Below, piece after piece: positions 1 through 64,000 of a stretch of 64,000 nucleotides of DNA. Source of the DNA: Nitrospirota bacterium (GTDB taxonomy: Bacteria > Nitrospirota > UBA9217); the NCBI GenBank assembly GCA_963840455.1, contig CAWIYV010000014.1, forward strand, positions 1 to 64,000, written 5' to 3'. A program made the position numbers and the translations under genes. Position 1 is the first letter of the stretch, and each line of letters begins with the position of its first letter. The notes beneath the pieces were generated by a model. That model was given only the letters and a program-made list of their open reading frames with translations. It did no database searches and was not told the DNA's origin.

Positions 1-10
1 AGGCCGGCTG

Positions 11-811
11 ATGAAACATTCCATTCTCCCGCTCATCCTTCTGTCGTTCTTTACGTTCTCCTGCCAGACCGTGCCCATCACGGGCAGGGAACAGCTCTCC
101 TTCGTCCCCGCAAGCCAGATCCTCCCGATGAGCTTCGATCAGTACAGCGATTTTCTCTCAAAACACACGGTGGTCGAACAGGGCGAGCATGCGGAGATGG
201 TCACGCGCGTCGGGACGCGGATCGAACATGCCGTGGAGCGGTATTTTTCCGATCACGGCCTTTCGTCGCGGCTCTCAGGGTACAAGTGGGAATATCACCT
301 GGTCGAGGACAAGCAGATCAACGCCTGGTGCATGCCCGGCGGCAAGGTGGTGGTCTATTCGGGGATCCTGCCGCTCACGAAGGACGAGAACGGGCTTGGC
401 GTGGTCCTCGGCCATGAGATCGCGCACGCCGTGGCCAACCACGGGGGCGAGCGCATGAGCCAGGCCCTTCTGGTGGAGATGGGCGGTCTTACCCTCGATG
501 CCGCGCTGTCGCAGAAACCGAAGCAGACGAATGACCTGTTCCTTACCGCCTACGGACTGGGCGCGCAGGTGGGCGTGCTGCTCCCGTACAGCAGGGTCCA
601 GGAGTCCGAGGCCGATCACCTGGGGCTCATCTTCATGGCCATGGCCGGATACGACCCGCACGGGGCCGTGGGGTTCTGGGAGCGGATGGTCGCGTCGCAG
701 CACGGCAAGGCGCCGCCCGAGTTCCTGAGCGATCATCCCGCGGATGCGCGGCGCATCGAGAATATCAAGAAGCTCCTGCCGGAGGCGATGACCTATTACC
801 GGCCGCAATGA
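11..811 (+). CDS. M48 family Zn metallopeptidase, lipoprotein
   Basis: Lipobox-like FSC; INAWCMPGG, HEIAH zincin motif, YSRxQESEAD, EFLSDHP. Confidence 0.92.
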   Translation: MKHSILPLILLSFFTFSCQTVPITGREQLSFVPASQILPMSFDQYSDFLSKHTVVEQGEHAEMVTRVGTRIEHAVERYFSDHGLSSRLSGYKWEYHLVEDKQINAWCMPGGKVVVYSGILPLTKDENGLGVVLGHEIAHAVANHGGERMSQALLVEMGGLTLDAALSQKPKQTNDLFLTAYGLGAQVGVLLPYSRVQESEADHLGLIFMAMAGYDPHGAVGFWERMVASQHGKAPPEFLSDHPADARRIENIKKLLPEAMTYYRPQ

Positions 812-913
812 ACCTCTCAGGAATCATATGGCCAGGTCTCCTGTGTTGTCATTTTGCTTTTTTGCCCGGTCGCTTTGATGAAATGATATGAAAGTAGCGA
901 AAGGAAGGACGCG

Positions 914-3608
914 ATGAATAGAAAAATTACGAAGAACTGGTTCCTCGCATTTGCTGTTGTTGCGGCGTTCCTTCTCCTCGCCGGCTCAAGGGAGTTCATC
1001 TCCTTTGTCGTGGACCTGCAGTTCTTCCGCGAGATCGGTTTCGAAGCGGTCTTTACCAAGACCTACACCGCAAAGCTCTTGACCGGGCTCGCGTTCGGCG
1101 GGATCGTATTTTTCCTGATCTATATCAACCTCCTGATCGCCGGAAAGCGAAAATTCCCGTTCAGCGGCATGAACATCCTTCTGGAAAGCGTGCCGCAGTT
1201 GGCGCGCGTGGATCTCAGCCGGCTGATGGGCAGGATATCGCTCCTGGTGTCGCTCGCTGCATTCCTGTTCAGCCTCCCGATCGGCATGCGCTATTGGGAG
1301 CGGCTGCTCCTCTTCCTGAACAGCACGCCTGCTGGCCTCGCGGACCCGCTCTTCGGCAAGGACATCTCGTTCTATCTGTTCACCTACCCGTTCATCGACT
1401 CGATGAACACGATGCTGCGCACCCTGATCGTGATCTCGGCGATCCTGACAGCTGCGGTCTATCTTGTCCGGGGCGGCGTGGTGATCATGGCCAGGCACTT
1501 CGACCTTGATCCTGTCGTGAAGCGCCATCTCGGCATCCTGGTATCGCTCTTTCTCTTAAGCCTCTCCGTGAGCTTTGCTCTCGACCGCTACGGGCTGCTC
1601 TTCGTTGAACACGGCGTCCTGTACGGCGCCTCGTACACTGACGTGAACGCCCGTCTCTTCATGCTTTCGGTCATGGTCGCTGCTCTCCCTCGCTGCTGCG
1701 ATCGCGGTGCCGGTCTTTGCCGCTCGTGGCTCCCTCGTTCTGCCGCTCGTTGCTCTGGGTGCTCTCATCGGCCTTTCCGTGCTGGGGCTGCAGATCTATC
1801 CAGCCATGCTGCAGAGCTTCAAGGTCTCGCCGAACGAGATCGTGCTCGAACGGCCCTACATCGCGGACCATATCAAGTTCACCCGGTACGGCTTTGGCCT
1901 GGAGAACATGGGATTACAGCCCTTTGCCGCGAACAAGCAGCTGACCTTCAGCGATATCCGGAAGAACCTGGCCACCATCCAGAACATCCGGCTCTGGGAC
2001 GAGGAACCCCTCTTAAAGACGTACAGCCAGCTGCAGCAGATCCGGACCTACTATCACTTCAGCGGCGTGGACAATGACCGCTATACCGTGAACGACAAGT
2101 ACCGCCAGGTCATGCTGTCCCCCCGGGAGCTGTCCTACGCTGATCTGCCGGAGAAGTCATGGATCAACGAACGGCTCGTCTTCACCCATGGCTTCGGCCT
2201 GGCCATGGGGCCCGTGAGCGGCATCACCAAGGAAGGGCTTCCGGAATTCTATATCAAGGACATCCCGCCGGTGTCCACGGCAGGGCCGAAGGTGTCCCGG
2301 CCCGAGATCTACTACGGCGAAAGCCCGAACGACTACGTCATCGTGAACACCAGGACAAAGGAGTTCAGCTATCCCACGACAGAAGGGAACGTCTACACTG
2401 TGTATGCAGGGAAAGGCGGCGTCCGGCTCTCGTCCTTCCTCATGCGGTTCCTCTATGCCGCCTACTTTGGAAACGCCAATATCTTCCTGTCGAGCGACGT
2501 GATCAATGAAAGCCGGATACTCTATAACCGGAAGATCGTCGATCGCGTGGCAGCGGTAGCACCGTTCCTGTCGTACGATCCTGATCCGTACATGGTCATC
2601 GCTGACGACGGCAGATTGTTCTGGATCATCGACGCCTACACGCAGAGCGCTCATCTCCCTTATTCGAAGCCGCTTGCGGGAGGGACCAACTATATCCGTA
2701 ATTCCGTCAAAGTGGTCGTGGACGCCTATGACGGTTCGGTCTCGTTCTACCTTGTGGACCAGAAGGACATCCTGGCAAAGACCTACGCCAGCATCTTCCC
2801 GACACTGTTCAAACCAATGAGCGATATGCCCGCAGACGTCGGCCGGCACATCCGGTATCCCCGGGCGCTGCTCAAGGTCCAGGCGCGGATGTTCACCACC
2901 TTCCATATGACGGACCCCTCGGTGTTCTACAACAAGGAGGACCTCTGGGAGATCCCGTCGTACCGCGGGAAGACCATGGACCCCTATTACCTCATCACCA
3001 GGCTGCCGGGGTTCGACGAGGAAGAGTACATCCTGCTCCTCCCGTTCACCCCGTCGAAGCGGGACAACCTGGCCGCCTGGATGGCCGCGCGAAGCGACGG
3101 CAAGAACTACGGCAAGGTCACGGTCTACACCTTTCCGCGCGATAGGCTCGTCTTCGGGCCGCGCCAGATCGACGCCCGGATCGACCAGGACTCCTATATC
3201 TCGCAGCAGCTCACGCTCTGGGGCCAGCACGGCTCCGATGTGATCCGGGGGAGCCTCCTCGTCATCCCCATCGAGGACTCGCTCATCTACGTGCAGCCGC
3301 TCTTCCTGGTGGCCACGGAGAAGGGCGGCCTGCCCGAGCTGCGGAGGGTCATCGTTGCCTACGGGAACAACGTGGTGATGGAAGAGACCCTCGATGCCGC
3401 GATCCAGCGCCTGTTCAGCGGCCAGCTGCCGAGCATGCGCATGATGGAGACCGGCGGGGTAACGGGCAAGCGGCCCTCACGGGAGCTGAGCTCGCAGGCG
3501 CTCGAACAGCTGCGCAAAGCGAGAGAAGCGCTCCGGAAAGAAGATTGGGCCGGTTACGGGAAATACCAGAAAGAGCTGGAAGAAACACTCCGGGAAATGG
3601 CGAAGTAG
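914..3608 (+). pseudogene. UPF0182 family membrane protein split by a 1-nt frameshift near 1680 (or sequence error)
   Basis: ORF 914 has DPLFGKDISFYLF and GASYTDV; ORF 1707-3608 has NIRLWD, THGFG, NYIRNSVK; frames join at atg-gtc-(g)-ctg-ctc-tcc. Confidence 0.85.
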
Positions 3609-3770
3609 GTTTGAGCAGGAAACAGCTGACACGGAGACGCGGTGACATCCCCGACTGAATCGCTCGGGGACAGGCGGGGACAAGGAGACCAGGAGGCAGG
3701 GAGACACGGAACCGCGAGGTCAGGTCTTCTATTTTGATAGGATCTTCTCCTTCCTTTCGCGTTCTAAGAA

Positions 3771-4043
3771 TTTCGGCAGTCCCGCGCCTCGTGATCGTCC
3801 CATGCATACGCACAGACTTCGCAGCCGGACTACCCGGCGCTTGGGTATGGCAAAGACTTTGGCAGTCCCATACGAAAATTTAGGCAGGCGACAGAGGACG
3901 AGGGTTAAACATTTCGGATGTTCGAAGCCCGAAGGGCAAGTTTCCGAAATGTACCGAGGACGACCGAGCCTGCCGTGAAGAATTTTCGTCGGGTGCCCTT
4001 CTTGGGTCACCTTTCTTGGGCACGCAAGAAAGGTGACAAAGAA
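3771..4043. repeat. Palindromic repeat element copy A with long internal hairpin (3872-3989)
   Basis: 3771-3873 and 4009-4043 recur at about 4425-4562; nested inverted arms acgaaaatt/aattttcgt, ggcaggc/gcctgcc, acatttcgga/tccgaaatgt. Confidence 0.85.
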
Positions 4044-4073
4044 TGAGAATGATCATGCCTGCGCGGGCCTGTG

Positions 4074-4282
4074 AATCCAGGAGCAAGCGATTAGCGAGCG
4101 ATTAGAATAAACACTTACCCTGAGGATCGAAGCTCCATGCCTCTTGCAGTAGGGAGCTTAAATCCAGGAGCAAGCGCTAAGCGAGCGATTAGAATAAACA
4201 TTACCCTGAGGATCGAAGCTCCACTGCCTCTTTCCGTAGGGAGCTTAAATCCAGGAGTAAGCGCTTAGCGAGCGATTAGAAT
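4074..4282 (+). repeat. Tandem array of 87-bp units (about 2.4 copies)
   Basis: AATCCAGGAG starts at 4074, 4161, 4248; near-identical units. Confidence 0.95.
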
Positions 4283-4424
4283 TGCAACTTCCTTGAATTT
4301 TTTGGGCAGCCCGGTGGCTTGCTGTGCTAAGCATGTGGAGCTTGTTCGGTCAATCGGAACCATGTGACAGCCGCAGCACTTCCCCTCGCCCGAAACGGGG
4401 GGCTCGGCCGTGTCTGCTAAAGCT

Positions 4425-4562
4425 TTTCGGCAGTCCTGCGCCTCGTGATCGTTCCATGCATACGCACAGACTTCGCAGCCGGGCTACCCGGCGCTTGGGT
4501 AAGGCAAAAACTTTAGTCGTCCCATACACCTTTCTTGGGCATGCAAGAAAGGTGACAAAGAA
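4425..4562. repeat. Palindromic repeat element copy B, lacking the internal hairpin of copy A
   Basis: Direct repeat of 3771-4043 joined gtcccatac|acctttcttggg. Confidence 0.85.
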
Positions 4563-4659
4563 CTAGAATGATAAGACTGTAGGGGTGCAGGCCTGAAAAG
4601 ATGAAATGTTAGCTGCTCTGTCCTAAGAAGCCGAGCTATGCTTGCCTCGGAGGGAACGT

Positions 4660-5118
4660 ATGATCGTCGCCGACCTCGATACGATCGAACACCAGATGAC
4701 GCTGACGCCTGAGCTCCGGCAGGCGATCGCTTTCCTGCGCCGGAAGGACCTCCCGGACCTTCCCGATGGAACAATGACCATCGACGGTACGCGCGTCTTT
4801 GCCATTCTCCAGCGGTATCGGACCGCCCACGTCGATGCACCGAAGTTCGAATGCCACCGGAAGTACCTCGACGTGCAATACGTCCTCTCCGGCGAAGAGA
4901 TCATCGGATGGGCGCCCGTGTCCGGGATGACGGCCTCGTTCGACTACGATGCAGGTCAGGACCTCTGTTATGGGCTGATGCAGCCAGGGACGTGGTCGCC
5001 CGTGCGTCTCAAAGCCGGGCAGCTCGCCGTGCTCTGGCCCGAGGACGGCCACGCCCCCCGGATCGCGGCGGGAAGTCCGTGCCTGGTGAGGAAGATCGTT
5101 GTGAAGGTGGCGGTATAG
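4660..5118 (+). CDS. YhcH/YjgK/YiaL family protein
   Basis: FECHRKYLDVQY and PEDGHAP..KIVVKV motifs; RBS ggaggg. Confidence 0.9.
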   Translation: MIVADLDTIEHQMTLTPELRQAIAFLRRKDLPDLPDGTMTIDGTRVFAILQRYRTAHVDAPKFECHRKYLDVQYVLSGEEIIGWAPVSGMTASFDYDAGQDLCYGLMQPGTWSPVRLKAGQLAVLWPEDGHAPRIAAGSPCLVRKIVVKVAV

Positions 5119-5137
5119 CTGCTTCGAGAGACCTCCT

Positions 5138-5220
5138 GGGATCAAATCTTCAAAAGTGACATCCTTCCCTTGCCAGTTATACCGTCAAGCTGTACAGCTG
5201 CGTCCTCATGAGCAGCCACC
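5138..5220 (+). pseudogene. Internally deleted remnant of the RAYT-like transposase seen at 7978-8272
   Basis: Shares aatcttcaaaa.tgacatcctt and agttataccgtcaagctgtacagctgcgtc..ctcatgagca with the 8-kb copy. Confidence 0.8.
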
Positions 5221-5356
5221 CGGCCGGGAGGGACAAAAAGAGGCACCGGAACCCATGCCCGGTGCCTCGCTACCTGACAAACTAATTGAACACACATCCC
5301 TGGGGGCGGGAGCGCAACTTTACCCTGCGCGATCGCTCACCCGGAAACGCATGCTG

Positions 5357-5884
5357 CTACACCGCATGCTTGAACTTCTCTTTCCCTTCGAGGTACATTA
5401 CTTCGCCTGATTCCACGGCCGCGGTAACCGCGCTTTTGCCTGCCCCGTAGAGTTCCTTGCTCTTGTCAATGGCGGAAGCAACCCGCTCCCCTGTACTCGA
5501 GGCGAACCGCTTCAGGTCTTTCCTGATCTCGGTTCCTGATTTCGGTGCCAGCAGCAGCGCAATGCCCGCCCCGATGATGCCGCCCGCCAGGACCGGGACC
5601 ATGAACGAGCGCTTCTCGTTGATAATGAACTCTAAGGGCTTTTCCTCCACGTACGCCTTCTTGCCGGCTTCCACGGCTTTACCTACAAACTCTCTGCTTT
5701 CACCATAGAGGCCCTTGCCTATATCAATGGCCTGTGAGACCCGGGTAGCGACCCGCTTCAGGTCTTCCCTGATCTCGGTTCCTGATTTCGGCGCCAGCAA
5801 CAGCGCCAACCCCGCCCCTAGAGCGCCGCCTGCCAGGACCGGCGTAAGGATCGATCCTTTCCTATTTGTGATTTCTTCTTTCAT
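5357..5884 (-). CDS. Protein with two tandem YtxH-like domains
   Basis: Two copies of PVLAGG..GAG.ALLLAPKSGTEIR.DLKR. Confidence 0.88.
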   Translation of the reverse strand: MKEEITNRKGSILTPVLAGGALGAGLALLLAPKSGTEIREDLKRVATRVSQAIDIGKGLYGESREFVGKAVEAGKKAYVEEKPLEFIINEKRSFMVPVLAGGIIGAGIALLLAPKSGTEIRKDLKRFASSTGERVASAIDKSKELYGAGKSAVTAAVESGEVMYLEGKEKFKHAV

Positions 5885-6184
5885 GATCATCACTCCTTTC
5901 TTCTGTTACTTGTTACTGTTCTCAAAAGGGTTGAGACCCCTGCCTTCACGCCTGCTTTCGACCCCGCCCTGTTCGTCCGCCATACGCTTACGATCGATGC
6001 GCGGGAAACCACGGCGCAGATGCTGCATGGCACAATGCCAATCTTCGGCAGCGCACCATGCATTGTGATCGCATTCGTGAAATCTTCTTTATTAAAGTAT
6101 AGCACTCTTTCCGGGAAACAGGAGAGAACGGAAGGATATCGGCAAAATAAGCGGAAAGAGAGGCATCTTGGGGCAAGGTCTTTA

Positions 6185-6655
6185 CCGGCTGTTGAAAAAC
6201 ACCAATTCCGTCATTGAGAGAAGCGATTTTCGCAAGCCTGCCCCCGCATGATTTAAGCAGGGGCGGCAATCTCAACTCATTGATTTGATTGAATCCAGGA
6301 GCGAGCGCTTAGCGAGCGATTAGAATAAACACTACCCTGAGGATCGGAGCTCAATGCCTCTTTCCGTAGGGAGCTTAAATCCAGGAGCAAGCGCTTAGCG
6401 AGCGATTAGAATAAACACTACCCTGAGGATCGAAGCTCAATGCCTCTTTCCGTAGGGAGCTTAAATCCAGGAGCAAGCGCTTAGCGAGCGATTAGAATAA
6501 ACACTACCCTGAGGATCGAAGCTCCATGCCTCTTTTCCGTAGGGAGCTTAAATCCAGGAGCGAGCGCATTCCCCGTAGCTTGCTGCAGGGAGCTTCAATA
6601 CGAGATTGTTTCGTTTCGCTCCCCAAGACAGCCGAAAGACTTTTTCAACAGCCTG
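6185..6655. mobile_element. MITE-like element with nested repeats
   Basis: Terminal IRs CCGGCTGTTGAAAAA / TTTTTCAACAGCCTG (14/15), flanked both sides by TTTA; no transposase inside. Confidence 0.75.
6292..6598 (+). repeat. Tandem array of 86/87-bp units (3 full plus a REP-hairpin-bearing end)
   Basis: Unit starts 6292, 6378, 6464, 6551; same unit as at 4074. Confidence 0.95.
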
Positions 6656-6813
6656 TTTATACTCTCCCGTTATCTTGCCTCACGACCAGTCCGGTGCTAC
6701 TATATATAATAAAAGAATGAGAGATGGATAGATCAGTATCGAACTCTGGCAACTCTCATCATGACGGTTGTGAGATCGGAACGGGATACACAGGGAAGGA
6801 AGGGGCACATCAC

Positions 6814-6972
6814 ATGAAGAAGATCATGCGGAACATCATCGTCACGCTCCTGCTGCTCGCCTGCAGCGGCTGCTGCCCCGTTTTTGTCCCGGTAGAAGGA
6901 GGAGATCGCGGAGGAGAACGCGGAGGGCATGATCACCACGATCAAGGTGACCGCGGCGGTCACCGTGACTAG
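6814..6972 (+). CDS. Small putative lipoprotein with Gly/His/Arg-rich tail
   Basis: Signal peptide with lipobox-like ACSGC; RBS upstream. Confidence 0.6.
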   Translation: MKKIMRNIIVTLLLLACSGCCPVFVPVEGGDRGGERGGHDHHDQGDRGGHRD

Positions 6973-6991
6973 GAGCAAAGGAGCCAACAAA

Positions 6992-7888
6992 ATGAAAAAG
7001 CTCGTTTTAGGAACGATCCTTTTGGCAATGGCAATTGTCGCACCTGTTCCCGCAATGGCAGGGGTGGATGTACATATTGGAATTAATCTGCCGCCGCCCG
7101 TCGTATTTGAGGCGCCTCCGCAGGTGATCGTGCTGCCTGATACAAACTATGTGTACGTTGTTCCCGATATAGGTGTGGACATTTTTTTCTGGAACGGCTG
7201 GTGGTGGCGACCATGGGGAGGCGGTTGGTATCGCTCATATTATTATGACCGGGGTTGGGCTTATTATAACAACGTACCACGTTTTTATTATGATGTAGAC
7301 CCGGGTTGGAGAGGATACTACAGAGACCATAACTGGTACGGACACCGGTGGAACTATGAACCGATCCCTCACCAGCAACTTCAGCAGAACTGGAAGAGCT
7401 GGAATCATGATCGCTATTGGGAAAGGCAGAGAACCTGGGGCGTACAGAACTATCAACCCCGGCCGCAGCAGCAAAGGCAGGAACTAAGACAGCAAAGGCA
7501 AAGGCAATATCAGCAGAATCCTGAGGTCCAGCGACATCAGCAAGAGAGACAGCGGCAGCAAAAACAGCCGCAGGTTCAGCAACCACAAGGTCAACAGCAA
7601 AGACAACCCCAGGTTCGACAACCACAACAGCAACAACGTCAGCCGCAGGTTCAGCAACCACAAGGTCAACAGCAAAGACCACCTCAGGTTCGACAACCGC
7701 AACAGCAACAACGTCAGCCGCAGGTTCAGCCCACAGAGAAAAAAAGGCCTCAGGGCGGCCCTGCACCGGCCGGCGAGCAGAAGAAGGCGAAGCCCGAGAA
7801 GAAGGTGAAACCCATTGAACCTGGAGAAGGCCGCGAATCTAGGGACGGGAGGAGGTCTGACGAGCCACGCAATGCTCCTGAGAGGTAG
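6992..7888 (+). CDS. Secreted protein with Trp/Tyr-rich domain and Gln/Pro-rich repeats
   Basis: Signal peptide; VYVVPD..IFFWNGWWW; 25-aa QPQVQQPQGQQQR.PQVRQPQQQQR repeat twice. Confidence 0.85.
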   Translation: MKKLVLGTILLAMAIVAPVPAMAGVDVHIGINLPPPVVFEAPPQVIVLPDTNYVYVVPDIGVDIFFWNGWWWRPWGGGWYRSYYYDRGWAYYNNVPRFYYDVDPGWRGYYRDHNWYGHRWNYEPIPHQQLQQNWKSWNHDRYWERQRTWGVQNYQPRPQQQRQELRQQRQRQYQQNPEVQRHQQERQRQQKQPQVQQPQGQQQRQPQVRQPQQQQRQPQVQQPQGQQQRPPQVRQPQQQQRQPQVQPTEKKRPQGGPAPAGEQKKAKPEKKVKPIEPGEGRESRDGRRSDEPRNAPER

Positions 7889-8029
7889 GGCAGTAGCACT
7901 TTAGGGTCACCCACTTAAAGAGCACCATCAAACGAAAAAAGCTGTCTTGTGGCGAGAAACGGTACGGGGGAGCTCCGGGGGTCGAATCTTCAAAATTGAC
8001 ATCCTTCTCTTATTCTGCCATGGTTTGCC

Positions 8030-8272
8030 ATGGCCAGACCCCTCCGCATCCAGTACGACGCCGCGGAGTATTATGCCACGTGCCGTGGCAATGAACGACG
8101 CGAAATTTTCAAGGACGACGGCGACCGGAAAAGGTTCATCCAGATACTCCTGAAGTCCCTTGCGAGTTATACCGTCAAGCTGTACAGCTGCGTCCCCTCA
8201 TGAGCAACGCTTGCACCTGCTCCTTGAGACGAGACGCCCACGGGAAACCTCGGCGAATCCACGCCCCATTTC
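8030..8272 (+). pseudogene. REP-associated tyrosine transposase (RAYT, Y1/IS200-like) remnant
   Basis: Translates MARPLRIQY..TCRGNERREIFKDDGDRKRF, then after frameshifts LMSN.LHLLLET..GNLGE; truncated. Confidence 0.85.
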
Positions 8273-8417
8273 TCTCTGCTAAAAATATTCTTTTATCCAG
8301 AAGCACAAAGATACTGAAACAGTGCTATATTTGAACTAAGGTTAGTTGCATTAGTTAGAAACCATGCAATAAGTCTGTTCGCTGTTGTTTCAAATTTTCA
8401 GGAAAGGGGTGATTCGT

Positions 8418-8792
8418 ATGTTGCTAGACACTGCAAGAGCCGAATTAAAGAGGTTTAGCCAGCCAGACGAGGTGAGAACATTTCCCTACGGGAAGGTGGA
8501 ATTAATAACGATCGGAGGAGCAACGATCGGGAAGGCGACATTTGAGCCGGGTTGGAAGTGGTCAACGTCGTTGCAACCGCTGGTGAAAACAAAAAGCTGT
8601 GAGGCCCCGCACTTCCAGTATCATGTAGCGGGCACCATCATGGTCTTGATGGATGATGGGACGAAGCTTGAGTGCAAGGCAGGCGACGTATCCCTCCTGC
8701 CGACTGGACACGATGCATGGGTGGTGGGGAATGAGCCTGCCGTCGTTGTGGATTTTCAAGGCATGGTTGAGTATGCAAAAAAGTCCTCATGA
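8418..8792 (+). CDS. Cupin domain protein
   Basis: FEPGWKWS..SCEAPH..GHDAWVVGNEP. Confidence 0.88.
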   Translation: MLLDTARAELKRFSQPDEVRTFPYGKVELITIGGATIGKATFEPGWKWSTSLQPLVKTKSCEAPHFQYHVAGTIMVLMDDGTKLECKAGDVSLLPTGHDAWVVGNEPAVVVDFQGMVEYAKKSS

Positions 8793-8950
8793 CCACGATA
8801 ACCAATGAGTCGGGGGGCTCATTGGCTGCTCTCTGGTGCAGCGGCACGGGATGTCGGTAACAGATGCTCACGGAAATATGCGAGTTCCGTAGCAAGTGGA
8901 CTTTACGGTTGGAATCGAAAGAGAATGTCTCAGGAAGGGAGGTGGCGACC

Positions 8951-9115
8951 ATGACGGAGAAATTAAAACAACTTGAATGCGATCCAAAATGCGGTTTCCT
9001 GATTCGGAGTCACAATGAGAAGGAGATCGTGGAAATAGCGATTCAACACGCGAAAAAAGCGCACAGCATGACGGTTACCGAAAAGGACGCACGAGGCATG
9101 CTGAAAGACGCATAG
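8951..9115 (+). CDS. DUF1059-like small metal-binding protein
   Basis: C..C GF.IRS..E.E....HAKKAH pattern; RBS ggaggt. Confidence 0.75.
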   Translation: MTEKLKQLECDPKCGFLIRSHNEKEIVEIAIQHAKKAHSMTVTEKDARGMLKDA

Positions 9116-9328
9116 TGCAGGAGAAGGGGGGGGCTGTTCGAGGTCAGGCTTGACTTCTTGATTTGGAGAAGCGTCGCCGCCTGCCCGAGAGCGCGCTGCG
9201 TCCCCTTCGGCTTCGTCCTTTTCGCTAGGCATGGTGTTCCAGGAGCTCCTCTTGTCTCGCGCGACCTGCACCGGCCCGGCAGCGCCGGTGCAGTGATCAT
9301 CCCATGCTTCCTGCCATTCCCGCTCGGC

Positions 9329-9688
9329 TCAGAACCCGTTCTGCACGATCGAAATGAGCGTGTCCTTCATCATGGCGCCGGTCTTCATGCTCATCCATGG
9401 GGACTGCAGGGTCACATTGATCTTGCCTTTCTTGAAGAGCGCGCCTTCCCTGGTCACTTCTCCCACGCTCTCAAGCCCCTGCTTCCGGTAGAACTCGGCG
9501 ACCTTCGCAAGGGGATCATTCGTGCGGTAGCAGGCCCCGTTGAATCCCATGGATTCCTTGAGGGCCTTCGAGGTCGCTTCATCATATTTCGCGCCGGGAT
9601 AGACCGGCACCCCGAACTTTTCATCAGCTGAAGCCGGGCTCGCGGTCAGCACGAGGAACACTGCGAAGATCCAGCCTGTACGCTTCAT
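9329..9688 (-). CDS. Secreted hypothetical protein
   Basis: Signal peptide, GVPVYPGAK motif, RBS aggagg. Confidence 0.8.
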   Translation of the reverse strand: MKRTGWIFAVFLVLTASPASADEKFGVPVYPGAKYDEATSKALKESMGFNGACYRTNDPLAKVAEFYRKQGLESVGEVTREGALFKKGKINVTLQSPWMSMKTGAMMKDTLISIVQNGF

Positions 9689-9727
9689 GGTCGCCTCCTG
9701 GGGTCGTCTGTCAGATTTTCCGCCCTG

Positions 9728-9868
9728 TCATTTCGGCAGCGCGGTCAGGTCCATGCTATCGATCAGTCCCTAGGGCAGGGGCAGGTCGCAAACGCCTGAT
9801 CCGCGGATCTCCACAAGGAACCGGTTGTTCACCGGGAACACGAAGTTGCTGCCGCCGCTTACCGGATT
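9728..9868 (-). pseudogene. C-terminal gene remnant with internal stop
   Basis: Reads SGGSNFVFPVNNRFLVEIRGSGVCDLPLP*GLIDSMDLTALPK*; no start; abuts the 24-bp motif at 9869. Confidence 0.5.
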
Positions 9869-9918
9869 GGGGTCAAATCGTATTTGTTGACAATGATGGT
9901 AACGTTAACAATTTGACG

Positions 9919-10383
9919 TCATTTCGCCGCGGTGATCACCTTCAGGATGGCTTGTTTGCTGATGTAGCAGACCTTGCCGTAGGCCCGCGTGCACAGGAAC
10001 CTGCCGGTGAGGTTCAGACAGTCCGAGAGCCGTCTGCGCTGGTCCGGCACGTCGGCCAGGAGGTCGCCGCTCACCTGGGCCCCGTCGCGGAAGATCACGG
10101 TGACGAGCTCGACGTGCATGATGTTGAAGGCCGTTTCGTCCTCCGGGTTGTGGACCTCGACCATCCGGACCGCGCTCATGCTGATGAACTCCGGCGTATG
10201 GCCGCTGGACAGGGGGAAGAAGGCGTTCTTGTTCTCCAGGAAGGCCATCATCTTCTGGTGGAGCGTCCGCGCGTCCGGATTGTACTCCAGGAAGATGTTT
10301 CCCTCGATCGTGTCCCCGCCGAGGAGGTACACGGTGACCAGCTGCTTTTCCTTGGGAACGACGAGCTCTCGTTGATCGGCCAC
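9919..10383 (-). CDS. Hypothetical protein with internal duplication, downstream of pilT
   Basis: Two similar halves LVTV..G..I/VxG; RBS aggag; 10 bp from pilT. Confidence 0.75.
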   Translation of the reverse strand: MADQRELVVPKEKQLVTVYLLGGDTIEGNIFLEYNPDARTLHQKMMAFLENKNAFFPLSSGHTPEFISMSAVRMVEVHNPEDETAFNIMHVELVTVIFRDGAQVSGDLLADVPDQRRRLSDCLNLTGRFLCTRAYGKVCYISKQAILKVITAAK

Positions 10384-10393
10384 GATATCCTCC

Positions 10394-11845
10394 TTAATCG
10401 CCCAGTCCGGCCAGGTTGATCGTGATGCCCTTCGACTTCAGCATGGTGACGAAGCCCTGCTTGTCGATGGACTTGATGTAGGCCTCCTCGGGCGCGACCG
10501 TCTTGTCGACGACGTACTTGAAGAGGGCCTCGTTCAACAGCGTCATGCCCTGTCCCTTTGCCGTCTGCATGACCGAGGGGATCTGGTAGATCTTTCCCTC
10601 CCGGATGAGGTTGGACACGGCGCTGTTCACGAACAGGACCTCCATGGCGGCCACCCGGCCCCCGCCGATCTTCTTGCAGAGCGTCTGGGAGATCACGCCC
10701 TTCAGCGAGCTTGCCAGCATGGTCCGGATCTGGGACTGCCGGTCCGCCGGGAACTGGTCGATGATGCGGTCCACGGTCGAAGCGGCGGTGGTGGTGTGGA
10801 GGGTGCCGAAGACGAGGTGGCCGGTCTCGGCCGTCTCGATGGCGATGGCGATCGTCTCGAGGTCCCGCATCTCGCCCACGAGCACGATGTCCGGGTCCTC
10901 GCGCAGCGCAGCGCGGAGCGCGTTGGCGAAGGACCTGGTGTGCACGTGGACCTCGCGCTGGTTGATGAGGCATTGCTTCCGCTGATGGACGAACTCGATG
11001 GGGTCCTCGATGGTGATGATGTGGTCCTTCCGGTGCCGGTTGATGTAGTCCACGAGCGCGCAGAGGGTGGTGGACTTGCCGGAGCCTGTGGGTCCCGTGA
11101 CCAGGACCAGCCCCTTGGACAGGAAGCAGAGGTCAAGCACCTCTTTCGAGAGCCCCAGCTTTTCGGCGGTCACGATGTCCATGGGGATCGTCCGGAAGAC
11201 CGCGCCCATGCCGAATCGGTCCAGGAAGACGTTCACGCGGAACCGCGCGAGGCCCGCGATCTCATAGGCGAAGTCGGTGTCGTGGATGTCCTCGAACTGG
11301 CTGGCGTTGTGCGGCAGCATGATGCCCCCGATGAGGGCGCTCATGCGCTCCGGCGTGATGGGGGGCTGGTCGGAGAGCTCCTGCATGTCGCCGTGGAGAC
11401 GGATCAGGGGTCTATGGTTCGAGGTGATGTGAAGGTCCGACGCCCCCATCTGGAACATCTTGCGCAGCAGGCCGTTGATCTCCGGTTCAGCGCCCGATGC
11501 CGCAGGTCTCGGTGCGCCTGCAGCGCCAGGCGCCGCGGCGTCCTCATCATATCCGGGAATGGCGATCTTCGCCGTGATGTTGTCGCCTTCAGATGTGTAC
11601 AGTACCACCACGGTCTTTCCGCCGAAGGTGTATTCGAACCGGGAAGGCTTCCGCTGGGCGATGGCGGCCCGGATGCCCATGGGGGCGATCTCCTGCACGA
11701 GCGGAATGAGCTGCTGGGCAGAAAGCTGCTGGTTCAGCATCGGCTTCGCGCCGGCATCGGTCTTGAGCATCGGGTTCTTGCCGGACTCGAGGAGGATCTC
11801 CTGGTTCAGCTGGAGCTTGTCGATGAGCTTGTCGAGTTGTGCCAT
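10394..11845 (-). CDS. pilT: Type IV pilus retraction ATPase PilT with extra N-terminal domain
   Basis: GPTGSGKST, TIEDPIE, ALREDPD, GEMRD, TGHLVFGTLHT. Confidence 0.93.
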   Translation of the reverse strand: MAQLDKLIDKLQLNQEILLESGKNPMLKTDAGAKPMLNQQLSAQQLIPLVQEIAPMGIRAAIAQRKPSRFEYTFGGKTVVVLYTSEGDNITAKIAIPGYDEDAAAPGAAGAPRPAASGAEPEINGLLRKMFQMGASDLHITSNHRPLIRLHGDMQELSDQPPITPERMSALIGGIMLPHNASQFEDIHDTDFAYEIAGLARFRVNVFLDRFGMGAVFRTIPMDIVTAEKLGLSKEVLDLCFLSKGLVLVTGPTGSGKSTTLCALVDYINRHRKDHIITIEDPIEFVHQRKQCLINQREVHVHTRSFANALRAALREDPDIVLVGEMRDLETIAIAIETAETGHLVFGTLHTTTAASTVDRIIDQFPADRQSQIRTMLASSLKGVISQTLCKKIGGGRVAAMEVLFVNSAVSNLIREGKIYQIPSVMQTAKGQGMTLLNEALFKYVVDKTVAPEEAYIKSIDKQGFVTMLKSKGITINLAGLGD

Positions 11846-12135
11846 GGGGCCTTCCTGATGGGTTCGGATGGTAAAGGGTAGACAAAATTTAGCACATTTC
11901 GGCGGGTTTTTCCAGCCTTATCAGGGCGGGCCGCCGTACAGGGGAAAAAGGGGTTTCGCGGGACAGGCGCAGCAGGGGGAGGGCCTCGGGGAATGAGGGT
12001 ACCATTTGCCATGCTCTTTCAGGAACCTGGAAAATTCCTGTTTCAAGCTGCCGGCGAGGACCGATCCATTCGTGCGGACAGGTGAGCATTTTTTCTCCGC
12101 TTGTCAACAGCGGGGTAATTGAGTACAATCCACCC

Positions 12136-12549
12136 ATGCAGCGCTCCCTACACAAGGCCGGTCCGGCGGACGCTTTCACGGGCCGCCTCCGCGAGCTGGG
12201 GCTCCGCAGGGAGGACCTTGTCGAGAAGTTCATCCGATCCGCCGGCAAGGGCGGGCAGAACGTCAACAAGACCTCGACGTGCGTCTATCTCAAGCATCTC
12301 CCGACCGGCATTGAGGTCAAATGCCAGCAGGAGCGTTCCCAGGCCATGAACCGCATCGCCGCACTCGGACTCCTCGCCGGGAAGATAGCGCAGGCCGCCC
12401 TCAGAGTGAAGCAGGCGCGGAAGCAGGCGCAGGAGAAGGAGCGCCGGAGGAAGCGTCCGCGGCCGGCCCGGCTGAAGGAAAGGATCCTCGAGACCAAGAA
12501 AAAGGTCGCCGAGAAGAAGCGGCTGCGGGGGAAGAAGTTCGAGGAATAA
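12136..12549 (+). CDS. Peptide chain release factor-like protein (RF-1 GGQ domain, ArfB-like)
   Basis: GKGGQNVNK, HLPTGI, RSQ..NR, basic C-terminal tail. Confidence 0.88.
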   Translation: MQRSLHKAGPADAFTGRLRELGLRREDLVEKFIRSAGKGGQNVNKTSTCVYLKHLPTGIEVKCQQERSQAMNRIAALGLLAGKIAQAALRVKQARKQAQEKERRRKRPRPARLKERILETKKKVAEKKRLRGKKFEE

Positions 12550-12669
12550 GAAACAGGGTCATTTCCAGAACAAGTGGGTACGATCATAAGGATCTCGAAC
12601 GAATTCGTGTCCGTACGAGGAAGTTCCTGTTGGTTTTCTTTTTTCTGCATCCCGGTTGTATCTCCAAGC

Positions 12670-13026
12670 AGCAAGATGCATGGAGATACGATCCTCAAGG
12701 TAGGTTTATCCTAAGCGCTCGCTAATCCCGCGAAAACCCGCGGGATGCGCTCGCTCCTGGATTCGCAGGTCTGTGCAGGCATGCATTGCTGGTACTTTTT
12801 ACAGGTTTACTCGAGCACCGCAGCACTTCCCCTCGCCTGAAAAAACGGGCTCGGCCGTGTCTGCCTGGCTTGGTGGTAGCATTGGCCGGGACCGCTTTCG
12901 CATGCTTGTGCACAGACCTGTTGAAGCTCCCAAAAGCAAACTGCATGGAGCTTCGATCCTCAGGGTAGTCTTTATTCTAGTCGCTTGCTGAGCCCAAACT
13001 GCGGGGCTGAGCTCGCTCCTGGATTC
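12670..13026 (-). repeat. Two reverse-strand copies of the 86-bp/REP element family
   Basis: cgatcctca..ctcgctcctggattc at about 12670-12764 and 12921-13026; 12818-12865 also matches 4371-4417. Confidence 0.8.
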
Positions 13027-13101
13027 ACGGGATGCAGGGGCCCCTGGAAAGTCAGAGGCATTGGTCTTTACCCAAGCCCCGCATGTCCCCGGCGCGGCCC
13101 T

Positions 13102-13227
13102 ATGAAATTCCTGGGCCCCCGTCTTGGCCTAAGGCAGCGTTCCGCAGGGCGAACGCGCATGTCTGAGGCCGAAGGCCGAGTTTGCGCGGGCGAGCGGACG
13201 TGGCCTTAGACGGGTCAGGAATTTCAT
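13102..13227. repeat. Long palindromic element
   Basis: atgaaattcctg/caggaatttcat arms, ccgtct/agacgg, core ggccgaaggcc. Confidence 0.7.
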
Positions 13228-13381
13228 TCAGGACGCGAAGGGGATATGCAAAAAATGAAATAATATACCCACTCACGAGGAAGAAGACCCAAGAACCAAA
13301 GGGGCAGGTATCCAGGGTCAAGTCCGTAACCTCTGTGCCTCCGTGGTGGAATCTCATCTGATGTCAGTTTCCGGAGGGAAA

Positions 13382-14281
13382 GTGGACAGGAACGAACGGT
13401 TCGGCAGCGCAACCCGGGTCATCCAGGTCGGTTTCTGGGTGAACGCGGGGCTCATGACCATGAAGCTCCTTGCCGGCCATTTCGGCAGGTCCGAGGCGGT
13501 CTTTGCCGACGGCATGGAGAGCGCCGCGGACTTCATCGCGATCCTTGCGAGCATGATCGCCCTGCGCATCGGCAGCCAGCCCTATGACGAGGCGCACCCC
13601 TATGGCCACGGCAAGGCCGAGAGCCTCGCGGCGATCATTGTGGCCCTCGTCATCTTCGGGACCGGCGGATGGATCCTTTTCCGGGCCGTGCACACCATCA
13701 TCGACGGTGCCTATGAGGTCCCGGGCGCCGTGGCCGTGGCCGCGGCATTCCTGACGATCATCATCAAAGAGGCCCTGTACCGGTATTCCATAACCGTTGG
13801 GAAGCGGCTCGGCAGCCCCGCCATCCTTGCCGCTGCCAAGGACCACCGGAAGGACGCCATCACCTCCGTCAGCACCCTGATCGGCGTGACCGGCGCGTTC
13901 TTCGGCCTGGCGATCATGGACCCGATCGCCGCGGGCCTCACCTCTTTCTTCATCTTCCACATAGGGTACGAGACGTTCATGACCGCCGCCCATGAACTGA
14001 TGGACGGCTTCCCGGCCGATGAGTGCATCGGCGACATTGCGAAGCTTGCCGAGGGGGTCGAGGGCGTCGAGCATGTCCACGAGATCCGCTGCCGAAGGTC
14101 CGGCCAGTACCTCATCGTGGACCTGAAGCTGGACATGGACCCCGAGATGACGGTCCGGCGCTCCCACACCATCGCCACGGAGGTCAAGCGGCGCATCTTC
14201 GAGGGCTTTCCCCACGTGGGCGACGTGATGATCCATATCAATCCCCACGAGGAGCAGCACGAGGACCTCATACGGTTGTAA
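13382..14281 (+). CDS. Cation diffusion facilitator family transporter (FieF-like)
   Basis: S.AVFADG.ES..D, HPYGHGKAE, DHRKD, C-terminal IHINP; GTG start after ggaggg. Confidence 0.92.
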   Translation: MDRNERFGSATRVIQVGFWVNAGLMTMKLLAGHFGRSEAVFADGMESAADFIAILASMIALRIGSQPYDEAHPYGHGKAESLAAIIVALVIFGTGGWILFRAVHTIIDGAYEVPGAVAVAAAFLTIIIKEALYRYSITVGKRLGSPAILAAAKDHRKDAITSVSTLIGVTGAFFGLAIMDPIAAGLTSFFIFHIGYETFMTAAHELMDGFPADECIGDIAKLAEGVEGVEHVHEIRCRRSGQYLIVDLKLDMDPEMTVRRSHTIATEVKRRIFEGFPHVGDVMIHINPHEEQHEDLIRL

Positions 14282-14410
14282 AAAAAACAGCGCAAGACCG
14301 CATTTTTCTGTTGACGGAAAAAGTTCAGGGAGTTATCATATATCCGTTGTCCGGCCAGTGCGGCCGGGCGGTCTCATTCTTCTCTCATTATGTAGGATAC
14401 GCTGGTTTTC

Positions 14411-15097
14411 ATGGCATTCATTGTTCTTCTCATTATCGGTCTTTCACTGGTCCCTTCCTTCGCGTTCGCCTGGGGTCCGCTGACCCATATGTACCTGGGC
14501 AACGAGATCTTTGCCTACGGTCCGCTCATCCCCGCCGGGATCTTCGCCCTCATCAAGAAATACCGCCAGGACTTCCTGTACGGGAACCTCATGGCCGACA
14601 GCATCATCGGAAAGAAGTACCTGCCTGATGATAAAAGCTCCCACAGCTGGGAGGTGGCTATCCGCCTCCTGAACCAGGCGGAGCAGGACGCCGAGAAGGC
14701 CTTTGCCTACGGTTACCTCAGCCACCTGGCCGCCGACACGGTAGCCCATGAGATACTGACCGAGGATATGCGCAACATGGAGCACACGTGGGCTGAGCTG
14801 AAGGCAGACAGCATGATCAAAAAGTCCTACTGGGTCCAGTCCGTGACCTTCAGCAAGGCGGTCCAGAAGCGGAACGACCTGTTCATGGAAAGCTCCCTCG
14901 ACCGGTTCCTCTTTTCCTACAAGACGAACAAGCGCATCTACAAAAGCGTGGTGTTCCTTTCGTTCCTGAACAAGAAGCGGAAGCGCGCACTGGACCGGGA
15001 CCACCTGAACAAGCTCCACTTCGAGTCCATTGCCAGGACCCTGGACCTCTTCGAGAACGGCGTCGAAGCCGCGGTCCTCGAAAAAAGCCCCCTGTAG
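14411..15097 (+). CDS. Zinc-dependent phospholipase C family protein
   Basis: AWG..TH after signal peptide; GYLSHLAADTVAH; H...E. Confidence 0.8.
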   Translation: MAFIVLLIIGLSLVPSFAFAWGPLTHMYLGNEIFAYGPLIPAGIFALIKKYRQDFLYGNLMADSIIGKKYLPDDKSSHSWEVAIRLLNQAEQDAEKAFAYGYLSHLAADTVAHEILTEDMRNMEHTWAELKADSMIKKSYWVQSVTFSKAVQKRNDLFMESSLDRFLFSYKTNKRIYKSVVFLSFLNKKRKRALDRDHLNKLHFESIARTLDLFENGVEAAVLEKSPL

Positions 15098-15191
15098 ACG
15101 TTCCTTCTCTGCGATCCCCCTGATCCTCATTGTTGTGTGTGCCGCGTCTGATATACGATCCTCATCGTCCCGTCCCTTGAAGGAGGCCCGC

Positions 15192-15674
15192 ATGGATATT
15201 ACGACCGTGAAGGTCCCTATCCCCGAAGGCTGCAACATCATCCTGGGCCAGACCCATTTCATCAAGACCGCCGAGGACCTCTACGAGATCATCGCGGGTG
15301 CGGTGCCGGGTGCGAAGTTCGGCATCGCGTTCACCGAGGCCTCGGGCCCCTGCCTCATCCGCACCGAGGGGAACGACGATGGCCTCGTCCGGTCCTGTGC
15401 GGAGACGCTCCAGTCCATCGGCGCAGGCCACGTGTTCTGCATCCTGCTCAGGAACGCCTTCCCGGTGAACGTGCTGAACCAGATCAAGAACTGCCCGGAG
15501 GTCTGCCGTGTCTTCTGCGCCACGGCGAACCCCCTCGAAGCGGTCGTGGCAACGAGCGCCCAGGGCAAGGGCGTCCTCGGCGTCATTGACGGCTTCCCGC
15601 CGAAAGGCGTCGAGACCGGGCCGGACCGGGCCCAGCGCCGGGAGTTCCTGCGGAAGATCGGGTACAAACTGTAG
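15192..15674 (+). CDS. Adenosine-specific kinase family (DUF355) protein
   Basis: GQTHFIKT.EDL, FTEASGPCL, CATANP, IGYK. Confidence 0.88.
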   Translation: MDITTVKVPIPEGCNIILGQTHFIKTAEDLYEIIAGAVPGAKFGIAFTEASGPCLIRTEGNDDGLVRSCAETLQSIGAGHVFCILLRNAFPVNVLNQIKNCPEVCRVFCATANPLEAVVATSAQGKGVLGVIDGFPPKGVETGPDRAQRREFLRKIGYKL

Positions 15675-15773
15675 GAAGACTCCGCTTGCCTATTCCGGGG
15701 AAAAGGGGTAAAGTGTGCGGGATCTGCGAACCGGGAAGGGCCCGGTATCACGAGGAACGAAGGAGTGCATTCC

Positions 15774-16547
15774 ATGAAGAGAACGGGAATAATGATGATC
15801 GCGCTGATCATGATGATCAGTACGGGTGCCGCGTTCGCGGCGAACGAGAAGACGGCGTCCGAACCGGCGGTGAAAAAACCGTCGATCAAACCCATGCAGG
15901 AAGAGAGCTCGGGCAACATCTCCGGCAAGGTCGTGGAGACCATGAACGCCGGCGGCTACACCTATGTTTGCGTCGAGAAGAACGGCAAGAAGACCTGGGT
16001 GGCGGTGCCGGAAATGAAGAAGGTGACCGTCGGCTCGAAGATGTCCTTTCAGCCAGGCTCGGTCATGCCGAACTTCACCAGCAAGACCCTGAACAGGACC
16101 TTTGACAGCATCGTGTTCTCCGGCGGCCCCGTAGCCGCAGGCGGCCAGGCCGCGCCGGGCATGCCGGGCGGCGACCCGACCCATGCCGGCAGCAAGGCGA
16201 GTGTCGCTGCCCCCGACAAGAACATCAAGGTCGAGAAGCCCGCCGGCGACAACGCTTACACGATCAGCGAGGCCTACGCGAAAAGCACCGACCTGAACAA
16301 GAAGCAGGTGGCCGTAAAAGGCAAGGTCGTGAAGTTCTCGCAGGGGATCATGGGCAAGAACTGGGTGCATATCCAGGATGGTTCGGGCGACCAGCAGAAG
16401 GGGACCCACGACCTGGTGGCGACCACGCAGGACACGGCAGCCGTGGGCGACATTGTCACGGTCACCGGCACCTTCGCCAAGGACAAGGACTTCGGCGCCG
16501 GCTACAGCTACAAGGCGATCATCGAGGATGCGAAGGTCCAGAAGTAG
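15774..16547 (+). CDS. Periplasmic OB-fold protein (NrfJ-like)
   Basis: Signal peptide; GKVVETM..GYTY, SKTLNRTFD, MGKNWVHIQDG, DFGAGY. Confidence 0.8.
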   Translation: MKRTGIMMIALIMMISTGAAFAANEKTASEPAVKKPSIKPMQEESSGNISGKVVETMNAGGYTYVCVEKNGKKTWVAVPEMKKVTVGSKMSFQPGSVMPNFTSKTLNRTFDSIVFSGGPVAAGGQAAPGMPGGDPTHAGSKASVAAPDKNIKVEKPAGDNAYTISEAYAKSTDLNKKQVAVKGKVVKFSQGIMGKNWVHIQDGSGDQQKGTHDLVATTQDTAAVGDIVTVTGTFAKDKDFGAGYSYKAIIEDAKVQK

Positions 16548-16677
16548 TCCATTCCTTCAGGCAACGAACAGCAGGGCATGCCCCCGACCGGGTGCGTGCC
16601 CTTCTTTTTCCTGCCTGCAGTTGACTTGATTCCGGCACTTGGATACAATGAGCAATCACCATTCAGGAGGATCCATC

Positions 16678-17610
16678 ATGGCGAAATCCTACGACGCGAT
16701 CATCATCGGCTCCGGCCCCGCGGGCCTGACGGCCGCGCTGTACCTGGGCAGGGCAGGCCAGAAGTGCGTGATCCTGGAAAAAGAATTCCCGGGGGGCTAC
16801 ACGGCCAAGATCGCCGAGATCGAGAACTATCCCGGCTACGAGGAGATCAGCGGGTTCGACCTGACCGCGATCATGCAGAAGCAGGCTGAAAAGTTCGGCG
16901 CCGAGCTCATCTTCCCCGTCGAAGTGGTGGAGATGGACCTGAAGGGCGAGACGAAGCGCGTGAAGACCCGGGACGAGGTCTATGAGGCCCCCGTGGTGAT
17001 CATCGCCGTCGGCGTGGCGCGCAAGAAGCTGAAGGTGCCCGGTGCCCGCGAGTTCCTGGGCAAGGGTGTGTCCTACTGCGCGACGTGCGACGGGAATTTC
17101 TTCAAGGGCCGGAAGGTCGCCGTGATCGGTGCGGACAACGAGGCCGCCGACGAGGCCCTGCACCTTGCCGAGCTGGCCGAGAAGGTGACCTTGATTCCCC
17201 ATAAACAGATTGAGATCGTAGACTCGGTCCACGCGAGGCTTAAGGCGAAGCCGAACATCGAGATGCTGCCGGTCACCCAGATCAAAGAGATCGTCGGTGA
17301 CGAGCTCGTCACCGGCCTCAAAATATCCCGGGATGAAGCGGATCATGTTCTTCCGCTGGATGGTGTGTTCATCGCCCTTGGTTCCACGCCCATCAACGAC
17401 CTCATCGTCAATTCCGGCGGCCAGGCGGACGACCGGGGCTGTCTGCTGACGGACCGCAACCAGAGGATGAACCTCGACGGCGTGTTCGCCGCCGGGGACT
17501 GCACCTGCGGCGGCATGCAGATCGTGACCGCGGCCGGCGAGGGGGCCGTGGCCGGTATGCGCTCGGCCGCGGTGATCCGCCGGATCAAGTCGAAGGCGGC
17601 GGGGAAATAG
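16678..17610 (+). CDS. trxB: Thioredoxin reductase-like flavoprotein
   Basis: GSGPAG, IENYPG, GVSYCATCDG, GVFAAGD. Confidence 0.88.
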   Translation: MAKSYDAIIIGSGPAGLTAALYLGRAGQKCVILEKEFPGGYTAKIAEIENYPGYEEISGFDLTAIMQKQAEKFGAELIFPVEVVEMDLKGETKRVKTRDEVYEAPVVIIAVGVARKKLKVPGAREFLGKGVSYCATCDGNFFKGRKVAVIGADNEAADEALHLAELAEKVTLIPHKQIEIVDSVHARLKAKPNIEMLPVTQIKEIVGDELVTGLKISRDEADHVLPLDGVFIALGSTPINDLIVNSGGQADDRGCLLTDRNQRMNLDGVFAAGDCTCGGMQIVTAAGEGAVAGMRSAAVIRRIKSKAAGK

Positions 17611-17770
17611 AACGTCAACAGATAAAGGCTTGAACCGCTAAGGCGCAACCAAATGTAGGCGCTTCTAAGCGAGAGCGCGAAGGACGGCCCGTCAGTCCCG
17701 ATCCATGGTTGAGGGTTTTCTTCGCGACCTTCGCGTCTTCGCGGTACATATGCTTCTGGTGGATCGAACG

Positions 17771-19057
17771 ATGACCATGAAAGACATGCTCGGCCGGAGC
17801 GGGGTCGTCTCCCGCGAAGAAGCGCTCAAGGTCCTGGACGGGCATCTCGTCATTCCGTCGCTTCCGTCCGACGATATCTCCCTCAGCGCCGTCCTCGGCC
17901 GCGTTCTCGCGCGCGATATCCTCTCCCCTTCCGACCAGCCGGGATTCGACCGCTCGACCATGGACGGCTACGCGGTCCGGAGCAGCGACACCTTCGGCGC
18001 TGCCGAGTCGCGTCCCGCGTTGCTCTCTGTCACCGGCGACATTCCCATGGGCATCATGCCGGGCCAGGCCATCGCCAAGGGCGAGTGCATGAAGATCGCC
18101 ACCGGCGGCGCGCTTCCGAAGGGCGCGGACGCGGTGGTCATGTTCGAGCAGACCCAGCGCGTTGACGGGGCGACCATCGAGGTCGTGAAAGCGGTCGCGC
18201 CGGAAGAGAACGTCAGCAAGACCGGCGAGGACATGAAGAAGGGCGAGGCCGTGTTCGGCAGCGGCCACGTCATCAGGCCGCAGGACATGGCGGCCCTCGC
18301 CGGCATGGGCATCACCCGCGTGCCCGTTTTCGCGAAGCCCCGTGTCGCCATCGTCTCCACCGGCAACGAGATCGTCCCTGCCGACACGGTGCCGGAGCCC
18401 GGACAGATCCGGGACAGCAATTCGTATCAGCTCGAAGGCTACATCACGCTGGCGGGCGGCATTGCCGTGAAGAAAGGCATCCTGCCCGATGATTACCAAG
18501 CCCTGCGCGCTGCGCTCGAAGAAGCAGCGGCTGACTGCCACATCGTCCTGTTCACCGGCGGCAGCTCCGTCGGGACCGCGGACTTCACCGCCCGGGTCAT
18601 CAATGACCTCGGGCCCCCGGGGGTGCTGGTGCACGGCGTCTCCCTCAAGCCGGGCAAACCGCTCATCATCGGGCTGGTCAGAGGCAAGGCATCGGGAGCA
18701 GCGGTCCCGGTCTTCGGCCTTCCCGGCCACCAGGCAGCGGTAGCCATCTGTTTCGAACAATTCGTGCGGCCGGTCCTGACTCGGTTCACCGGCGCGGCCC
18801 CCGACCCGGCGCTTGCAGGCGTCTCGCCGTACCGCATGGTGAAGGCAAAGCTCAGCCGGAGCATCGCGTCCTCGCCGGGCCGCGAGGACCACGTGCGCGT
18901 CACGCTCGAGAAGCGGGAGGACGGCCTCTGGGCGCGTCCCGTGTTCGGGGCGTCAGGCCTCATCAGCACGCTGGTGAAGGCCGTGGGCACCGTGGTGGTG
19001 CCGGTGAACACCATCGGCATCGAGGCGGGCGAGGAAGTGGAAGTGAGGCTGTTCTAA
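17771..19057 (+). CDS. moeA: Molybdopterin molybdotransferase MoeA
   Basis: PGFDRSTMDGYA, TGGALP.GADAV, STGNE, KPGKP, GLPG. Confidence 0.93.
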   Translation: MTMKDMLGRSGVVSREEALKVLDGHLVIPSLPSDDISLSAVLGRVLARDILSPSDQPGFDRSTMDGYAVRSSDTFGAAESRPALLSVTGDIPMGIMPGQAIAKGECMKIATGGALPKGADAVVMFEQTQRVDGATIEVVKAVAPEENVSKTGEDMKKGEAVFGSGHVIRPQDMAALAGMGITRVPVFAKPRVAIVSTGNEIVPADTVPEPGQIRDSNSYQLEGYITLAGGIAVKKGILPDDYQALRAALEEAAADCHIVLFTGGSSVGTADFTARVINDLGPPGVLVHGVSLKPGKPLIIGLVRGKASGAAVPVFGLPGHQAAVAICFEQFVRPVLTRFTGAAPDPALAGVSPYRMVKAKLSRSIASSPGREDHVRVTLEKREDGLWARPVFGASGLISTLVKAVGTVVVPVNTIGIEAGEEVEVRLF

Positions 19058-19123
19058 TCGCAGATTGCGGAATATCCCTCCTGTAAGCGTCTTCGGCTCA
19101 CGCGGTAGAAGGAACCTTGAAAA

Positions 19124-19711
19124 GTGTCCAAATTGATCGAAAAGCTTCTTTCCCTTGATGGGCATGTCTGCCCCTGGTGGCTGGCATGGACCTTCGACAA
19201 CCCGCTTCGGAAATGGTTCCAGGACCCGGAGCGCATTCTCGGGAGCCTTGTCAGGGAAGGTATGACCGTGGCGGACATCGGTTGCGGCATGGGCTACTTC
19301 TCCGTTGCCATGGCAAGGATGATCGGGCCTGCAGGCCGGGTGCTCTCCGTGGACCTTCAGGAACAGATGCTAAAGTACCTGGAGAAACGCGCTGTCAGAG
19401 CGGGCGTACAGGACCGCATCACCACTATACTGGGTGAACCGGATGACATCAAGATAACCGATCCCAAGGTGGACTTCATGCTGGCCTTCTGGATGGTGCA
19501 TGAAGTAAAGGACATCCCCCGGTTCTTCGGCCAGGTGGCGAAGGCGTTGAAGCCGACCGGCTCGATGCTCTGTGTCGAACCGCGCATGCATGTGTCTCCG
19601 AGGCGGTTCGAGGAGATACTTGGCTACGGGAAATCTGCAGGTTTTGTGGTGTGCGATGGTCCGAAGGTCGGGATGAGCAGGTCTGCTGTTCTAAAGTCAG
19701 GCGGCACGTAG
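19124..19711 (+). CDS. Class I SAM-dependent methyltransferase
   Basis: VADIGCGMGYF, VDLQ, HVCPWW. Confidence 0.88.
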   Translation: MSKLIEKLLSLDGHVCPWWLAWTFDNPLRKWFQDPERILGSLVREGMTVADIGCGMGYFSVAMARMIGPAGRVLSVDLQEQMLKYLEKRAVRAGVQDRITTILGEPDDIKITDPKVDFMLAFWMVHEVKDIPRFFGQVAKALKPTGSMLCVEPRMHVSPRRFEEILGYGKSAGFVVCDGPKVGMSRSAVLKSGGT

Positions 19712-19969
19712 GAGTGGCGCGAAAGGGAAGCTGGGAAAAGGAACAGGGTGATGATTGTTCGTACTGCTGAGAGGAAGCATTATGATAATGTGCTGATATG
19801 GCCCCCCAGCATTGTTGGATTCGTGCTACCCATAGGAACGCTTTTGCCGGGTGCGTCAACTTCTCCCATAGCATTATTGACGGTTCCTCTTTTTGGCGTG
19901 CCTGCGGTCTTGCTATCGCATTGGATCGTAGACAAGCTTCAAGAGGGGTAGAGTGCGCCCGTAAATATC

Positions 19970-21901
19970 ATGGCATACAAACAAAAGAAATACCTGTCCA
20001 ACACCCCTCTCGTCGAGGCGCTTCATATCTATAATGAAGCCCTCGGGTCAGCGAACATCAACGGGCCCTTGCCCGGCGAACGGATCCTCGTGAGCGATGC
20101 GCTCGGCCGTGTCACTTCCGAGGCAGTGATCGCGAAGATCTCGTCGCCCTTCTATCACTCCGCGGCAATGGACGGCTTTGCGGTGAAGTTCATCGATACC
20201 TTCGGTGCTGCTGAGACCCGGCCCAAGCGGCTCAAGACCCCAAGGCAGGCGATCGCTGTCGATACCGGCGATCCCATGCCCGACGGGTTCGATGCGGTGA
20301 TCATGATCGAGGACGTGGAGAAGGTCTCGGAGGGCGAGATCGAGATCCTGAAGCCTGCAACGCCGTGGCAGCACGTGCGGCTCGTGGGCGAGGACATCGT
20401 TGCCACGGAGCTCATCATCTCGGAGAACCACGTTGTCCGGCCAGTCGACATGGCGGCCATGCTCGCGAGCGGCCACACCATGATCATGGTGAGAAAACAA
20501 CCGAGGATCGCCATCATACCCACAGGCACTGAGCTCGTGGAGCCGGGTAGCGCGCTCATCAAAGGAGACATCATCGATTTCAATTCCACGATGCTCTCTG
20601 CTATGGCCATCGAGTACGGGGCCAGGCCCGCCAGACGGTCGATCGTCAAGGACGAGGCAGTCCTGCTTCGGCAGATAATCCAACATGCCCTCCTGGAATC
20701 CGACCTCGTGGTGATCAACGCCGGTTCGTCTGCCGGCCGGGAGGACTTCACTGCCCAGGTGATCGCCGGCCTCGGGAAGGTGTACGTCCACGGCGTGAAC
20801 ATCAAGCCGGGCAAGCCGGTCATCCTCGGCATCGTGCAGGGCAAACCGGTCATCGGCATCCCGGGGTATCCGGTCTCTGCCGCGCTCACCTTCAACCTTT
20901 TCGTCAAGCCCATCCTGTACGCGCTCCAGGGCAGGACCATGCCGGAAGCCGAGACGCTCATCGCAAAGCTTTCACGCCAGGTCGCATCAAGCCTCGGCCA
21001 GGAGGAGTTCATCCGCGTGAAGCTCGGGAGCGTGTCGGGCAATCTCATTGCCACGCCCGTGACCCGCGGAGCCGGCGCGCTCATGTCGCTGGTGCGGGCC
21101 GACGGCATCATCCGCGTCCCCGCAGCAAGCGAGGGCATTGCCGCAGGCCACACTGTGACCGTCGAACTGCTCAGGCCACGCCACGAGATCGCGAACACCA
21201 TCGTCTGCATCGGCTCCCATGACAACGCGCTCGATGTGCTCGGCAATTTCCTCAAGAAGAAGCATCCCGGGCTGTCCTTGTCGTCAGCCCACGTGGGCAG
21301 CCTGGGCGGCCTGCTCGCGCTGAAGCGCGGCGAGGCGCACCTCGCCGGGACGCACCTGCTCGACGAGGAGACGGGCGAATACAACGTCAGCTACATCAAA
21401 AAGCACCTGCCGGAACAGAAGACCGTGCTCGTGAACCTCGTCTACCGGACGCAGGGCTTCATCGTGCCGAAGGGCAACCCCAAGGGCATCAAGGGGTTCG
21501 AGGACCTGGCGCGGGAGGACGTGGTCTTCGTGAACCGCCAGGCCGGGGCCGGCACGCGGCTGCTGACGGACCTCTCTCTCAAACGATTAAGGATTGACCC
21601 GAACAGGGTAAAAGGGTATCATCACGAGGAATTTACGCACATGGCCGTAGCTGCGGCAGTGGTCTCGGGCGCCGCGGACACCGGGCTCGCGGTGCTGTCA
21701 GCGGCCCAGGCGCTGGGCCTCGACTTCGTCCCGGTGGCGCAGGAACGCTACGACCTCGCCATCCCGGAAGAGCACTATGCCACCCCGATGCTCCAGGCGC
21801 TCCTCCAGATCGTCCGGGAGGACCGGGAGTTCCGGAAGCAGATCGAGAGCATGGGCGGGTACGATGTCGGCGAAATGGGAAATGTCATTGGCATCTTTTA
21901 A
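19970..21901 (+). CDS. MoeA fused to a PBP/LysR-type substrate-binding domain
   Basis: SAAMDG, KPGKP, then GSHD, VGSLGGL, VNRQ.GAGTR. Confidence 0.92.
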   Translation: MAYKQKKYLSNTPLVEALHIYNEALGSANINGPLPGERILVSDALGRVTSEAVIAKISSPFYHSAAMDGFAVKFIDTFGAAETRPKRLKTPRQAIAVDTGDPMPDGFDAVIMIEDVEKVSEGEIEILKPATPWQHVRLVGEDIVATELIISENHVVRPVDMAAMLASGHTMIMVRKQPRIAIIPTGTELVEPGSALIKGDIIDFNSTMLSAMAIEYGARPARRSIVKDEAVLLRQIIQHALLESDLVVINAGSSAGREDFTAQVIAGLGKVYVHGVNIKPGKPVILGIVQGKPVIGIPGYPVSAALTFNLFVKPILYALQGRTMPEAETLIAKLSRQVASSLGQEEFIRVKLGSVSGNLIATPVTRGAGALMSLVRADGIIRVPAASEGIAAGHTVTVELLRPRHEIANTIVCIGSHDNALDVLGNFLKKKHPGLSLSSAHVGSLGGLLALKRGEAHLAGTHLLDEETGEYNVSYIKKHLPEQKTVLVNLVYRTQGFIVPKGNPKGIKGFEDLAREDVVFVNRQAGAGTRLLTDLSLKRLRIDPNRVKGYHHEEFTHMAVAAAVVSGAADTGLAVLSAAQALGLDFVPVAQERYDLAIPEEHYATPMLQALLQIVREDREFRKQIESMGGYDVGEMGNVIGIF

Positions 21902-21906
21902 CGTCG

Positions 21907-21997
21907 AATTGCAAATTGAAAATTGCAGATTGAAAATTGTAAAATTGCGGAGCTGTAAATTTGAAATTTCCAATTTCCAATTTACCGTTTTCAATTC
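21907..21997. repeat. Inverted arrays of 7-bp repeats (AAATTGC/A-type)
   Basis: aattgcaaattgaaaattgcagattgaaaattgt ... aatttccaatttccaattt. Confidence 0.8.
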
Positions 21998-22015
21998 ATC
22001 ATCGGAGGTCTCATA

Positions 22016-22732
22016 ATGTACGCACTAGCATTGGCGGCGACGCCCGGTCTGGCGCCGGGGATCGTCGGGCTGTTCATGGAGTCGGGATGGATGGGCAAGG
22101 TCATCATGATGATCCTGCTCTGCTTTTCCGTCGTGTCCTGGGCCATGATCCTGCTCAAGTTCCAGTACCTGCGGAAGGCGGAGAAGGAGTCCCTGGCGTT
22201 CCTGCAGGTCTTTCGGAAGACGAAGAACATCGACGAACTGCTGGCAAGCGCCAAGCAGATGAAGTTCAGCCCGGTCGCGACGCTGTTCCTTGACGGCCAC
22301 AAGGAAGCGGAGAGCATCGTGAAGTCCCTTCCCGGCGGCACGGTGACCGAGGCGGACCGGCCCCTGGTCACGGAAGAGATCGGGCGTTCGCTCCAGATCA
22401 CGGCGCAGGACGAGGTCGTGTACATGGAGCGCTACCTGGCGTTCCTCGGGACGACAGGCACCGTCGGGCCGCTGCTCGGCCTCTTCGGCACGGTCTGGGG
22501 CATCATGGACGCCTTCTACGGCATCGGCCTCAAGGGTTCGGGCGACATCGGGGCCCTGGCGCCGGGCCTCGCCGAGGCGCTCATCAACACGTCGGGCGGC
22601 CTTTTTGTGGCCATCCCGGCCGTGATCGCCTACAATTACTTCGCGGAAAAGGTCAAGGACATGGCGACGCGCATGGACTCCTTCTCCATCGAGTTCATGA
22701 GCTTCGTGAGCCGCACGTACCTGAGGAAATAG
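22016..22732 (+). CDS. tolQ: TolQ (MotA/TolQ/ExbB family)
   Basis: PLLGLFGTVWGIM, APGLAEAL, VAIPAVIAYN. Confidence 0.9.
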   Translation: MYALALAATPGLAPGIVGLFMESGWMGKVIMMILLCFSVVSWAMILLKFQYLRKAEKESLAFLQVFRKTKNIDELLASAKQMKFSPVATLFLDGHKEAESIVKSLPGGTVTEADRPLVTEEIGRSLQITAQDEVVYMERYLAFLGTTGTVGPLLGLFGTVWGIMDAFYGIGLKGSGDIGALAPGLAEALINTSGGLFVAIPAVIAYNYFAEKVKDMATRMDSFSIEFMSFVSRTYLRK

Positions 22733-22734
22733 CC

Positions 22735-23151
22735 ATGCGAACGCAACGGAGGACCAGCCATATCATCCGCGAGCTGAACCTGGTGCCGCTGATCGACGTG
22801 CTGCTGGTGGTGCTGTTCTTCTACATGATCATCTCTCCCATGATGAGCCGCGGGCTGGACGTGAACCTGCCCAAGTCCGAGGCCAATACCATCAAGTCCG
22901 AGGACCGTGTCGTGATCACCGTGACCCGGGCCCAGGAAGTGTTCGTCGAGAAGGAGCGCGTCAACGTCGCAAAGCTCGGGGGCATCCTTTCCGCCATCAG
23001 GAAGAGCAAGCCCCAGATCAACGTCTATCTCCGGGCCGACCGGAACGCGCCCTATGGCGCCGTGGTGCAGGTCATGGACGTGGTGAAGCGGGCCGGCATC
23101 GACCGCTTGGGCATGGTCACCGAGGCGGCGGGAGGCGAGAGCGGCAAATGA
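22735..23151 (+). CDS. tolR: TolR/ExbD
   Basis: NLVPLIDVLLV, LRAD...YG.VV.VM. Confidence 0.88.
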   Translation: MRTQRRTSHIIRELNLVPLIDVLLVVLFFYMIISPMMSRGLDVNLPKSEANTIKSEDRVVITVTRAQEVFVEKERVNVAKLGGILSAIRKSKPQINVYLRADRNAPYGAVVQVMDVVKRAGIDRLGMVTEAAGGESGK

Positions 23152-23885
23152 AGCTGCTCACCGGCAAGAGGATCGGCCAGTCCGGTGGAGAGCTTACCAG
23201 GGCCGTCCTCTTCTCATTCATCAGCCACGTCATCTTTTTCTCTGCCGTGCTGTTCCTGGTCGCTCAGGGGCCGCCGCGCTTTGTGGTCCCTCCCTCCTAC
23301 CGGGTAAAATTGGTGGACCTTCCCCCGAACGCCGCGAACCTTCCCCCCACGATGTCCGAGCAGGCCGCTCAAGCCCCCGCGCCGGTCGTCAAGCCGCAGG
23401 CGATGCCGATGGCGAAAGCCCCGGGCAAGGCCGCGGCCAGACCGGCTCCTTCACGGCCCGCCGCGGTCAGGAAGGACGCCATGCCGGAGCTTGATACGAA
23501 GCGTGCGAAGAAGGAGGTGGAGGAGGCGGAGCCTGCACAGCCTTCCGCGGCGACGGGAAAGAAACAGGAGTCCGTGACGATTCAGACACCTTCTGAATTT
23601 TCCACGGGGAGTGTCTTCGCATGGTATGCGTATAATGTCAGCAGGAAGATCACCGGCAACTGGAAGCATCCCATCGTTCCCAAGGGCACAAAGACGAAGG
23701 TAGTGTTCACGATCCTCCGGTCCGGTATTGTAGAGTATGTGAAACTTGAGGAACCGAGCGGCATCTTTGGCTACGACCAAGCGGCGATTCGGGCCATCCA
23801 GATTTCGAGCCCGTTTCCGGCCTTGCCAGAGGATTTCAGTAAGTCTTCCGTCGTGTTTAGCGTCGATCTTCTGCCGGAGGAATAG
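23148..23885 (+). CDS. TolA/TonB C-terminal domain protein
   Basis: TM with S...H, Pro/Ala linker, SG...DQAAIRAI..PFPALP. Confidence 0.85.
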   Translation: MKLLTGKRIGQSGGELTRAVLFSFISHVIFFSAVLFLVAQGPPRFVVPPSYRVKLVDLPPNAANLPPTMSEQAAQAPAPVVKPQAMPMAKAPGKAAARPAPSRPAAVRKDAMPELDTKRAKKEVEEAEPAQPSAATGKKQESVTIQTPSEFSTGSVFAWYAYNVSRKITGNWKHPIVPKGTKTKVVFTILRSGIVEYVKLEEPSGIFGYDQAAIRAIQISSPFPALPEDFSKSSVVFSVDLLPEE

Positions 23886-23916
23886 GCGAGAAACGATCGC
23901 CGGCGATACAGGACCT

Positions 23917-25203
23917 ATGAGACGAATGCGACCACTATTCATGATCGCGGCCTTGCTGCTCATCGCGGCGCCCGCCGCGGCGCAGTACTACCTTGGCGTG
24001 ATCAAGGGGGAAGCAAAGAAGATCCCCCTTGCGGTGATCGACATTTATGACGACGCCGGCGCGCCTGCCCTTCGGAACCTGCTCCTGGAGGTGCTGCAGT
24101 CGGACCTGCGCCGCTCCCAGATCTTCGACGTGCTGGATCCGAAGAAGATCGACCTGAACTACGCGGGGAAGGACGACCCGACCGCCGAGATCGTCAAGCG
24201 GGGCGGCACCTTAGGCCTGACCGGAGCAGCGTGGGCGCGCATGTCTCGGAAAGGGAGCGATCTGACGCTTTCCGGCAGGCTCTACGACGCCGTAACCGGC
24301 AGGCGCATGGCGAGCAAGGAATATTACGGTAATGAGGAAACGGTCCGCCGCATGGCGCACACTTTCGCAGACGAGATCGTGTCCCAGTACACGGGCGAGA
24401 AGGGCGTCGCCCGATCGCGCATCGCCTTCGTATCCGACAAGACCGGCAAGAAAGAGCTCTATGTCATGGACTATGACGGCCAGAACATGAAAAAGCTCAC
24501 TGCAGACCGGTCGATATGCATGTCCCCGGCGTGGAGTCCTGATGGACGGATCCTTGCCTACGTGTCCTACCGCGACAAGAACCCCGACCTCTTCGGTCTG
24601 GACATGGAGACCGGCCGGCGCTGGAAGATATCAAGTTCCGAGGGGCTCAATATTTCGCCCGCTTGGTCGCCGAACGGCAAGCGGCTCGCCATGGCCATGT
24701 CCCGGGACGGCGGGGCAGAGATCTACACGATGTCGAAGGAGGGCAACGATGTCGAACGGCTTACCTTCGGCATCTCTGACAACGTCTCCCCCTCGTGGTC
24801 GCCCAATGGCCAGGAGATCGTGTTCACCTCGGGCCGGGGCGGGTCCCCGCAGCTCTACATCATGAGCGTTGATGGTTCCGACGCGCGCCGGATCACCTAC
24901 GAAGGCACGTACAACGCATCGCCCCACTGGTCGCCGCGCGGCGATCGGATCGTGTTCGTTTCTCAGGTAAAGGGCATCTTCAAGATCGCCACGATCAACC
25001 CCGACGGGTCCGACTTCCGCATCCTGACCGACGGGCCGGGGAACGACGAGAACCCCATGTGGTCTCCTACAGGCAGGCAGATCGTGTTCAGCTCTACCCG
25101 GAAGGGGAAGACGGGAATCTTCATCATGAATGCCGACGGGACCGAGCTCGATCGAATTACGCCCAACGATGCGAACTATACTTCAGCCGCCTGGTCCCCC
25201 TGA
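23917..25203 (+). CDS. tolB: TolB beta-propeller
   Basis: AH.FAD, RIAFVS, repeated SPAWSPDG. Confidence 0.93.
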   Translation: MRRMRPLFMIAALLLIAAPAAAQYYLGVIKGEAKKIPLAVIDIYDDAGAPALRNLLLEVLQSDLRRSQIFDVLDPKKIDLNYAGKDDPTAEIVKRGGTLGLTGAAWARMSRKGSDLTLSGRLYDAVTGRRMASKEYYGNEETVRRMAHTFADEIVSQYTGEKGVARSRIAFVSDKTGKKELYVMDYDGQNMKKLTADRSICMSPAWSPDGRILAYVSYRDKNPDLFGLDMETGRRWKISSSEGLNISPAWSPNGKRLAMAMSRDGGAEIYTMSKEGNDVERLTFGISDNVSPSWSPNGQEIVFTSGRGGSPQLYIMSVDGSDARRITYEGTYNASPHWSPRGDRIVFVSQVKGIFKIATINPDGSDFRILTDGPGNDENPMWSPTGRQIVFSSTRKGKTGIFIMNADGTELDRITPNDANYTSAAWSP

Positions 25204-25420
25204 TCGAAGCCGTCCCGGTGGAACCGGGGAAGCGGGGCACTGAAAGTCTGTCCGATCCGTTCGTTCGCCGCTTCAATATGTTGTCGAAATGAAGGCCGAT
25301 GCACCATTTCCCCCTTCAGTTCTCTCTCCTCCCGGTGCTATAATATCCTTGGACGTGGTGATGTTCCTCTTGCTCAGGCGAATGACGTTGTCGGCAACAG
25401 AATACGTCGGAGGCTCTTCC

Positions 25421-25867
25421 ATGCCCCATGCAGGATTGATGAACGAGGCGGCACTAGGTCCGCTTGAGGGCCCGCTCCAGCGGGCGCGGCTCCACGTACG
25501 CGGCGGCAGACGGCGACTGCGGCAGGGCAAGGTCTCCGCGGGGATCGCGACGCTCTATGACGCTCTGAGCGCCGCGATGCAGTGGTTTATCGCCTCACCG
25601 GAACAGAAAAAGAAGCTCACGATATTTCCAGGAGAGGACCTGAACAATGACAGGATTGCCTACCGGATCTTGGTTCGTTCAGGAGCGCTTGACGGGAAGT
25701 TCGATTTTGATGCTTTCGACCGCCTGACCGAATATGCGCTTGAGCACGAGCTGCCGGGATTCGATCCCGCGGAGGTCCTCGCGGGCATCGAGTCGGTCAT
25801 GACCCAGCTCGGCGTCATGCCTTTCGACGAAGCATTGCTGCCGCCCGAGGACCCGGCGACATTCTAA
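25421..25867 (+). CDS. Hypothetical protein
   Basis: ORF with RBS ggagg and typical codon use. Confidence 0.7.
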   Translation: MPHAGLMNEAALGPLEGPLQRARLHVRGGRRRLRQGKVSAGIATLYDALSAAMQWFIASPEQKKKLTIFPGEDLNNDRIAYRILVRSGALDGKFDFDAFDRLTEYALEHELPGFDPAEVLAGIESVMTQLGVMPFDEALLPPEDPATF

Positions 25868-25998
25868 GGCGACGGGGAGACACGGGGACGCGGAGAGGGT
25901 CATCCCGGATTTATCCGCTGTTATCATAGCCGTTATCAGTGTCCATCAGTGTCAAAGGTCTTTCTTGTTTGCTTCGTGTCTCCGTGGTGATTACTGTC

Positions 25999-28011
25999 AT
26001 GAACAGACTATCCAATGAACGATCTCCCTACCTTCAACACGCCGCGCACCAGAAGATCGACTGGTACCCCTGGTCCGACGAGCCCTTCCTGCGCGCCGAG
26101 CAGGAAGGCAAGGCCGTATTCCTCTCGTCGGGCGGCGTCTGGTGCCACTGGTGCCATGTGATGGCGAAGGAGTCCTTCGAGAACGACGAGGTGGCGGCGC
26201 TTCTGAACGAACTGTTCATCAGTGTGAAGCTCGACCGCGACGAGCGGCCTGACATCGACCGCCGATACCAGCAGGCTGTGGCGCTCATGGGCAGCGGGGG
26301 CGGCTGGCCCCTGTCGGTGTTCCTGACGCCGGACCGCAGGCCCTTCTTCGGCGGCACCTATTTTCCGCCCGACGACCGCTACGGCAGGCCGGGGTTCATC
26401 AAGGTGCTCCGGTCTGTCCACGAGTTCTACCGGACGCGCAAGGGCGAGGCGGCCGAATACGGTGTCCGCATCATGGACGCCCTGAAGGCCGAGGTGCTCG
26501 AGGCAGGCGACCTCTCGCAGGAAGCGCTGGAGCAGGCGAAAAGCGCCATGCTCGGGCACTTTGATGCGCAGAACGGCGGTTTCGGGACGGCGCCTAAGTT
26601 CCCCATGCCCGGTGCGCTCGAGTTCCTGCTCCACCAGGCAGCGATGCGGAAGGACCGCGTTGCGGAGAACGCCGTGAAGACGACGCTGGACGCGATGCTG
26701 CGGGGCGGATTCCACGACCATCTCGGCGGCGGGTTCCACCGCTATTCCGTGGACGAGGCATGGTTCGTGCCGCACTTCGAGAAGATGGCCGACGACAATG
26801 CCTGGCTCCTCCGGAACTATACCGATGCCTACGCCCTCTTCGGCGAAGAACGGTATCGGGAAGCCGCCGAAGGGATCATCCGGTTCGTTCGCGAGGTCCT
26901 GTCCGATCCAGCGGGCGGGTTCTACGCGAGCCAGGACGCCGATGTGACGCCTGATGACGAAGGGGGCTACTTCACCTGGACCGACGGGGACCTGACGCGC
27001 GTCCTTACGATCGACGAGTATCAGGTCCTGTCCCTGCGCTATTTCCACGGGCGCGGCTCCCTGCACCACGATCACGAAAAGAAGGTCCTGTGCGCGGCGA
27101 AGGAGCCGCCGGCGATCGCTGCCGAGCTTAAGATGCCGGTCGAGCGGGTGAATGCCTTGCTCGCGCAGGGCAGGGAGAAGCTTCTGCGGGAGCGGAACAG
27201 GCGCGAGACGCCGTTCGTGGACAGGACGCTCTACACGTCGCTGAACGGGATGTTCATCACGTCCTATCTCAAGGCGTATCGCGTGCTGGGTGATCCCGGC
27301 CTCAAGGACTTCGCGCTTGCCAGCCTCGACCGCATCATCCGGGATCGGTCCAAGGACAGTGTGCTCCTGCATTGTGAAGGCGTTCCGGCTGTTCTGGATG
27401 ATCATGTCTATCTTGTCGAGGCGCTGGTCGCCGCCTACGAAGCGACCGGCGACCGTGCCCGTCTGGACCTCGCGGTCACGCTCATGGACCGGTGCGTCGC
27501 GCACTTCGGGGACAGCGCGGGCGGCTTTTTCGACACCGAGGCCGATGTGCTCGGCACGCGGCTCAAGCGCATCGAGGACATCCCGCATCCATCAGCGAAC
27601 GCTGTCGCCATCATGCTGCTGTTGAAATTGTTCCACCTCACCGGCAGGGAACCCTACCGCGCTGCTGCCGAAGGGTCGCTCCGCATATTTGCCGCAGTGG
27701 TGCGCGAGATGAGCATCCATGCCGGGACCTATTTCTGCGCCCTCGACGCCTGGTTCTCGACGCTCAAACTGACGGTGGAGGCCCGGCCCGACAGCGGGCT
27801 CGCCCGCGCGGCAATGCGCCTCACGGGTCCGTACACATCGTTGGTGTACGGCAGGGACCAGGGAAGGATCATCCCGTGCGTCAACGAGACCTGCTATGAA
27901 CCGGTCACGAATGAGGCCGGCCTGCAGCGGTATGCGGAAGGAACCGAGGGGCCGCCGGAGGGCTCCTTGTCCCAACTTTTCTCGTCAAGCACCATAAAAC
28001 CTGTTAATTGA
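25999..28011 (+). CDS. YyaL/SPATA20 (DUF255) thioredoxin-domain protein
   Basis: NRL..E.SPYL, WCHWCHVM..ESF, GGWP, PHFEKM. Confidence 0.92.
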   Translation: MNRLSNERSPYLQHAAHQKIDWYPWSDEPFLRAEQEGKAVFLSSGGVWCHWCHVMAKESFENDEVAALLNELFISVKLDRDERPDIDRRYQQAVALMGSGGGWPLSVFLTPDRRPFFGGTYFPPDDRYGRPGFIKVLRSVHEFYRTRKGEAAEYGVRIMDALKAEVLEAGDLSQEALEQAKSAMLGHFDAQNGGFGTAPKFPMPGALEFLLHQAAMRKDRVAENAVKTTLDAMLRGGFHDHLGGGFHRYSVDEAWFVPHFEKMADDNAWLLRNYTDAYALFGEERYREAAEGIIRFVREVLSDPAGGFYASQDADVTPDDEGGYFTWTDGDLTRVLTIDEYQVLSLRYFHGRGSLHHDHEKKVLCAAKEPPAIAAELKMPVERVNALLAQGREKLLRERNRRETPFVDRTLYTSLNGMFITSYLKAYRVLGDPGLKDFALASLDRIIRDRSKDSVLLHCEGVPAVLDDHVYLVEALVAAYEATGDRARLDLAVTLMDRCVAHFGDSAGGFFDTEADVLGTRLKRIEDIPHPSANAVAIMLLLKLFHLTGREPYRAAAEGSLRIFAAVVREMSIHAGTYFCALDAWFSTLKLTVEARPDSGLARAAMRLTGPYTSLVYGRDQGRIIPCVNETCYEPVTNEAGLQRYAEGTEGPPEGSLSQLFSSSTIKPVN

Positions 28012-28117
28012 CAAATACGTGAACGGTATGCTATTCTTGTTCAGTCGCCGCAGATACATCTTCTCTTGCCCCGACATGCACTTCGGATCTCATAACTAAT
28101 TTTACAAGGAGGATATC

Positions 28118-28702
28118 ATGAAGAGAACGATGATGGTGTTGTTGTCGCTGGTCCTGATGCTGGGTCTCGCTGTAGTATATGGCTGTCCCAAGAAGGCAGA
28201 GGTGGGCTCTGCGCCTGAAGAGCAGAAAGCGGAGCAGGCCCCGGCGAAGTCGGCCGCGGATATAGCCGCTGAGAAGGCCGCTGAAGAGAAGCGCGCTGCT
28301 GAGGCCGCTGCTGCCGCCGCAAGGGCCGCAGAGGAAGCGAAGGCCCGGGAAGCGGCCGCCAAGGCCGCGGCGGGGCTCCAGCCCATCTATTTTGATTTCG
28401 ACAAGTCCTTTGTGCGCGACGACGCGAAGGCCGTGATGAAGGCCAACGCGGACTACCTCAAGGCGAATCCCAAGGTGAAGGTCCGCATCGAGGGCAACTG
28501 CGACGAGCGCGGCACCATCGAATACAACCAGGCCCTGGGTCAGCGCCGTGCGGCTGCTGCCAAGAAATACCTCACGGACATGGGCATCTCGGCAAAACGC
28601 ATATCGCTCATCAGCTACGGCAAGGAGAAGCCTGTCTGCACCCAGAGCACAGAGGATTGCTGGCAGAAGAACCGGCGGGATGAATTCGTCGCCGCCGAGT
28701 GA
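28118..28702 (+). CDS. pal: Peptidoglycan-associated lipoprotein Pal
   Basis: Lipobox YGC; IYFDFD, IEGNCDERGT.EYN.ALGQRRA, SYGKEKP. Confidence 0.93.
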   Translation: MKRTMMVLLSLVLMLGLAVVYGCPKKAEVGSAPEEQKAEQAPAKSAADIAAEKAAEEKRAAEAAAAAARAAEEAKAREAAAKAAAGLQPIYFDFDKSFVRDDAKAVMKANADYLKANPKVKVRIEGNCDERGTIEYNQALGQRRAAAAKKYLTDMGISAKRISLISYGKEKPVCTQSTEDCWQKNRRDEFVAAE

Positions 28703-28785
28703 TCATGCAAGGCGCGGGGAGGGGAGGGCATTCCCGGTACCCGCGCTTTTTTTTTATCGTACTGCTCCAGGAGACCTGCGGGATC

Positions 28786-29613
28786 ATGAGCAATAAAGCC
28801 TTGCTGACCATTGTCACCCTTGTCCTCGCCGCCGGCTGCGCGCCGCAGGCGGAGCTCGTGAAGCTCCGCAACGAGATGAACGACCTTCGCACGGAGACGC
28901 ACTCGGAGATCAAGGACGTGAAGGGCCGCGTGCCCGACCTGTCGGGCATCGAGAAGCGGCAGGACCAGCTTGCGGCGGACGTCAAGAGCACCTCCGACCT
29001 CCAGAGGTCCATTGCCGATCAGGGTGCGCGGTTCGACCAGCTGGTGACAGACCTCCAGATCATGCAGGGGAAGCTCGAGGAGAACAACTTCCGCATGAAG
29101 GAGATGTCGCAGAAGCTGGACGACAAGGCCTACCAGCTTTCGGAGCTCACCGCGCGGGTGGACCAGCTTGAGAGCAAGCTGAGGTCGGCCCCCGCGGGCA
29201 CTGCGCCGGCCGAGAAGAAGCCGGGGGTCCGGACCCCGAGCCCCAGCGAGGCGTACCAGCAGGCGAAAACCGACTATGACAAGGGCAGCTTCGACCTCTC
29301 CATCGCCGGGTTCGAGAACTATCTGAAGCAATTCCCCGACGCAAGCCAGGCGGACAGCGCCCAGTACTGGATCGGCGAATGTTACTACAGCAAGAAGGAG
29401 TACGGGAAGGCGATCGAGGCGTTCGACAAGGTCCTGAAGGACCATCCGAAAAGCGAGAAGGCGCCCGGCGCCCGGCTCAAGATTGGCTACTCCTACCTGA
29501 ATGAGAAGAACACCGCCAAGGCCAAGGAGCACCTTAACAGGGTCGTCAAGGATTACCCCTCCAGCAAGGAGGCCGCGCTTGCCAGGGAGAAGCTGAGGAA
29601 GATCGGGAAGTAG
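28786..29613 (+). CDS. ybgF: Tol-Pal protein YbgF/CpoB
   Basis: Coiled coil plus TPR (AQYWIGECYY); follows pal. Confidence 0.9.
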   Translation: MSNKALLTIVTLVLAAGCAPQAELVKLRNEMNDLRTETHSEIKDVKGRVPDLSGIEKRQDQLAADVKSTSDLQRSIADQGARFDQLVTDLQIMQGKLEENNFRMKEMSQKLDDKAYQLSELTARVDQLESKLRSAPAGTAPAEKKPGVRTPSPSEAYQQAKTDYDKGSFDLSIAGFENYLKQFPDASQADSAQYWIGECYYSKKEYGKAIEAFDKVLKDHPKSEKAPGARLKIGYSYLNEKNTAKAKEHLNRVVKDYPSSKEAALAREKLRKIGK

Positions 29614-29760
29614 CGACCTTCGCTCATGGCACCCGGACAATCGGCATTGCCCAAAATCGTTGTTCCCGCAGTCCTGGTCCCGCTGCCGGCAACCTGCAGG
29701 TAGTGGCGGTCCGGATAGTTCGTGGCCGGTAGTGATCTGAACTTATTGTCCCTTATGCCA

Positions 29761-29885
29761 TGTAGCAAATGCTACAGGGTTTTCATGAGACGCGCCAATC
29801 CCCCTCTCCCATCGACAGCAAAATATTCCAAACCTATTGATTCATTGAGGCAAATCGATATCATTTCTTTGGCGAAACTATTGCT
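29761..29885 (+). promoter_or_regulatory. Sigma54-type promoter with palindromic upstream activator site
   Basis: TGGCGAAACTATTGCT at 29870-29885 (GG-N10-GC); palindrome TGTAGCAAATGCTACA at 29761-29776; IHF-like site between. Confidence 0.7.
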
Positions 29886-29959
29886 ATACTATTGATGAGG
29901 TCTAAGCAGGGGAACCGGCCAAGACCTGAACAATATTCTTTTCGAGGGAGGCAAGGAAC

Positions 29960-30349
29960 ATGAAAAAGCTGCTGATGATAGGATTCGCATTGCTGTTAAG
30001 CACCGGCGTGGCGCTGGCAAAGGACTATGAAGTAAAGAAAAAAGCGGGGGACTTCGATGTGATCGTTACGATCGACAAGAACCCGCCCGTGACCGGCGAC
30101 AACGGCGTGACCGTGTCGGTGAAGGATGCGGCAGGGAAGGCGGTCAAGGACGCGAAGGTAGTGGTCGACTACTCGATGCCCGCCATGCCGGGCATGCCGC
30201 CCATGAACTACAAGGCCGACGCAATGCTGAAAGGTGACACGTACGCGGCGACCATGAACCTGTCCATGGCCGGCCCCTGGAACGTCACTGTCAAGATCAG
30301 CGCCGGCGGCAAGACCGGCAGCGTGAAGTTCACCGTCGACGCGAAGTAA
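29960..30349 (+). CDS. FixH/YtkA-like periplasmic Met-rich protein
   Basis: Signal peptide; YSMPAMPGMPPM, SMAGPW. Confidence 0.85.
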   Translation: MKKLLMIGFALLLSTGVALAKDYEVKKKAGDFDVIVTIDKNPPVTGDNGVTVSVKDAAGKAVKDAKVVVDYSMPAMPGMPPMNYKADAMLKGDTYAATMNLSMAGPWNVTVKISAGGKTGSVKFTVDAK

Positions 30350-30375
30350 CCTCATTGCGGATTTCGGATTGCGGA

Positions 30376-31698
30376 ATGCGGATCAAGAGCATTACCATAA
30401 GGATCATACATCTGGCCGTCGCTGCGGCCTCGCTGTTCCTGTTTTCGACGAGGGTCCTGGCAGCAGAGACCGTGGCGCCGCTCGAACTGCAGCCCCTGAT
30501 CCAGGAAGCGCTCAAGAACAACCATGAGGTCTGGGTCTCTGAAGCGAAATGGAGGGGTGCGACCTCAAAGATCAAGCAGGCGGGGAGCCTTCCGGACCCC
30601 ATGGTCATGATCGGCTACCAGAACGAGGGATGGAACCAATACACCCTCGGCCAGATGCAGGGCTCTCAGTGGATGTACTCGGTCTCCCAGATGTTCCCCT
30701 TCCCGGGCAAACGCGCGCTCAAGGAAGAGATGGCTGCGCGGGACGCCGATACGGCGGCGGCCATGCATCGGGCCGCGCGGCTCGGGACGGTGGCGCGGGT
30801 GAAGGAGCTCTATTTCGACCTTTTCCAGACGTACCAGGAACTTGACCTGGTCCGGGAGCGGGCCTCGCTGTTCGGCAGGATCGAGGAGGCTGCGCTGGCG
30901 CGGTACGCCACGGGCATGGGGCAGCAGCAGGAAGTGCTGATGGCCCAGACCGAGAAGTATATGCTCCTCGAACGGGAAGCTATGCTGAAGCAGAAGCGCC
31001 AGTCCCTTGAGGCCATGCTGATCGCCACTGTGGGACGGGAAGGCGGGGCCCCGCTCGGCAGACCTGCGGAGCTGCCCGCCACGCCCTTGTTCGCGTCGGC
31101 GGACGACCTGGTCCAGCAGGCACTCGAGAACTCGCCCGAGCTCCGGTCGCGGGAGAAGATGCTCTCGGCCTCCCAGGCGGGGGTCCACATGGCCGAAAAG
31201 GAATATTACCCCGACGTGACCCTGACGGGCTGGGTTGCCACGCGGGGCGGTCCCTATGAGGATATGTGGAGCCTCACCGCAACCTTCAACATCCCCCTGT
31301 ACTACAAGTCGCGGCAGAGCCAGGAGTTGGCTTCGGCCCGCGCCATGTCAATGGCCGCGATCCATGATCTGGCCGGGATCAAGGCAATGCTCGTATCGGG
31401 AGTCCGGGACAACTATTCGATGGTCCAGTCGTCGGAAACGCTCATGAACTTGTACCGCACCGGCCTGATCCCCAAGACGAGACAGGATTTCGACTTGTCG
31501 CTGTCAGGCTACCGAACCGGGAAGGTCGAGGAGATCACGGTGGTAAGCAGGCTGAAGGCGCTGCTCGACTATGAGACGTCGTACTGGACGCAGTTCGTGG
31601 CGCGGGAGAAAGCGATCGCCCGGCTCGAGGCACTGACGGGTATCGGAGACCAGGCCGCTGCTCAGGGAGACAAGAATGAACAGCAGGACAAGAAATAG
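30376..31698 (+). CDS. TolC family outer membrane protein (CusC-like)
   Basis: LPDP, SQMFPFPGK, YYPD; first gene of the efflux triad. Confidence 0.9.
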   Translation: MRIKSITIRIIHLAVAAASLFLFSTRVLAAETVAPLELQPLIQEALKNNHEVWVSEAKWRGATSKIKQAGSLPDPMVMIGYQNEGWNQYTLGQMQGSQWMYSVSQMFPFPGKRALKEEMAARDADTAAAMHRAARLGTVARVKELYFDLFQTYQELDLVRERASLFGRIEEAALARYATGMGQQQEVLMAQTEKYMLLEREAMLKQKRQSLEAMLIATVGREGGAPLGRPAELPATPLFASADDLVQQALENSPELRSREKMLSASQAGVHMAEKEYYPDVTLTGWVATRGGPYEDMWSLTATFNIPLYYKSRQSQELASARAMSMAAIHDLAGIKAMLVSGVRDNYSMVQSSETLMNLYRTGLIPKTRQDFDLSLSGYRTGKVEEITVVSRLKALLDYETSYWTQFVAREKAIARLEALTGIGDQAAAQGDKNEQQDKK

Positions 31699-32842
31699 CC
31701 TTCGGGGAGGGACGGCCATTGCGTGGATCATCGCGGCGGCTTCGTTGATCCTTCCCGTGTCGGCGGCCCATGCCCAGCACGAGGGCCACAGCGCCCCGAC
31801 AGCGAGTCAGCAGCAGGCAGCGGCAGCCCCCGCCGAAGCGCCGTCGGTGGAGATCCCCCAGGACAAGCAGCAGCTCATCGGCGTAAAGACCATCGCCGTC
31901 GCCCCGCGCCAGATCGGCAAGGTGATCAGGACCGTCGGCCGTGTGGAATACGACGAACGGAAGTTCGCGACGGTCAACATGAAGTACGAAGGGTGGATCG
32001 AGAAGCTTTATGCCGACTACACGGGTATGCACGTCAAAAAAGGCCAGCCCCTGGCCGAGATCTACAGCCCGGAATTGCTTGCCACGCAGCAGGAGTTCCT
32101 GAACACCCTCCGCTGGGCCAAGTCCTCGGGCACGGCGAAGGAAGGGGAGGTGGCAGGCATGCTGAACCGCGATGCCGATGCGATTATCGATGCGGCGCGC
32201 CAGCGGTTGCGGCTATGGGACATCACCGATGAGCAGATCAAGTCCATAGAGGAGACCGGCAGAACGGTCCGCACCGTGAAGCTCGTGAGCCCCGCGGACG
32301 GCATAGTGGTCCAGAAGAACGCGGTCCAGGGTATGCGGGTGATGCCCGGCGAGAAGCTCTTTGACATTGCCGACCTGTCAACGGTCTGGATCACCGCGGA
32401 CCTGTATGAGCAGGATCTGCCGCTGATCACGACGGGCGAGACCGCGCGGATCTCCTTAAGCTCCCTGCCGGGGAAGGAACTCTCGGCGAAGATCGAGTTC
32501 GTCTATCCCACGCTGTCCGGCGAAGCCCGGACCGTGAAGGTGCGCCTGACGGTCCCGAATCCCGGCGGCAGGCTCAAACCGCAGATGTTCACGAACGTGG
32601 AGATCAAGGCCGGCATGGGCAAGCGGCTCGCCGTGCCCGACGACGCGGTGCTCGACACGGGCACCCGCTCGATCGTATACGTGGACAAGGGCGACGGGAA
32701 CTTCGAACCGCGGGAAGTGAAGCTCGGCCTTCGCGCCGACGGCTACCGCGAGGTCCTGTCGGGCCTCAAGAACGGCGAAAAGGTCGCCCGTGCAGCGACG
32801 TTCCTCATCGATTCGGAAGCACAACTGAAAGGCGTCAGATAG
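31676..32842 (+). CDS. cusB: RND periplasmic adaptor (CusB-like)
   Basis: GWIEKLY, YSPEL, IADLS.VW, LKPQMF, FLIDSE. Confidence 0.88.
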   Translation: MNSRTRNSLRGGTAIAWIIAAASLILPVSAAHAQHEGHSAPTASQQQAAAAPAEAPSVEIPQDKQQLIGVKTIAVAPRQIGKVIRTVGRVEYDERKFATVNMKYEGWIEKLYADYTGMHVKKGQPLAEIYSPELLATQQEFLNTLRWAKSSGTAKEGEVAGMLNRDADAIIDAARQRLRLWDITDEQIKSIEETGRTVRTVKLVSPADGIVVQKNAVQGMRVMPGEKLFDIADLSTVWITADLYEQDLPLITTGETARISLSSLPGKELSAKIEFVYPTLSGEARTVKVRLTVPNPGGRLKPQMFTNVEIKAGMGKRLAVPDDAVLDTGTRSIVYVDKGDGNFEPREVKLGLRADGYREVLSGLKNGEKVARAATFLIDSEAQLKGVR

Positions 32843-33038
32843 AACAACGTCTGCCACAGAGGCACTGAGACACAGAGGAAACAAGCCGACAAGGCCTTGA
32901 CACGGATAAGAACGGTTTTTGTAAATAAATACGGATTAATCTGCCGTTATCATAGCAGTTATCAGTGTAAATCAGTGTCAAAGGTTTTCTTTACGCTCTT
33001 CTCTGTGCCTCTGTGTCTCTGTGGCGAAAAGGTCATCT

Positions 33039-36000
33039 ATGATTTCCAAGATCATCGCATACAGCGGCAGGAACCGGTTCTTCGTGTTCCTCGTTATCGC
33101 CTTCCTGTCGCTCTGGGGCATCTGGTCGCTCCAGCACATCCCGCTGGACGCAATCCCGGACCTGTCGGACACTCAGGTGATCGTCTACACCGACTGGCCG
33201 GGCAGGAGCCCGAACCTGGTCGAGGATCAGGTGACCTATCCCATCTCCTCGACGCTGCTCGCCGCGCCCAAGGTGCAGGCGGTGCGGGGCTTCTCGTTCC
33301 TCGGCAGTTCCTTCATTTACGTCATCTTCGAAGAGGGCACGGACATCTACTGGGCGCGGAGCCGGGTGCTGGAGTATCTCCAGTCGGTCAGGAGCAAGAT
33401 CCCCCTTGACGTGAACCCGGTGCTCGGTCCCGACGCCACGAGCCTCGGGTGGGGGTTCTCCTACGCCCTGGTGGACGAGACCGGCCAGCGCGATCTCTCC
33501 CAACTCCGGTCGCTCCAGGACTGGAACATCAAGCTCGCGCTCGAGAGCGTGCCCGGCGTGTCGCAGGTGGCCAGCGTGGGCGGCTTTGTGCGGCAGTACC
33601 AGATCACGGTGGAGCCGAACCGGCTCGCGTCCTACGGCATCTCGCTCATGAAGGTGATGGACGCCGTCAGGAAGAGCAATATCGACGTGGAGGGCCGGGT
33701 CCTGGAGCTGGCCGGCACGGAGTACATGGTGCGCGGTAGGGGCTACATCACAGGCGTCAAGGACCTGCAGGAGATCGCCGTGGGCCTCGCACCGGGCGGA
33801 ACTCCCGTGTTCCTTCGCGATGTGGCCAACGTGGAGGTTGGCCCCGAGATCCGGCGCGGCCTCACGGACCTGGACGGCAGGGGTGAAGTGGCCTCGGGCA
33901 TCGTGGTGGTCCGCTTCGGCGAGAACGTGCTGGACGTGATCGACCGGGTGAAGGCAAAGATCGCCCGCGACGTCGCGCCGTCCCTGCCCGCAGGCGTTAA
34001 GATGGTGACGACCTACGACCGGAGCGACCTGATCCGACGGTCGATCCGTACGCTGACCGAGGAGATCGTCAAACTCGCCATTGCCGTGAGCGCGGTATGC
34101 ATCATCTTCCTCTTCCATCTGCCGAGCGCCCTGGTCGTCATTCTGACGCTCCCGATCGCCATCCTCATCTCCTTCATCTGCATGTACTACCTGGGGGTGA
34201 CGTCGAACATCATGAGCCTGGGCGGCATCGCCATCGCCATCGGCGCCATGGTCGACGCCTCGATCATCATGGTCGAGAACGCCCACAAGAAGCTCGAGGA
34301 GTGGGAGCACGCGGGCAGGCCCGGTTCACGGGTGGATGTGATCATCCACGCTGCGCAGGAGGTCGGGCCGTCGCTCTATTTCTCTCTCCTCGTCATCACC
34401 GTGGGTTTCCTGCCGGTCTTCACGCTCCAGGCCCAGGCAGGCAGGATGTTCAAGCCCCTTGCCTACACCAAGACCTTTGCCATGCTCTTCGCCTCATTCC
34501 TGGCGGTCACGCTCACGCCGGTCCTGATGACGCTGTTCCTGCACGGCAAAGTGAAGTCAGAGGACGAGAATCCTATCATCCGCGCGGTGAACAAGGTCTA
34601 CATACCCCGGGTGGCCTTCTCGCTCCGTTTCAGCCGGGGGGTCATCATCGCGGCGATCGTGATCGTCGTCATAACGGGGCTCATCTTTGTGCCGCCCCTG
34701 TTCGACGTGAACCTTGTTCCCGGCATCAAGCTGGGATCTGAGTTCATGCCGCCTTTGGACGAGGGCACGCTCTTTTACATGCCCGTGACCGTGCCGGCCC
34801 TGGCCATCTCCGAGGCATCGCGGCTGCTCCAGATCCAGGACAAACTGCTCAAGACCGTGCCCGAGGTTTCCCAGGTCTTCGGCAAGGCGGGCCGCGCCGA
34901 GACACCGACGGACCCGGCGCCGGTCGAGATGTTCGAGACCATCGTAAGCCTCAAGCCCGAGTCCCAGTGGCGGAAGGGCATGGACCTCGACAAGATCAAG
35001 AACGAGCTGAACGACGCGGTCCAGATCCCGGGCGTGTCAAACTCCTTCACCATGCCGATCAAGGCCAGGATCGACATGCTCGCCACGGGCATCCGCACCC
35101 CCGTGGGCGTCAAGGTGCTGGGACCGAAGCTGGAGGTGCTCGACACGGTCTCCCGTGAGGTGGAGGCCGTGGTCAAGACCGTGCGCGGCACGCGCAGCGC
35201 CTATGCCGAGCGGCTTCTGACCGGCTACTTCCTGGACATCCGGCCGAAGCGCGGCGAGATCGCCCGCTACGGCCTCTCGATGGATGACGTCCAGACCGTG
35301 GTGGCCAGCGCTCTGGGTGGTATGACGCTCACCACGACCGTCGAGGGACGGGAGCGCTACTCCGTAAACGTCCGGTATCCGCGCGAGTACCGCAGCGACA
35401 TCGACCGGATCAAACGCATCCTGGTGCCCGTGGAGCGTGCTGCATCTGTGTCATCAGGCGGCATGGGCGCGTCATCATCCGCCGGAGGCGGCATCTCGTA
35501 TGTTCCGTTGGGGTCGCTCGCGGACATCGACATCGTCCAGGGCCCGACGCAGATCAAGAGCGAGGAAGGCCTGCTCGCCAATTACGTGTACATCGACTTC
35601 ACCGGACGTGACGTGGGCGGTTACGTCGAGGAACTGCAGAAGAAGGTGGCCTCGTCGGTGAAGCTGCCTGCCGGGTACCGTCTCCAGTGGAGCGGCGAGT
35701 ACGAATATCTCGTGAAAACCCATGAACGGCTTAAGCTCGTTATTCCGCTGACGCTGCTCATCATCTTCGTGCTGCTCTATCTCAACACGCGGTCCACGGT
35801 CAAAACCATCATTGTACTGCTGGCAGTACCGTTCTCACTCGTTGGTTCCTTCTGGTTCCTCTGGATGCTGGGGTACAATATGAGCATCGCTGTCTGGGTG
35901 GGGCTCATCGCCCTTGCGGGTCTCGATGCCGAGACGGGCGTGGTGATGCTGCTCTATCTTGACCTGGCCCACGACAAGTGGAAGCAGGAAGGCCGGCTGA

Positions 36001-36266
36001 ACACGGTCCAGGACCTCAAGGATTCGATCATGGAAGGCGCGGTGAAGCGGGTCCGGCCCAAGCTCATGACCGTGGCCGTCATCCTCGCCGGCCTCGTGCC
36101 GATCTTGTTCAGCCACGGAGCAGGCGCAGATGTGATGAAGCGCATCGCGGCTCCCATGGTCGGCGGCGTCATCACTTCGGAGATCCTGGAGCTGACGATC
36201 TATCCGGCGATCTATCTGCTCTGGAAGAAGCGGGAGCTGGGAAGTGCGGACGCGGGGACGCGGTGA
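33039..36266 (+). CDS. cusA: CusA/CzcA heavy-metal RND permease
   Basis: DAIPDLSD, GPDAT, IMSLGGIAIAIGAMVDA, EFMPPLDEG, MPIKARIDML. Confidence 0.95.
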   Translation: MISKIIAYSGRNRFFVFLVIAFLSLWGIWSLQHIPLDAIPDLSDTQVIVYTDWPGRSPNLVEDQVTYPISSTLLAAPKVQAVRGFSFLGSSFIYVIFEEGTDIYWARSRVLEYLQSVRSKIPLDVNPVLGPDATSLGWGFSYALVDETGQRDLSQLRSLQDWNIKLALESVPGVSQVASVGGFVRQYQITVEPNRLASYGISLMKVMDAVRKSNIDVEGRVLELAGTEYMVRGRGYITGVKDLQEIAVGLAPGGTPVFLRDVANVEVGPEIRRGLTDLDGRGEVASGIVVVRFGENVLDVIDRVKAKIARDVAPSLPAGVKMVTTYDRSDLIRRSIRTLTEEIVKLAIAVSAVCIIFLFHLPSALVVILTLPIAILISFICMYYLGVTSNIMSLGGIAIAIGAMVDASIIMVENAHKKLEEWEHAGRPGSRVDVIIHAAQEVGPSLYFSLLVITVGFLPVFTLQAQAGRMFKPLAYTKTFAMLFASFLAVTLTPVLMTLFLHGKVKSEDENPIIRAVNKVYIPRVAFSLRFSRGVIIAAIVIVVITGLIFVPPLFDVNLVPGIKLGSEFMPPLDEGTLFYMPVTVPALAISEASRLLQIQDKLLKTVPEVSQVFGKAGRAETPTDPAPVEMFETIVSLKPESQWRKGMDLDKIKNELNDAVQIPGVSNSFTMPIKARIDMLATGIRTPVGVKVLGPKLEVLDTVSREVEAVVKTVRGTRSAYAERLLTGYFLDIRPKRGEIARYGLSMDDVQTVVASALGGMTLTTTVEGRERYSVNVRYPREYRSDIDRIKRILVPVERAASVSSGGMGASSSAGGGISYVPLGSLADIDIVQGPTQIKSEEGLLANYVYIDFTGRDVGGYVEELQKKVASSVKLPAGYRLQWSGEYEYLVKTHERLKLVIPLTLLIIFVLLYLNTRSTVKTIIVLLAVPFSLVGSFWFLWMLGYNMSIAVWVGLIALAGLDAETGVVMLLYLDLAHDKWKQEGRLNTVQDLKDSIMEGAVKRVRPKLMTVAVILAGLVPILFSHGAGADVMKRIAAPMVGGVITSEILELTIYPAIYLLWKKRELGSADAGTR

Positions 36267-36354
36267 GGGGGAGACGCGGGGAAAAGGCCGACAAGGGGAC
36301 AGGGAGACAGGGGGATAAAGTCAAAAACCGATAAGAACGCGACGTAAAACAAAG

Positions 36355-36379
36355 AAAGGCAGCCCCATGGCTGCCTTTT
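36355..36379. terminator. Bidirectional intrinsic terminator
   Basis: aaaggcagcc-ccat-ggctgcctttt between convergent genes. Confidence 0.75.
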
Positions 36380-36428
36380 CGTTTTTCTTCTGGCCCCTGT
36401 ATTCCGGTTTCTGGCTCCTGGAGCTTAG

Positions 36429-37145
36429 CTACTTCTTTGGCGGGTTCATCGCCGCGTCATACCGTTTCATATAGTCATTCACGATTCGGTGGGGCTCGTA
36501 GCCGAGGGCCCGAGCGTAGGAGAACAGGAATCCGCGAAGATAGGGGCGTGCGGGGAGCTTCTTATAGCTCTCATCCTCGATGGCCTCGATATACCGCGCA
36601 CTCAGCTTTGTTGCGTCCGCCACGTTCCGGGAGCTCAGGCCGCGCAGTTCGCGGAGCATCTTGAGGACGGCCCCGGTGAACTCGGTGACGTCCGTGGGGG
36701 CGGGCTGGGGGATTTCCGGCACCGCCGGTGGCGCCGGCGTCGGTGCCGGCTGGGGGGACGCTGCCGGGGGTTCTTGAGGGGCCGGCGGCCTTTCCTCCAC
36801 CCTCGGCACGATGGTCGGCGAGACCGGCGGCCGCGGTTGCGAGACCGGCGGCCGCGGCTGATAGCGCAGCTCGGGCTGCGGCGGTTCGGGTGTGAGCGGA
36901 ATGTCGTGCAGTGTCCGGTCGTAGACCCGCCGGTTCTCGTCGTAGCTCAGGGTGCGGTAGGCGTCCTCGACCCGCTGCCGGATCTTCTCGGTCTCCTCGG
37001 GCGAGAAAAGCGAGTAGAGGGCGATGGAGTTCGGGTCGTAGATCTTCCGGACGCGCTCATAGGCCTTGTGGATCTCCTGGGCCGTCGCCCGGTAGCTTAC
37101 TTCCAGGAGCTCGTAGTAGTTCATGTCCTCGATCTTCTTGAGCAT
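36429..37145 (-). CDS. J-like domain plus RodZ-type HTH protein
   Basis: NYYELLEV..A...EI.KAY; Pro linker; G.VLK.LRE.RG..YLRGFL.SYA.ALG. Confidence 0.85.
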   Translation of the reverse strand: MLKKIEDMNYYELLEVSYRATAQEIHKAYERVRKIYDPNSIALYSLFSPEETEKIRQRVEDAYRTLSYDENRRVYDRTLHDIPLTPEPPQPELRYQPRPPVSQPRPPVSPTIVPRVEERPPAPQEPPAASPQPAPTPAPPAVPEIPQPAPTDVTEFTGAVLKMLRELRGLSSRNVADATKLSARYIEAIEDESYKKLPARPYLRGFLFSYARALGYEPHRIVNDYMKRYDAAMNPPKK

Positions 37146-37259
37146 GCATACTCCTCACGGTCCAGCTGACAAGCGAACACGCTGACAAGCCAACAAGCCA
37201 TCAGGCCAATGAAACCAGCATGCCGGACAGCCTGCCGGCTGGCAAGCCTGTCAGCTGCA

Positions 37260-38216
37260 TCAATACAGCATGCTGAGCGTCAACTGCTCCTTCCGGAGCA
37301 GGTTATGCACGATCCGTTCGATGCACCGCGACGGCCGCGAGTAGGGGTATTCGATGACGAGAGGCCGCTTGCTGCGGATGGATTGCCAGACGCAGTCGTC
37401 ATACTCAACGTAGCCCAGATATTCCAGGTTGATCCCGAAATATTTCTGGCACGCGCTCTTCATGGAGAACCCGATCTGGACGTCGTTCTTGGTCCGCACC
37501 TGGTTCACGACCAGCTTGGGCCGGAACTTGAGGACCTCCATCTCCAGGATCTCGCCGACCTCCCGCTCCATCCCCTTGACGCGCTCGATGAGGTCGTAGG
37601 GTGTGCGGATGCCCATGGTGTTCTTCTGGTCCATGGCCGCGTCGATGAGATCCTTGATGTTCTGGTTGGCCACGACCTTCTTGAACCGGCGATAGAAAGC
37701 GCTCTTGATGAAGCGGTAGGCGTTCTCGATGGCCGTCGGTTCGGGCAGGACGACGAGAATGCCGTGGTCGGAGAAGAGGAAGAAGTCCAGGATGTTGAAC
37801 GAGGTGCCGGCGCCGAGGTCCAGCAGGATGTAGTCCGCGTCCAGGGTCTCGAGGTGCCGGAGGAACCGCGTCTTCTGTGCGAAGTTGGGATTGGCCGCGT
37901 CCAGGAAGTCCTGGGCGCCGCTGATGAGGTTCAGGTTGGGGATGGCGGTCTTGATGATGACGTCGCTGATGTTCTCCACGCGCCGGTTCAGGAAGTCCGA
38001 CAGTGTCATCTCCGGCACGCCGATGCCGAGGGTGGTATGGAGGTTGGCGCCGCCCAGATCCGCGTCCACGAGCAGGACCTTCTTCTTCATGCGGGCGAGG
38101 GTGATGCCGATGTTGCCGGTGATCAGGCTCTTGCCGATCCCGCCCTTGCCGCCGCCGATAGCCCAGATTTCCTTTTTCCACAGGGCTTCCTGGAGCTCTA
38201 TCATCCTTTCTATCAT
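37260..38216 (-). CDS. MinD/ParA family ATPase (FlhG/FleN-like)
   Basis: GGKGGIGKS, VDADLGGANLH, LDLGAG, PEPTAIENAY. Confidence 0.9.
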   Translation of the reverse strand: MIERMIELQEALWKKEIWAIGGGKGGIGKSLITGNIGITLARMKKKVLLVDADLGGANLHTTLGIGVPEMTLSDFLNRRVENISDVIIKTAIPNLNLISGAQDFLDAANPNFAQKTRFLRHLETLDADYILLDLGAGTSFNILDFFLFSDHGILVVLPEPTAIENAYRFIKSAFYRRFKKVVANQNIKDLIDAAMDQKNTMGIRTPYDLIERVKGMEREVGEILEMEVLKFRPKLVVNQVRTKNDVQIGFSMKSACQKYFGINLEYLGYVEYDDCVWQSIRSKRPLVIEYPYSRPSRCIERIVHNLLRKEQLTLSMLY

Positions 38217-38893
38217 CCTTGCCTCGATGCCTCTGATGTGACCGTTTGTTCCGGCGCGCCGCCTTCAGCGGGCGCTGCTGCTTCAAGCTCCTTCGCCGCC
38301 TCGTCCCGCAGCGGTTCGCCGCCGCTGTCCCGTTCGGGGAGGGCTTCCACCATGGCGTCCTCGCCCGCATCGAGCTCCTGGAACTCCCTGAGCGTGGGCA
38401 GGGAAGAGAGGTCCTTCAGCCCGAAGTATTGCAGGAACTCGACGGAGGTCCCGTAGAGGATGGGTTTTCCGGGGACGTCCTTTTTCCCGACGATCTTCAC
38501 GAGCCGGCGCTCCATGAGATTGCGCACGATGCCGCCGATGTTCACGCCGCGGATGGCCTCGATCTCCGGACGGGTGACGGGCTGCTTGTAGGCGATGATG
38601 GCCAGGGTCTCGAGGGCCGGCCGCGAGAGCCGCGTGGTGACCTTGACGGTCTTGAACTTCCTCACCCAGACCGCCTGTTCGGGGCGCGTGGCGAGCTGGT
38701 ATCCGTTCGCCACTTCGGCCACCATGACGCCGGCATCGCGCGCCTCGTAGTCCGCCTTCAGCGCCTGGAGCTGTTCCTCGATCTGCTCCTTCGTCGCTTC
38801 CTCGAAGATGCCCTTGAGACGTTCCACGGAAAGGGGGCCCCCGCCAATGAACAGGAGCGCCTCGATGGCTGTTTTCAGCTGATTATCATCCAA
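38213..38893 (-). CDS. scpB: SMC-Scp complex subunit ScpB
   Basis: LS.PALETLAIIAYKQP.TR.EIE.IRGV, PG.P.LYGT..FL.YFGL. Confidence 0.93.
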   Translation of the reverse strand: MDDNQLKTAIEALLFIGGGPLSVERLKGIFEEATKEQIEEQLQALKADYEARDAGVMVAEVANGYQLATRPEQAVWVRKFKTVKVTTRLSRPALETLAIIAYKQPVTRPEIEAIRGVNIGGIVRNLMERRLVKIVGKKDVPGKPILYGTSVEFLQYFGLKDLSSLPTLREFQELDAGEDAMVEALPERDSGGEPLRDEAAKELEAAAPAEGGAPEQTVTSEASRQG

Positions 38894-39074
38894 ATCAAGA
38901 CCTCACCATGCTAAAGAATAAATGACCACTGATGAAAACCGAGGAAGATCGTTATCACGAATATCACGAATGATACAAATGGCACGAATAAACTACGAAG
39001 TACAGGAAGTCATTCGTGATGGAGCTGTTGACGTTTCCCCGCGTCCCCGTGTCTCCCTGTCATCGTGTCGGCTT

Positions 39075-39914
39075 CTACATCCCCGCCGGGTCGCCGAGCC
39101 TGCCCAGCGCCACCTTGGCGTTCATTCTCACGTCCAGGTCCGAGCTTTCCAGGTGCTTCCGTATCTTCGGGATGGCGTCCCGCACCGCGTCCGGCGTCGA
39201 GCTCCCGATATTCCCCAGGGCGGCGATGGCGTTCTTCACGGCATTGGGGTGGCCGCTGTCCAGGTACGTGATGAGGCGCGGCACCAGGTCCGCCACCTCG
39301 TTCGGGTAATGGAGGCCGATGGCGCCCAGGGCAAAGAGCACGCCGCCGCAGGACGCTTCCTTCGAGAACTCCAGCACCTCCACGAGCTTGGGAAGGATGC
39401 CCCGGATCATCTGCGGCTCGATGATGCCGAGCTTCCCCAGGGCATGGGCCGCAGCCTCGCGCTCGTCGTCGTCGCCCGATTCGAGCATGGCGACCAGCCT
39501 GGGCGCGAGGTCCTTTACCAGGCCGATGAAGGAGAAACCGATGTTCCCCAGGGCGTAGGCGGCCTCCTGCCGCACGAGGCTCACCTCGTGGTCCAGCAGA
39601 AGCCTGAGCTTCGGCACGGCACGCGACGACGCATCCTCGTAGCGGTAGGCGAGGTTGCCGACGGCGTTCGCCGCGTCGATCTTCACGAATGGGTCGGCCT
39701 CATCCATGAGGGCGATGAGCTTGTCGATGAAGGGCCGCGTGTCCTGGGGATAGTCAAATCCCACGCGCGACAGGACGTTCAGCACGCCGGTGCGCACGTC
39801 GCCGTCCTTCTCGCCGAGGAGTTCAACGAGCTGTCCGACAAGGGACCGGTCAGCGTAGACCGCGGTCTCCATCTCGCCGAACTTCTTTTCACGGGCCAGG
39901 GCTTTAATATCCAT
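39075..39914 (-). CDS. HEAT repeat protein
   Basis: Repeated VR..AA.ALG.IG. Confidence 0.88.
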   Translation of the reverse strand: MDIKALAREKKFGEMETAVYADRSLVGQLVELLGEKDGDVRTGVLNVLSRVGFDYPQDTRPFIDKLIALMDEADPFVKIDAANAVGNLAYRYEDASSRAVPKLRLLLDHEVSLVRQEAAYALGNIGFSFIGLVKDLAPRLVAMLESGDDDEREAAAHALGKLGIIEPQMIRGILPKLVEVLEFSKEASCGGVLFALGAIGLHYPNEVADLVPRLITYLDSGHPNAVKNAIAALGNIGSSTPDAVRDAIPKIRKHLESSDLDVRMNAKVALGRLGDPAGM

Positions 39915-40097
39915 AGCGTGACGTACGTGTTCGCTCGAAAATTATTCCGAAAATCTAACCAACTGCATTCTCTCACGAAGGCACGAAGACACGAGGTATG
40001 AGGATAGAATCTCTTCGTGATCTTTGCGGCTTCGTGTGATAAATAGATTTTAACGCTGTGATGCTTTGACCATCGACAAGGATAGAAGTTTCCTTAT

Positions 40098-40853
40098 CTA
40101 CGCGAACAGGTCTCCGGACGTGGGCGCGGGCACCTCGTCCGACACGGCCTTCATGAGCCGGATGGCCCCGAACTGCTCCACCTGGACCGCCCGCACGATC
40201 CGGTTCTTCATGAGCTCCAGGAGCGCCATGAAGGTGGCGATGATGTGCGCCTTCGAGGTGCTGCCGTCGAAGAGGTCCGCGAAGAGCATGCTGTCCACCG
40301 ATTCGAGCCGGGCGAGGATGGTGGCGATCTTGTCGGTGATGGAGACGGCCTCGGCGGTGATCTCGATGCCGGCGTCCGGGGCCCGGTTCAGGACGTCCTT
40401 GAGCGCGGCCAGCAGGTCGAAGAGGTGGAAGTCGAACAGCAGCGGCTGGTCGTCGGGCGGGAGCTCGGGCGTGACCTCGGTCTCGCGGGTGTAGACCTTG
40501 GACCATGCGTCCTCGCGCTGTTCGAGCGAGGCCGCCGCGTCCTTGAAGCGCTTGTATTCCAGCAGGCGCCGGATGAGCTCGGCGCGCGGGTCCGCGCCCA
40601 GGTCGTCATCCTCGGGGTTCTCGGGCGGCGGCAGGAGCATCTTGGACTTGATGTGCGTCAGCGTCGAGGCCATGACGAGGAAATCGCCGGCGATCTCCAT
40701 GTCGAGGCTCTGCATGAGCTCCAGGTATTCGAGGTACTGCTGGGTGATGGGGGCGATGGGAATGTCGTAGATGTCCAGTTCGTGCTTCTTGATGAGGTGG
40801 AGGAGAAGGTCCATGGGACCTTCGAAGATCTCGAGTTTGACGTGATAGGACAT
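40098..40853 (-). CDS. scpA: Segregation/condensation protein ScpA
   Basis: FEGP.DLLLHLI, DPRAELIRRLLEY, TF.ALLEL. Confidence 0.93.
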   Translation of the reverse strand: MSYHVKLEIFEGPMDLLLHLIKKHELDIYDIPIAPITQQYLEYLELMQSLDMEIAGDFLVMASTLTHIKSKMLLPPPENPEDDDLGADPRAELIRRLLEYKRFKDAAASLEQREDAWSKVYTRETEVTPELPPDDQPLLFDFHLFDLLAALKDVLNRAPDAGIEITAEAVSITDKIATILARLESVDSMLFADLFDGSTSKAHIIATFMALLELMKNRIVRAVQVEQFGAIRLMKAVSDEVPAPTSGDLFA

Positions 40854-41126
40854 GGATTCCTTCCCCCGAGGCAGAACCGGGGTGCTGCAGGCAATAGGAT
40901 ATCGAAAATTAACGTCATTTCCCTGAAAAGTCAAGAGAAAACATGACAATTGCGGGTTGCGGAATGCGGATTTTTCATGGAAACGACCACCTGTGCACCG
41001 GAGACCGGGGGAGAGGGCAACAGGGACGGTTCTGTGCTTTTGATGCTCATTCCGCGATCCGCAATTCGCAATTCGCAATCCACAATGCTTCACTCTGGTA
41101 TAATGAGACTGGAAGGAGCGGCGTTC

Positions 41127-42110
41127 ATGGCCCGGGGGAACAACGGATACTCCGAAAAAGAGCTTTTGCGCATGGTCCGGAAATGGGTCCCCCGCGACCG
41201 GGTGCCCAAGCGGTTGTGCATCAAGGACACTGCGGATTTTTTCCGCGTCGACTATGACGACATCATCGTGCTGGGCGGCGTGCCGTATTTCGTCCGGAAC
41301 AACGAACGCGAGGGCCGGTTCGGCCTCGAGGATGAGCCCAAGTTCTGGGTCAAGAGGTCGGTCAATCTCCAGACCGGCGAACTGAAGGTCCTGAAATGGG
41401 TCTTCAGGGAGCACTTCGAAGCGAAGATCGGGGACCTGGTGTTTGAATGTGTGCGGAGCCCGCAGAAGGAAGCGCGCATCCTGGAACTGGTCCGCGGCAG
41501 GGACGATTTCATGCAGGGGACGACCGAACAGGACTCAGCCGGACATCCCCTCCGTATCCTCGACTACATCCACGGAAGGACGCTCTCCCAGATCGTGCCC
41601 GCGCTTGGACAGGACCACGAGGATTTCTTTTACGATCATTTCCCCATCCTCCTCGATGAGTATGTCCGTATCGTGGAGGCGATCCGCTTCCTGCACCAGA
41701 GCGGCGAGAAGCACGGAGACATCCGGCGCGACCATCTGATCAAGGACGAGACCACGGGCAAGTACCGGTGGATCGACTACGACTTCAACTATCGCCACGG
41801 CGAGAGCAGGTTCGCCTACGACCTCTTCGGCCTGGGGAACATCCTCGTCTTCATCACCGGCAGGGGCGATGTGACCACAAACCGTCTGCTCCGGGACGCG
41901 CCGGACATGCTTGACCGGCTGACCGACGATGACGTGAACATTGTGTTCCACAACCGCGTCGCCAATCTCAAGAAGATCTATCCCTACATCCCGGAGAGAT
42001 TGAACCGGGTGCTCATGCATTTCTCCGCCGGCGCACAAGTGTATTACGAGACGACGGAAGAGCTGCTCACGGACCTCGGCGAGGCGTGGGAGGCGTTAGA
42101 GCGGAGGTAG
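41127..42110 (+). CDS. Protein kinase-like fold protein
   Basis: K.LK, E..IL, HGDIRRDH, WIDYD, DLFGLG. Confidence 0.75.
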   Translation: MARGNNGYSEKELLRMVRKWVPRDRVPKRLCIKDTADFFRVDYDDIIVLGGVPYFVRNNEREGRFGLEDEPKFWVKRSVNLQTGELKVLKWVFREHFEAKIGDLVFECVRSPQKEARILELVRGRDDFMQGTTEQDSAGHPLRILDYIHGRTLSQIVPALGQDHEDFFYDHFPILLDEYVRIVEAIRFLHQSGEKHGDIRRDHLIKDETTGKYRWIDYDFNYRHGESRFAYDLFGLGNILVFITGRGDVTTNRLLRDAPDMLDRLTDDDVNIVFHNRVANLKKIYPYIPERLNRVLMHFSAGAQVYYETTEELLTDLGEAWEALERR

Positions 42111-42244
42111 GACAAATTGTGGAATGCGGAATGCGGATTGCGGAATAAAAATGCGAACACGATCGAGATCGAGCACGGGGAAGGGTAACTTCAGACACGG
42201 AGACAAGGAGACGGGGGACAAGGGGACTAAAAAGGAGCGAAGCC

Positions 42245-42721
42245 ATGGATACGAAAAACAGCAGCCAGCCAAAGGACAAACATTTTCTTATCGCCGTGGA
42301 CGAATCGGAGAGCTCGAAGCGGGCCGTGCTGTACGTGGCGGACATCGTCGGCGGGTTCCCGGGTTTCGCCTTGACGCTGCTTTCGATCATCCCGGAGCCT
42401 GAGGAGGACTTCTTCGATTCCGAGGAGGAGCAGATCACCTGGACCAGGGAGAAGCTTGAGGCGGCGAACCGCATGCTCGAGAACTACCGCCAGGTCCTGA
42501 TCCACGCAGGATTCCCTCCGGAGAAGGTGCACATCCGGTCTTGTGTGGGCGAGGAAAAATCTTTCGCCGAAGCTATCCTCGATACGCGATGCGACCTGAC
42601 CTGCTGTACCGTGGTGGTCGGCCGCCACCATAAATCCAAAGCCGAAGAGTTCCTTTTCGGCAGCACCTCGACCAAGCTCATCCGTGAAGCCAAGAACTGC
42701 GCTGTGTGGGTGATTGAGTAG
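42245..42721 (+). CDS. Universal stress protein
   Basis: LIAVDESESS.RAV, VVVGR..FLFGSTS. Confidence 0.9.
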   Translation: MDTKNSSQPKDKHFLIAVDESESSKRAVLYVADIVGGFPGFALTLLSIIPEPEEDFFDSEEEQITWTREKLEAANRMLENYRQVLIHAGFPPEKVHIRSCVGEEKSFAEAILDTRCDLTCCTVVVGRHHKSKAEEFLFGSTSTKLIREAKNCAVWVIE

Positions 42722-42890
42722 AAAAGGTACATTCCCTGGTAAAATTACAGCTTTGCGTTCTCGCAAGTTCTACTCTCCGTTTGACACGGTAGCAGCCTCC
42801 GTTTATTATTTCCCGAACAAGGCCATGTATCGTCAGGGCGCCGGACAGCGCTGGGCCGCGGAGCTGTCTCCGACGGCTGCAAGGGGAGGC

Positions 42891-43409
42891 ATGATGAAAG
42901 ACTGCATGATGCTGACGGATAGGGCCTGCGACCGCGTTGTTGCCGCTTCGCTTGTCGTCCCGGCCATACTTCTGCCGGCACAGGCATGGGCGGCCCAGGT
43001 GGGCTGCTTCGTTACGGCCATGTTCCTGGGCATCATGTTCCTCGTGGGCCTGGGCATCACCGCATTCGCAAAGCACTTCCTCGCGAAATACGTATGGAAG
43101 GTCCCGAGAACGCCGTGGCTCAGGTTTTTCGGGATCACGTGGCTGGAGCTGTTGCTCGGCATCCTGGTCTTCGCTTTCGTCAGGACCAGTTTCTGGCTCA
43201 CGGTGCTGATCTACCTTCCCTTCGCCGCGCTCGTGAACCGGGCTCTCCTCGCCAGGCTCCGCGGCCCTGTTGACACACCGGCGACATTGCTTCAGCGGTA
43301 CGGGATCTTCCTGATCCTGCCCGCTGCGCTTCCGCTGTCCATCCAGGCATCCGGCGTTCTCTGGAGTGCTATCACGAACCTGATCACCTTCTCCGATCTG
43401 CATATGTAA
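42891..43409 (+). CDS. Membrane hypothetical protein
   Basis: Several hydrophobic segments; RBS ggagg. Confidence 0.65.
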   Translation: MMKDCMMLTDRACDRVVAASLVVPAILLPAQAWAAQVGCFVTAMFLGIMFLVGLGITAFAKHFLAKYVWKVPRTPWLRFFGITWLELLLGILVFAFVRTSFWLTVLIYLPFAALVNRALLARLRGPVDTPATLLQRYGIFLILPAALPLSIQASGVLWSAITNLITFSDLHM

Positions 43410-43625
43410 AAGGTATTGACGCAATCAACCGTCTTTTTCAGGGGCGAGCGCATTCCCTGCAGCTAAACTGCAGGGAGTTTCCATGAGGAAAAAGGACCGG
43501 ATCGCTCCAAATCCACCGCGACCGCGTCAGTCGCGGGGTTTATCAGCAGCATTTTTTTACGCATATTTTCGGCCTTGTTTCATGCCCTCCAAGTGCATCC
43601 AGCGCCATCAAACCCGCATGAAAAC

Positions 43626-43679
43626 AGACTAAATGTGGTGTCAGATTGGCCTTGACTCCACAATATGTTGTGGTATACT
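43626..43679 (+). promoter_or_regulatory. Tandem NrdR boxes overlapping a sigma70 promoter of nrdJ
   Basis: AGACTAAATGTGGTGT (43626) and CCACAATATGTTGTGG (43658), 32 bp apart; TTGACT-N16-TATACT. Confidence 0.75.
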
Positions 43680-43909
43680 TTCCTTCGTTATTTCCGAATA
43701 TTGCACGGTTCATCTGCAAGTTCCAGAAAGCCTTTCCTTCTTCTATTTCAAGCCAGGTGAGATGCAGCATATGACCGATGCCAGCAAGCCAGCGCTTCAT
43801 GCGAGAATCGTTCAGATCGTGTTCTATCCTGTCGTTTAGTAATCGAACCGGGGCGGTCACCATGACCGTCCCGCATTTATTTTGAATTTCATCCAAGGGG
43901 GCTTTATTT

Positions 43910-46267
43910 ATGAAAAGTGCGGTGTCCGCCGGGACGGCAACCGGTGCAGGTCTTCGGCTGTCCGAGAACAGCCTGAAGGTGCTGGAAAAGCGCTACCTCA
44001 AGCGGAACGAGGACGGCACCGTCGTCGAGACCGCCGTGGACATGTTCCAGCGCGTTGCCCGGACCATCGCGCAGGCCGATGCCAACTATGGCAAGACGCC
44101 TGACGTGATCGATAGGACGGCGCAGGAGTTCTACCGCATGATGACCTCGCTCGAGTTCCTGCCGAACAGTCCGACGCTCATGAACGCCGGCCGCGAGCTG
44201 GGCCAGCTGTCGGCGTGCTTTGTGCTGCCCGTGGGCGATTCCATGGACGAGATCTTCGAGTCCGTGAAGCACGCGGCCCTCATCCACAAGTCCGGCGGCG
44301 GCACCGGGTTCTCCTTTTCCCGCATCCGGCCGAGGAACGACGTGGTGAAGTCCACCAAGGGCGTCTCTTCGGGCCCCATCTCCTTCATGACCGTGTTCGA
44401 CGCGGCGACGGAGACGGTGAAGCAGGGCGGCACGCGCCGCGGCGCCAACATGGGCATCCTCTCGGTGGACCATCCCGACATCCTGGACTTCGTCACCTGC
44501 AAGCAGCAGAATGACCGCCTGAACAATTTCAACATCTCCGTGGCCTTCACCGACCCCTTCATGCAGGCCGTGGACAAGGACACGGAGTACGACCTGGTCT
44601 CACCGCGGAACAAGACCGTGGTCCGCAAGCTCAAGGCCCGGAAGGTCTTCGACACCATCGTGAACATGGCGTGGAGGAACGGCGACCCGGGCATCGTGTT
44701 CCTCGACCGCATCAACCAGTACAACCCGACGCCCCATATCGGCAGGATGGAGTCCACGAACCCCTGCGGCGAGCAGCCGCTCCTCCCCTACGAGTCCTGC
44801 AACCTGGGCTCCGTCAACCTGGCCACGATGGTGACGGTGAAGGACGGCAGGCCTGCCGTGGACTACGACAAGCTCCGCCACACGGTGCGCGAGGGCGTGC
44901 ATTTCCTCGACAACGTCATCGACGTGAACAAGTATCCCATCGAGAAGATCGCCGAGAACACCCGGGCCAACCGCAAGATCGGCCTGGGCGTCATGGGCTT
45001 CTCCGACATGCTCCTCCAACTCGGCATCCCCTACAACTCCGAGGAGGCGGTCCGGGTCGGCGGTTCCGTGATGCAGTTCCTCACCGAGGAAGGACGCAAG
45101 ATGAGCGAGGAGCTTGCTGCAGAGCGCAGCACCTTCCCGAACTTCAAGGGGAGCATCTACGACCGGCCCGGCCGGCGCCCGGTCCGGAACGCGACGGTCT
45201 CGACCATCGCCCCCACGGGGACCCTCTCCATCATCGCGGGCTGCTCCAGCGGCGTCGAGCCCCTCTTCGGCCTCACCTTCGTACGGCGGGTCCTGGACGG
45301 CGCTGAGCTGGTCGAGGTAAATCCAATCTTCGAAAAGGTCGCCCGGGAGCGCGGTTTCTTCTCCGACAGCCTCATGAAGGAGATCGCCGAGCACGGCGGG
45401 TGCACCGGTATCGCATCAGTGCCCGAGGACATCCAGCGCGTCTTCGTCACGGCCCACGACATCAGCCCCGAATGGCACGTCCGCATGCAGGCCGCGTTCC
45501 AGCAGTATACGGACAACGCCGTCTCCAAGACCGTGAACTTCCCGCACAGCGCCACAGCGAAGGACGTTGAGAAGGTGTACATGCTGGCCTACCAGCTCGG
45601 GTGCAAGGGGGTGACCATCTACCGCGACGGCTCTCGTGACGAACAGGTGCTCTCCACCGGCGCCACGGAGAAGGCGCGCAAGGCCGCCCAGCTGGCGGCC
45701 GCTGTCCTGGGTGTCCCGGCCGAGGAGAAGAAGCCGCGGAAGCGGCCGACCATGACCCACGGCGTCACCCAGAAGATCCCCACGGGATGCGGCAACCTCT
45801 ATATCACCATCAACGAGGACGAGGAGGGCATCTGCGAGGTCTTCTCGACCATGGGCAAGTCCGGCGGCTGCGCCTCCAGCCAGTCCGAGGCCGTCTCCCG
45901 CATGGTGTCGCTGGCGCTCCGGTCCGGCGTGTCCATCGACTCCATCATTCGTCAGGTGAAGGGCATCCGCTGCCCGTCGCCAGGATGGGGCGAGATGGGC
46001 AGGCAGATACTGTCCTGCCCCGACGCCATCGGCCTGGCCTTGGAGCGGTACAACAAGGACAATATGGGGCCCCGGAAGCAGAAGGATCTGCCTGTGGCAA
46101 CCGCGGAGGAGGTGCCGACGGTGCCCTACGTCTCCTCCGACTGCACGGCAGGAGAGAACACGAATCACCTGGGCCTTTGTCCCGAATGCCCGGACTGCGG
46201 CGGGCTTCTCGAGTTCGGCGAGGGCTGCGCGGTCTGCCGGGGGTGCGGATTCTCGAAGTGCGGGTAG
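43910..46267 (+). CDS. nrdJ: B12-dependent (class II) ribonucleotide reductase with C-terminal TSCPD/Zn-ribbon domain
   Basis: PNSPTLMNAG, LSACFV, QGGTRRGANM, TNPCGEQ, IAPTGT, SCPDAI, CPDC..CRGCGFSKC. Confidence 0.95.
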   Translation: MKSAVSAGTATGAGLRLSENSLKVLEKRYLKRNEDGTVVETAVDMFQRVARTIAQADANYGKTPDVIDRTAQEFYRMMTSLEFLPNSPTLMNAGRELGQLSACFVLPVGDSMDEIFESVKHAALIHKSGGGTGFSFSRIRPRNDVVKSTKGVSSGPISFMTVFDAATETVKQGGTRRGANMGILSVDHPDILDFVTCKQQNDRLNNFNISVAFTDPFMQAVDKDTEYDLVSPRNKTVVRKLKARKVFDTIVNMAWRNGDPGIVFLDRINQYNPTPHIGRMESTNPCGEQPLLPYESCNLGSVNLATMVTVKDGRPAVDYDKLRHTVREGVHFLDNVIDVNKYPIEKIAENTRANRKIGLGVMGFSDMLLQLGIPYNSEEAVRVGGSVMQFLTEEGRKMSEELAAERSTFPNFKGSIYDRPGRRPVRNATVSTIAPTGTLSIIAGCSSGVEPLFGLTFVRRVLDGAELVEVNPIFEKVARERGFFSDSLMKEIAEHGGCTGIASVPEDIQRVFVTAHDISPEWHVRMQAAFQQYTDNAVSKTVNFPHSATAKDVEKVYMLAYQLGCKGVTIYRDGSRDEQVLSTGATEKARKAAQLAAAVLGVPAEEKKPRKRPTMTHGVTQKIPTGCGNLYITINEDEEGICEVFSTMGKSGGCASSQSEAVSRMVSLALRSGVSIDSIIRQVKGIRCPSPGWGEMGRQILSCPDAIGLALERYNKDNMGPRKQKDLPVATAEEVPTVPYVSSDCTAGENTNHLGLCPECPDCGGLLEFGEGCAVCRGCGFSKCG

Positions 46268-46390
46268 AATCCCGGTTCGGAGATGAAGCCAAGGGAACGC
46301 CAGCACCAGGAAGTCGTATGACCGGAGGCCCCGTGACCATGCAGAGTTCCCTTCAGCTTCGTGATAACGAGCGTATACCATGATCTGAAC

Positions 46391-46421
46391 GGCCGGGAGT
46401 TGTTTCTCCCGGCCTTTTTTT
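46391..46421 (+). terminator. Intrinsic terminator
   Basis: ggccgggag..ctcccggcc followed by T-tract. Confidence 0.75.
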
Positions 46422-46482
46422 GCGTAGGAGGACGGGACCTGTGTCCCGTCACCACGCTATCTTGACGGCATAAGGAGGTTCC

Positions 46483-46674
46483 ATGACGCTCGACGAGGTT
46501 ATCCTGGAGCTGTACCGCCTGGCGGAGACCAGGGAGTGGGATGGCAAGGCCTCCGACGAGGCGCTGGCAGCGGCGATCGAGGGCATGGAGCAGATCTGGA
46601 CGCTCCGGCAGGCCGATATGCGCAGGACCGCCCGGGTCCAGGCCCTGAAAAAGCAGCCGAGGATATGGTCGTAG
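46483..46674 (+). CDS. Small hypothetical protein
   Basis: Strong RBS aaggaggt; 63 aa. Confidence 0.65.
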   Translation: MTLDEVILELYRLAETREWDGKASDEALAAAIEGMEQIWTLRQADMRRTARVQALKKQPRIWS

Positions 46675-46803
46675 CGGGCGTTGCCGCCCTGTTTTTCTGT
46701 GAAAATACTTGACATTTTCCGGTTCTGATTCTAAATTATTAATGAAAGTTCTTCTCCGCCAGGCGACGTTCCGGGCGGGCCACTTGATAAAGGAGGATAC
46801 GGG

Positions 46804-47130
46804 ATGGATACCGAACGGGTCAAGCAGTACGAGTGCAAGGTATGCGGCAGACGGATCGATGTGACCAGGGCCGGCGATGTCTACGAAGAGCCGATCTACT
46901 GCTGCGGTGTTCAGTCCGCCGAGGTAGGTGCCCCGGCAATGGTGCCGGCCGCCGCGTCCGCGAAGAAGAAACCGGCGAAGAAAAAAGCAGCGAAGAAGAA
47001 GGCCAAGAAGCCTGCTAAGAAGGCGGCGAAAAAGGCGAAGAAGAAACCGGCGAAGAAAAAGGCCGTGAAGAAGAAAACCGCCAGGAAGAAGACGGCGAAG
47101 AAGAAGGCTGTGAAGAAAAAGAAACGGTAA
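46804..47130 (+). CDS. Desulforedoxin-like metal site fused to a histone H1-like Lys/Ala tail
   Basis: YECKVCG..V......PIYCCG then KKPAKKK repeats; RBS aaggagg; terminator follows. Confidence 0.8.
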   Translation: MDTERVKQYECKVCGRRIDVTRAGDVYEEPIYCCGVQSAEVGAPAMVPAAASAKKKPAKKKAAKKKAKKPAKKAAKKAKKKPAKKKAVKKKTARKKTAKKKAVKKKKR

Positions 47131-47432
47131 CGTACCGGATCGCCAAGCAGGCCCCCTGACCGAGAGGTCCGGGGGCTTTTTTCGTCGGGGTCGCTGATCC
47201 AAAAACGGCATTTGACACTGATCAAATCGGATAGGTTCGGAAAACGGCGGATTCTTCATTGTCCGGCAGATGCGGACCCCCGCAGCAAGCTGCGGCGAAT
47301 GCGCTTTTTTCTCGATTTAACCTGCAGGACATGCTTTGCTAATCATGATGTTGATCCGCTTCTGACCGGTCTAAACGCTTTTTCGCTGTTCATGGGTATT
47401 TCACTTCGGGAGGGTCGGTCATCGAAAACGCC

Positions 47433-48200
47433 ATGCGGAACAGGGACGTCCGGGAACATCAGATCAGGCGGTTGACGGGGCAGGCGATCGGTGATTTTAG
47501 CCTGATCGGGGAGGGGGACCGCATCCTCGTGGCGCTGTCGGGCGGGAAGGACAGCTGGACCCTGCTGACCGTGCTGGAGTCCCTCCGGCGGAGGGCGCCG
47601 GTGGGCTTTACACTGGTCGCGGTCACGGTGCATCCCGGGTTCCCGGGCTTCTCAACGGAGGGGATAGAGTCCTATCTCCGAGATCAGGGGTTCGAACACC
47701 GGATCGTAGCCGCCCCGATCCACGACCTTATGCTGGACAAGCTCGGGCCTGATGATATTCCCTGCTCTCTGTGCTCCCGGATCAAACGCGGCGTGCTGTA
47801 CACCCAGGCGATGGAGCTGGGATGCACCAAGATCGCCCTCGGCCATCACCGCGACGATTTCATTGAGACACTGCTGCTGAACCAGTTCTACAACGGCAGG
47901 ATCAAGGCCATGGCCCCGCTGCTGCGCGCCGACGACGGCCGCAATGTGGTCATCCGGCCCCTCGTCTACGTGCCCGAGGAGGACATCATCGCCTACGCCG
48001 GGGAGGCGGGCTTTCCCGTCACCTGCTGCGCCTGCCCCGCCTGCGGCGATCCGGACCAGAAGCGGGTGAGGATCAAGAAGCTCCTTGCCGGCCTGGAAGA
48101 GGAGCACCCCGGGATCAAGGCGAGCCTGCTCGCGGCCCTGGGCGACGTGGACCACCGGCACCTCCTGGTGCGCGAGCGGGAACGGTCGCGCATCGAATGA
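47433..48200 (+). CDS. ttcA: tRNA 2-thiocytidine biosynthesis protein TtcA
   Basis: SGGKDS, CSLCSR..RG.LY, GHHRDD, IRPL, CPAC. Confidence 0.92.
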   Translation: MRNRDVREHQIRRLTGQAIGDFSLIGEGDRILVALSGGKDSWTLLTVLESLRRRAPVGFTLVAVTVHPGFPGFSTEGIESYLRDQGFEHRIVAAPIHDLMLDKLGPDDIPCSLCSRIKRGVLYTQAMELGCTKIALGHHRDDFIETLLLNQFYNGRIKAMAPLLRADDGRNVVIRPLVYVPEEDIIAYAGEAGFPVTCCACPACGDPDQKRVRIKKLLAGLEEEHPGIKASLLAALGDVDHRHLLVRERERSRIE

Positions 48201-48266
48201 TGGCGCACGGTCCCGCGTGGGGGCCCCGGCGGAAAAGGACCGCGAAAATTTCCACAGTCGTCCGTA

Positions 48267-48548
48267 TTGAAGCTCGCCTTTGAAGCTCCCTGCAGCAAGC
48301 TACAGGGGACCTTCGATCCTCAGGGGAGGATGGTTATCCTGATCGCTCGCTGACCCCCTGCACTCGCGGTTCCACTCGTAAACGCGAGGGGCAAGACCCC
48401 GCAGCAGGCTGCGGGGAATGCGCTCGCTCCTGGATTTAAGCTCCCAGAAGATTACTGCATGGAGCTTCGATCCTCAGGGTTAAACGATTATCCTAATCGC
48501 TTGCTAACCCCGCAGCAAGCTGCGGGGAATGCGCTCGCTCCTGGATTT
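48267..48548 (-). repeat. Cluster of REP-hairpin elements, full form of the 86-bp family
   Basis: ccccgcagcaagctgcggggaatgcgctcgctcctggattt twice; ggagcttcgatcctcaggg. Confidence 0.88.
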
Positions 48549-48667
48549 ACCGCTTGATGCTCCTAATCCTCTATGTGTTTGACAATGTCCTGATGAGTGG
48601 AATATAATCAACTCATCCTGGACAGGCAGGACAGCTGTTGTTATACAGGATCTTATGGAGGGACCTT

Positions 48668-49351
48668 ATGGCAGAACGAAAAAAACTGGGAATCCTCCTC
48701 AAGGAGGCCGGCCTGATCGACGAAAACCAGCTCGCGGCTGCGTTGTCGCACCAGCATCACTGGGGCGGAAAGCTCGGCTCCATCATCGCTGAGCTGGGGT
48801 TCACCCGGGAAGAGGACATCGCACGGATCATCTCCGAGACCATGGGGGTCCCCCATGTGAACCTTTTCGAGCCGGAGATATCCCCCGATGTCATCAAGCT
48901 TATCAAGGCGGACATGGCCAAGAAATTCGGCGTCGTCCCGGTCAAGAAGGAGGCCAATGCGCTGACCCTTGCCATGTCGGACCCTTTGGACATCGAGACC
49001 ATGGACAATGTCCGGTTCATCACCGGCCTGACCATCAAGCCGGTCCTGGCCATGGCAGTGGAGATCAAGGACGCCATCCGGAAATACTATGACGGCGAGG
49101 AGGTCACGCGGAAGTCCTCGGACCAATTCCGCGAAACAGCGATGAATGTGGAGATCGTGCGCGAGGTCCCGAACATTGCCACGACGGAATGGAACCAGCA
49201 GACCCAGCAGCAGGACTCCCAATCGCTCCAGCAGGCCATGGCCACCCAGAAGACAGTTCTCGATGCCCTCGTTTCCATCCTCATCGAGAAGGAGATCATA
49301 ACCCGCGGCGAAATCGCGAAGTTCATCGAGCAGAAGAAGTTGGGGCTGTAG
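48668..49351 (+). CDS. Stand-alone MshEN (T2SSE N-terminal) domain protein
   Basis: KLG.LL.EAGLI...QL..AL.HQ; LAMSDPLD; no ATPase domain. Confidence 0.85.
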   Translation: MAERKKLGILLKEAGLIDENQLAAALSHQHHWGGKLGSIIAELGFTREEDIARIISETMGVPHVNLFEPEISPDVIKLIKADMAKKFGVVPVKKEANALTLAMSDPLDIETMDNVRFITGLTIKPVLAMAVEIKDAIRKYYDGEEVTRKSSDQFRETAMNVEIVREVPNIATTEWNQQTQQQDSQSLQQAMATQKTVLDALVSILIEKEIITRGEIAKFIEQKKLGL

Positions 49352-49430
49352 GAAGTTCGGAGCGGGACCTGGAGGGGAGCTGTCGGCGTCAGCGTCAGAG
49401 CTGTCCGGGGAGAACAGGGAGAGGAAGCGT

Positions 49431-49847
49431 ATGCACATGAACAAGGTCGGTATTTCGGTGCTCGTCCTGGCAGCGGTAGTGCTCGCCGGGAGCGTCTCCG
49501 CTGGCGAACGCCAGGGACCGAGGATCTCGGTGAAGGACGCCAGGTTCGATTTCGGCATGGTGAGCCAGGGAACTCAAGCCGAGCATATTTTCGAGATCAA
49601 GAACACCGGCGATGAGCTCCTGGAGATCACGCAGATACAACCTACCTGAGGGTGCACGGCGGGGCTGGTCAGTTCGGACCGGCTGGAACCAGGGGCAACG
49701 GCACAGTTGAAGGTCTCCGTGGACACGGCAGGCAGGTCGGGGCACATGACGAAGCATGTGACGATCCGTTCCAACGACCGGGTGACGCCTGCGATACCGG
49801 TGACCGTGATGCTCACGGTGACGGCGGATACAGCGGGCCAGAAGTAG
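49431..49847 (+). CDS. DUF1573-like secreted protein, predicted selenoprotein (U-G-C)
   Basis: FDFG..H.F.I.N.G..L.I..PT-TGA(49647)-GCT..LEPG..K.VTI.SND; frame open to TAG at 49845; SECIS-like hairpin 49664-49683. Confidence 0.8.
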
Positions 49848-49981
49848 AAGGCCCGCATGCCCGGGGACGTCCCGGCGGACAACAGGCGGGGAAACGAGGA
49901 GGCCGGCAGAGAAAACTCTGCCGGCCTTTGATGTTTGGCGGCTATGTTCACGCCCGGCCCGAGGATCGGCTGGGGCACGGA

Positions 49982-51028
49982 TCAGGGCTTGTTCGAATCG
50001 GACTGCTGGTCCACTTCAGCGTACACGAGACCGGTGATGTCCCGGATGACCCGGGCGAGGCTCCGGAAGTCGCTCCCCAGCGCGGTGATGCCGAGAAGGA
50101 ACGGCCTCTCGGGGTGATAGATGATGCCGAATTCGTGGAGCTGCAGCACCTCGGAGGGCGCGCCGTCAGCATCCGGTGCTGGGATGATCCGCTCTCCTGC
50201 CTTGCTCGCGAGGCTGACCTCGGGCGGGATGCCCGCGGCCATGCCGTCGCGGAACACCGACCGGGCGAGATAGCGGAGCGCTTTTTCGGACATTTCCTCG
50301 TTCAGGTACGATGCATTGAAGAGGACGCGGAAATAGGAGGCGTAGGCACTGAGCGTCAGCGAATCCTCTTTCTTTTCGGGATCGTAGTTCATATAGAGGT
50401 CCCGGGAGGTCCGGAGCAGATTAGCAGGCGGCATGTTCGCCAGAAGCAGGGCGTAGGCGCTGTTGTCGCCGTAGGCGGTCATCCGGAAGAGAAGCTCGTT
50501 CACCGTATATTCTTTTCCCGGCTCAAGCGGCTTCGGCGATCTCAGGTAGCGCGGCTCGAAGGGCCCGCCGACGCCGCGATAGAAGATCTTCTTTCTGAGG
50601 ACGAGGGGATTGGTCTCGGACCACTTGAAATAGGCGATCAGGAGCGGGATCTTGAGCTGGCTTTCGGGCGAGAACTTCTCGTTCTCCCTGATGCCGAACC
50701 AGTTGCCGTTGTCCAGGTCGCGGAAGTAGACCGAGACCGCCGTTGCCTCGTCGCTGTCGAGCTTTTCCTGGATCAGCGCGTCCACCTTGTAGCGGAACGG
50801 CTTCAGTTCGCGGATCTTGCGCAGGTCGGGGTTCGTCTTGGTGATGATAGGTCGGATAAAGGCGAAGTCCTCACCGGGAGACGAACGCTGGACAATACGT
50901 TCGTTCTGTCCTGCATAGAACAGCCAGGTGCCCCTGCCCAAAAAGATCCCCAGGGCAAAGGCCCCGGCGATCACGACCCAGAGGATCGATCGGTTGATCG
51001 TTATGTTCTTTTTCGGGGTCTTTTCCAT
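49982..51028 (-). CDS. Membrane-anchored serine hydrolase, class A beta-lactamase-like fold
   Basis: VYFRDL, SxxK (SQLK), GDN, KAG, HEFGIIY.P.RP. Confidence 0.8.
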   Translation of the reverse strand: MEKTPKKNITINRSILWVVIAGAFALGIFLGRGTWLFYAGQNERIVQRSSPGEDFAFIRPIITKTNPDLRKIRELKPFRYKVDALIQEKLDSDEATAVSVYFRDLDNGNWFGIRENEKFSPESQLKIPLLIAYFKWSETNPLVLRKKIFYRGVGGPFEPRYLRSPKPLEPGKEYTVNELLFRMTAYGDNSAYALLLANMPPANLLRTSRDLYMNYDPEKKEDSLTLSAYASYFRVLFNASYLNEEMSEKALRYLARSVFRDGMAAGIPPEVSLASKAGERIIPAPDADGAPSEVLQLHEFGIIYHPERPFLLGITALGSDFRSLARVIRDITGLVYAEVDQQSDSNKP

Positions 51029-51378
51029 TACGGTTGCCTGCTTTGCACATTGTAAGGCAAAGACCGGCGTAACACAAGTGCCATGCCCCGCAGGTAACAT
51101 GCGGCAATTCCTGTGAAATTCCCATATTATTTGCTTGACAATTTTCCGCCCCCTGTGTTAGAGTCCTATGCCCTGAACGACCGGAACGGACAAAGAGAGG
51201 CCCTATCAACCGTGCAACAGCTCAGACATCCTACATATCCCAGCGACATGCCTTCCCCGGGCATAGGTCCCGACAAGGGACTATAATCTTCTTCGTTATC
51301 AATAATAACCCTTACGTTTCAACCACTTTTTAATTCAGCCGGTTCGACAAGACCAACTCTTCAATGGAGGATACACCC

Positions 51379-52515
51379 ATGCAGAAAAAATATCTTTTGG
51401 CCCCTGGTCCCACGCCAGTTCCGCCCGAAGCGCTCCTGGCTATGGCCATGCCGATGATCCATCACCGCGCCCCGGATTTCCTTCCGGTGCTCGAATCGGC
51501 CAAGAAGGGCCTGCAGTGGCTTTACCAGACCAAGAACGACGTGCTCATCCTGTGCTCCACCGGCACCGGCGGCATGGTCGGCTCGGTGAACAATTTCTTG
51601 AATCCCGGCGACGAAGTGATCACCGTGAACGGCGGAAAGTTCGGCGAGCGCTGGACCAAGATCTGCCAGGCCTACGGCATGAAGGTGACCGAGATCGTGG
51701 TGGAGTGGGGCCACGCAGTGAAGCCGGAGCAGGTGGAGGAGGCCCTCAAAAAGAACCCCAAGACCAAGGCGGTCTTCATCCAGTTCACCGAGACCTCGAC
51801 CGGCGTGAACCATGACATCAAGACACTTGCCGGCATCGTCAAGAAGATCGATGCGCTCTTCGTCGTCGACGCCATCAGCGCCCTCGTGGCCCATGACATC
51901 CGGACCGACGAGTGGGGCATCGACGTGATGATTGGCGGCTCCCAGAAGGGTATCATGCTTCCGCCGGGCCTGGCCTTCGTGTCCGTCTCCGATAAGGCAT
52001 GGAAGATGGCCGATGCCGCGAAGACGCCGAAGTTCTACTTCAACTTCAAGAAAGAGCGCGAGAACCTGTCCAAGAACCAGACGACCTGGACATCTCCCGT
52101 GTCGCTTATCATCGGCCTGAACGCCGCGGTCAAGATGCTCCAGGACGAGGGCCTCGAGAACGTGTTCAAGCGCCACGACCGGCTCGCCCGGGCGACCCGC
52201 GCGGGTGCGGTCGCCCTGAACCTTCCGCTCTATCCCAAGGAGAACCCGAGCCTCTCGCTCACGGCCATCGAGGCGCCAGCGGGCGTGGACGGCCAGGCCA
52301 TCTACAAGGACCTGCGCGTGAAGTACGGCATCACCGGCGCAGGCGGCCAGGACAAGCTCAAGGGCAAGATCTTCCGCATAGCCCATCTCGGCTACGCGGA
52401 CACCTTCGACGTCATCACGGCAATTGCCGGCATCGAGATGGTGCTCAAAGGCCTGGGCCACCCGGTGAAGCTCGGCACGGGCGTCGCCGCTGCGCAAGAG
52501 ATCCTGATGAAATAA
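51379..52515 (+). CDS. Class V aminotransferase (alanine-glyoxylate type, likely SerC role)
   Basis: PGPTPVP, ETSTGV, VDAIS, GSQKG..PPGL; directly upstream of serA. Confidence 0.9.
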   Translation: MQKKYLLAPGPTPVPPEALLAMAMPMIHHRAPDFLPVLESAKKGLQWLYQTKNDVLILCSTGTGGMVGSVNNFLNPGDEVITVNGGKFGERWTKICQAYGMKVTEIVVEWGHAVKPEQVEEALKKNPKTKAVFIQFTETSTGVNHDIKTLAGIVKKIDALFVVDAISALVAHDIRTDEWGIDVMIGGSQKGIMLPPGLAFVSVSDKAWKMADAAKTPKFYFNFKKERENLSKNQTTWTSPVSLIIGLNAAVKMLQDEGLENVFKRHDRLARATRAGAVALNLPLYPKENPSLSLTAIEAPAGVDGQAIYKDLRVKYGITGAGGQDKLKGKIFRIAHLGYADTFDVITAIAGIEMVLKGLGHPVKLGTGVAAAQEILMK

Positions 52516-52641
52516 CAGCATACTTCCGCCACGGAGGCACGAAGACACGGAGAAGAAGGAAAGCCTCGGTCTTTCAAGAAAAGATCAAGGATGTTCTCTG
52601 TGCCTCTGTGTCTCTGTGGCAAAGCTTTTCACGGAGGATTC

Positions 52642-54219
52642 ATGAAAGTTCTGATCAGCGACAACCTCTCCGCCCGCGGGGTGGAGATCCTGAAGAAGGC
52701 CGGGCTCGAGGTCGAGTTCCGGAGCAAGACGACGCCTGAGGAGATCGAGAAGATGATCGGCGACTATGACGCGCTCATCATCCGCTCAGCCACCAAGGTC
52801 ACTGCCGGCCTGCTCGAGAAGGCCACGAAGCTCAAGGTCATCGGCCGGGCCGGCAGCGGCCTGGACAACGTGGATACGCCGGCGGCGACCAAGAAGGGCG
52901 TGGTGGTCATGAACACGCCCGGCGGCAACACCGTCACCACGGCGGAGCACACCATCGGAATGATCTTCGCCTGCGCCCGCATGATCCCGCAGGCCTACGC
53001 CTCGATGAAGGCGGGCAAGTGGGAAAAGAAGAAGTTCGAGGGCGTGGAGCTCTTCGACAAGACGCTCGGCATCGTCGGCCTCGGCGCCATCGGCGGCGTG
53101 GTCGCGAACCGCTGCGCGGCACTGGGCATGAAGGTACTGGCCTACGACCCCTTCATCTCGACCGAGAAGGCGAAGCAGCTCGGCATCGAGCTGGCGGACC
53201 TGGAGACCATCTACAAGATGTCGGATTTCATCACGCTCCACACGCCCAAGACCAAGGAGACGGCGAACCTCATCAACAAGGACACCATCGCGAAGATGAA
53301 GGACGGCGTGCGTATCATCAACTGTGCCCGCGGCGGCATCGTGAACGAGCAGGACCTCTACGAGGCCCTGAAGAGCGGCAAGGTGGGGGCAGCTGCCTTC
53401 GACGTGTTCGAGAAGGAACCGCCGGAGAACCACCCGCTCCTGACGCTCGACAACTTTATCGCCACGCCGCACCTTGGCGCCTCGACGAAGGAGGCGCAGG
53501 AGAACGTGGCCACGGCCGTGGCCGAGCAGATCGTGGATTACCTCGTCGCAGGGACGGTGCGGAACGCCGTGAACGTGCCGTCGGTGCCCGCGGACCAGCT
53601 TCCGACGCTCTCGCCCTATATCCATCTCGCCGAGCGCATGGGCCTCTTCACGGGCCAGATCATCGATGGCGGGCTCACCCAGGTTACGGTGGAGTACAGC
53701 GGCGAGGTCTCGAACCTCAAGCTCGAGCCCATCACGCTGGCCGCGATCAAGGGCCTGCTCACGCCCACGCTGCAGGAGAACGTGAACTACGTGAACGCGC
53801 CGCTCATCGCCAAGGACCGGGGCATCGAGGTGAAGGTCTCGAGATCCGCTGACACACACGAGTACACCAGCCTCCTGACCATCCGGGTCAAAGCCGGCGC
53901 CAGGGACCTGTCCGTGTCCGGTACGCTGAACAGCAAGAAGGAACCGCGCATCATCCAGGTGGACAACTTCCCCATGGAGACGGTGCCCGAGGGCGACATG
54001 CTGGTGCTCATGAACAACGACAAGCCCGGCGTCATCGGCGGCATCGGCACGCTCATGGGCCAGAACGGCATCAACATCTCGCGCATGCAGTTCGGCCGCG
54101 AGACCCAGGGCGGTCGGGCCATGTCCGTGGTGAGCGTGGACAGCTCAATCCCCGACAAGGTGCTGGATGCGGTCCGGAAGCTCCCGAACGTACTGTCGGT
54201 AAAGCAGGTCCGGATATAG
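52642..54219 (+). CDS. serA: D-3-phosphoglycerate dehydrogenase
   Basis: GRAG.G.DNVD, NCARGG, TPHLGAST.EAQ, ASB and ACT domains. Confidence 0.95.
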   Translation: MKVLISDNLSARGVEILKKAGLEVEFRSKTTPEEIEKMIGDYDALIIRSATKVTAGLLEKATKLKVIGRAGSGLDNVDTPAATKKGVVVMNTPGGNTVTTAEHTIGMIFACARMIPQAYASMKAGKWEKKKFEGVELFDKTLGIVGLGAIGGVVANRCAALGMKVLAYDPFISTEKAKQLGIELADLETIYKMSDFITLHTPKTKETANLINKDTIAKMKDGVRIINCARGGIVNEQDLYEALKSGKVGAAAFDVFEKEPPENHPLLTLDNFIATPHLGASTKEAQENVATAVAEQIVDYLVAGTVRNAVNVPSVPADQLPTLSPYIHLAERMGLFTGQIIDGGLTQVTVEYSGEVSNLKLEPITLAAIKGLLTPTLQENVNYVNAPLIAKDRGIEVKVSRSADTHEYTSLLTIRVKAGARDLSVSGTLNSKKEPRIIQVDNFPMETVPEGDMLVLMNNDKPGVIGGIGTLMGQNGINISRMQFGRETQGGRAMSVVSVDSSIPDKVLDAVRKLPNVLSVKQVRI

Positions 54220-54323
54220 TGACCGTAAGTCGTGAGGCGTAAGGCGCCAGGAACAAGGCAACAGTCAAAAGAAAAGAATAAGCAAGCAGAGGGGCGGCCC
54301 TGATCCGCCCCTTAACGCTGTAA

Positions 54324-55637
<1,314 letters not shown>

Positions 55638-55808
55638 CTCCATGCAAGGTTCAACGTTCAAGGTCTAAGGTCAAAACAGCATATCGTCGAGGCGAGTGGC
55701 AGTTGTTCTGCCGGTTCGAACATGGAACCAGGAACATTGATTCGCTGTCATATTTATTGACAACGTCACCGCTTCTTTGCTAATATACGCCTCTCGCAGC
55801 GGTGCAGC

Positions 55809-55884
55809 GGGCCGGTAGCTCAGTTGGTAGAGCACCGCCCTTTTAAGGCGGGTGTCCTGGGTTCGAATCCCAGCCGGCTCACCA
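55809..55884 (+). tRNA. tRNA-Lys (TTT)
   Basis: Cloverleaf; ccgcc-ctTTTaa-ggcgg; GTTCGAATC; CCA end; TTGACA/TAATAT promoter upstream. Confidence 0.96.
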
Positions 55885-56008
55885 GTTACCTTCGGTATTG
55901 GAAATTGTAAAGTGCAAATTGGAAATTGAAAATAAGGTTCCGGCAGTCCATCTGAGCAATTTGCATGTTGAAATTTTCAATCTGCAATTTTCAATAATCT
56001 GTAAGCAC

Positions 56009-56086
56009 GTCCCCATCGTCTAGCCCGGCCCAGGACACCGCCCTTTCACGGCGATAACGGGGGTTCGAATCCCCCTGGGGACGCCA
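56009..56086 (+). tRNA. tRNA-Glu (TTC)
   Basis: GTCCCCA/TGGGGAC acceptor stem; ctTTCac loop; CCA end; terminator at about 56096-56121. Confidence 0.96.
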
Positions 56087-56267
56087 ATCAAACCAAAGGA
56101 GCTGCTATTGCAGCTCCTTTTCTTTATTGCGTCCCTGTCCCGTCGCGGGCCATCGCCGGTTCACGGCGCAAACGAAGGTGTAAGCGCTCAGATGAAGAGG
56201 CTTCGCGCTTCGTCGTTCAAGGTGAAAAGAGTGTTAGGTATGCCGGTTGCTCCGGCATATACGATCT

Positions 56268-56514
56268 AATCCCCCTGGGGACGCCCATCCAATCCAAAGA
56301 GCCACGGCATTTGCCGCGGCTCTTTTTTTGTCCCTCTTAGTGATCCATCACGTCCATACCCCGAAAATGCCCCGGCAGTATCCTTGTCAAATGGATGATT
56401 TTATAGTACGCTAATCCAAAGAACAGAGATGAAGTCCGACCAAATCATAATGCCCGAACTTCTTCGGGATAGACTTGCATAACTCAATCTTTAAGTCTGA
56501 CCCCATAGGGCACC
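56268..56514 (+). repeat. About 245-bp direct repeat, copy 1 (tRNA-Glu 3' 18-mer, terminator, downstream DNA)
   Basis: Nearly identical to 59784-60021. Confidence 0.92.
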
Positions 56515-56651
56515 CTTGGAGTAATCAAGACCTAAAGCAGAGCATGATTGCGAAATTTTATGAGCAGCGAAAAACTCTGTTAGCATCACGACAAATTATT
56601 ACGTGCATAGCCCAGTTGGACGAGAATCTACAGCTCATAGATCGACTGATT

Positions 56652-56760
56652 ATGAAATATAGAGAGCTCAAAAAGTTTATTGAAAAGAACATGCGGATGG
56701 CGCATGTATATCAGCCTGTAATGCTCATGACGCTGCTAGAGAATGGTGGTAAGTGCCTTG
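56652..56760 (+). pseudogene. N-terminal fragment resembling HIT/HNH-domain proteins
   Basis: LKKFI...MRMAHVYQPVML.TLL.NGGK recalled as the conserved N-terminus of that family; no nuclease domain follows. Confidence 0.55.
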
Positions 56761-56851
56761 AGCGGCTGGCAAGGCATAACCCAATGGGTAATATAAATAC
56801 TAGTATCTATAGATATTCAAAATACGTTTTTATTGCTAACGAGGGGAGAAT

Positions 56852-57916
56852 ATGACAGATAAATCAAATGATCCTAATAATAAAGCAGAGAATAAAAAAG
56901 AAGAGAATCAACCAAGCGGAAATATTCATTCTAATATTTCGAAATGGATTTATTATAATACGTCAAGCAGTAGTTATTCTCCGTCTTTAAGCTCGCTTTA
57001 CAATTATATCAATAGTAGCAATAAAAGTTGGTCAGCAATACAATGGCCAGACGAAGAAATTACTGTAAAGACGAAAAAGCTATATGAGACTATCGAGACA
57101 CTTCGTAAAGATGTAGAGGAAACTGCGAAAAAATTTCAGCAAGCCAAAAGTGAGCATGCTCAAAAAGACAGTGATATTTTGCAACTTAACGGGAAAATTG
57201 CCGAACTGTCTAAGAAGGAAAAACTCGGATTCTTGCTCTCACGAGTCAATGAAGCAGCTCAAAAATTATTGCTAGAGAACGAGGACTTTCAGAAAAAGTT
57301 CTTAGAGGAAAGCGAATGTGACACATTCGTTATGTCAGTTGATATTCGTAGGTCTACAGAGCTGATGTCGAAAGCTAGAAGTCCTGAACAATTTGCTCGC
57401 TTTATGACAACATTATGTAATGATCTTGAAGATGTTGTAAAAGATTGCTTTGGTGTCTTCGATAAATTTACAGGCGATGGCATTCTAGCCTTTTTCCCAG
57501 ATTTTTTTTCAGGCGCCGATTCGGGTTATTATGCGATAAAAGCGGCCAATCTCTGCCACAAACAATTTCAATTAAGGTACAAAGAATTTCGAAGTTCATT
57601 TAAGTCAGTTTTAACAGACGTTGGCCTAGGTATTGGGATTGATTATGGCCAAGCTCATCTTGTCCAAATAGCCGGCGGTTTAACTGTTGTTGGTTCGCCA
57701 GTGGTATACGCGTGCCGTATGAGCGGTGCTCCGGCTGATTCAACATATCTTAACCAGCCGGGCTATGAAAAAATAAGTGAGAAGTACAGTGAGTATTGCT
57801 TCTTGAAAGAGACAAAGATTGACATTAAGAATGAAGGGACAACGTTGGCCTACGATATACGTCTTAATGGGAAAGATTATAGACCCGAGGCGCCTACGTG
57901 GCTTAGCAGTAAATAG
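56852..57916 (+). CDS. Class III nucleotide cyclase with N-terminal coiled coil
   Basis: SVDIRRST, DKFTGDG, GIGIDYG, TVVGSPVVYACR. Confidence 0.9.
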   Translation: MTDKSNDPNNKAENKKEENQPSGNIHSNISKWIYYNTSSSSYSPSLSSLYNYINSSNKSWSAIQWPDEEITVKTKKLYETIETLRKDVEETAKKFQQAKSEHAQKDSDILQLNGKIAELSKKEKLGFLLSRVNEAAQKLLLENEDFQKKFLEESECDTFVMSVDIRRSTELMSKARSPEQFARFMTTLCNDLEDVVKDCFGVFDKFTGDGILAFFPDFFSGADSGYYAIKAANLCHKQFQLRYKEFRSSFKSVLTDVGLGIGIDYGQAHLVQIAGGLTVVGSPVVYACRMSGAPADSTYLNQPGYEKISEKYSEYCFLKETKIDIKNEGTTLAYDIRLNGKDYRPEAPTWLSSK

Positions 57917-57993
57917 GCTAATTGCAAAGGTGAGGAGTATGGTCCTGATAATAGCGTTAATGCCAGTGAGTATAAAATTGCGGGGGCTTCTAA

Positions 57994-58785
57994 ATGATAA
58001 AAGAATATTATGAATCATTTAAGGATAATATATTGAGCAAATCTACTAATCCATTCTTTGGCTCCTTAATTATTGTTTGGTCATTCCATAATTGGAGATT
58101 TCTATATACTATATTTAATTTCCTTAAGGAAACACCTAATGAGGATCGAATTGCATTTATCGCGAGCTATTTATATTCAGGCAAGTTTTTGCCGAATTTA
58201 GGCTGGTGTATTGTTTTCGCGTTTATAGTGCTTATCATTTCCTATTTCCTGCTTAATTTGTCTAGGCTAATTATAAACTTATATGAAAAAGTATTAACGC
58301 CATTTGTATACAAAATTACAGATCAAAGTTCCATAGTCTTAAAAGAGGATTATTTAAAACTTAATGAGGAAAAGAATAAATTGGTAGAAAAACTTGAAGC
58401 TGAACGAGGGGCTAGGCTAAATGTACAAGCCGAAAGAGATAGTCTCGAGATAAAATTAAGCCAGATGCAAAATGCTAAAAATGTGAATGATATTGCTACT
58501 ACTACTGTTACTCCGCCACCGAGTAAAAGTGATATTAATAAATATGACAAAGAAAGCGCGATTATTTCCAAGATAGAAGAAGAAAAGCTCTTAAATGCAT
58601 TCGATAATATAATCGAAAAAATATCAAATATAGATGCAATATACGATAATGAGCCTGGAGTTAGATATTTTTCAAAACTCGGTCTTATCACAAAAGGTAC
58701 CTATATTGATCAAAATCAGTATAATTATTCTTTCACGAAATTAGGAGATAGTGTAAAAACATATTATCTTGATAACTATCTTTGA
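57994..58785 (+). CDS. Two-TM, coiled-coil hypothetical protein
   Basis: NPFFGSLIIVW..NW, second hydrophobic helix, heptad region; AT-rich. Confidence 0.85.
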   Translation: MIKEYYESFKDNILSKSTNPFFGSLIIVWSFHNWRFLYTIFNFLKETPNEDRIAFIASYLYSGKFLPNLGWCIVFAFIVLIISYFLLNLSRLIINLYEKVLTPFVYKITDQSSIVLKEDYLKLNEEKNKLVEKLEAERGARLNVQAERDSLEIKLSQMQNAKNVNDIATTTVTPPPSKSDINKYDKESAIISKIEEEKLLNAFDNIIEKISNIDAIYDNEPGVRYFSKLGLITKGTYIDQNQYNYSFTKLGDSVKTYYLDNYL

Positions 58786-58883
58786 ATAAGAAATAATATA
58801 CGTACGATGGTTCTTCACTTTAATTAGCTATCTTGTGCACGAACAGCTTTTGAATAGAATAAATCAACTTAATGCTGCATCTG

Positions 58884-59079
58884 AAACGTCACCAAAACGT
58901 AACCGAAATTAACTTACAGCAGATGAATGGCAGAATAATACTGGACAGAATAGAAGTGTGTAACGCATTGATTAGCACTATTAAAGCGAAAAAAAGCAGG
59001 TAAGAGACCCGGTTAGTAAAATCGTTAAGTTCTAACTTTCACGGCGATAGCAGGGTTTCGAATCCCCTCGAAGACGCCA
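58884..59079 (+). mobile_element. attR-like site 1 (arm repeats, IHF site, degenerate 44-bp tRNA-Glu 3' copy)
   Basis: AAACGTcACC-AAAACGTAACC; TAACGCATTGATT; 59036-59079 matches 56043-56086 at 37/44. Confidence 0.8.
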
Positions 59080-59178
59080 GCCAATCCAGGGACATGCTGG
59101 TATTCGGTAGCGCATCAACACAACCGATACCGATTTATGGTAGAATTAATCATTCGGTAAGTGCAAAGGGGGTAGGCC

Positions 59179-59532
59179 ATGAAGAAAATCGTATTTGCAG
59201 TAATTGCAGTCCTTTTATCAATTGGTGCGGCTCAAGCTCAGGATTATTTGCACGGCAAGTCCGGAACCACATATCAAAATATTGGAAACACAACCTACGG
59301 CTCGGATGGTTCAACTTATCAAAAAATTGGCAATACGACATACGGGAATGATGGGAACACTTCCCAACGGATTGGGAACACAACTTATCATGGAGATGGA
59401 TCGACATCTCAGCAAATTGGGAACACACTTTACAATTCCAATGGTAGCACCGTTCAAAAAATTGGCAATACAACGTACGGTTCTGATGGAACCAACTGCC
59501 AGAAAATAGGCAATACAACGTACTGTAACTAA
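59179..59532 (+). CDS. Secreted protein made of six 15-aa QxIGNTTYGxDG repeats
   Basis: Signal peptide; repeats visible in protein and DNA. Confidence 0.85.
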   Translation: MKKIVFAVIAVLLSIGAAQAQDYLHGKSGTTYQNIGNTTYGSDGSTYQKIGNTTYGNDGNTSQRIGNTTYHGDGSTSQQIGNTLYNSNGSTVQKIGNTTYGSDGTNCQKIGNTTYCN

Positions 59533-59608
59533 ATTGTCTGATATTTGCCTCTCTACACTGACATCTGATGAGAAAATGTGTGTGCAAACGGGTATAGCTA
59601 GTAATTGA

Positions 59609-59802
59609 AAACGTAACCAAAACGTAACCGAAACTAACATACGGGGTAGAATAACAAGAAAATACTTGAATGGGCAGAAGCCAATAACTCTTTGATTATT
59701 GCTAATAAACAGAAAAACGCAGGTAAGAGGCCCATTTAGTAAAATTGTTAAGGCCCAACTTTCACGGCGATAACGGGGGTTCGAATCCCCCTGGGGACGC
59801 CA
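59609..59802 (+). mobile_element. attR-like site 2 (arm repeats, IHF site, perfect 44-bp tRNA-Glu 3' copy)
   Basis: AAACGTAACC twice; TAACTCTTTGATT; 59759-59802 identical to 56043-56086. Confidence 0.88.
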
Positions 59803-60021
59803 ATCCAAAGAGCCACGGCAACTGCCGCGGCTCTTTTTTTTCTCCCTCTTAGTGATCCATCACGTGCATCCCCCGAAAATGCCCCGGCAGTATCCTTGTC
59901 AAATGGATGATTTTATAGTACGCTAATCCAAAGAACAGAGATGAAGTCCAACCAAATGCCCGAACTTCTTCGGGATAGACCTGCATAAGTCAATCTTTAA
60001 GTCTGACCCCATAGAGCACCC
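59784..60021 (+). repeat. About 240-bp direct repeat, copy 2
   Basis: Matches 56268-56514 with a few substitutions and small indels. Confidence 0.92.
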
Positions 60022-61312
60022 ATCCTCGCAAAGAAAGATGCGAAGAAAGCTGGGAAAGCAGTTCCCTCTAGGGATGTGGATGATAAATTTCTGATCGCGG
60101 ACAAAAGCAATAATAAAGACAAAATGACATTGAGTGATTTCATTTATCATCATGTCTCATGGTCATACGACCTGTGGCATATGAGACGCTTTGGCTTAGT
60201 CTTGCCAAATCCAGAGGTGATTAATCAACAGGATAGTGTATTAGTTGGCGGCTTTTCATATATCTACGAAGACAAAATACTTGATGCGATGCGGTCGTCT
60301 GAATTCCTTCTTAAACGAGAAGGCGGTGGACGCAGAGGCAAGCGATAAACATGCAGACTCTAATTCCTATGATAGCGCATGCTAGGACCCTGCGCATTCC
60401 CTCGGTTACTTACGGGGCGCTATATCCTAAAATACGCACTCCTCAGTACCGCGTTCACGTTTAATTTTCAACCAGTAGACTGCACCTCTTTTGATAAACC
60501 GTCCTATGCAATCATGTAGGTGTTCATCACAGTGCCTAGGATCTGAAAGCGTCGAAGAATATCGTTTGAAATATGCAGTGTCTGATTCTTCCTGTACTCG
60601 TTGAAGCTTCCATTCATCGCAATATTCAATATTTCATTCAGTAATTCGTAATCTCCCTAACAACCAGACGGTATTGTTTTAATTGCTGTGGTGTTTCGTG
60701 ATAACTGGTTGTCATCGTTAGGATGACAGGTAAGGGAAGGGCCTTATTTAGTCACTGATGATGCCTGTTTATGGCTGTCTACTTGACAATTACTTGACAG
60801 CGAATCTAAAGAGCAATCTAAGCGGGTCCATCGTGCTGTTAAAAGCGGAAAAGCAATTAAATATTGTTAAGAAATTGTTTTTAATTATTTGTATTGACCT
60901 TGACAGAATATCAGCAGCCTGTTAGCCTTGTAATACTTACTTCCTACTGCTTGCCTCTTATTTAACTTGCCACATTCTTTATTCTGTTTTTTCTCTGATA
61001 TTTTCTTTTTCTGAGAAAACCGAACGGGTGTTTTTGCGTTTCAAGTATCAACACTTTTAATCTATTTATTATTTTAATAGGACTCATTCTATCAGCCATT
61101 ATCTATAGCTCTGCGGTATGGCCAATTCATTTTAATAACCAGTATTTCAAATCAGAGCGTTCATGATCATGTGTTGTACCAAGTGGTTCGTTTCTTTCAT
61201 TGATTCTTACCAACAAGTACTTTCAATGCTGATATTGCGTGATATTAGAAGTTTAGGTGTTGCGCGTGGTATATACGAGCAATAAGGAAATATAATTTTG
61301 GGAGGTGTTGCA

Positions 61313-64000
61313 GTGAAAAAATTAATATCGATAGCAGGAATGCTCGTAATAGTTTTATGCGCAATATCCGCGTGGGCGGGTCCATTCTCGGCCACGAATC
61401 CAATGACTTCAGCAAGGTTTCTTCACACCGCAACCTTACTCCCGAATGGCAAGGTGCTGATCGTGGGGGGATACAATAACTCTATAACCTTTAATACCGC
61501 CGAAGTATACGATCCCGCAACCGGAACCTTCACAGCCACTGCAGGGAATATGATGTCAGCGAGGCATTATCACACCGCAACCTTACTCCCGAATGGCAAG
61601 GTGCTGATCGTGGGGGGGCGAAACGGGGACATTTGGTTGAATACCGCCGAAGTGTACGACCCACAAACAGGAATCTTCACAACTACAACAGGGATTATGA
61701 CTTCAGTAAGGAATAATCACACAGCAACGCTGCTCCCGAATGGCAAAGTGCTAATCACGGGGGGGTGGGGTGGCAACAGCTTCTTGAATACTGCGGAAGT
61801 ATACGACCCCGCAACAGGAATTTTCACTGCCACGATGGGAATCATGACCTCAGCGAGGGGGAATCACACTGCAACCCTTCTCCCGAATGACAAGGTATTG
61901 ATTGCAGGGGGATACAGCAACACCGATTTAAAGACTGCCGAAGTGTACGACCCTGAAACTGGAACCTTCACAGCCACTGCGGGGAATATGACTTCAGCGC
62001 GGTCTTATCACACAGCGACCCTCCTCCCGAATGGCAAGGTATTGATCGCGGGAGGATGGGGCAACTATTCAGTAAGCACCGCCGAAGTGTACGACCCCAC
62101 AAACGGAATCTTCACAGCCACGGCGGGGAATATGACTTCAGTACGGAATCAGCATTCATCAACCCTGCTTCCCAATGGCAAGGTACTGATAACAGGGGGG
62201 CACAATGGCAGCATCTGGTTGAATACCGCCGAAGTATACGATTCCGTAACTGGAACCTTCACAGTCACTGCGGGGAATATGATATCAGCAAGAGGTTGTC
62301 AAAGCGCAACTCTGCTCCCGAATGGCAAGGTACTGGTCGCTGGTGGGCACGGCAACAGCGTTTACTTGGATACTGCCGAAGTATACGACTATGCCTTCGG
62401 AACTTTCACATCCACGGCAGGGAATATGACTTCAGTAATAGAACCTCGCACCGCAACGCTGCTCCCAAATGGCAAGGTATTAGTAGTAGATGGGGCTGGG
62501 AGGCTTACCGCCGAATTGAACGACCCTTTAACCGGAACCTTCACAGTTACGGGGAATATGGCTTCATATAGGAGGGGAACGTTCACCGCAACGCTCCTCC
62601 CAAATGGCAAGGTGCTGGTCGCGGGGGGAGGCCAAGATTTAGTAGGCGGCGTGAATAGAGCCGATGTGTATGATCCCGTAACAGGAACCTTCACAGCCAC
62701 TGCAGGGAACATGACTGGAGGAAGGGGTACTCACACTGCAACACTTCTCCCGAATGGCAATGTGTTATTAGCGGGGGGGATGGCCAGCGATTGGTTGGCT
62801 ACCGCGGAAGTGTATGACCCCACAACCGGAATCTTCACAGCCACGGGGAAGATGCATTCAGCAAGGGGTGCTCACACCGCAACTCTGCTCCCGAACGGCA
62901 AGGTATTGATTGCCGGCGGGATGTATGGTTCCTATGGCCAAATTAACTTAAATACCGCTGAAGTGTACGACCCTGAAACTGGAACCTTCACTGACACGGG
63001 GAATATGACATCTGAGAGATCTTATTCATCCGCAACGCTGCTCCCGAATGGCAATGTATTGGTTGCAGGTGGGGCAAGAGGCGGAACTGCGGAACTGTAT
63101 GACCCTACCACCGGAATCTTCGCAAGCACAGGGAACATGACTTCAGCAAGATTTCAACATAGTGCAACATTACTTTCGAATGGTAAGGTGTTGATCGCGG
63201 GGGGCGACTATCCCGTTAATACCGCCGAAGTGTACGACCCAGCAACAGGAGTCTTCACAGCCACGACAGAGAATATGACTTCAGCAAGGGGTGCTCACAC
63301 CGCAACCTTACTCCTGAATGGTAAAGTGCTGATCATGGGGGGGAATTTCTCGAATACCGCTGAAGTGTACGACGCTACCCTTGGTTTTTCCGATGCATGG
63401 CGCCCCGTTGTTGATCCTATCTCTTCAGCCATAATAATAGGCAAGTCACTCTCGATCACCGGCAGCGGTTTTACTGGCTATGGAAACTCCGAAGGCTCCA
63501 GCGGAGCGACGAATAATTCTGCCACCAATTTCCCCCTGGCTCAGCTCAGAAGCATTGACAGTGGACAGACGCTCTGGCTCCAGACCGCGCCGGTTGCAAA
63601 TGGTTCTACTGTAACATCAATTACGACAATGCCTGTTGAAAATTTTCCGGCGGGTCCTTCCTTGCTTACAGTGTTTGTCAATGGTATTCCTAGCGTCTCC
63701 AGCTACGTCACAGTTGAAAATATTTCTGAGACCACAGGTGTTTATTCCATCACGGCCAGCTCCAGTACAGGTGGCAGCATCTCGCCGTCGGGGAACTTGA
63801 ATGTCAATGCAGGTGGCACTGCGTCATTCACCATCACCCCAAATCCGGGGTACCAAGTGCTGAGTGTAATCGTTGATGGTGCGAACAAAGGGGCGGTAAA
63901 CAGTTATAGTTTTACGAACGTAGCGGGGAACCACACAATCAGCACCTTTTTCAAGCCGATTACCTATACGATCACGGCAACGGCAGGAGCGAACGGCGCC
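61313..64000 (+). CDS. Secreted kelch-repeat protein (14 blades) with C-terminal InlB-B/Flg_new-like repeats; runs off the window
   Basis: GTG after ggaggt; signal peptide; 14 x TATLLPNGKVL..GG..AEVYDP; YSITAS..GGSISPSG..TITPN.GY; same frame at window end; absent from ORF track because no stop is reached. Confidence 0.9.
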   Translation, partial: MKKLISIAGMLVIVLCAISAWAGPFSATNPMTSARFLHTATLLPNGKVLIVGGYNNSITFNTAEVYDPATGTFTATAGNMMSARHYHTATLLPNGKVLIVGGRNGDIWLNTAEVYDPQTGIFTTTTGIMTSVRNNHTATLLPNGKVLITGGWGGNSFLNTAEVYDPATGIFTATMGIMTSARGNHTATLLPNDKVLIAGGYSNTDLKTAEVYDPETGTFTATAGNMTSARSYHTATLLPNGKVLIAGGWGNYSVSTAEVYDPTNGIFTATAGNMTSVRNQHSSTLLPNGKVLITGGHNGSIWLNTAEVYDSVTGTFTVTAGNMISARGCQSATLLPNGKVLVAGGHGNSVYLDTAEVYDYAFGTFTSTAGNMTSVIEPRTATLLPNGKVLVVDGAGRLTAELNDPLTGTFTVTGNMASYRRGTFTATLLPNGKVLVAGGGQDLVGGVNRADVYDPVTGTFTATAGNMTGGRGTHTATLLPNGNVLLAGGMASDWLATAEVYDPTTGIFTATGKMHSARGAHTATLLPNGKVLIAGGMYGSYGQINLNTAEVYDPETGTFTDTGNMTSERSYSSATLLPNGNVLVAGGARGGTAELYDPTTGIFASTGNMTSARFQHSATLLSNGKVLIAGGDYPVNTAEVYDPATGVFTATTENMTSARGAHTATLLLNGKVLIMGGNFSNTAEVYDATLGFSDAWRPVVDPISSAIIIGKSLSITGSGFTGYGNSEGSSGATNNSATNFPLAQLRSIDSGQTLWLQTAPVANGSTVTSITTMPVENFPAGPSLLTVFVNGIPSVSSYVTVENISETTGVYSITASSSTGGSISPSGNLNVNAGGTASFTITPNPGYQVLSVIVDGANKGAVNSYSFTNVAGNHTISTFFKPITYTITATAGANGA

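Follow-up and report, generated by a model that had tools for sequence, protein, structure and literature searches.

The attP and attR sites of lambda-type elements carry tandem arm-type sites about 150 bp from the core, with IHF in between and the arm motif on both arms. CIMEs and the tandem accretion of ICEs and IMEs were reportedly treated by Pavlovic in 2004 and by Bellanger in 2011. In the CIME model for the ICESt1-type elements of Streptococcus thermophilus, as outlined in PMC5704250, site-specific integration is followed by the loss of integration and transfer genes, and a further element arriving at the regenerated target produces tandem relics separated by att repeats. In the sections of the Islander study that deal with tRNA targets (PMC4383910), a regenerated tRNA gene and a displaced 3' fragment mark the ends of islands, and the counts given are 2083 islands of class A, with an anticodon-centred attP, and 125 tandem arrays with 2 or more members or 4 with 3 or more. 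In the tycheposon islands of Prochlorococcus, as summarized in 10.1101/2020.12.28.424599, new elements enter at the island-proximal tRNA, older ones are driven inward, and the islands accumulate degenerate elements, fragmented integrases and partial tRNAs, with cargo that includes defence genes. The locus described here, in a Nitrospirota-type MAG, is probably the end nearest the tRNA of an array in which decayed integrative elements, CIME-like relics, lie in tandem over 18 kb.

The tRNA-Glu gene and the units behind it

The 4.03-Mb genome contains one intact tRNA-Glu(UUC) gene, the predicted integration target, at 56009-56086 on the plus strand (ARAGORN; Rfam tRNA, 54.7 bits), followed by a terminator-like hairpin, T1, at 56090-56125 on the same strand (an inverted repeat and then a T run). 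The anticodon lies at 56045-56047 and the anticodon loop begins at 56043, which is also the first base of the last 44 bp of the gene (core c0, 56043-56086, plus strand). The 3' part of the gene is repeated on the plus strand at 56268-56285 (18 bp), 59036-59079 (core c2, 37/44) and 59759-59802 (core c3, 44/44), the latter two being displaced 3' halves identified by repeat alignment. Two further cores lie beyond the window (the whole stretch of 64,000 nucleotides that was analysed), namely, a 46-bp core at contig positions 72612-72657 and a split core, c5, at 74002-74255. The cores at 59036, 59759, 72612 and 74002 are all in direct orientation and start at the equivalent of loop position 56043. 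The array extends from 56087 to contig position 74255, well past the stretch originally noted, and holds five displaced tRNA-Glu pieces. A base-by-base reading indicates that the acceptor strand of c2 cannot pair with the 5' half of the resident tRNA, and the repeat alignment also reveals a compensated change in the T-stem of c2.

The 18-bp copy proved to belong to a complete but degenerate tRNA-Glu-like gene, of which it forms the end (c1, 56129-56286, plus strand), recognized by alignment and by a homologous full copy in another genome (G022). Its T-loop is interrupted after the first T by a conserved 85-nt insertion (56180-56264), and its segment 56139-56179 is 73% like the tRNA at 56024-56064. 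This genome has three copies of the insertion-bearing core; in a search of 64 genomes with an RNA model, R1, insertion-bearing copies were found in 3, solely in pseudo or displaced tRNA pieces. We rejected the reading of the insertion as an intron of a functional tRNA-Glu: in the same search, it never occurred in an intact gene, and a weak match in one genome (G041) was unconvincing on reading. An Rfam scan of 55500-61000 at E<=5 returned two tRNAs and sub-threshold noise, and assigned no known RNA family to the modules described below, the flanks or the T-loop insertion.

Directly after c1 and c3 lie two plus-strand copies of a direct repeat of about 230 bp that are 92-93% identical. Flank A (56287-56515) consists of a terminator (56297-56329) and about 190 bp that end in a REP-type sequence (about 56479-56507), the last 28 nt matching the terminal inverted repeats that enclose an IS200-like (RAYT-type) gene in another genome (G047); flank B (59803-60021) forms the left end of the next unit. 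The flanks carry GTGATCCAT and CACGTCCAT (CACGTGCAT in flank B), which bear a loose resemblance to TTGTGTCCAT; they may possibly be the left arm of the TGTGTCC family. The flank repeat, like the insertion-bearing pseudo-tRNA, would require events additional to plain serial integration.

The G+C content of the units is 0.29-0.45, compared to about 0.6 for the core genome. Unit U2 (56287-59035) encodes, on the plus strand, a 354-aa PycC-like class III nucleotide cyclase (56852-57916) and, by ORF translation, a 263-aa protein with hydrophobic N-terminal segments (57994-58785). The cyclase match is weak, the best hit to the PADLOC PycC models being 1.3e-11 (residues 81-271) and that to the PDB adenylate cyclase 2w01 4.1e-5, and no Pfam cyclase domain was detected at E<=0.01. 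The 263-aa protein matched no family in Pfam, PADLOC or NCBIfam, and is a candidate effector partner of the cyclase, so that 56852-58785 may represent a Pycsar-like pair in which the effector part is a candidate. An effector of the Pycsar defence system combines a cyclic-nucleotide-binding domain with a membrane or TIR part; the neighbour of the cyclase in U2 has the hydrophobic segments and no domain match. The 723-bp unit U3 (59080-59758) encodes a 117-aa protein (59179-59532, plus strand) with a signal-peptide-like start, seven YG.DG..Q.IGNT repeats and internal DNA repeats, without a family match in Pfam, PADLOC or NCBIfam. The unit that begins with flank B, U4, reaches contig position 72611 and encodes two giant Kelch-repeat proteins (Pfam); its low-G+C start within the window (60022-64000, plus strand) comprises a 90-aa ORF (60076-60348) and a Kelch-repeat gene that runs from 61298 off the window. 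The unit between c3 and c4 is closed by a different arm-type family (TTGTGTCCA, twice).

Right-end modules, integrases and relatives

Cores c2 and c3 are each the end of a module of roughly 195 bp, in which two tandem AAACGTNACC arm-type sites are followed by an IHF consensus, the sequence CAGGTAAGAG and the 44-bp tRNA-Glu 3' half. In m1 (P arm 58884-59035, plus strand), the arm sites occupy 58884-58904, the IHF consensus 58961-58973 on the minus strand and CAGGTAAGAG 58997-59006; the corresponding positions in m2 (59609-59758, plus strand) are 59609-59629, 59685-59697 (minus strand) and 59720-59729. The tandem AAACGT(C/A)ACC pairs thus begin 152 bp (58884) and 150 bp (59609) upstream of their cores, and the CAGGTAAGAG block lies exactly 29 nt before the core in both modules. 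Among the 53 occurrences of AAACGTNAC in the genome, those of m1 and m2 form the only two pairs within 30 bp. The window contains 7 matches to the IHF consensus WATCAANNNNTTR, where 0.73 would be expected, and 0 of 100 shuffles had as many; when 7 modules were aligned, 6 of them had it at the same position. A third module, m3, is located at contig positions 73853-74001. All three retain the two arm sites, the IHF consensus, CAGGTAAGAG at 29 nt and the first 14-22 core bases, and most of the conservation falls in the arm sites, the IHF consensus and CAGGTAAGAG, the overall identities being 76% for m1 and m2, 76% for m1 and m3, and 82% for m2 and m3. The host genome encodes an IHF-alpha-like protein, which scores above the cut-off (120.9 bits), and an IHF-beta-like one, which falls just short of it (109.8 bits), and given these genes, the use of IHF at the modules is plausible. 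Arm-type sites could be defined for several integrase families sharing one core, namely, AACGTA(A/G)C, TGTGCTA/TGTGATA, GTAGTAGA and TGTGTCC.

The preliminary description, based on the window sequence, had listed the three tRNA-Glu 3' repeats, the start of the 44-bp copies at the anticodon loop, the tandem repeats 152 and 150 bp upstream, the minus-strand IHF consensus, the shared block and the lack of an integrase between the copies, and all of these held up. The PF00589 profile had no match anywhere in the array, and tblastn yielded only a 26-aa remnant at contig positions 72721-72798. The only full tyrosine recombinases of the genome are two distant ones, at C1:189034 and C9:176679, which are 23-30% identical to the island integrases of relatives, and no intact cognate integrase was identified anywhere in it. 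Within 260 nt after the left cores of U2 and U3, there are no AACGT-type P' arm sites, and these units contain no integrase remnant at all. In unit U5, which lies beyond the window, both arms can be recognized by sequence, the left-arm motif being at contig positions 72700-72720.

The preliminary description had proposed a search of relatives for the module and for an integrase next to the repeats, and both were found. The module is present in 3 other genomes of the 64 in the family set (4 of 64 with this genome, G000), in all three directly before a displaced tRNA-Glu 3' half and downstream of purA, tRNA-Lys and tRNA-Glu. In G035, the unit is 9.8 kb long and encodes a TrwC relaxase of 955 aa and, adjacent to the tRNA, an integrase of 362 aa (PF00589, 1.4e-36); because it retains the full integrase together with a relaxase, we count this intact member of the element family as an integrative mobilisable element, as judged from its gene content. 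The lambda-type integrase layout that had been recognized from one arm is borne out by the other: tandem copies of the arm motif are present on the left arm as well, next to the integrase in G035 and in G056 unit 2, and next to an integrase remnant in G014, in G055 unit 2 and at 72700-72720 of the present contig. In G035 and G014, both arms of an element have the same variant of the motif, AAC or AGC, and the P' arm sites overlap the last integrase codons. Integrase C-terminal remnants adjoin the left arm in this genome (unit 5, 26 aa), G055 unit 2 (55 aa) and G014 unit 1 (65 aa). In a survey of 15 core-to-core units from 9 genomes, a full integrase was present in 4, a remnant in 3 and neither in 8, so decay appears to be the common state of units at this site.

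The modules flank other cargo elsewhere: when 4 units were compared by tblastx and blastn with 11 units of relatives, the matches were the modules and the integrase remnant and nothing else, and the cargo is unrelated between genomes and different in every one. A scan of a genome-contig collection for CAGGTAAGAG-N29-CTTTCACGG gave 2 records, both from Nitrospirota MAGs, and a scan of metagenome contigs gave 7 stretches, of which 2 (L067 and L069) have module-like upstream sequence and the remaining 5 look like chance matches, a sample too small for statistics. The sole public run with this stretch has contigs with 6% of the sampled words, in 8 short pieces that contain no joint inside the array and have no bearing on mobility; one contig of 268 nt matches 58313-58580 with one difference.

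How the array may have formed

Judged by sequence, a single element family left the modules behind as relic attR sites, and the evidence supports their assignment to the att arms of lambda-type tyrosine integrases crossing over in the tRNA-Glu anticodon loop, integrase and IHF binding being predicted. Elements would have been inserted serially into the one tRNA-Glu(UUC) gene, at its anticodon loop, each arrival supplying its own tRNA 3' half and terminator, so that the gene was restored and the older 3' half, together with everything behind it, was pushed farther from the tRNA. Later deletion of the integrase genes and the left (P') arms would leave cargo, each piece closed by a right (P) arm and a displaced tRNA half. 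Because U2 and U3 lack any integrase remnant, their origin by deletion is deduced from the other units. A plain in-place history is incomplete, since c2 could not have formed a working tRNA together with the resident 5' half. The array is probably unable to move by itself at present; if another element of this family were to integrate, it could perhaps excise composite circles via the relic right ends, that is, by cis-mobilisation.

The preliminary description had left two options, decayed serial islands that kept their right ends or an integron-like array mobilised in trans. The evidence favours the former; the latter is contradicted by the lack of a cognate integrase in the genome, of left-arm sites in U2 and U3 and of attC-type hairpins in the modules, and by the existence of integrase-bearing relatives. 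A related and rather unlikely alternative is that the integrase-less units are working cis- or trans-mobilisable cassettes in the CIME sense, moved or captured when a cognate integrase arrives. The preserved architecture of the three modules is compatible with this, as is the presence of both arms in U5, and the compensated T-stem change and foreign acceptor strand of c2 suggest that part of the array came from another host as a composite. For composites of a CIME and an ICE, transfer is documented in the account of PMC5704250. The genome lacks the cognate integrase, however, and the conservation of the modules can be a legacy of elements that were once active, with no necessary bearing on what they do now. 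Furthermore, lambda needs P' arm sites, which U2 and U3 do not have in the 260 nt after their left cores. With similarly limited probability, the orphan right-end modules could be capture handles, such that an incoming AACGTA-family element recombines its left end with m1, m2 or m3 and leaves with the cargo. If so, a whole family of mobilisable elements would share the array as a pool from which defence and surface genes are shuffled, the cargo carried off could include the Pycsar-like pair, and the foreign-looking c2 would be the trace of one composite transfer.

Because the flank is duplicated and the insertion-bearing core is present three times, segmental duplication evidently occurs at this locus, and one could imagine that the modules are local duplicates of a single right end, generated by unequal crossing-over or replication slippage between tRNA-like repeats. 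This is very improbable: the modules of the array are about as similar to those of other genera (69.9-76.3%) as to one another, their cargo is unrelated, another arm-type family intervenes between c3 and c4, and the cores differ (37/44 and 44/44). The mutual identity of 76-82% is more in keeping with independent arrivals, which we take the modules to be. Chance resemblance or an assembly artefact, for which we found no supporting point, has a negligible probability given the exact core matches at 44 and 46 bp, the recurrence of the module architecture in independent genomes and two metagenome contigs, and the divergence of the repeats, which therefore would not collapse or be mis-joined in assembly. 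Serial accretion of decayed islands thus stands as the preferred reading.

Relation to described systems

The resemblance to integrons is superficial, consisting in a series of small units that lack promoters and end in a recombination site. The vicinity has no IntI, attI or Pc, there is no tyrosine recombinase within or beside the array, and 0 of the 9 inverted-repeat pairs in 55500-61000 fall in a module; unlike in integrons, the repeats are tRNA halves with long arms that are predicted to bind proteins. A phage satellite of the PICI or P4-like type is not indicated either, as no integrase, replication, helper-interference or packaging domains were detected in any unit ORF. The lambda-type layout is matched by sequence consensus, with the addition of a conserved CAGGTAAGAG block that has no assigned factor. 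As expected of the attR of an anticodon-centred tRNA element, a displaced 3' fragment and recurring arm repeats are present, and the integrase inside the unit, missing here, is present in G035.

As in CIMEs, integration and transfer genes are lost, according to the domain and integrase searches, but a CIME keeps attL and attR, whereas here only U5 has both arms, and U2 and U3 have the right arm only. Compared with the ICESt1-type CIMEs, the host is a Nitrospirota-type MAG and the target is the tRNA-Glu anticodon loop. Islander, as its tandem rule is described, accepts members solely with their own integrase; no unit here would pass, and arrays like this one would go uncounted. With a full integrase in 4 of 15 units, most units at this hot spot would escape integrase-requiring island finders. 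The tycheposon model is the same as the history proposed here except for the element families and the host phylum, and differs in that the P-arm architecture at the tRNA-Glu site is preserved and alignable across genera. This mode of growth is already well known for bacterial genomic islands and represents no new kind of mobile system; the locus provides a worked example, in a poorly studied lineage of Nitrospirota MAGs, of how serial integration and decay may turn a single tRNA gene into a growing island of defence and surface genes.

Displaced tRNA-Glu cores and the extent of the array

The array lies behind tRNA-Glu(UUC) (56009-56086), which follows purA and the tRNA-Lys gene downstream of it (55809-55884). 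As claimed in the preliminary description, the 3' part of tRNA-Glu is found again at 56268-56285 (18 bp), 59036-59079 (37/44) and 59759-59802 (44/44), and both 44-bp copies, cores c2 and c3, begin exactly where the anticodon loop does. The flanking signals likewise proved to be present: tandem AAACGT(C/A)ACC pairs 152 and 150 bp upstream of the two cores, the IHF consensus WATCAANNNNTTR on the minus strand ahead of each, and a shared block, CAGGTAAGAG, exactly 29 nt ahead of both. The arm-type pairs of these modules (motif AAACGTAACC) are putative integrase-binding sites; AAACGTNAC occurs singly 53 times in the 4.03-Mb genome, and the only two such pairs are those before c2 and c3. The IHF consensus has 7 matches in the window (0.73 expected), and its position is conserved in 6 of the 7 aligned modules, the exception being that of the relative G014; the source genome encodes both an IHF-alpha-like and an IHF-beta-like protein.

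The contig is 597 kb long and the window takes in its initial 64 kb; when the pieces were searched with BLAST throughout the genome, further parts of the array came to light: a perfect 46-bp core (c4, contig 72612-72657), a third module (m3, 73853-74001) that shares 82% identity with m2, the module before c3, and 76% with m1, the module before c2, and a split core (c5, 74002-74255). Beyond the split core, core genes return with a response regulator containing a PilZ domain. The G+C content of the units is 0.29-0.45, compared to ~0.6 on both sides of the array.

We parse the array into five units. U1 (56087-56286) consists of a terminator and a pseudo-tRNA-Glu. U2 (56287-59035) comprises flank A, a cyclase gene pair and m1, and is closed by c2; U3 (59080-59758) comprises a gene whose 117-aa repeat-containing product starts like a signal peptide, together with m2, and is closed by c3. 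U4 (59803-72611) encodes two Kelch-repeat proteins behind flank B, has a P arm with two copies of TTGTGTCCA and ends at c4. Finally, U5 (72658-74001) contains a terminator, a AACGTAGC/AACGTAGT pair, a 26-aa integrase C-terminal remnant, a 151-aa ORF and m3, and is closed by the split core. The bulk of U4 (window 61298-64000 and on to contig position 71463) encodes these two proteins, which lie side by side, look secreted, are of giant size (1739 and 1598 aa) and contain numerous Kelch, NHL and InlB B-repeat domains. In U2, a PycC-like class III nucleotide cyclase (56852-57916; PADLOC, 1.3e-11; PDB 2w01 at 4e-5) is followed by a protein of 263 aa (57994-58785) that has hydrophobic segments and matches no family. 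With moderate confidence, the two are predicted to form a Pycsar-type pair.

Some pseudo or displaced tRNA-Glu pieces carry an insertion of 85-130 nt at a single exact site, behind the first T of the T-loop. Copies are found at window 56129-56286 (insertion 56180-56264), elsewhere in the source genome (C14, the present contig, 74002-74111; C9:279275-279432) and in two relatives (G022:C14:47821-47951; G021:C35:4550-4706). The ends are conserved (GTAAGYGC ... CTTCGTCGTTCARGG ... TACGATC), and the insertion folds into two hairpins in which 4 pairs are altered on both sides, a number reached in 9 of 500 shuffles. It is present at full length in only 3 of the 64 family genomes, and in none of the 64 does it interrupt an intact tRNA. 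In G019, another, gene-bearing insertion begins at the identical T-loop junction. The insertion may be what a T-loop-integrating island left behind, or else a small element with hairpin ends. The last displaced core is interrupted by one copy of an interspersed repeat of ~118 bp, found at contig positions 74112-74229 and 74498-74614 (beyond the window) and at over 40 further genomic sites. Each of the six genomes of the genus has dozens of copies (85-94% identical), and the repeat behaves like a MITE.

Two more tRNA-Glu 3' pieces are located on other contigs, without a tRNA-Glu 5' half nearby. ARAGORN reads the piece at C10:68699-68746 (minus strand) as a tRNA of 72 nt in which the anticodon is misplaced; that at C9:279275-279432 retains the final 21 nt of an m3-like module. 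The two pieces may have been left by rearrangement or by elements that integrated elsewhere.

Identity of the modules

A search for the module and for integrase-linked arm repeats, proposed in the preliminary description, recovered, besides m3, modules in three other genomes, so that 4 of the 64 family genomes, the source included, carry it; the module family is small in public collections. In G035, G014 and G055 (70-73% identity), the common order is purA, tRNA-Lys, tRNA-Glu, island, module and displaced core. The 9.8-kb unit of G035 encodes a 362-aa tyrosine integrase adjoining the tRNA (PF00589, 1.4e-36) and a 955-aa TrwC relaxase, a gene content that marks it as an integrative mobilisable element. 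Its left arm carries the same motif in tandem (...CGTAACCAAAACGTAACC) directly behind the tRNA and terminator, over the last codons of the integrase gene. Similarly, AACGTAGC occurs twice beside a 65-aa integrase remnant in G014 unit 1, a degenerate pair lies beside a 55-aa remnant in G055 unit 2, and in G056 unit 2 an ACGTAGC pair accompanies an integrase of at least 276 aa that runs off the analysed stretch; U5 also has a left-arm motif pair and an integrase remnant behind its tRNA core. In both G035 and G014, the motif variant (AAC or AGC) matches between the two arms. Because of this left-arm motif beside integrases, the arm-matched variants, the conserved IHF consensus and the displaced cores, the modules are, judged by sequence, the P arms at the attR sites of a single element family, which bears out their original description as att-like.

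Proposed history and present-day mobility

The tRNA-Glu gene is essential and present in one copy; an incoming element would restore it by supplying a 3' half and a terminator of its own. The 3' half of the tRNA-proximal unit would then be under selective protection, with the adjoining P' arm and integrase free for deletion, and the next integration would displace the older 3' half inward, yielding a displaced core. Intact 44-46-bp cores beside absent left arms would be expected because selection guards the 3' half, not the P' arm or the integrase. The closure of units by a module appears to be partly a matter of ascertainment: where a module is deleted together with its core, the two adjoining units become one. 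Such an event may have produced U2, in which the left part, flank A (56287-56515), shares 92-93% identity with flank B (59803-60021) at the left end of U4, and the right end is of the AACGTA family. Both flanks terminate at a REP-type sequence. The point where their likeness ends is a 28-nt sequence (56479-56507 and 59985-60013) that also forms the terminal inverted repeats around an IS200-like (RAYT-type) gene in G047 and is multi-copy in 13 other family genomes, frequently at contig ends.

Core c2 differs from the live tRNA-Glu at 7 positions, including a paired T-stem change (G-C to A-T) that keeps the pairing and three acceptor-strand changes (TGGGGAC to CGAAGAC) that allow no pairing with the resident 5' half. 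Because of the compensated pair and the unpairable strand, c2 looks like a fragment of tRNA-Glu from another organism, and this foreign appearance would fit the arrival of m1, c2 and U3 as a piece of a composite element; composites of this kind are documented for CIME-ICE tandems (PMC5704250).

The cognate integrase was not found in the source genome, which encodes only two full tyrosine recombinases, both distant from the array and 23-30% identical to the island integrases of relatives. Because this integrase is absent, we infer that the array by itself is immobile. P' sites are required in lambda, and no AACGT-type sites are present within 260 nt after the left cores of U2 and U3. U5, with both arms, would qualify as a CIME, and an incoming family element could use any relic attR of the array as the partner of its attL.

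Decay at a hot spot and known systems

Further arm-type repeats share this core. G055 unit 1 has TGTGCTA on both arms and an integrase of its own that is 38% identical to the G035 one, G056 unit 1 has TGTGATA, and GTAGTAGA occurs in G021, G022 and G014 unit 2; TGTGTCC lies ahead of c4 and, in G018, behind its tRNA. We compared 15 core-to-core units from 9 genomes, one genome per species among the relatives (four in the source genome; two each in G014, G055 and G047; one each in G035, G022, G021, G042 and G056), omitting G056 unit 2, the stretch past the third G055 core and G018, which run into the ends of contigs or of the analysed stretches; in G018, the closest relative, the locus is divided among contigs. 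Integrases were detected by HMM search in the source genome, G014, G055 and G035, and by tblastn with two integrase queries in the others. A full integrase lies beside the left core in 4 of the 15 units (G035, G055 unit 1, G047 unit 2 and G056 unit 1), only a C-terminal remnant in three, and none in eight. When the four source units were compared with the 11 from relatives, only modules and the integrase remnant matched, and cargo was unrelated between genomes; the prospect that the module never flanks other cargo, named in the preliminary description as contrary to its reading, thus failed. G014 unit 1 (L011 14874-18372) carries a gene for a DUF4062-DnaB-like helicase followed by a 606-aa gene without a family match, and G021:C35:2850-4330 resembles, by eye, two toxin-antitoxin pairs; these are likely defence or addiction genes. 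The tRNA-Glu locus is a hot spot at which decay is the rule.

The suggestion of an integron-like cassette array was not borne out: both IntI and attC hairpins are absent, ruling out an integron. The array follows the same model of accretion and decay as ICE/IME/CIME tandems (PMC5704250) and matches Islander tDNA islands (PMC4383910), for which the rules require an integrase in each tandem member (PMC4383910), and the tRNA-proximal Prochlorococcus islands (bioRxiv 10.1101/2020.12.28.424599). The array is a further instance of already described island accretion and decay.
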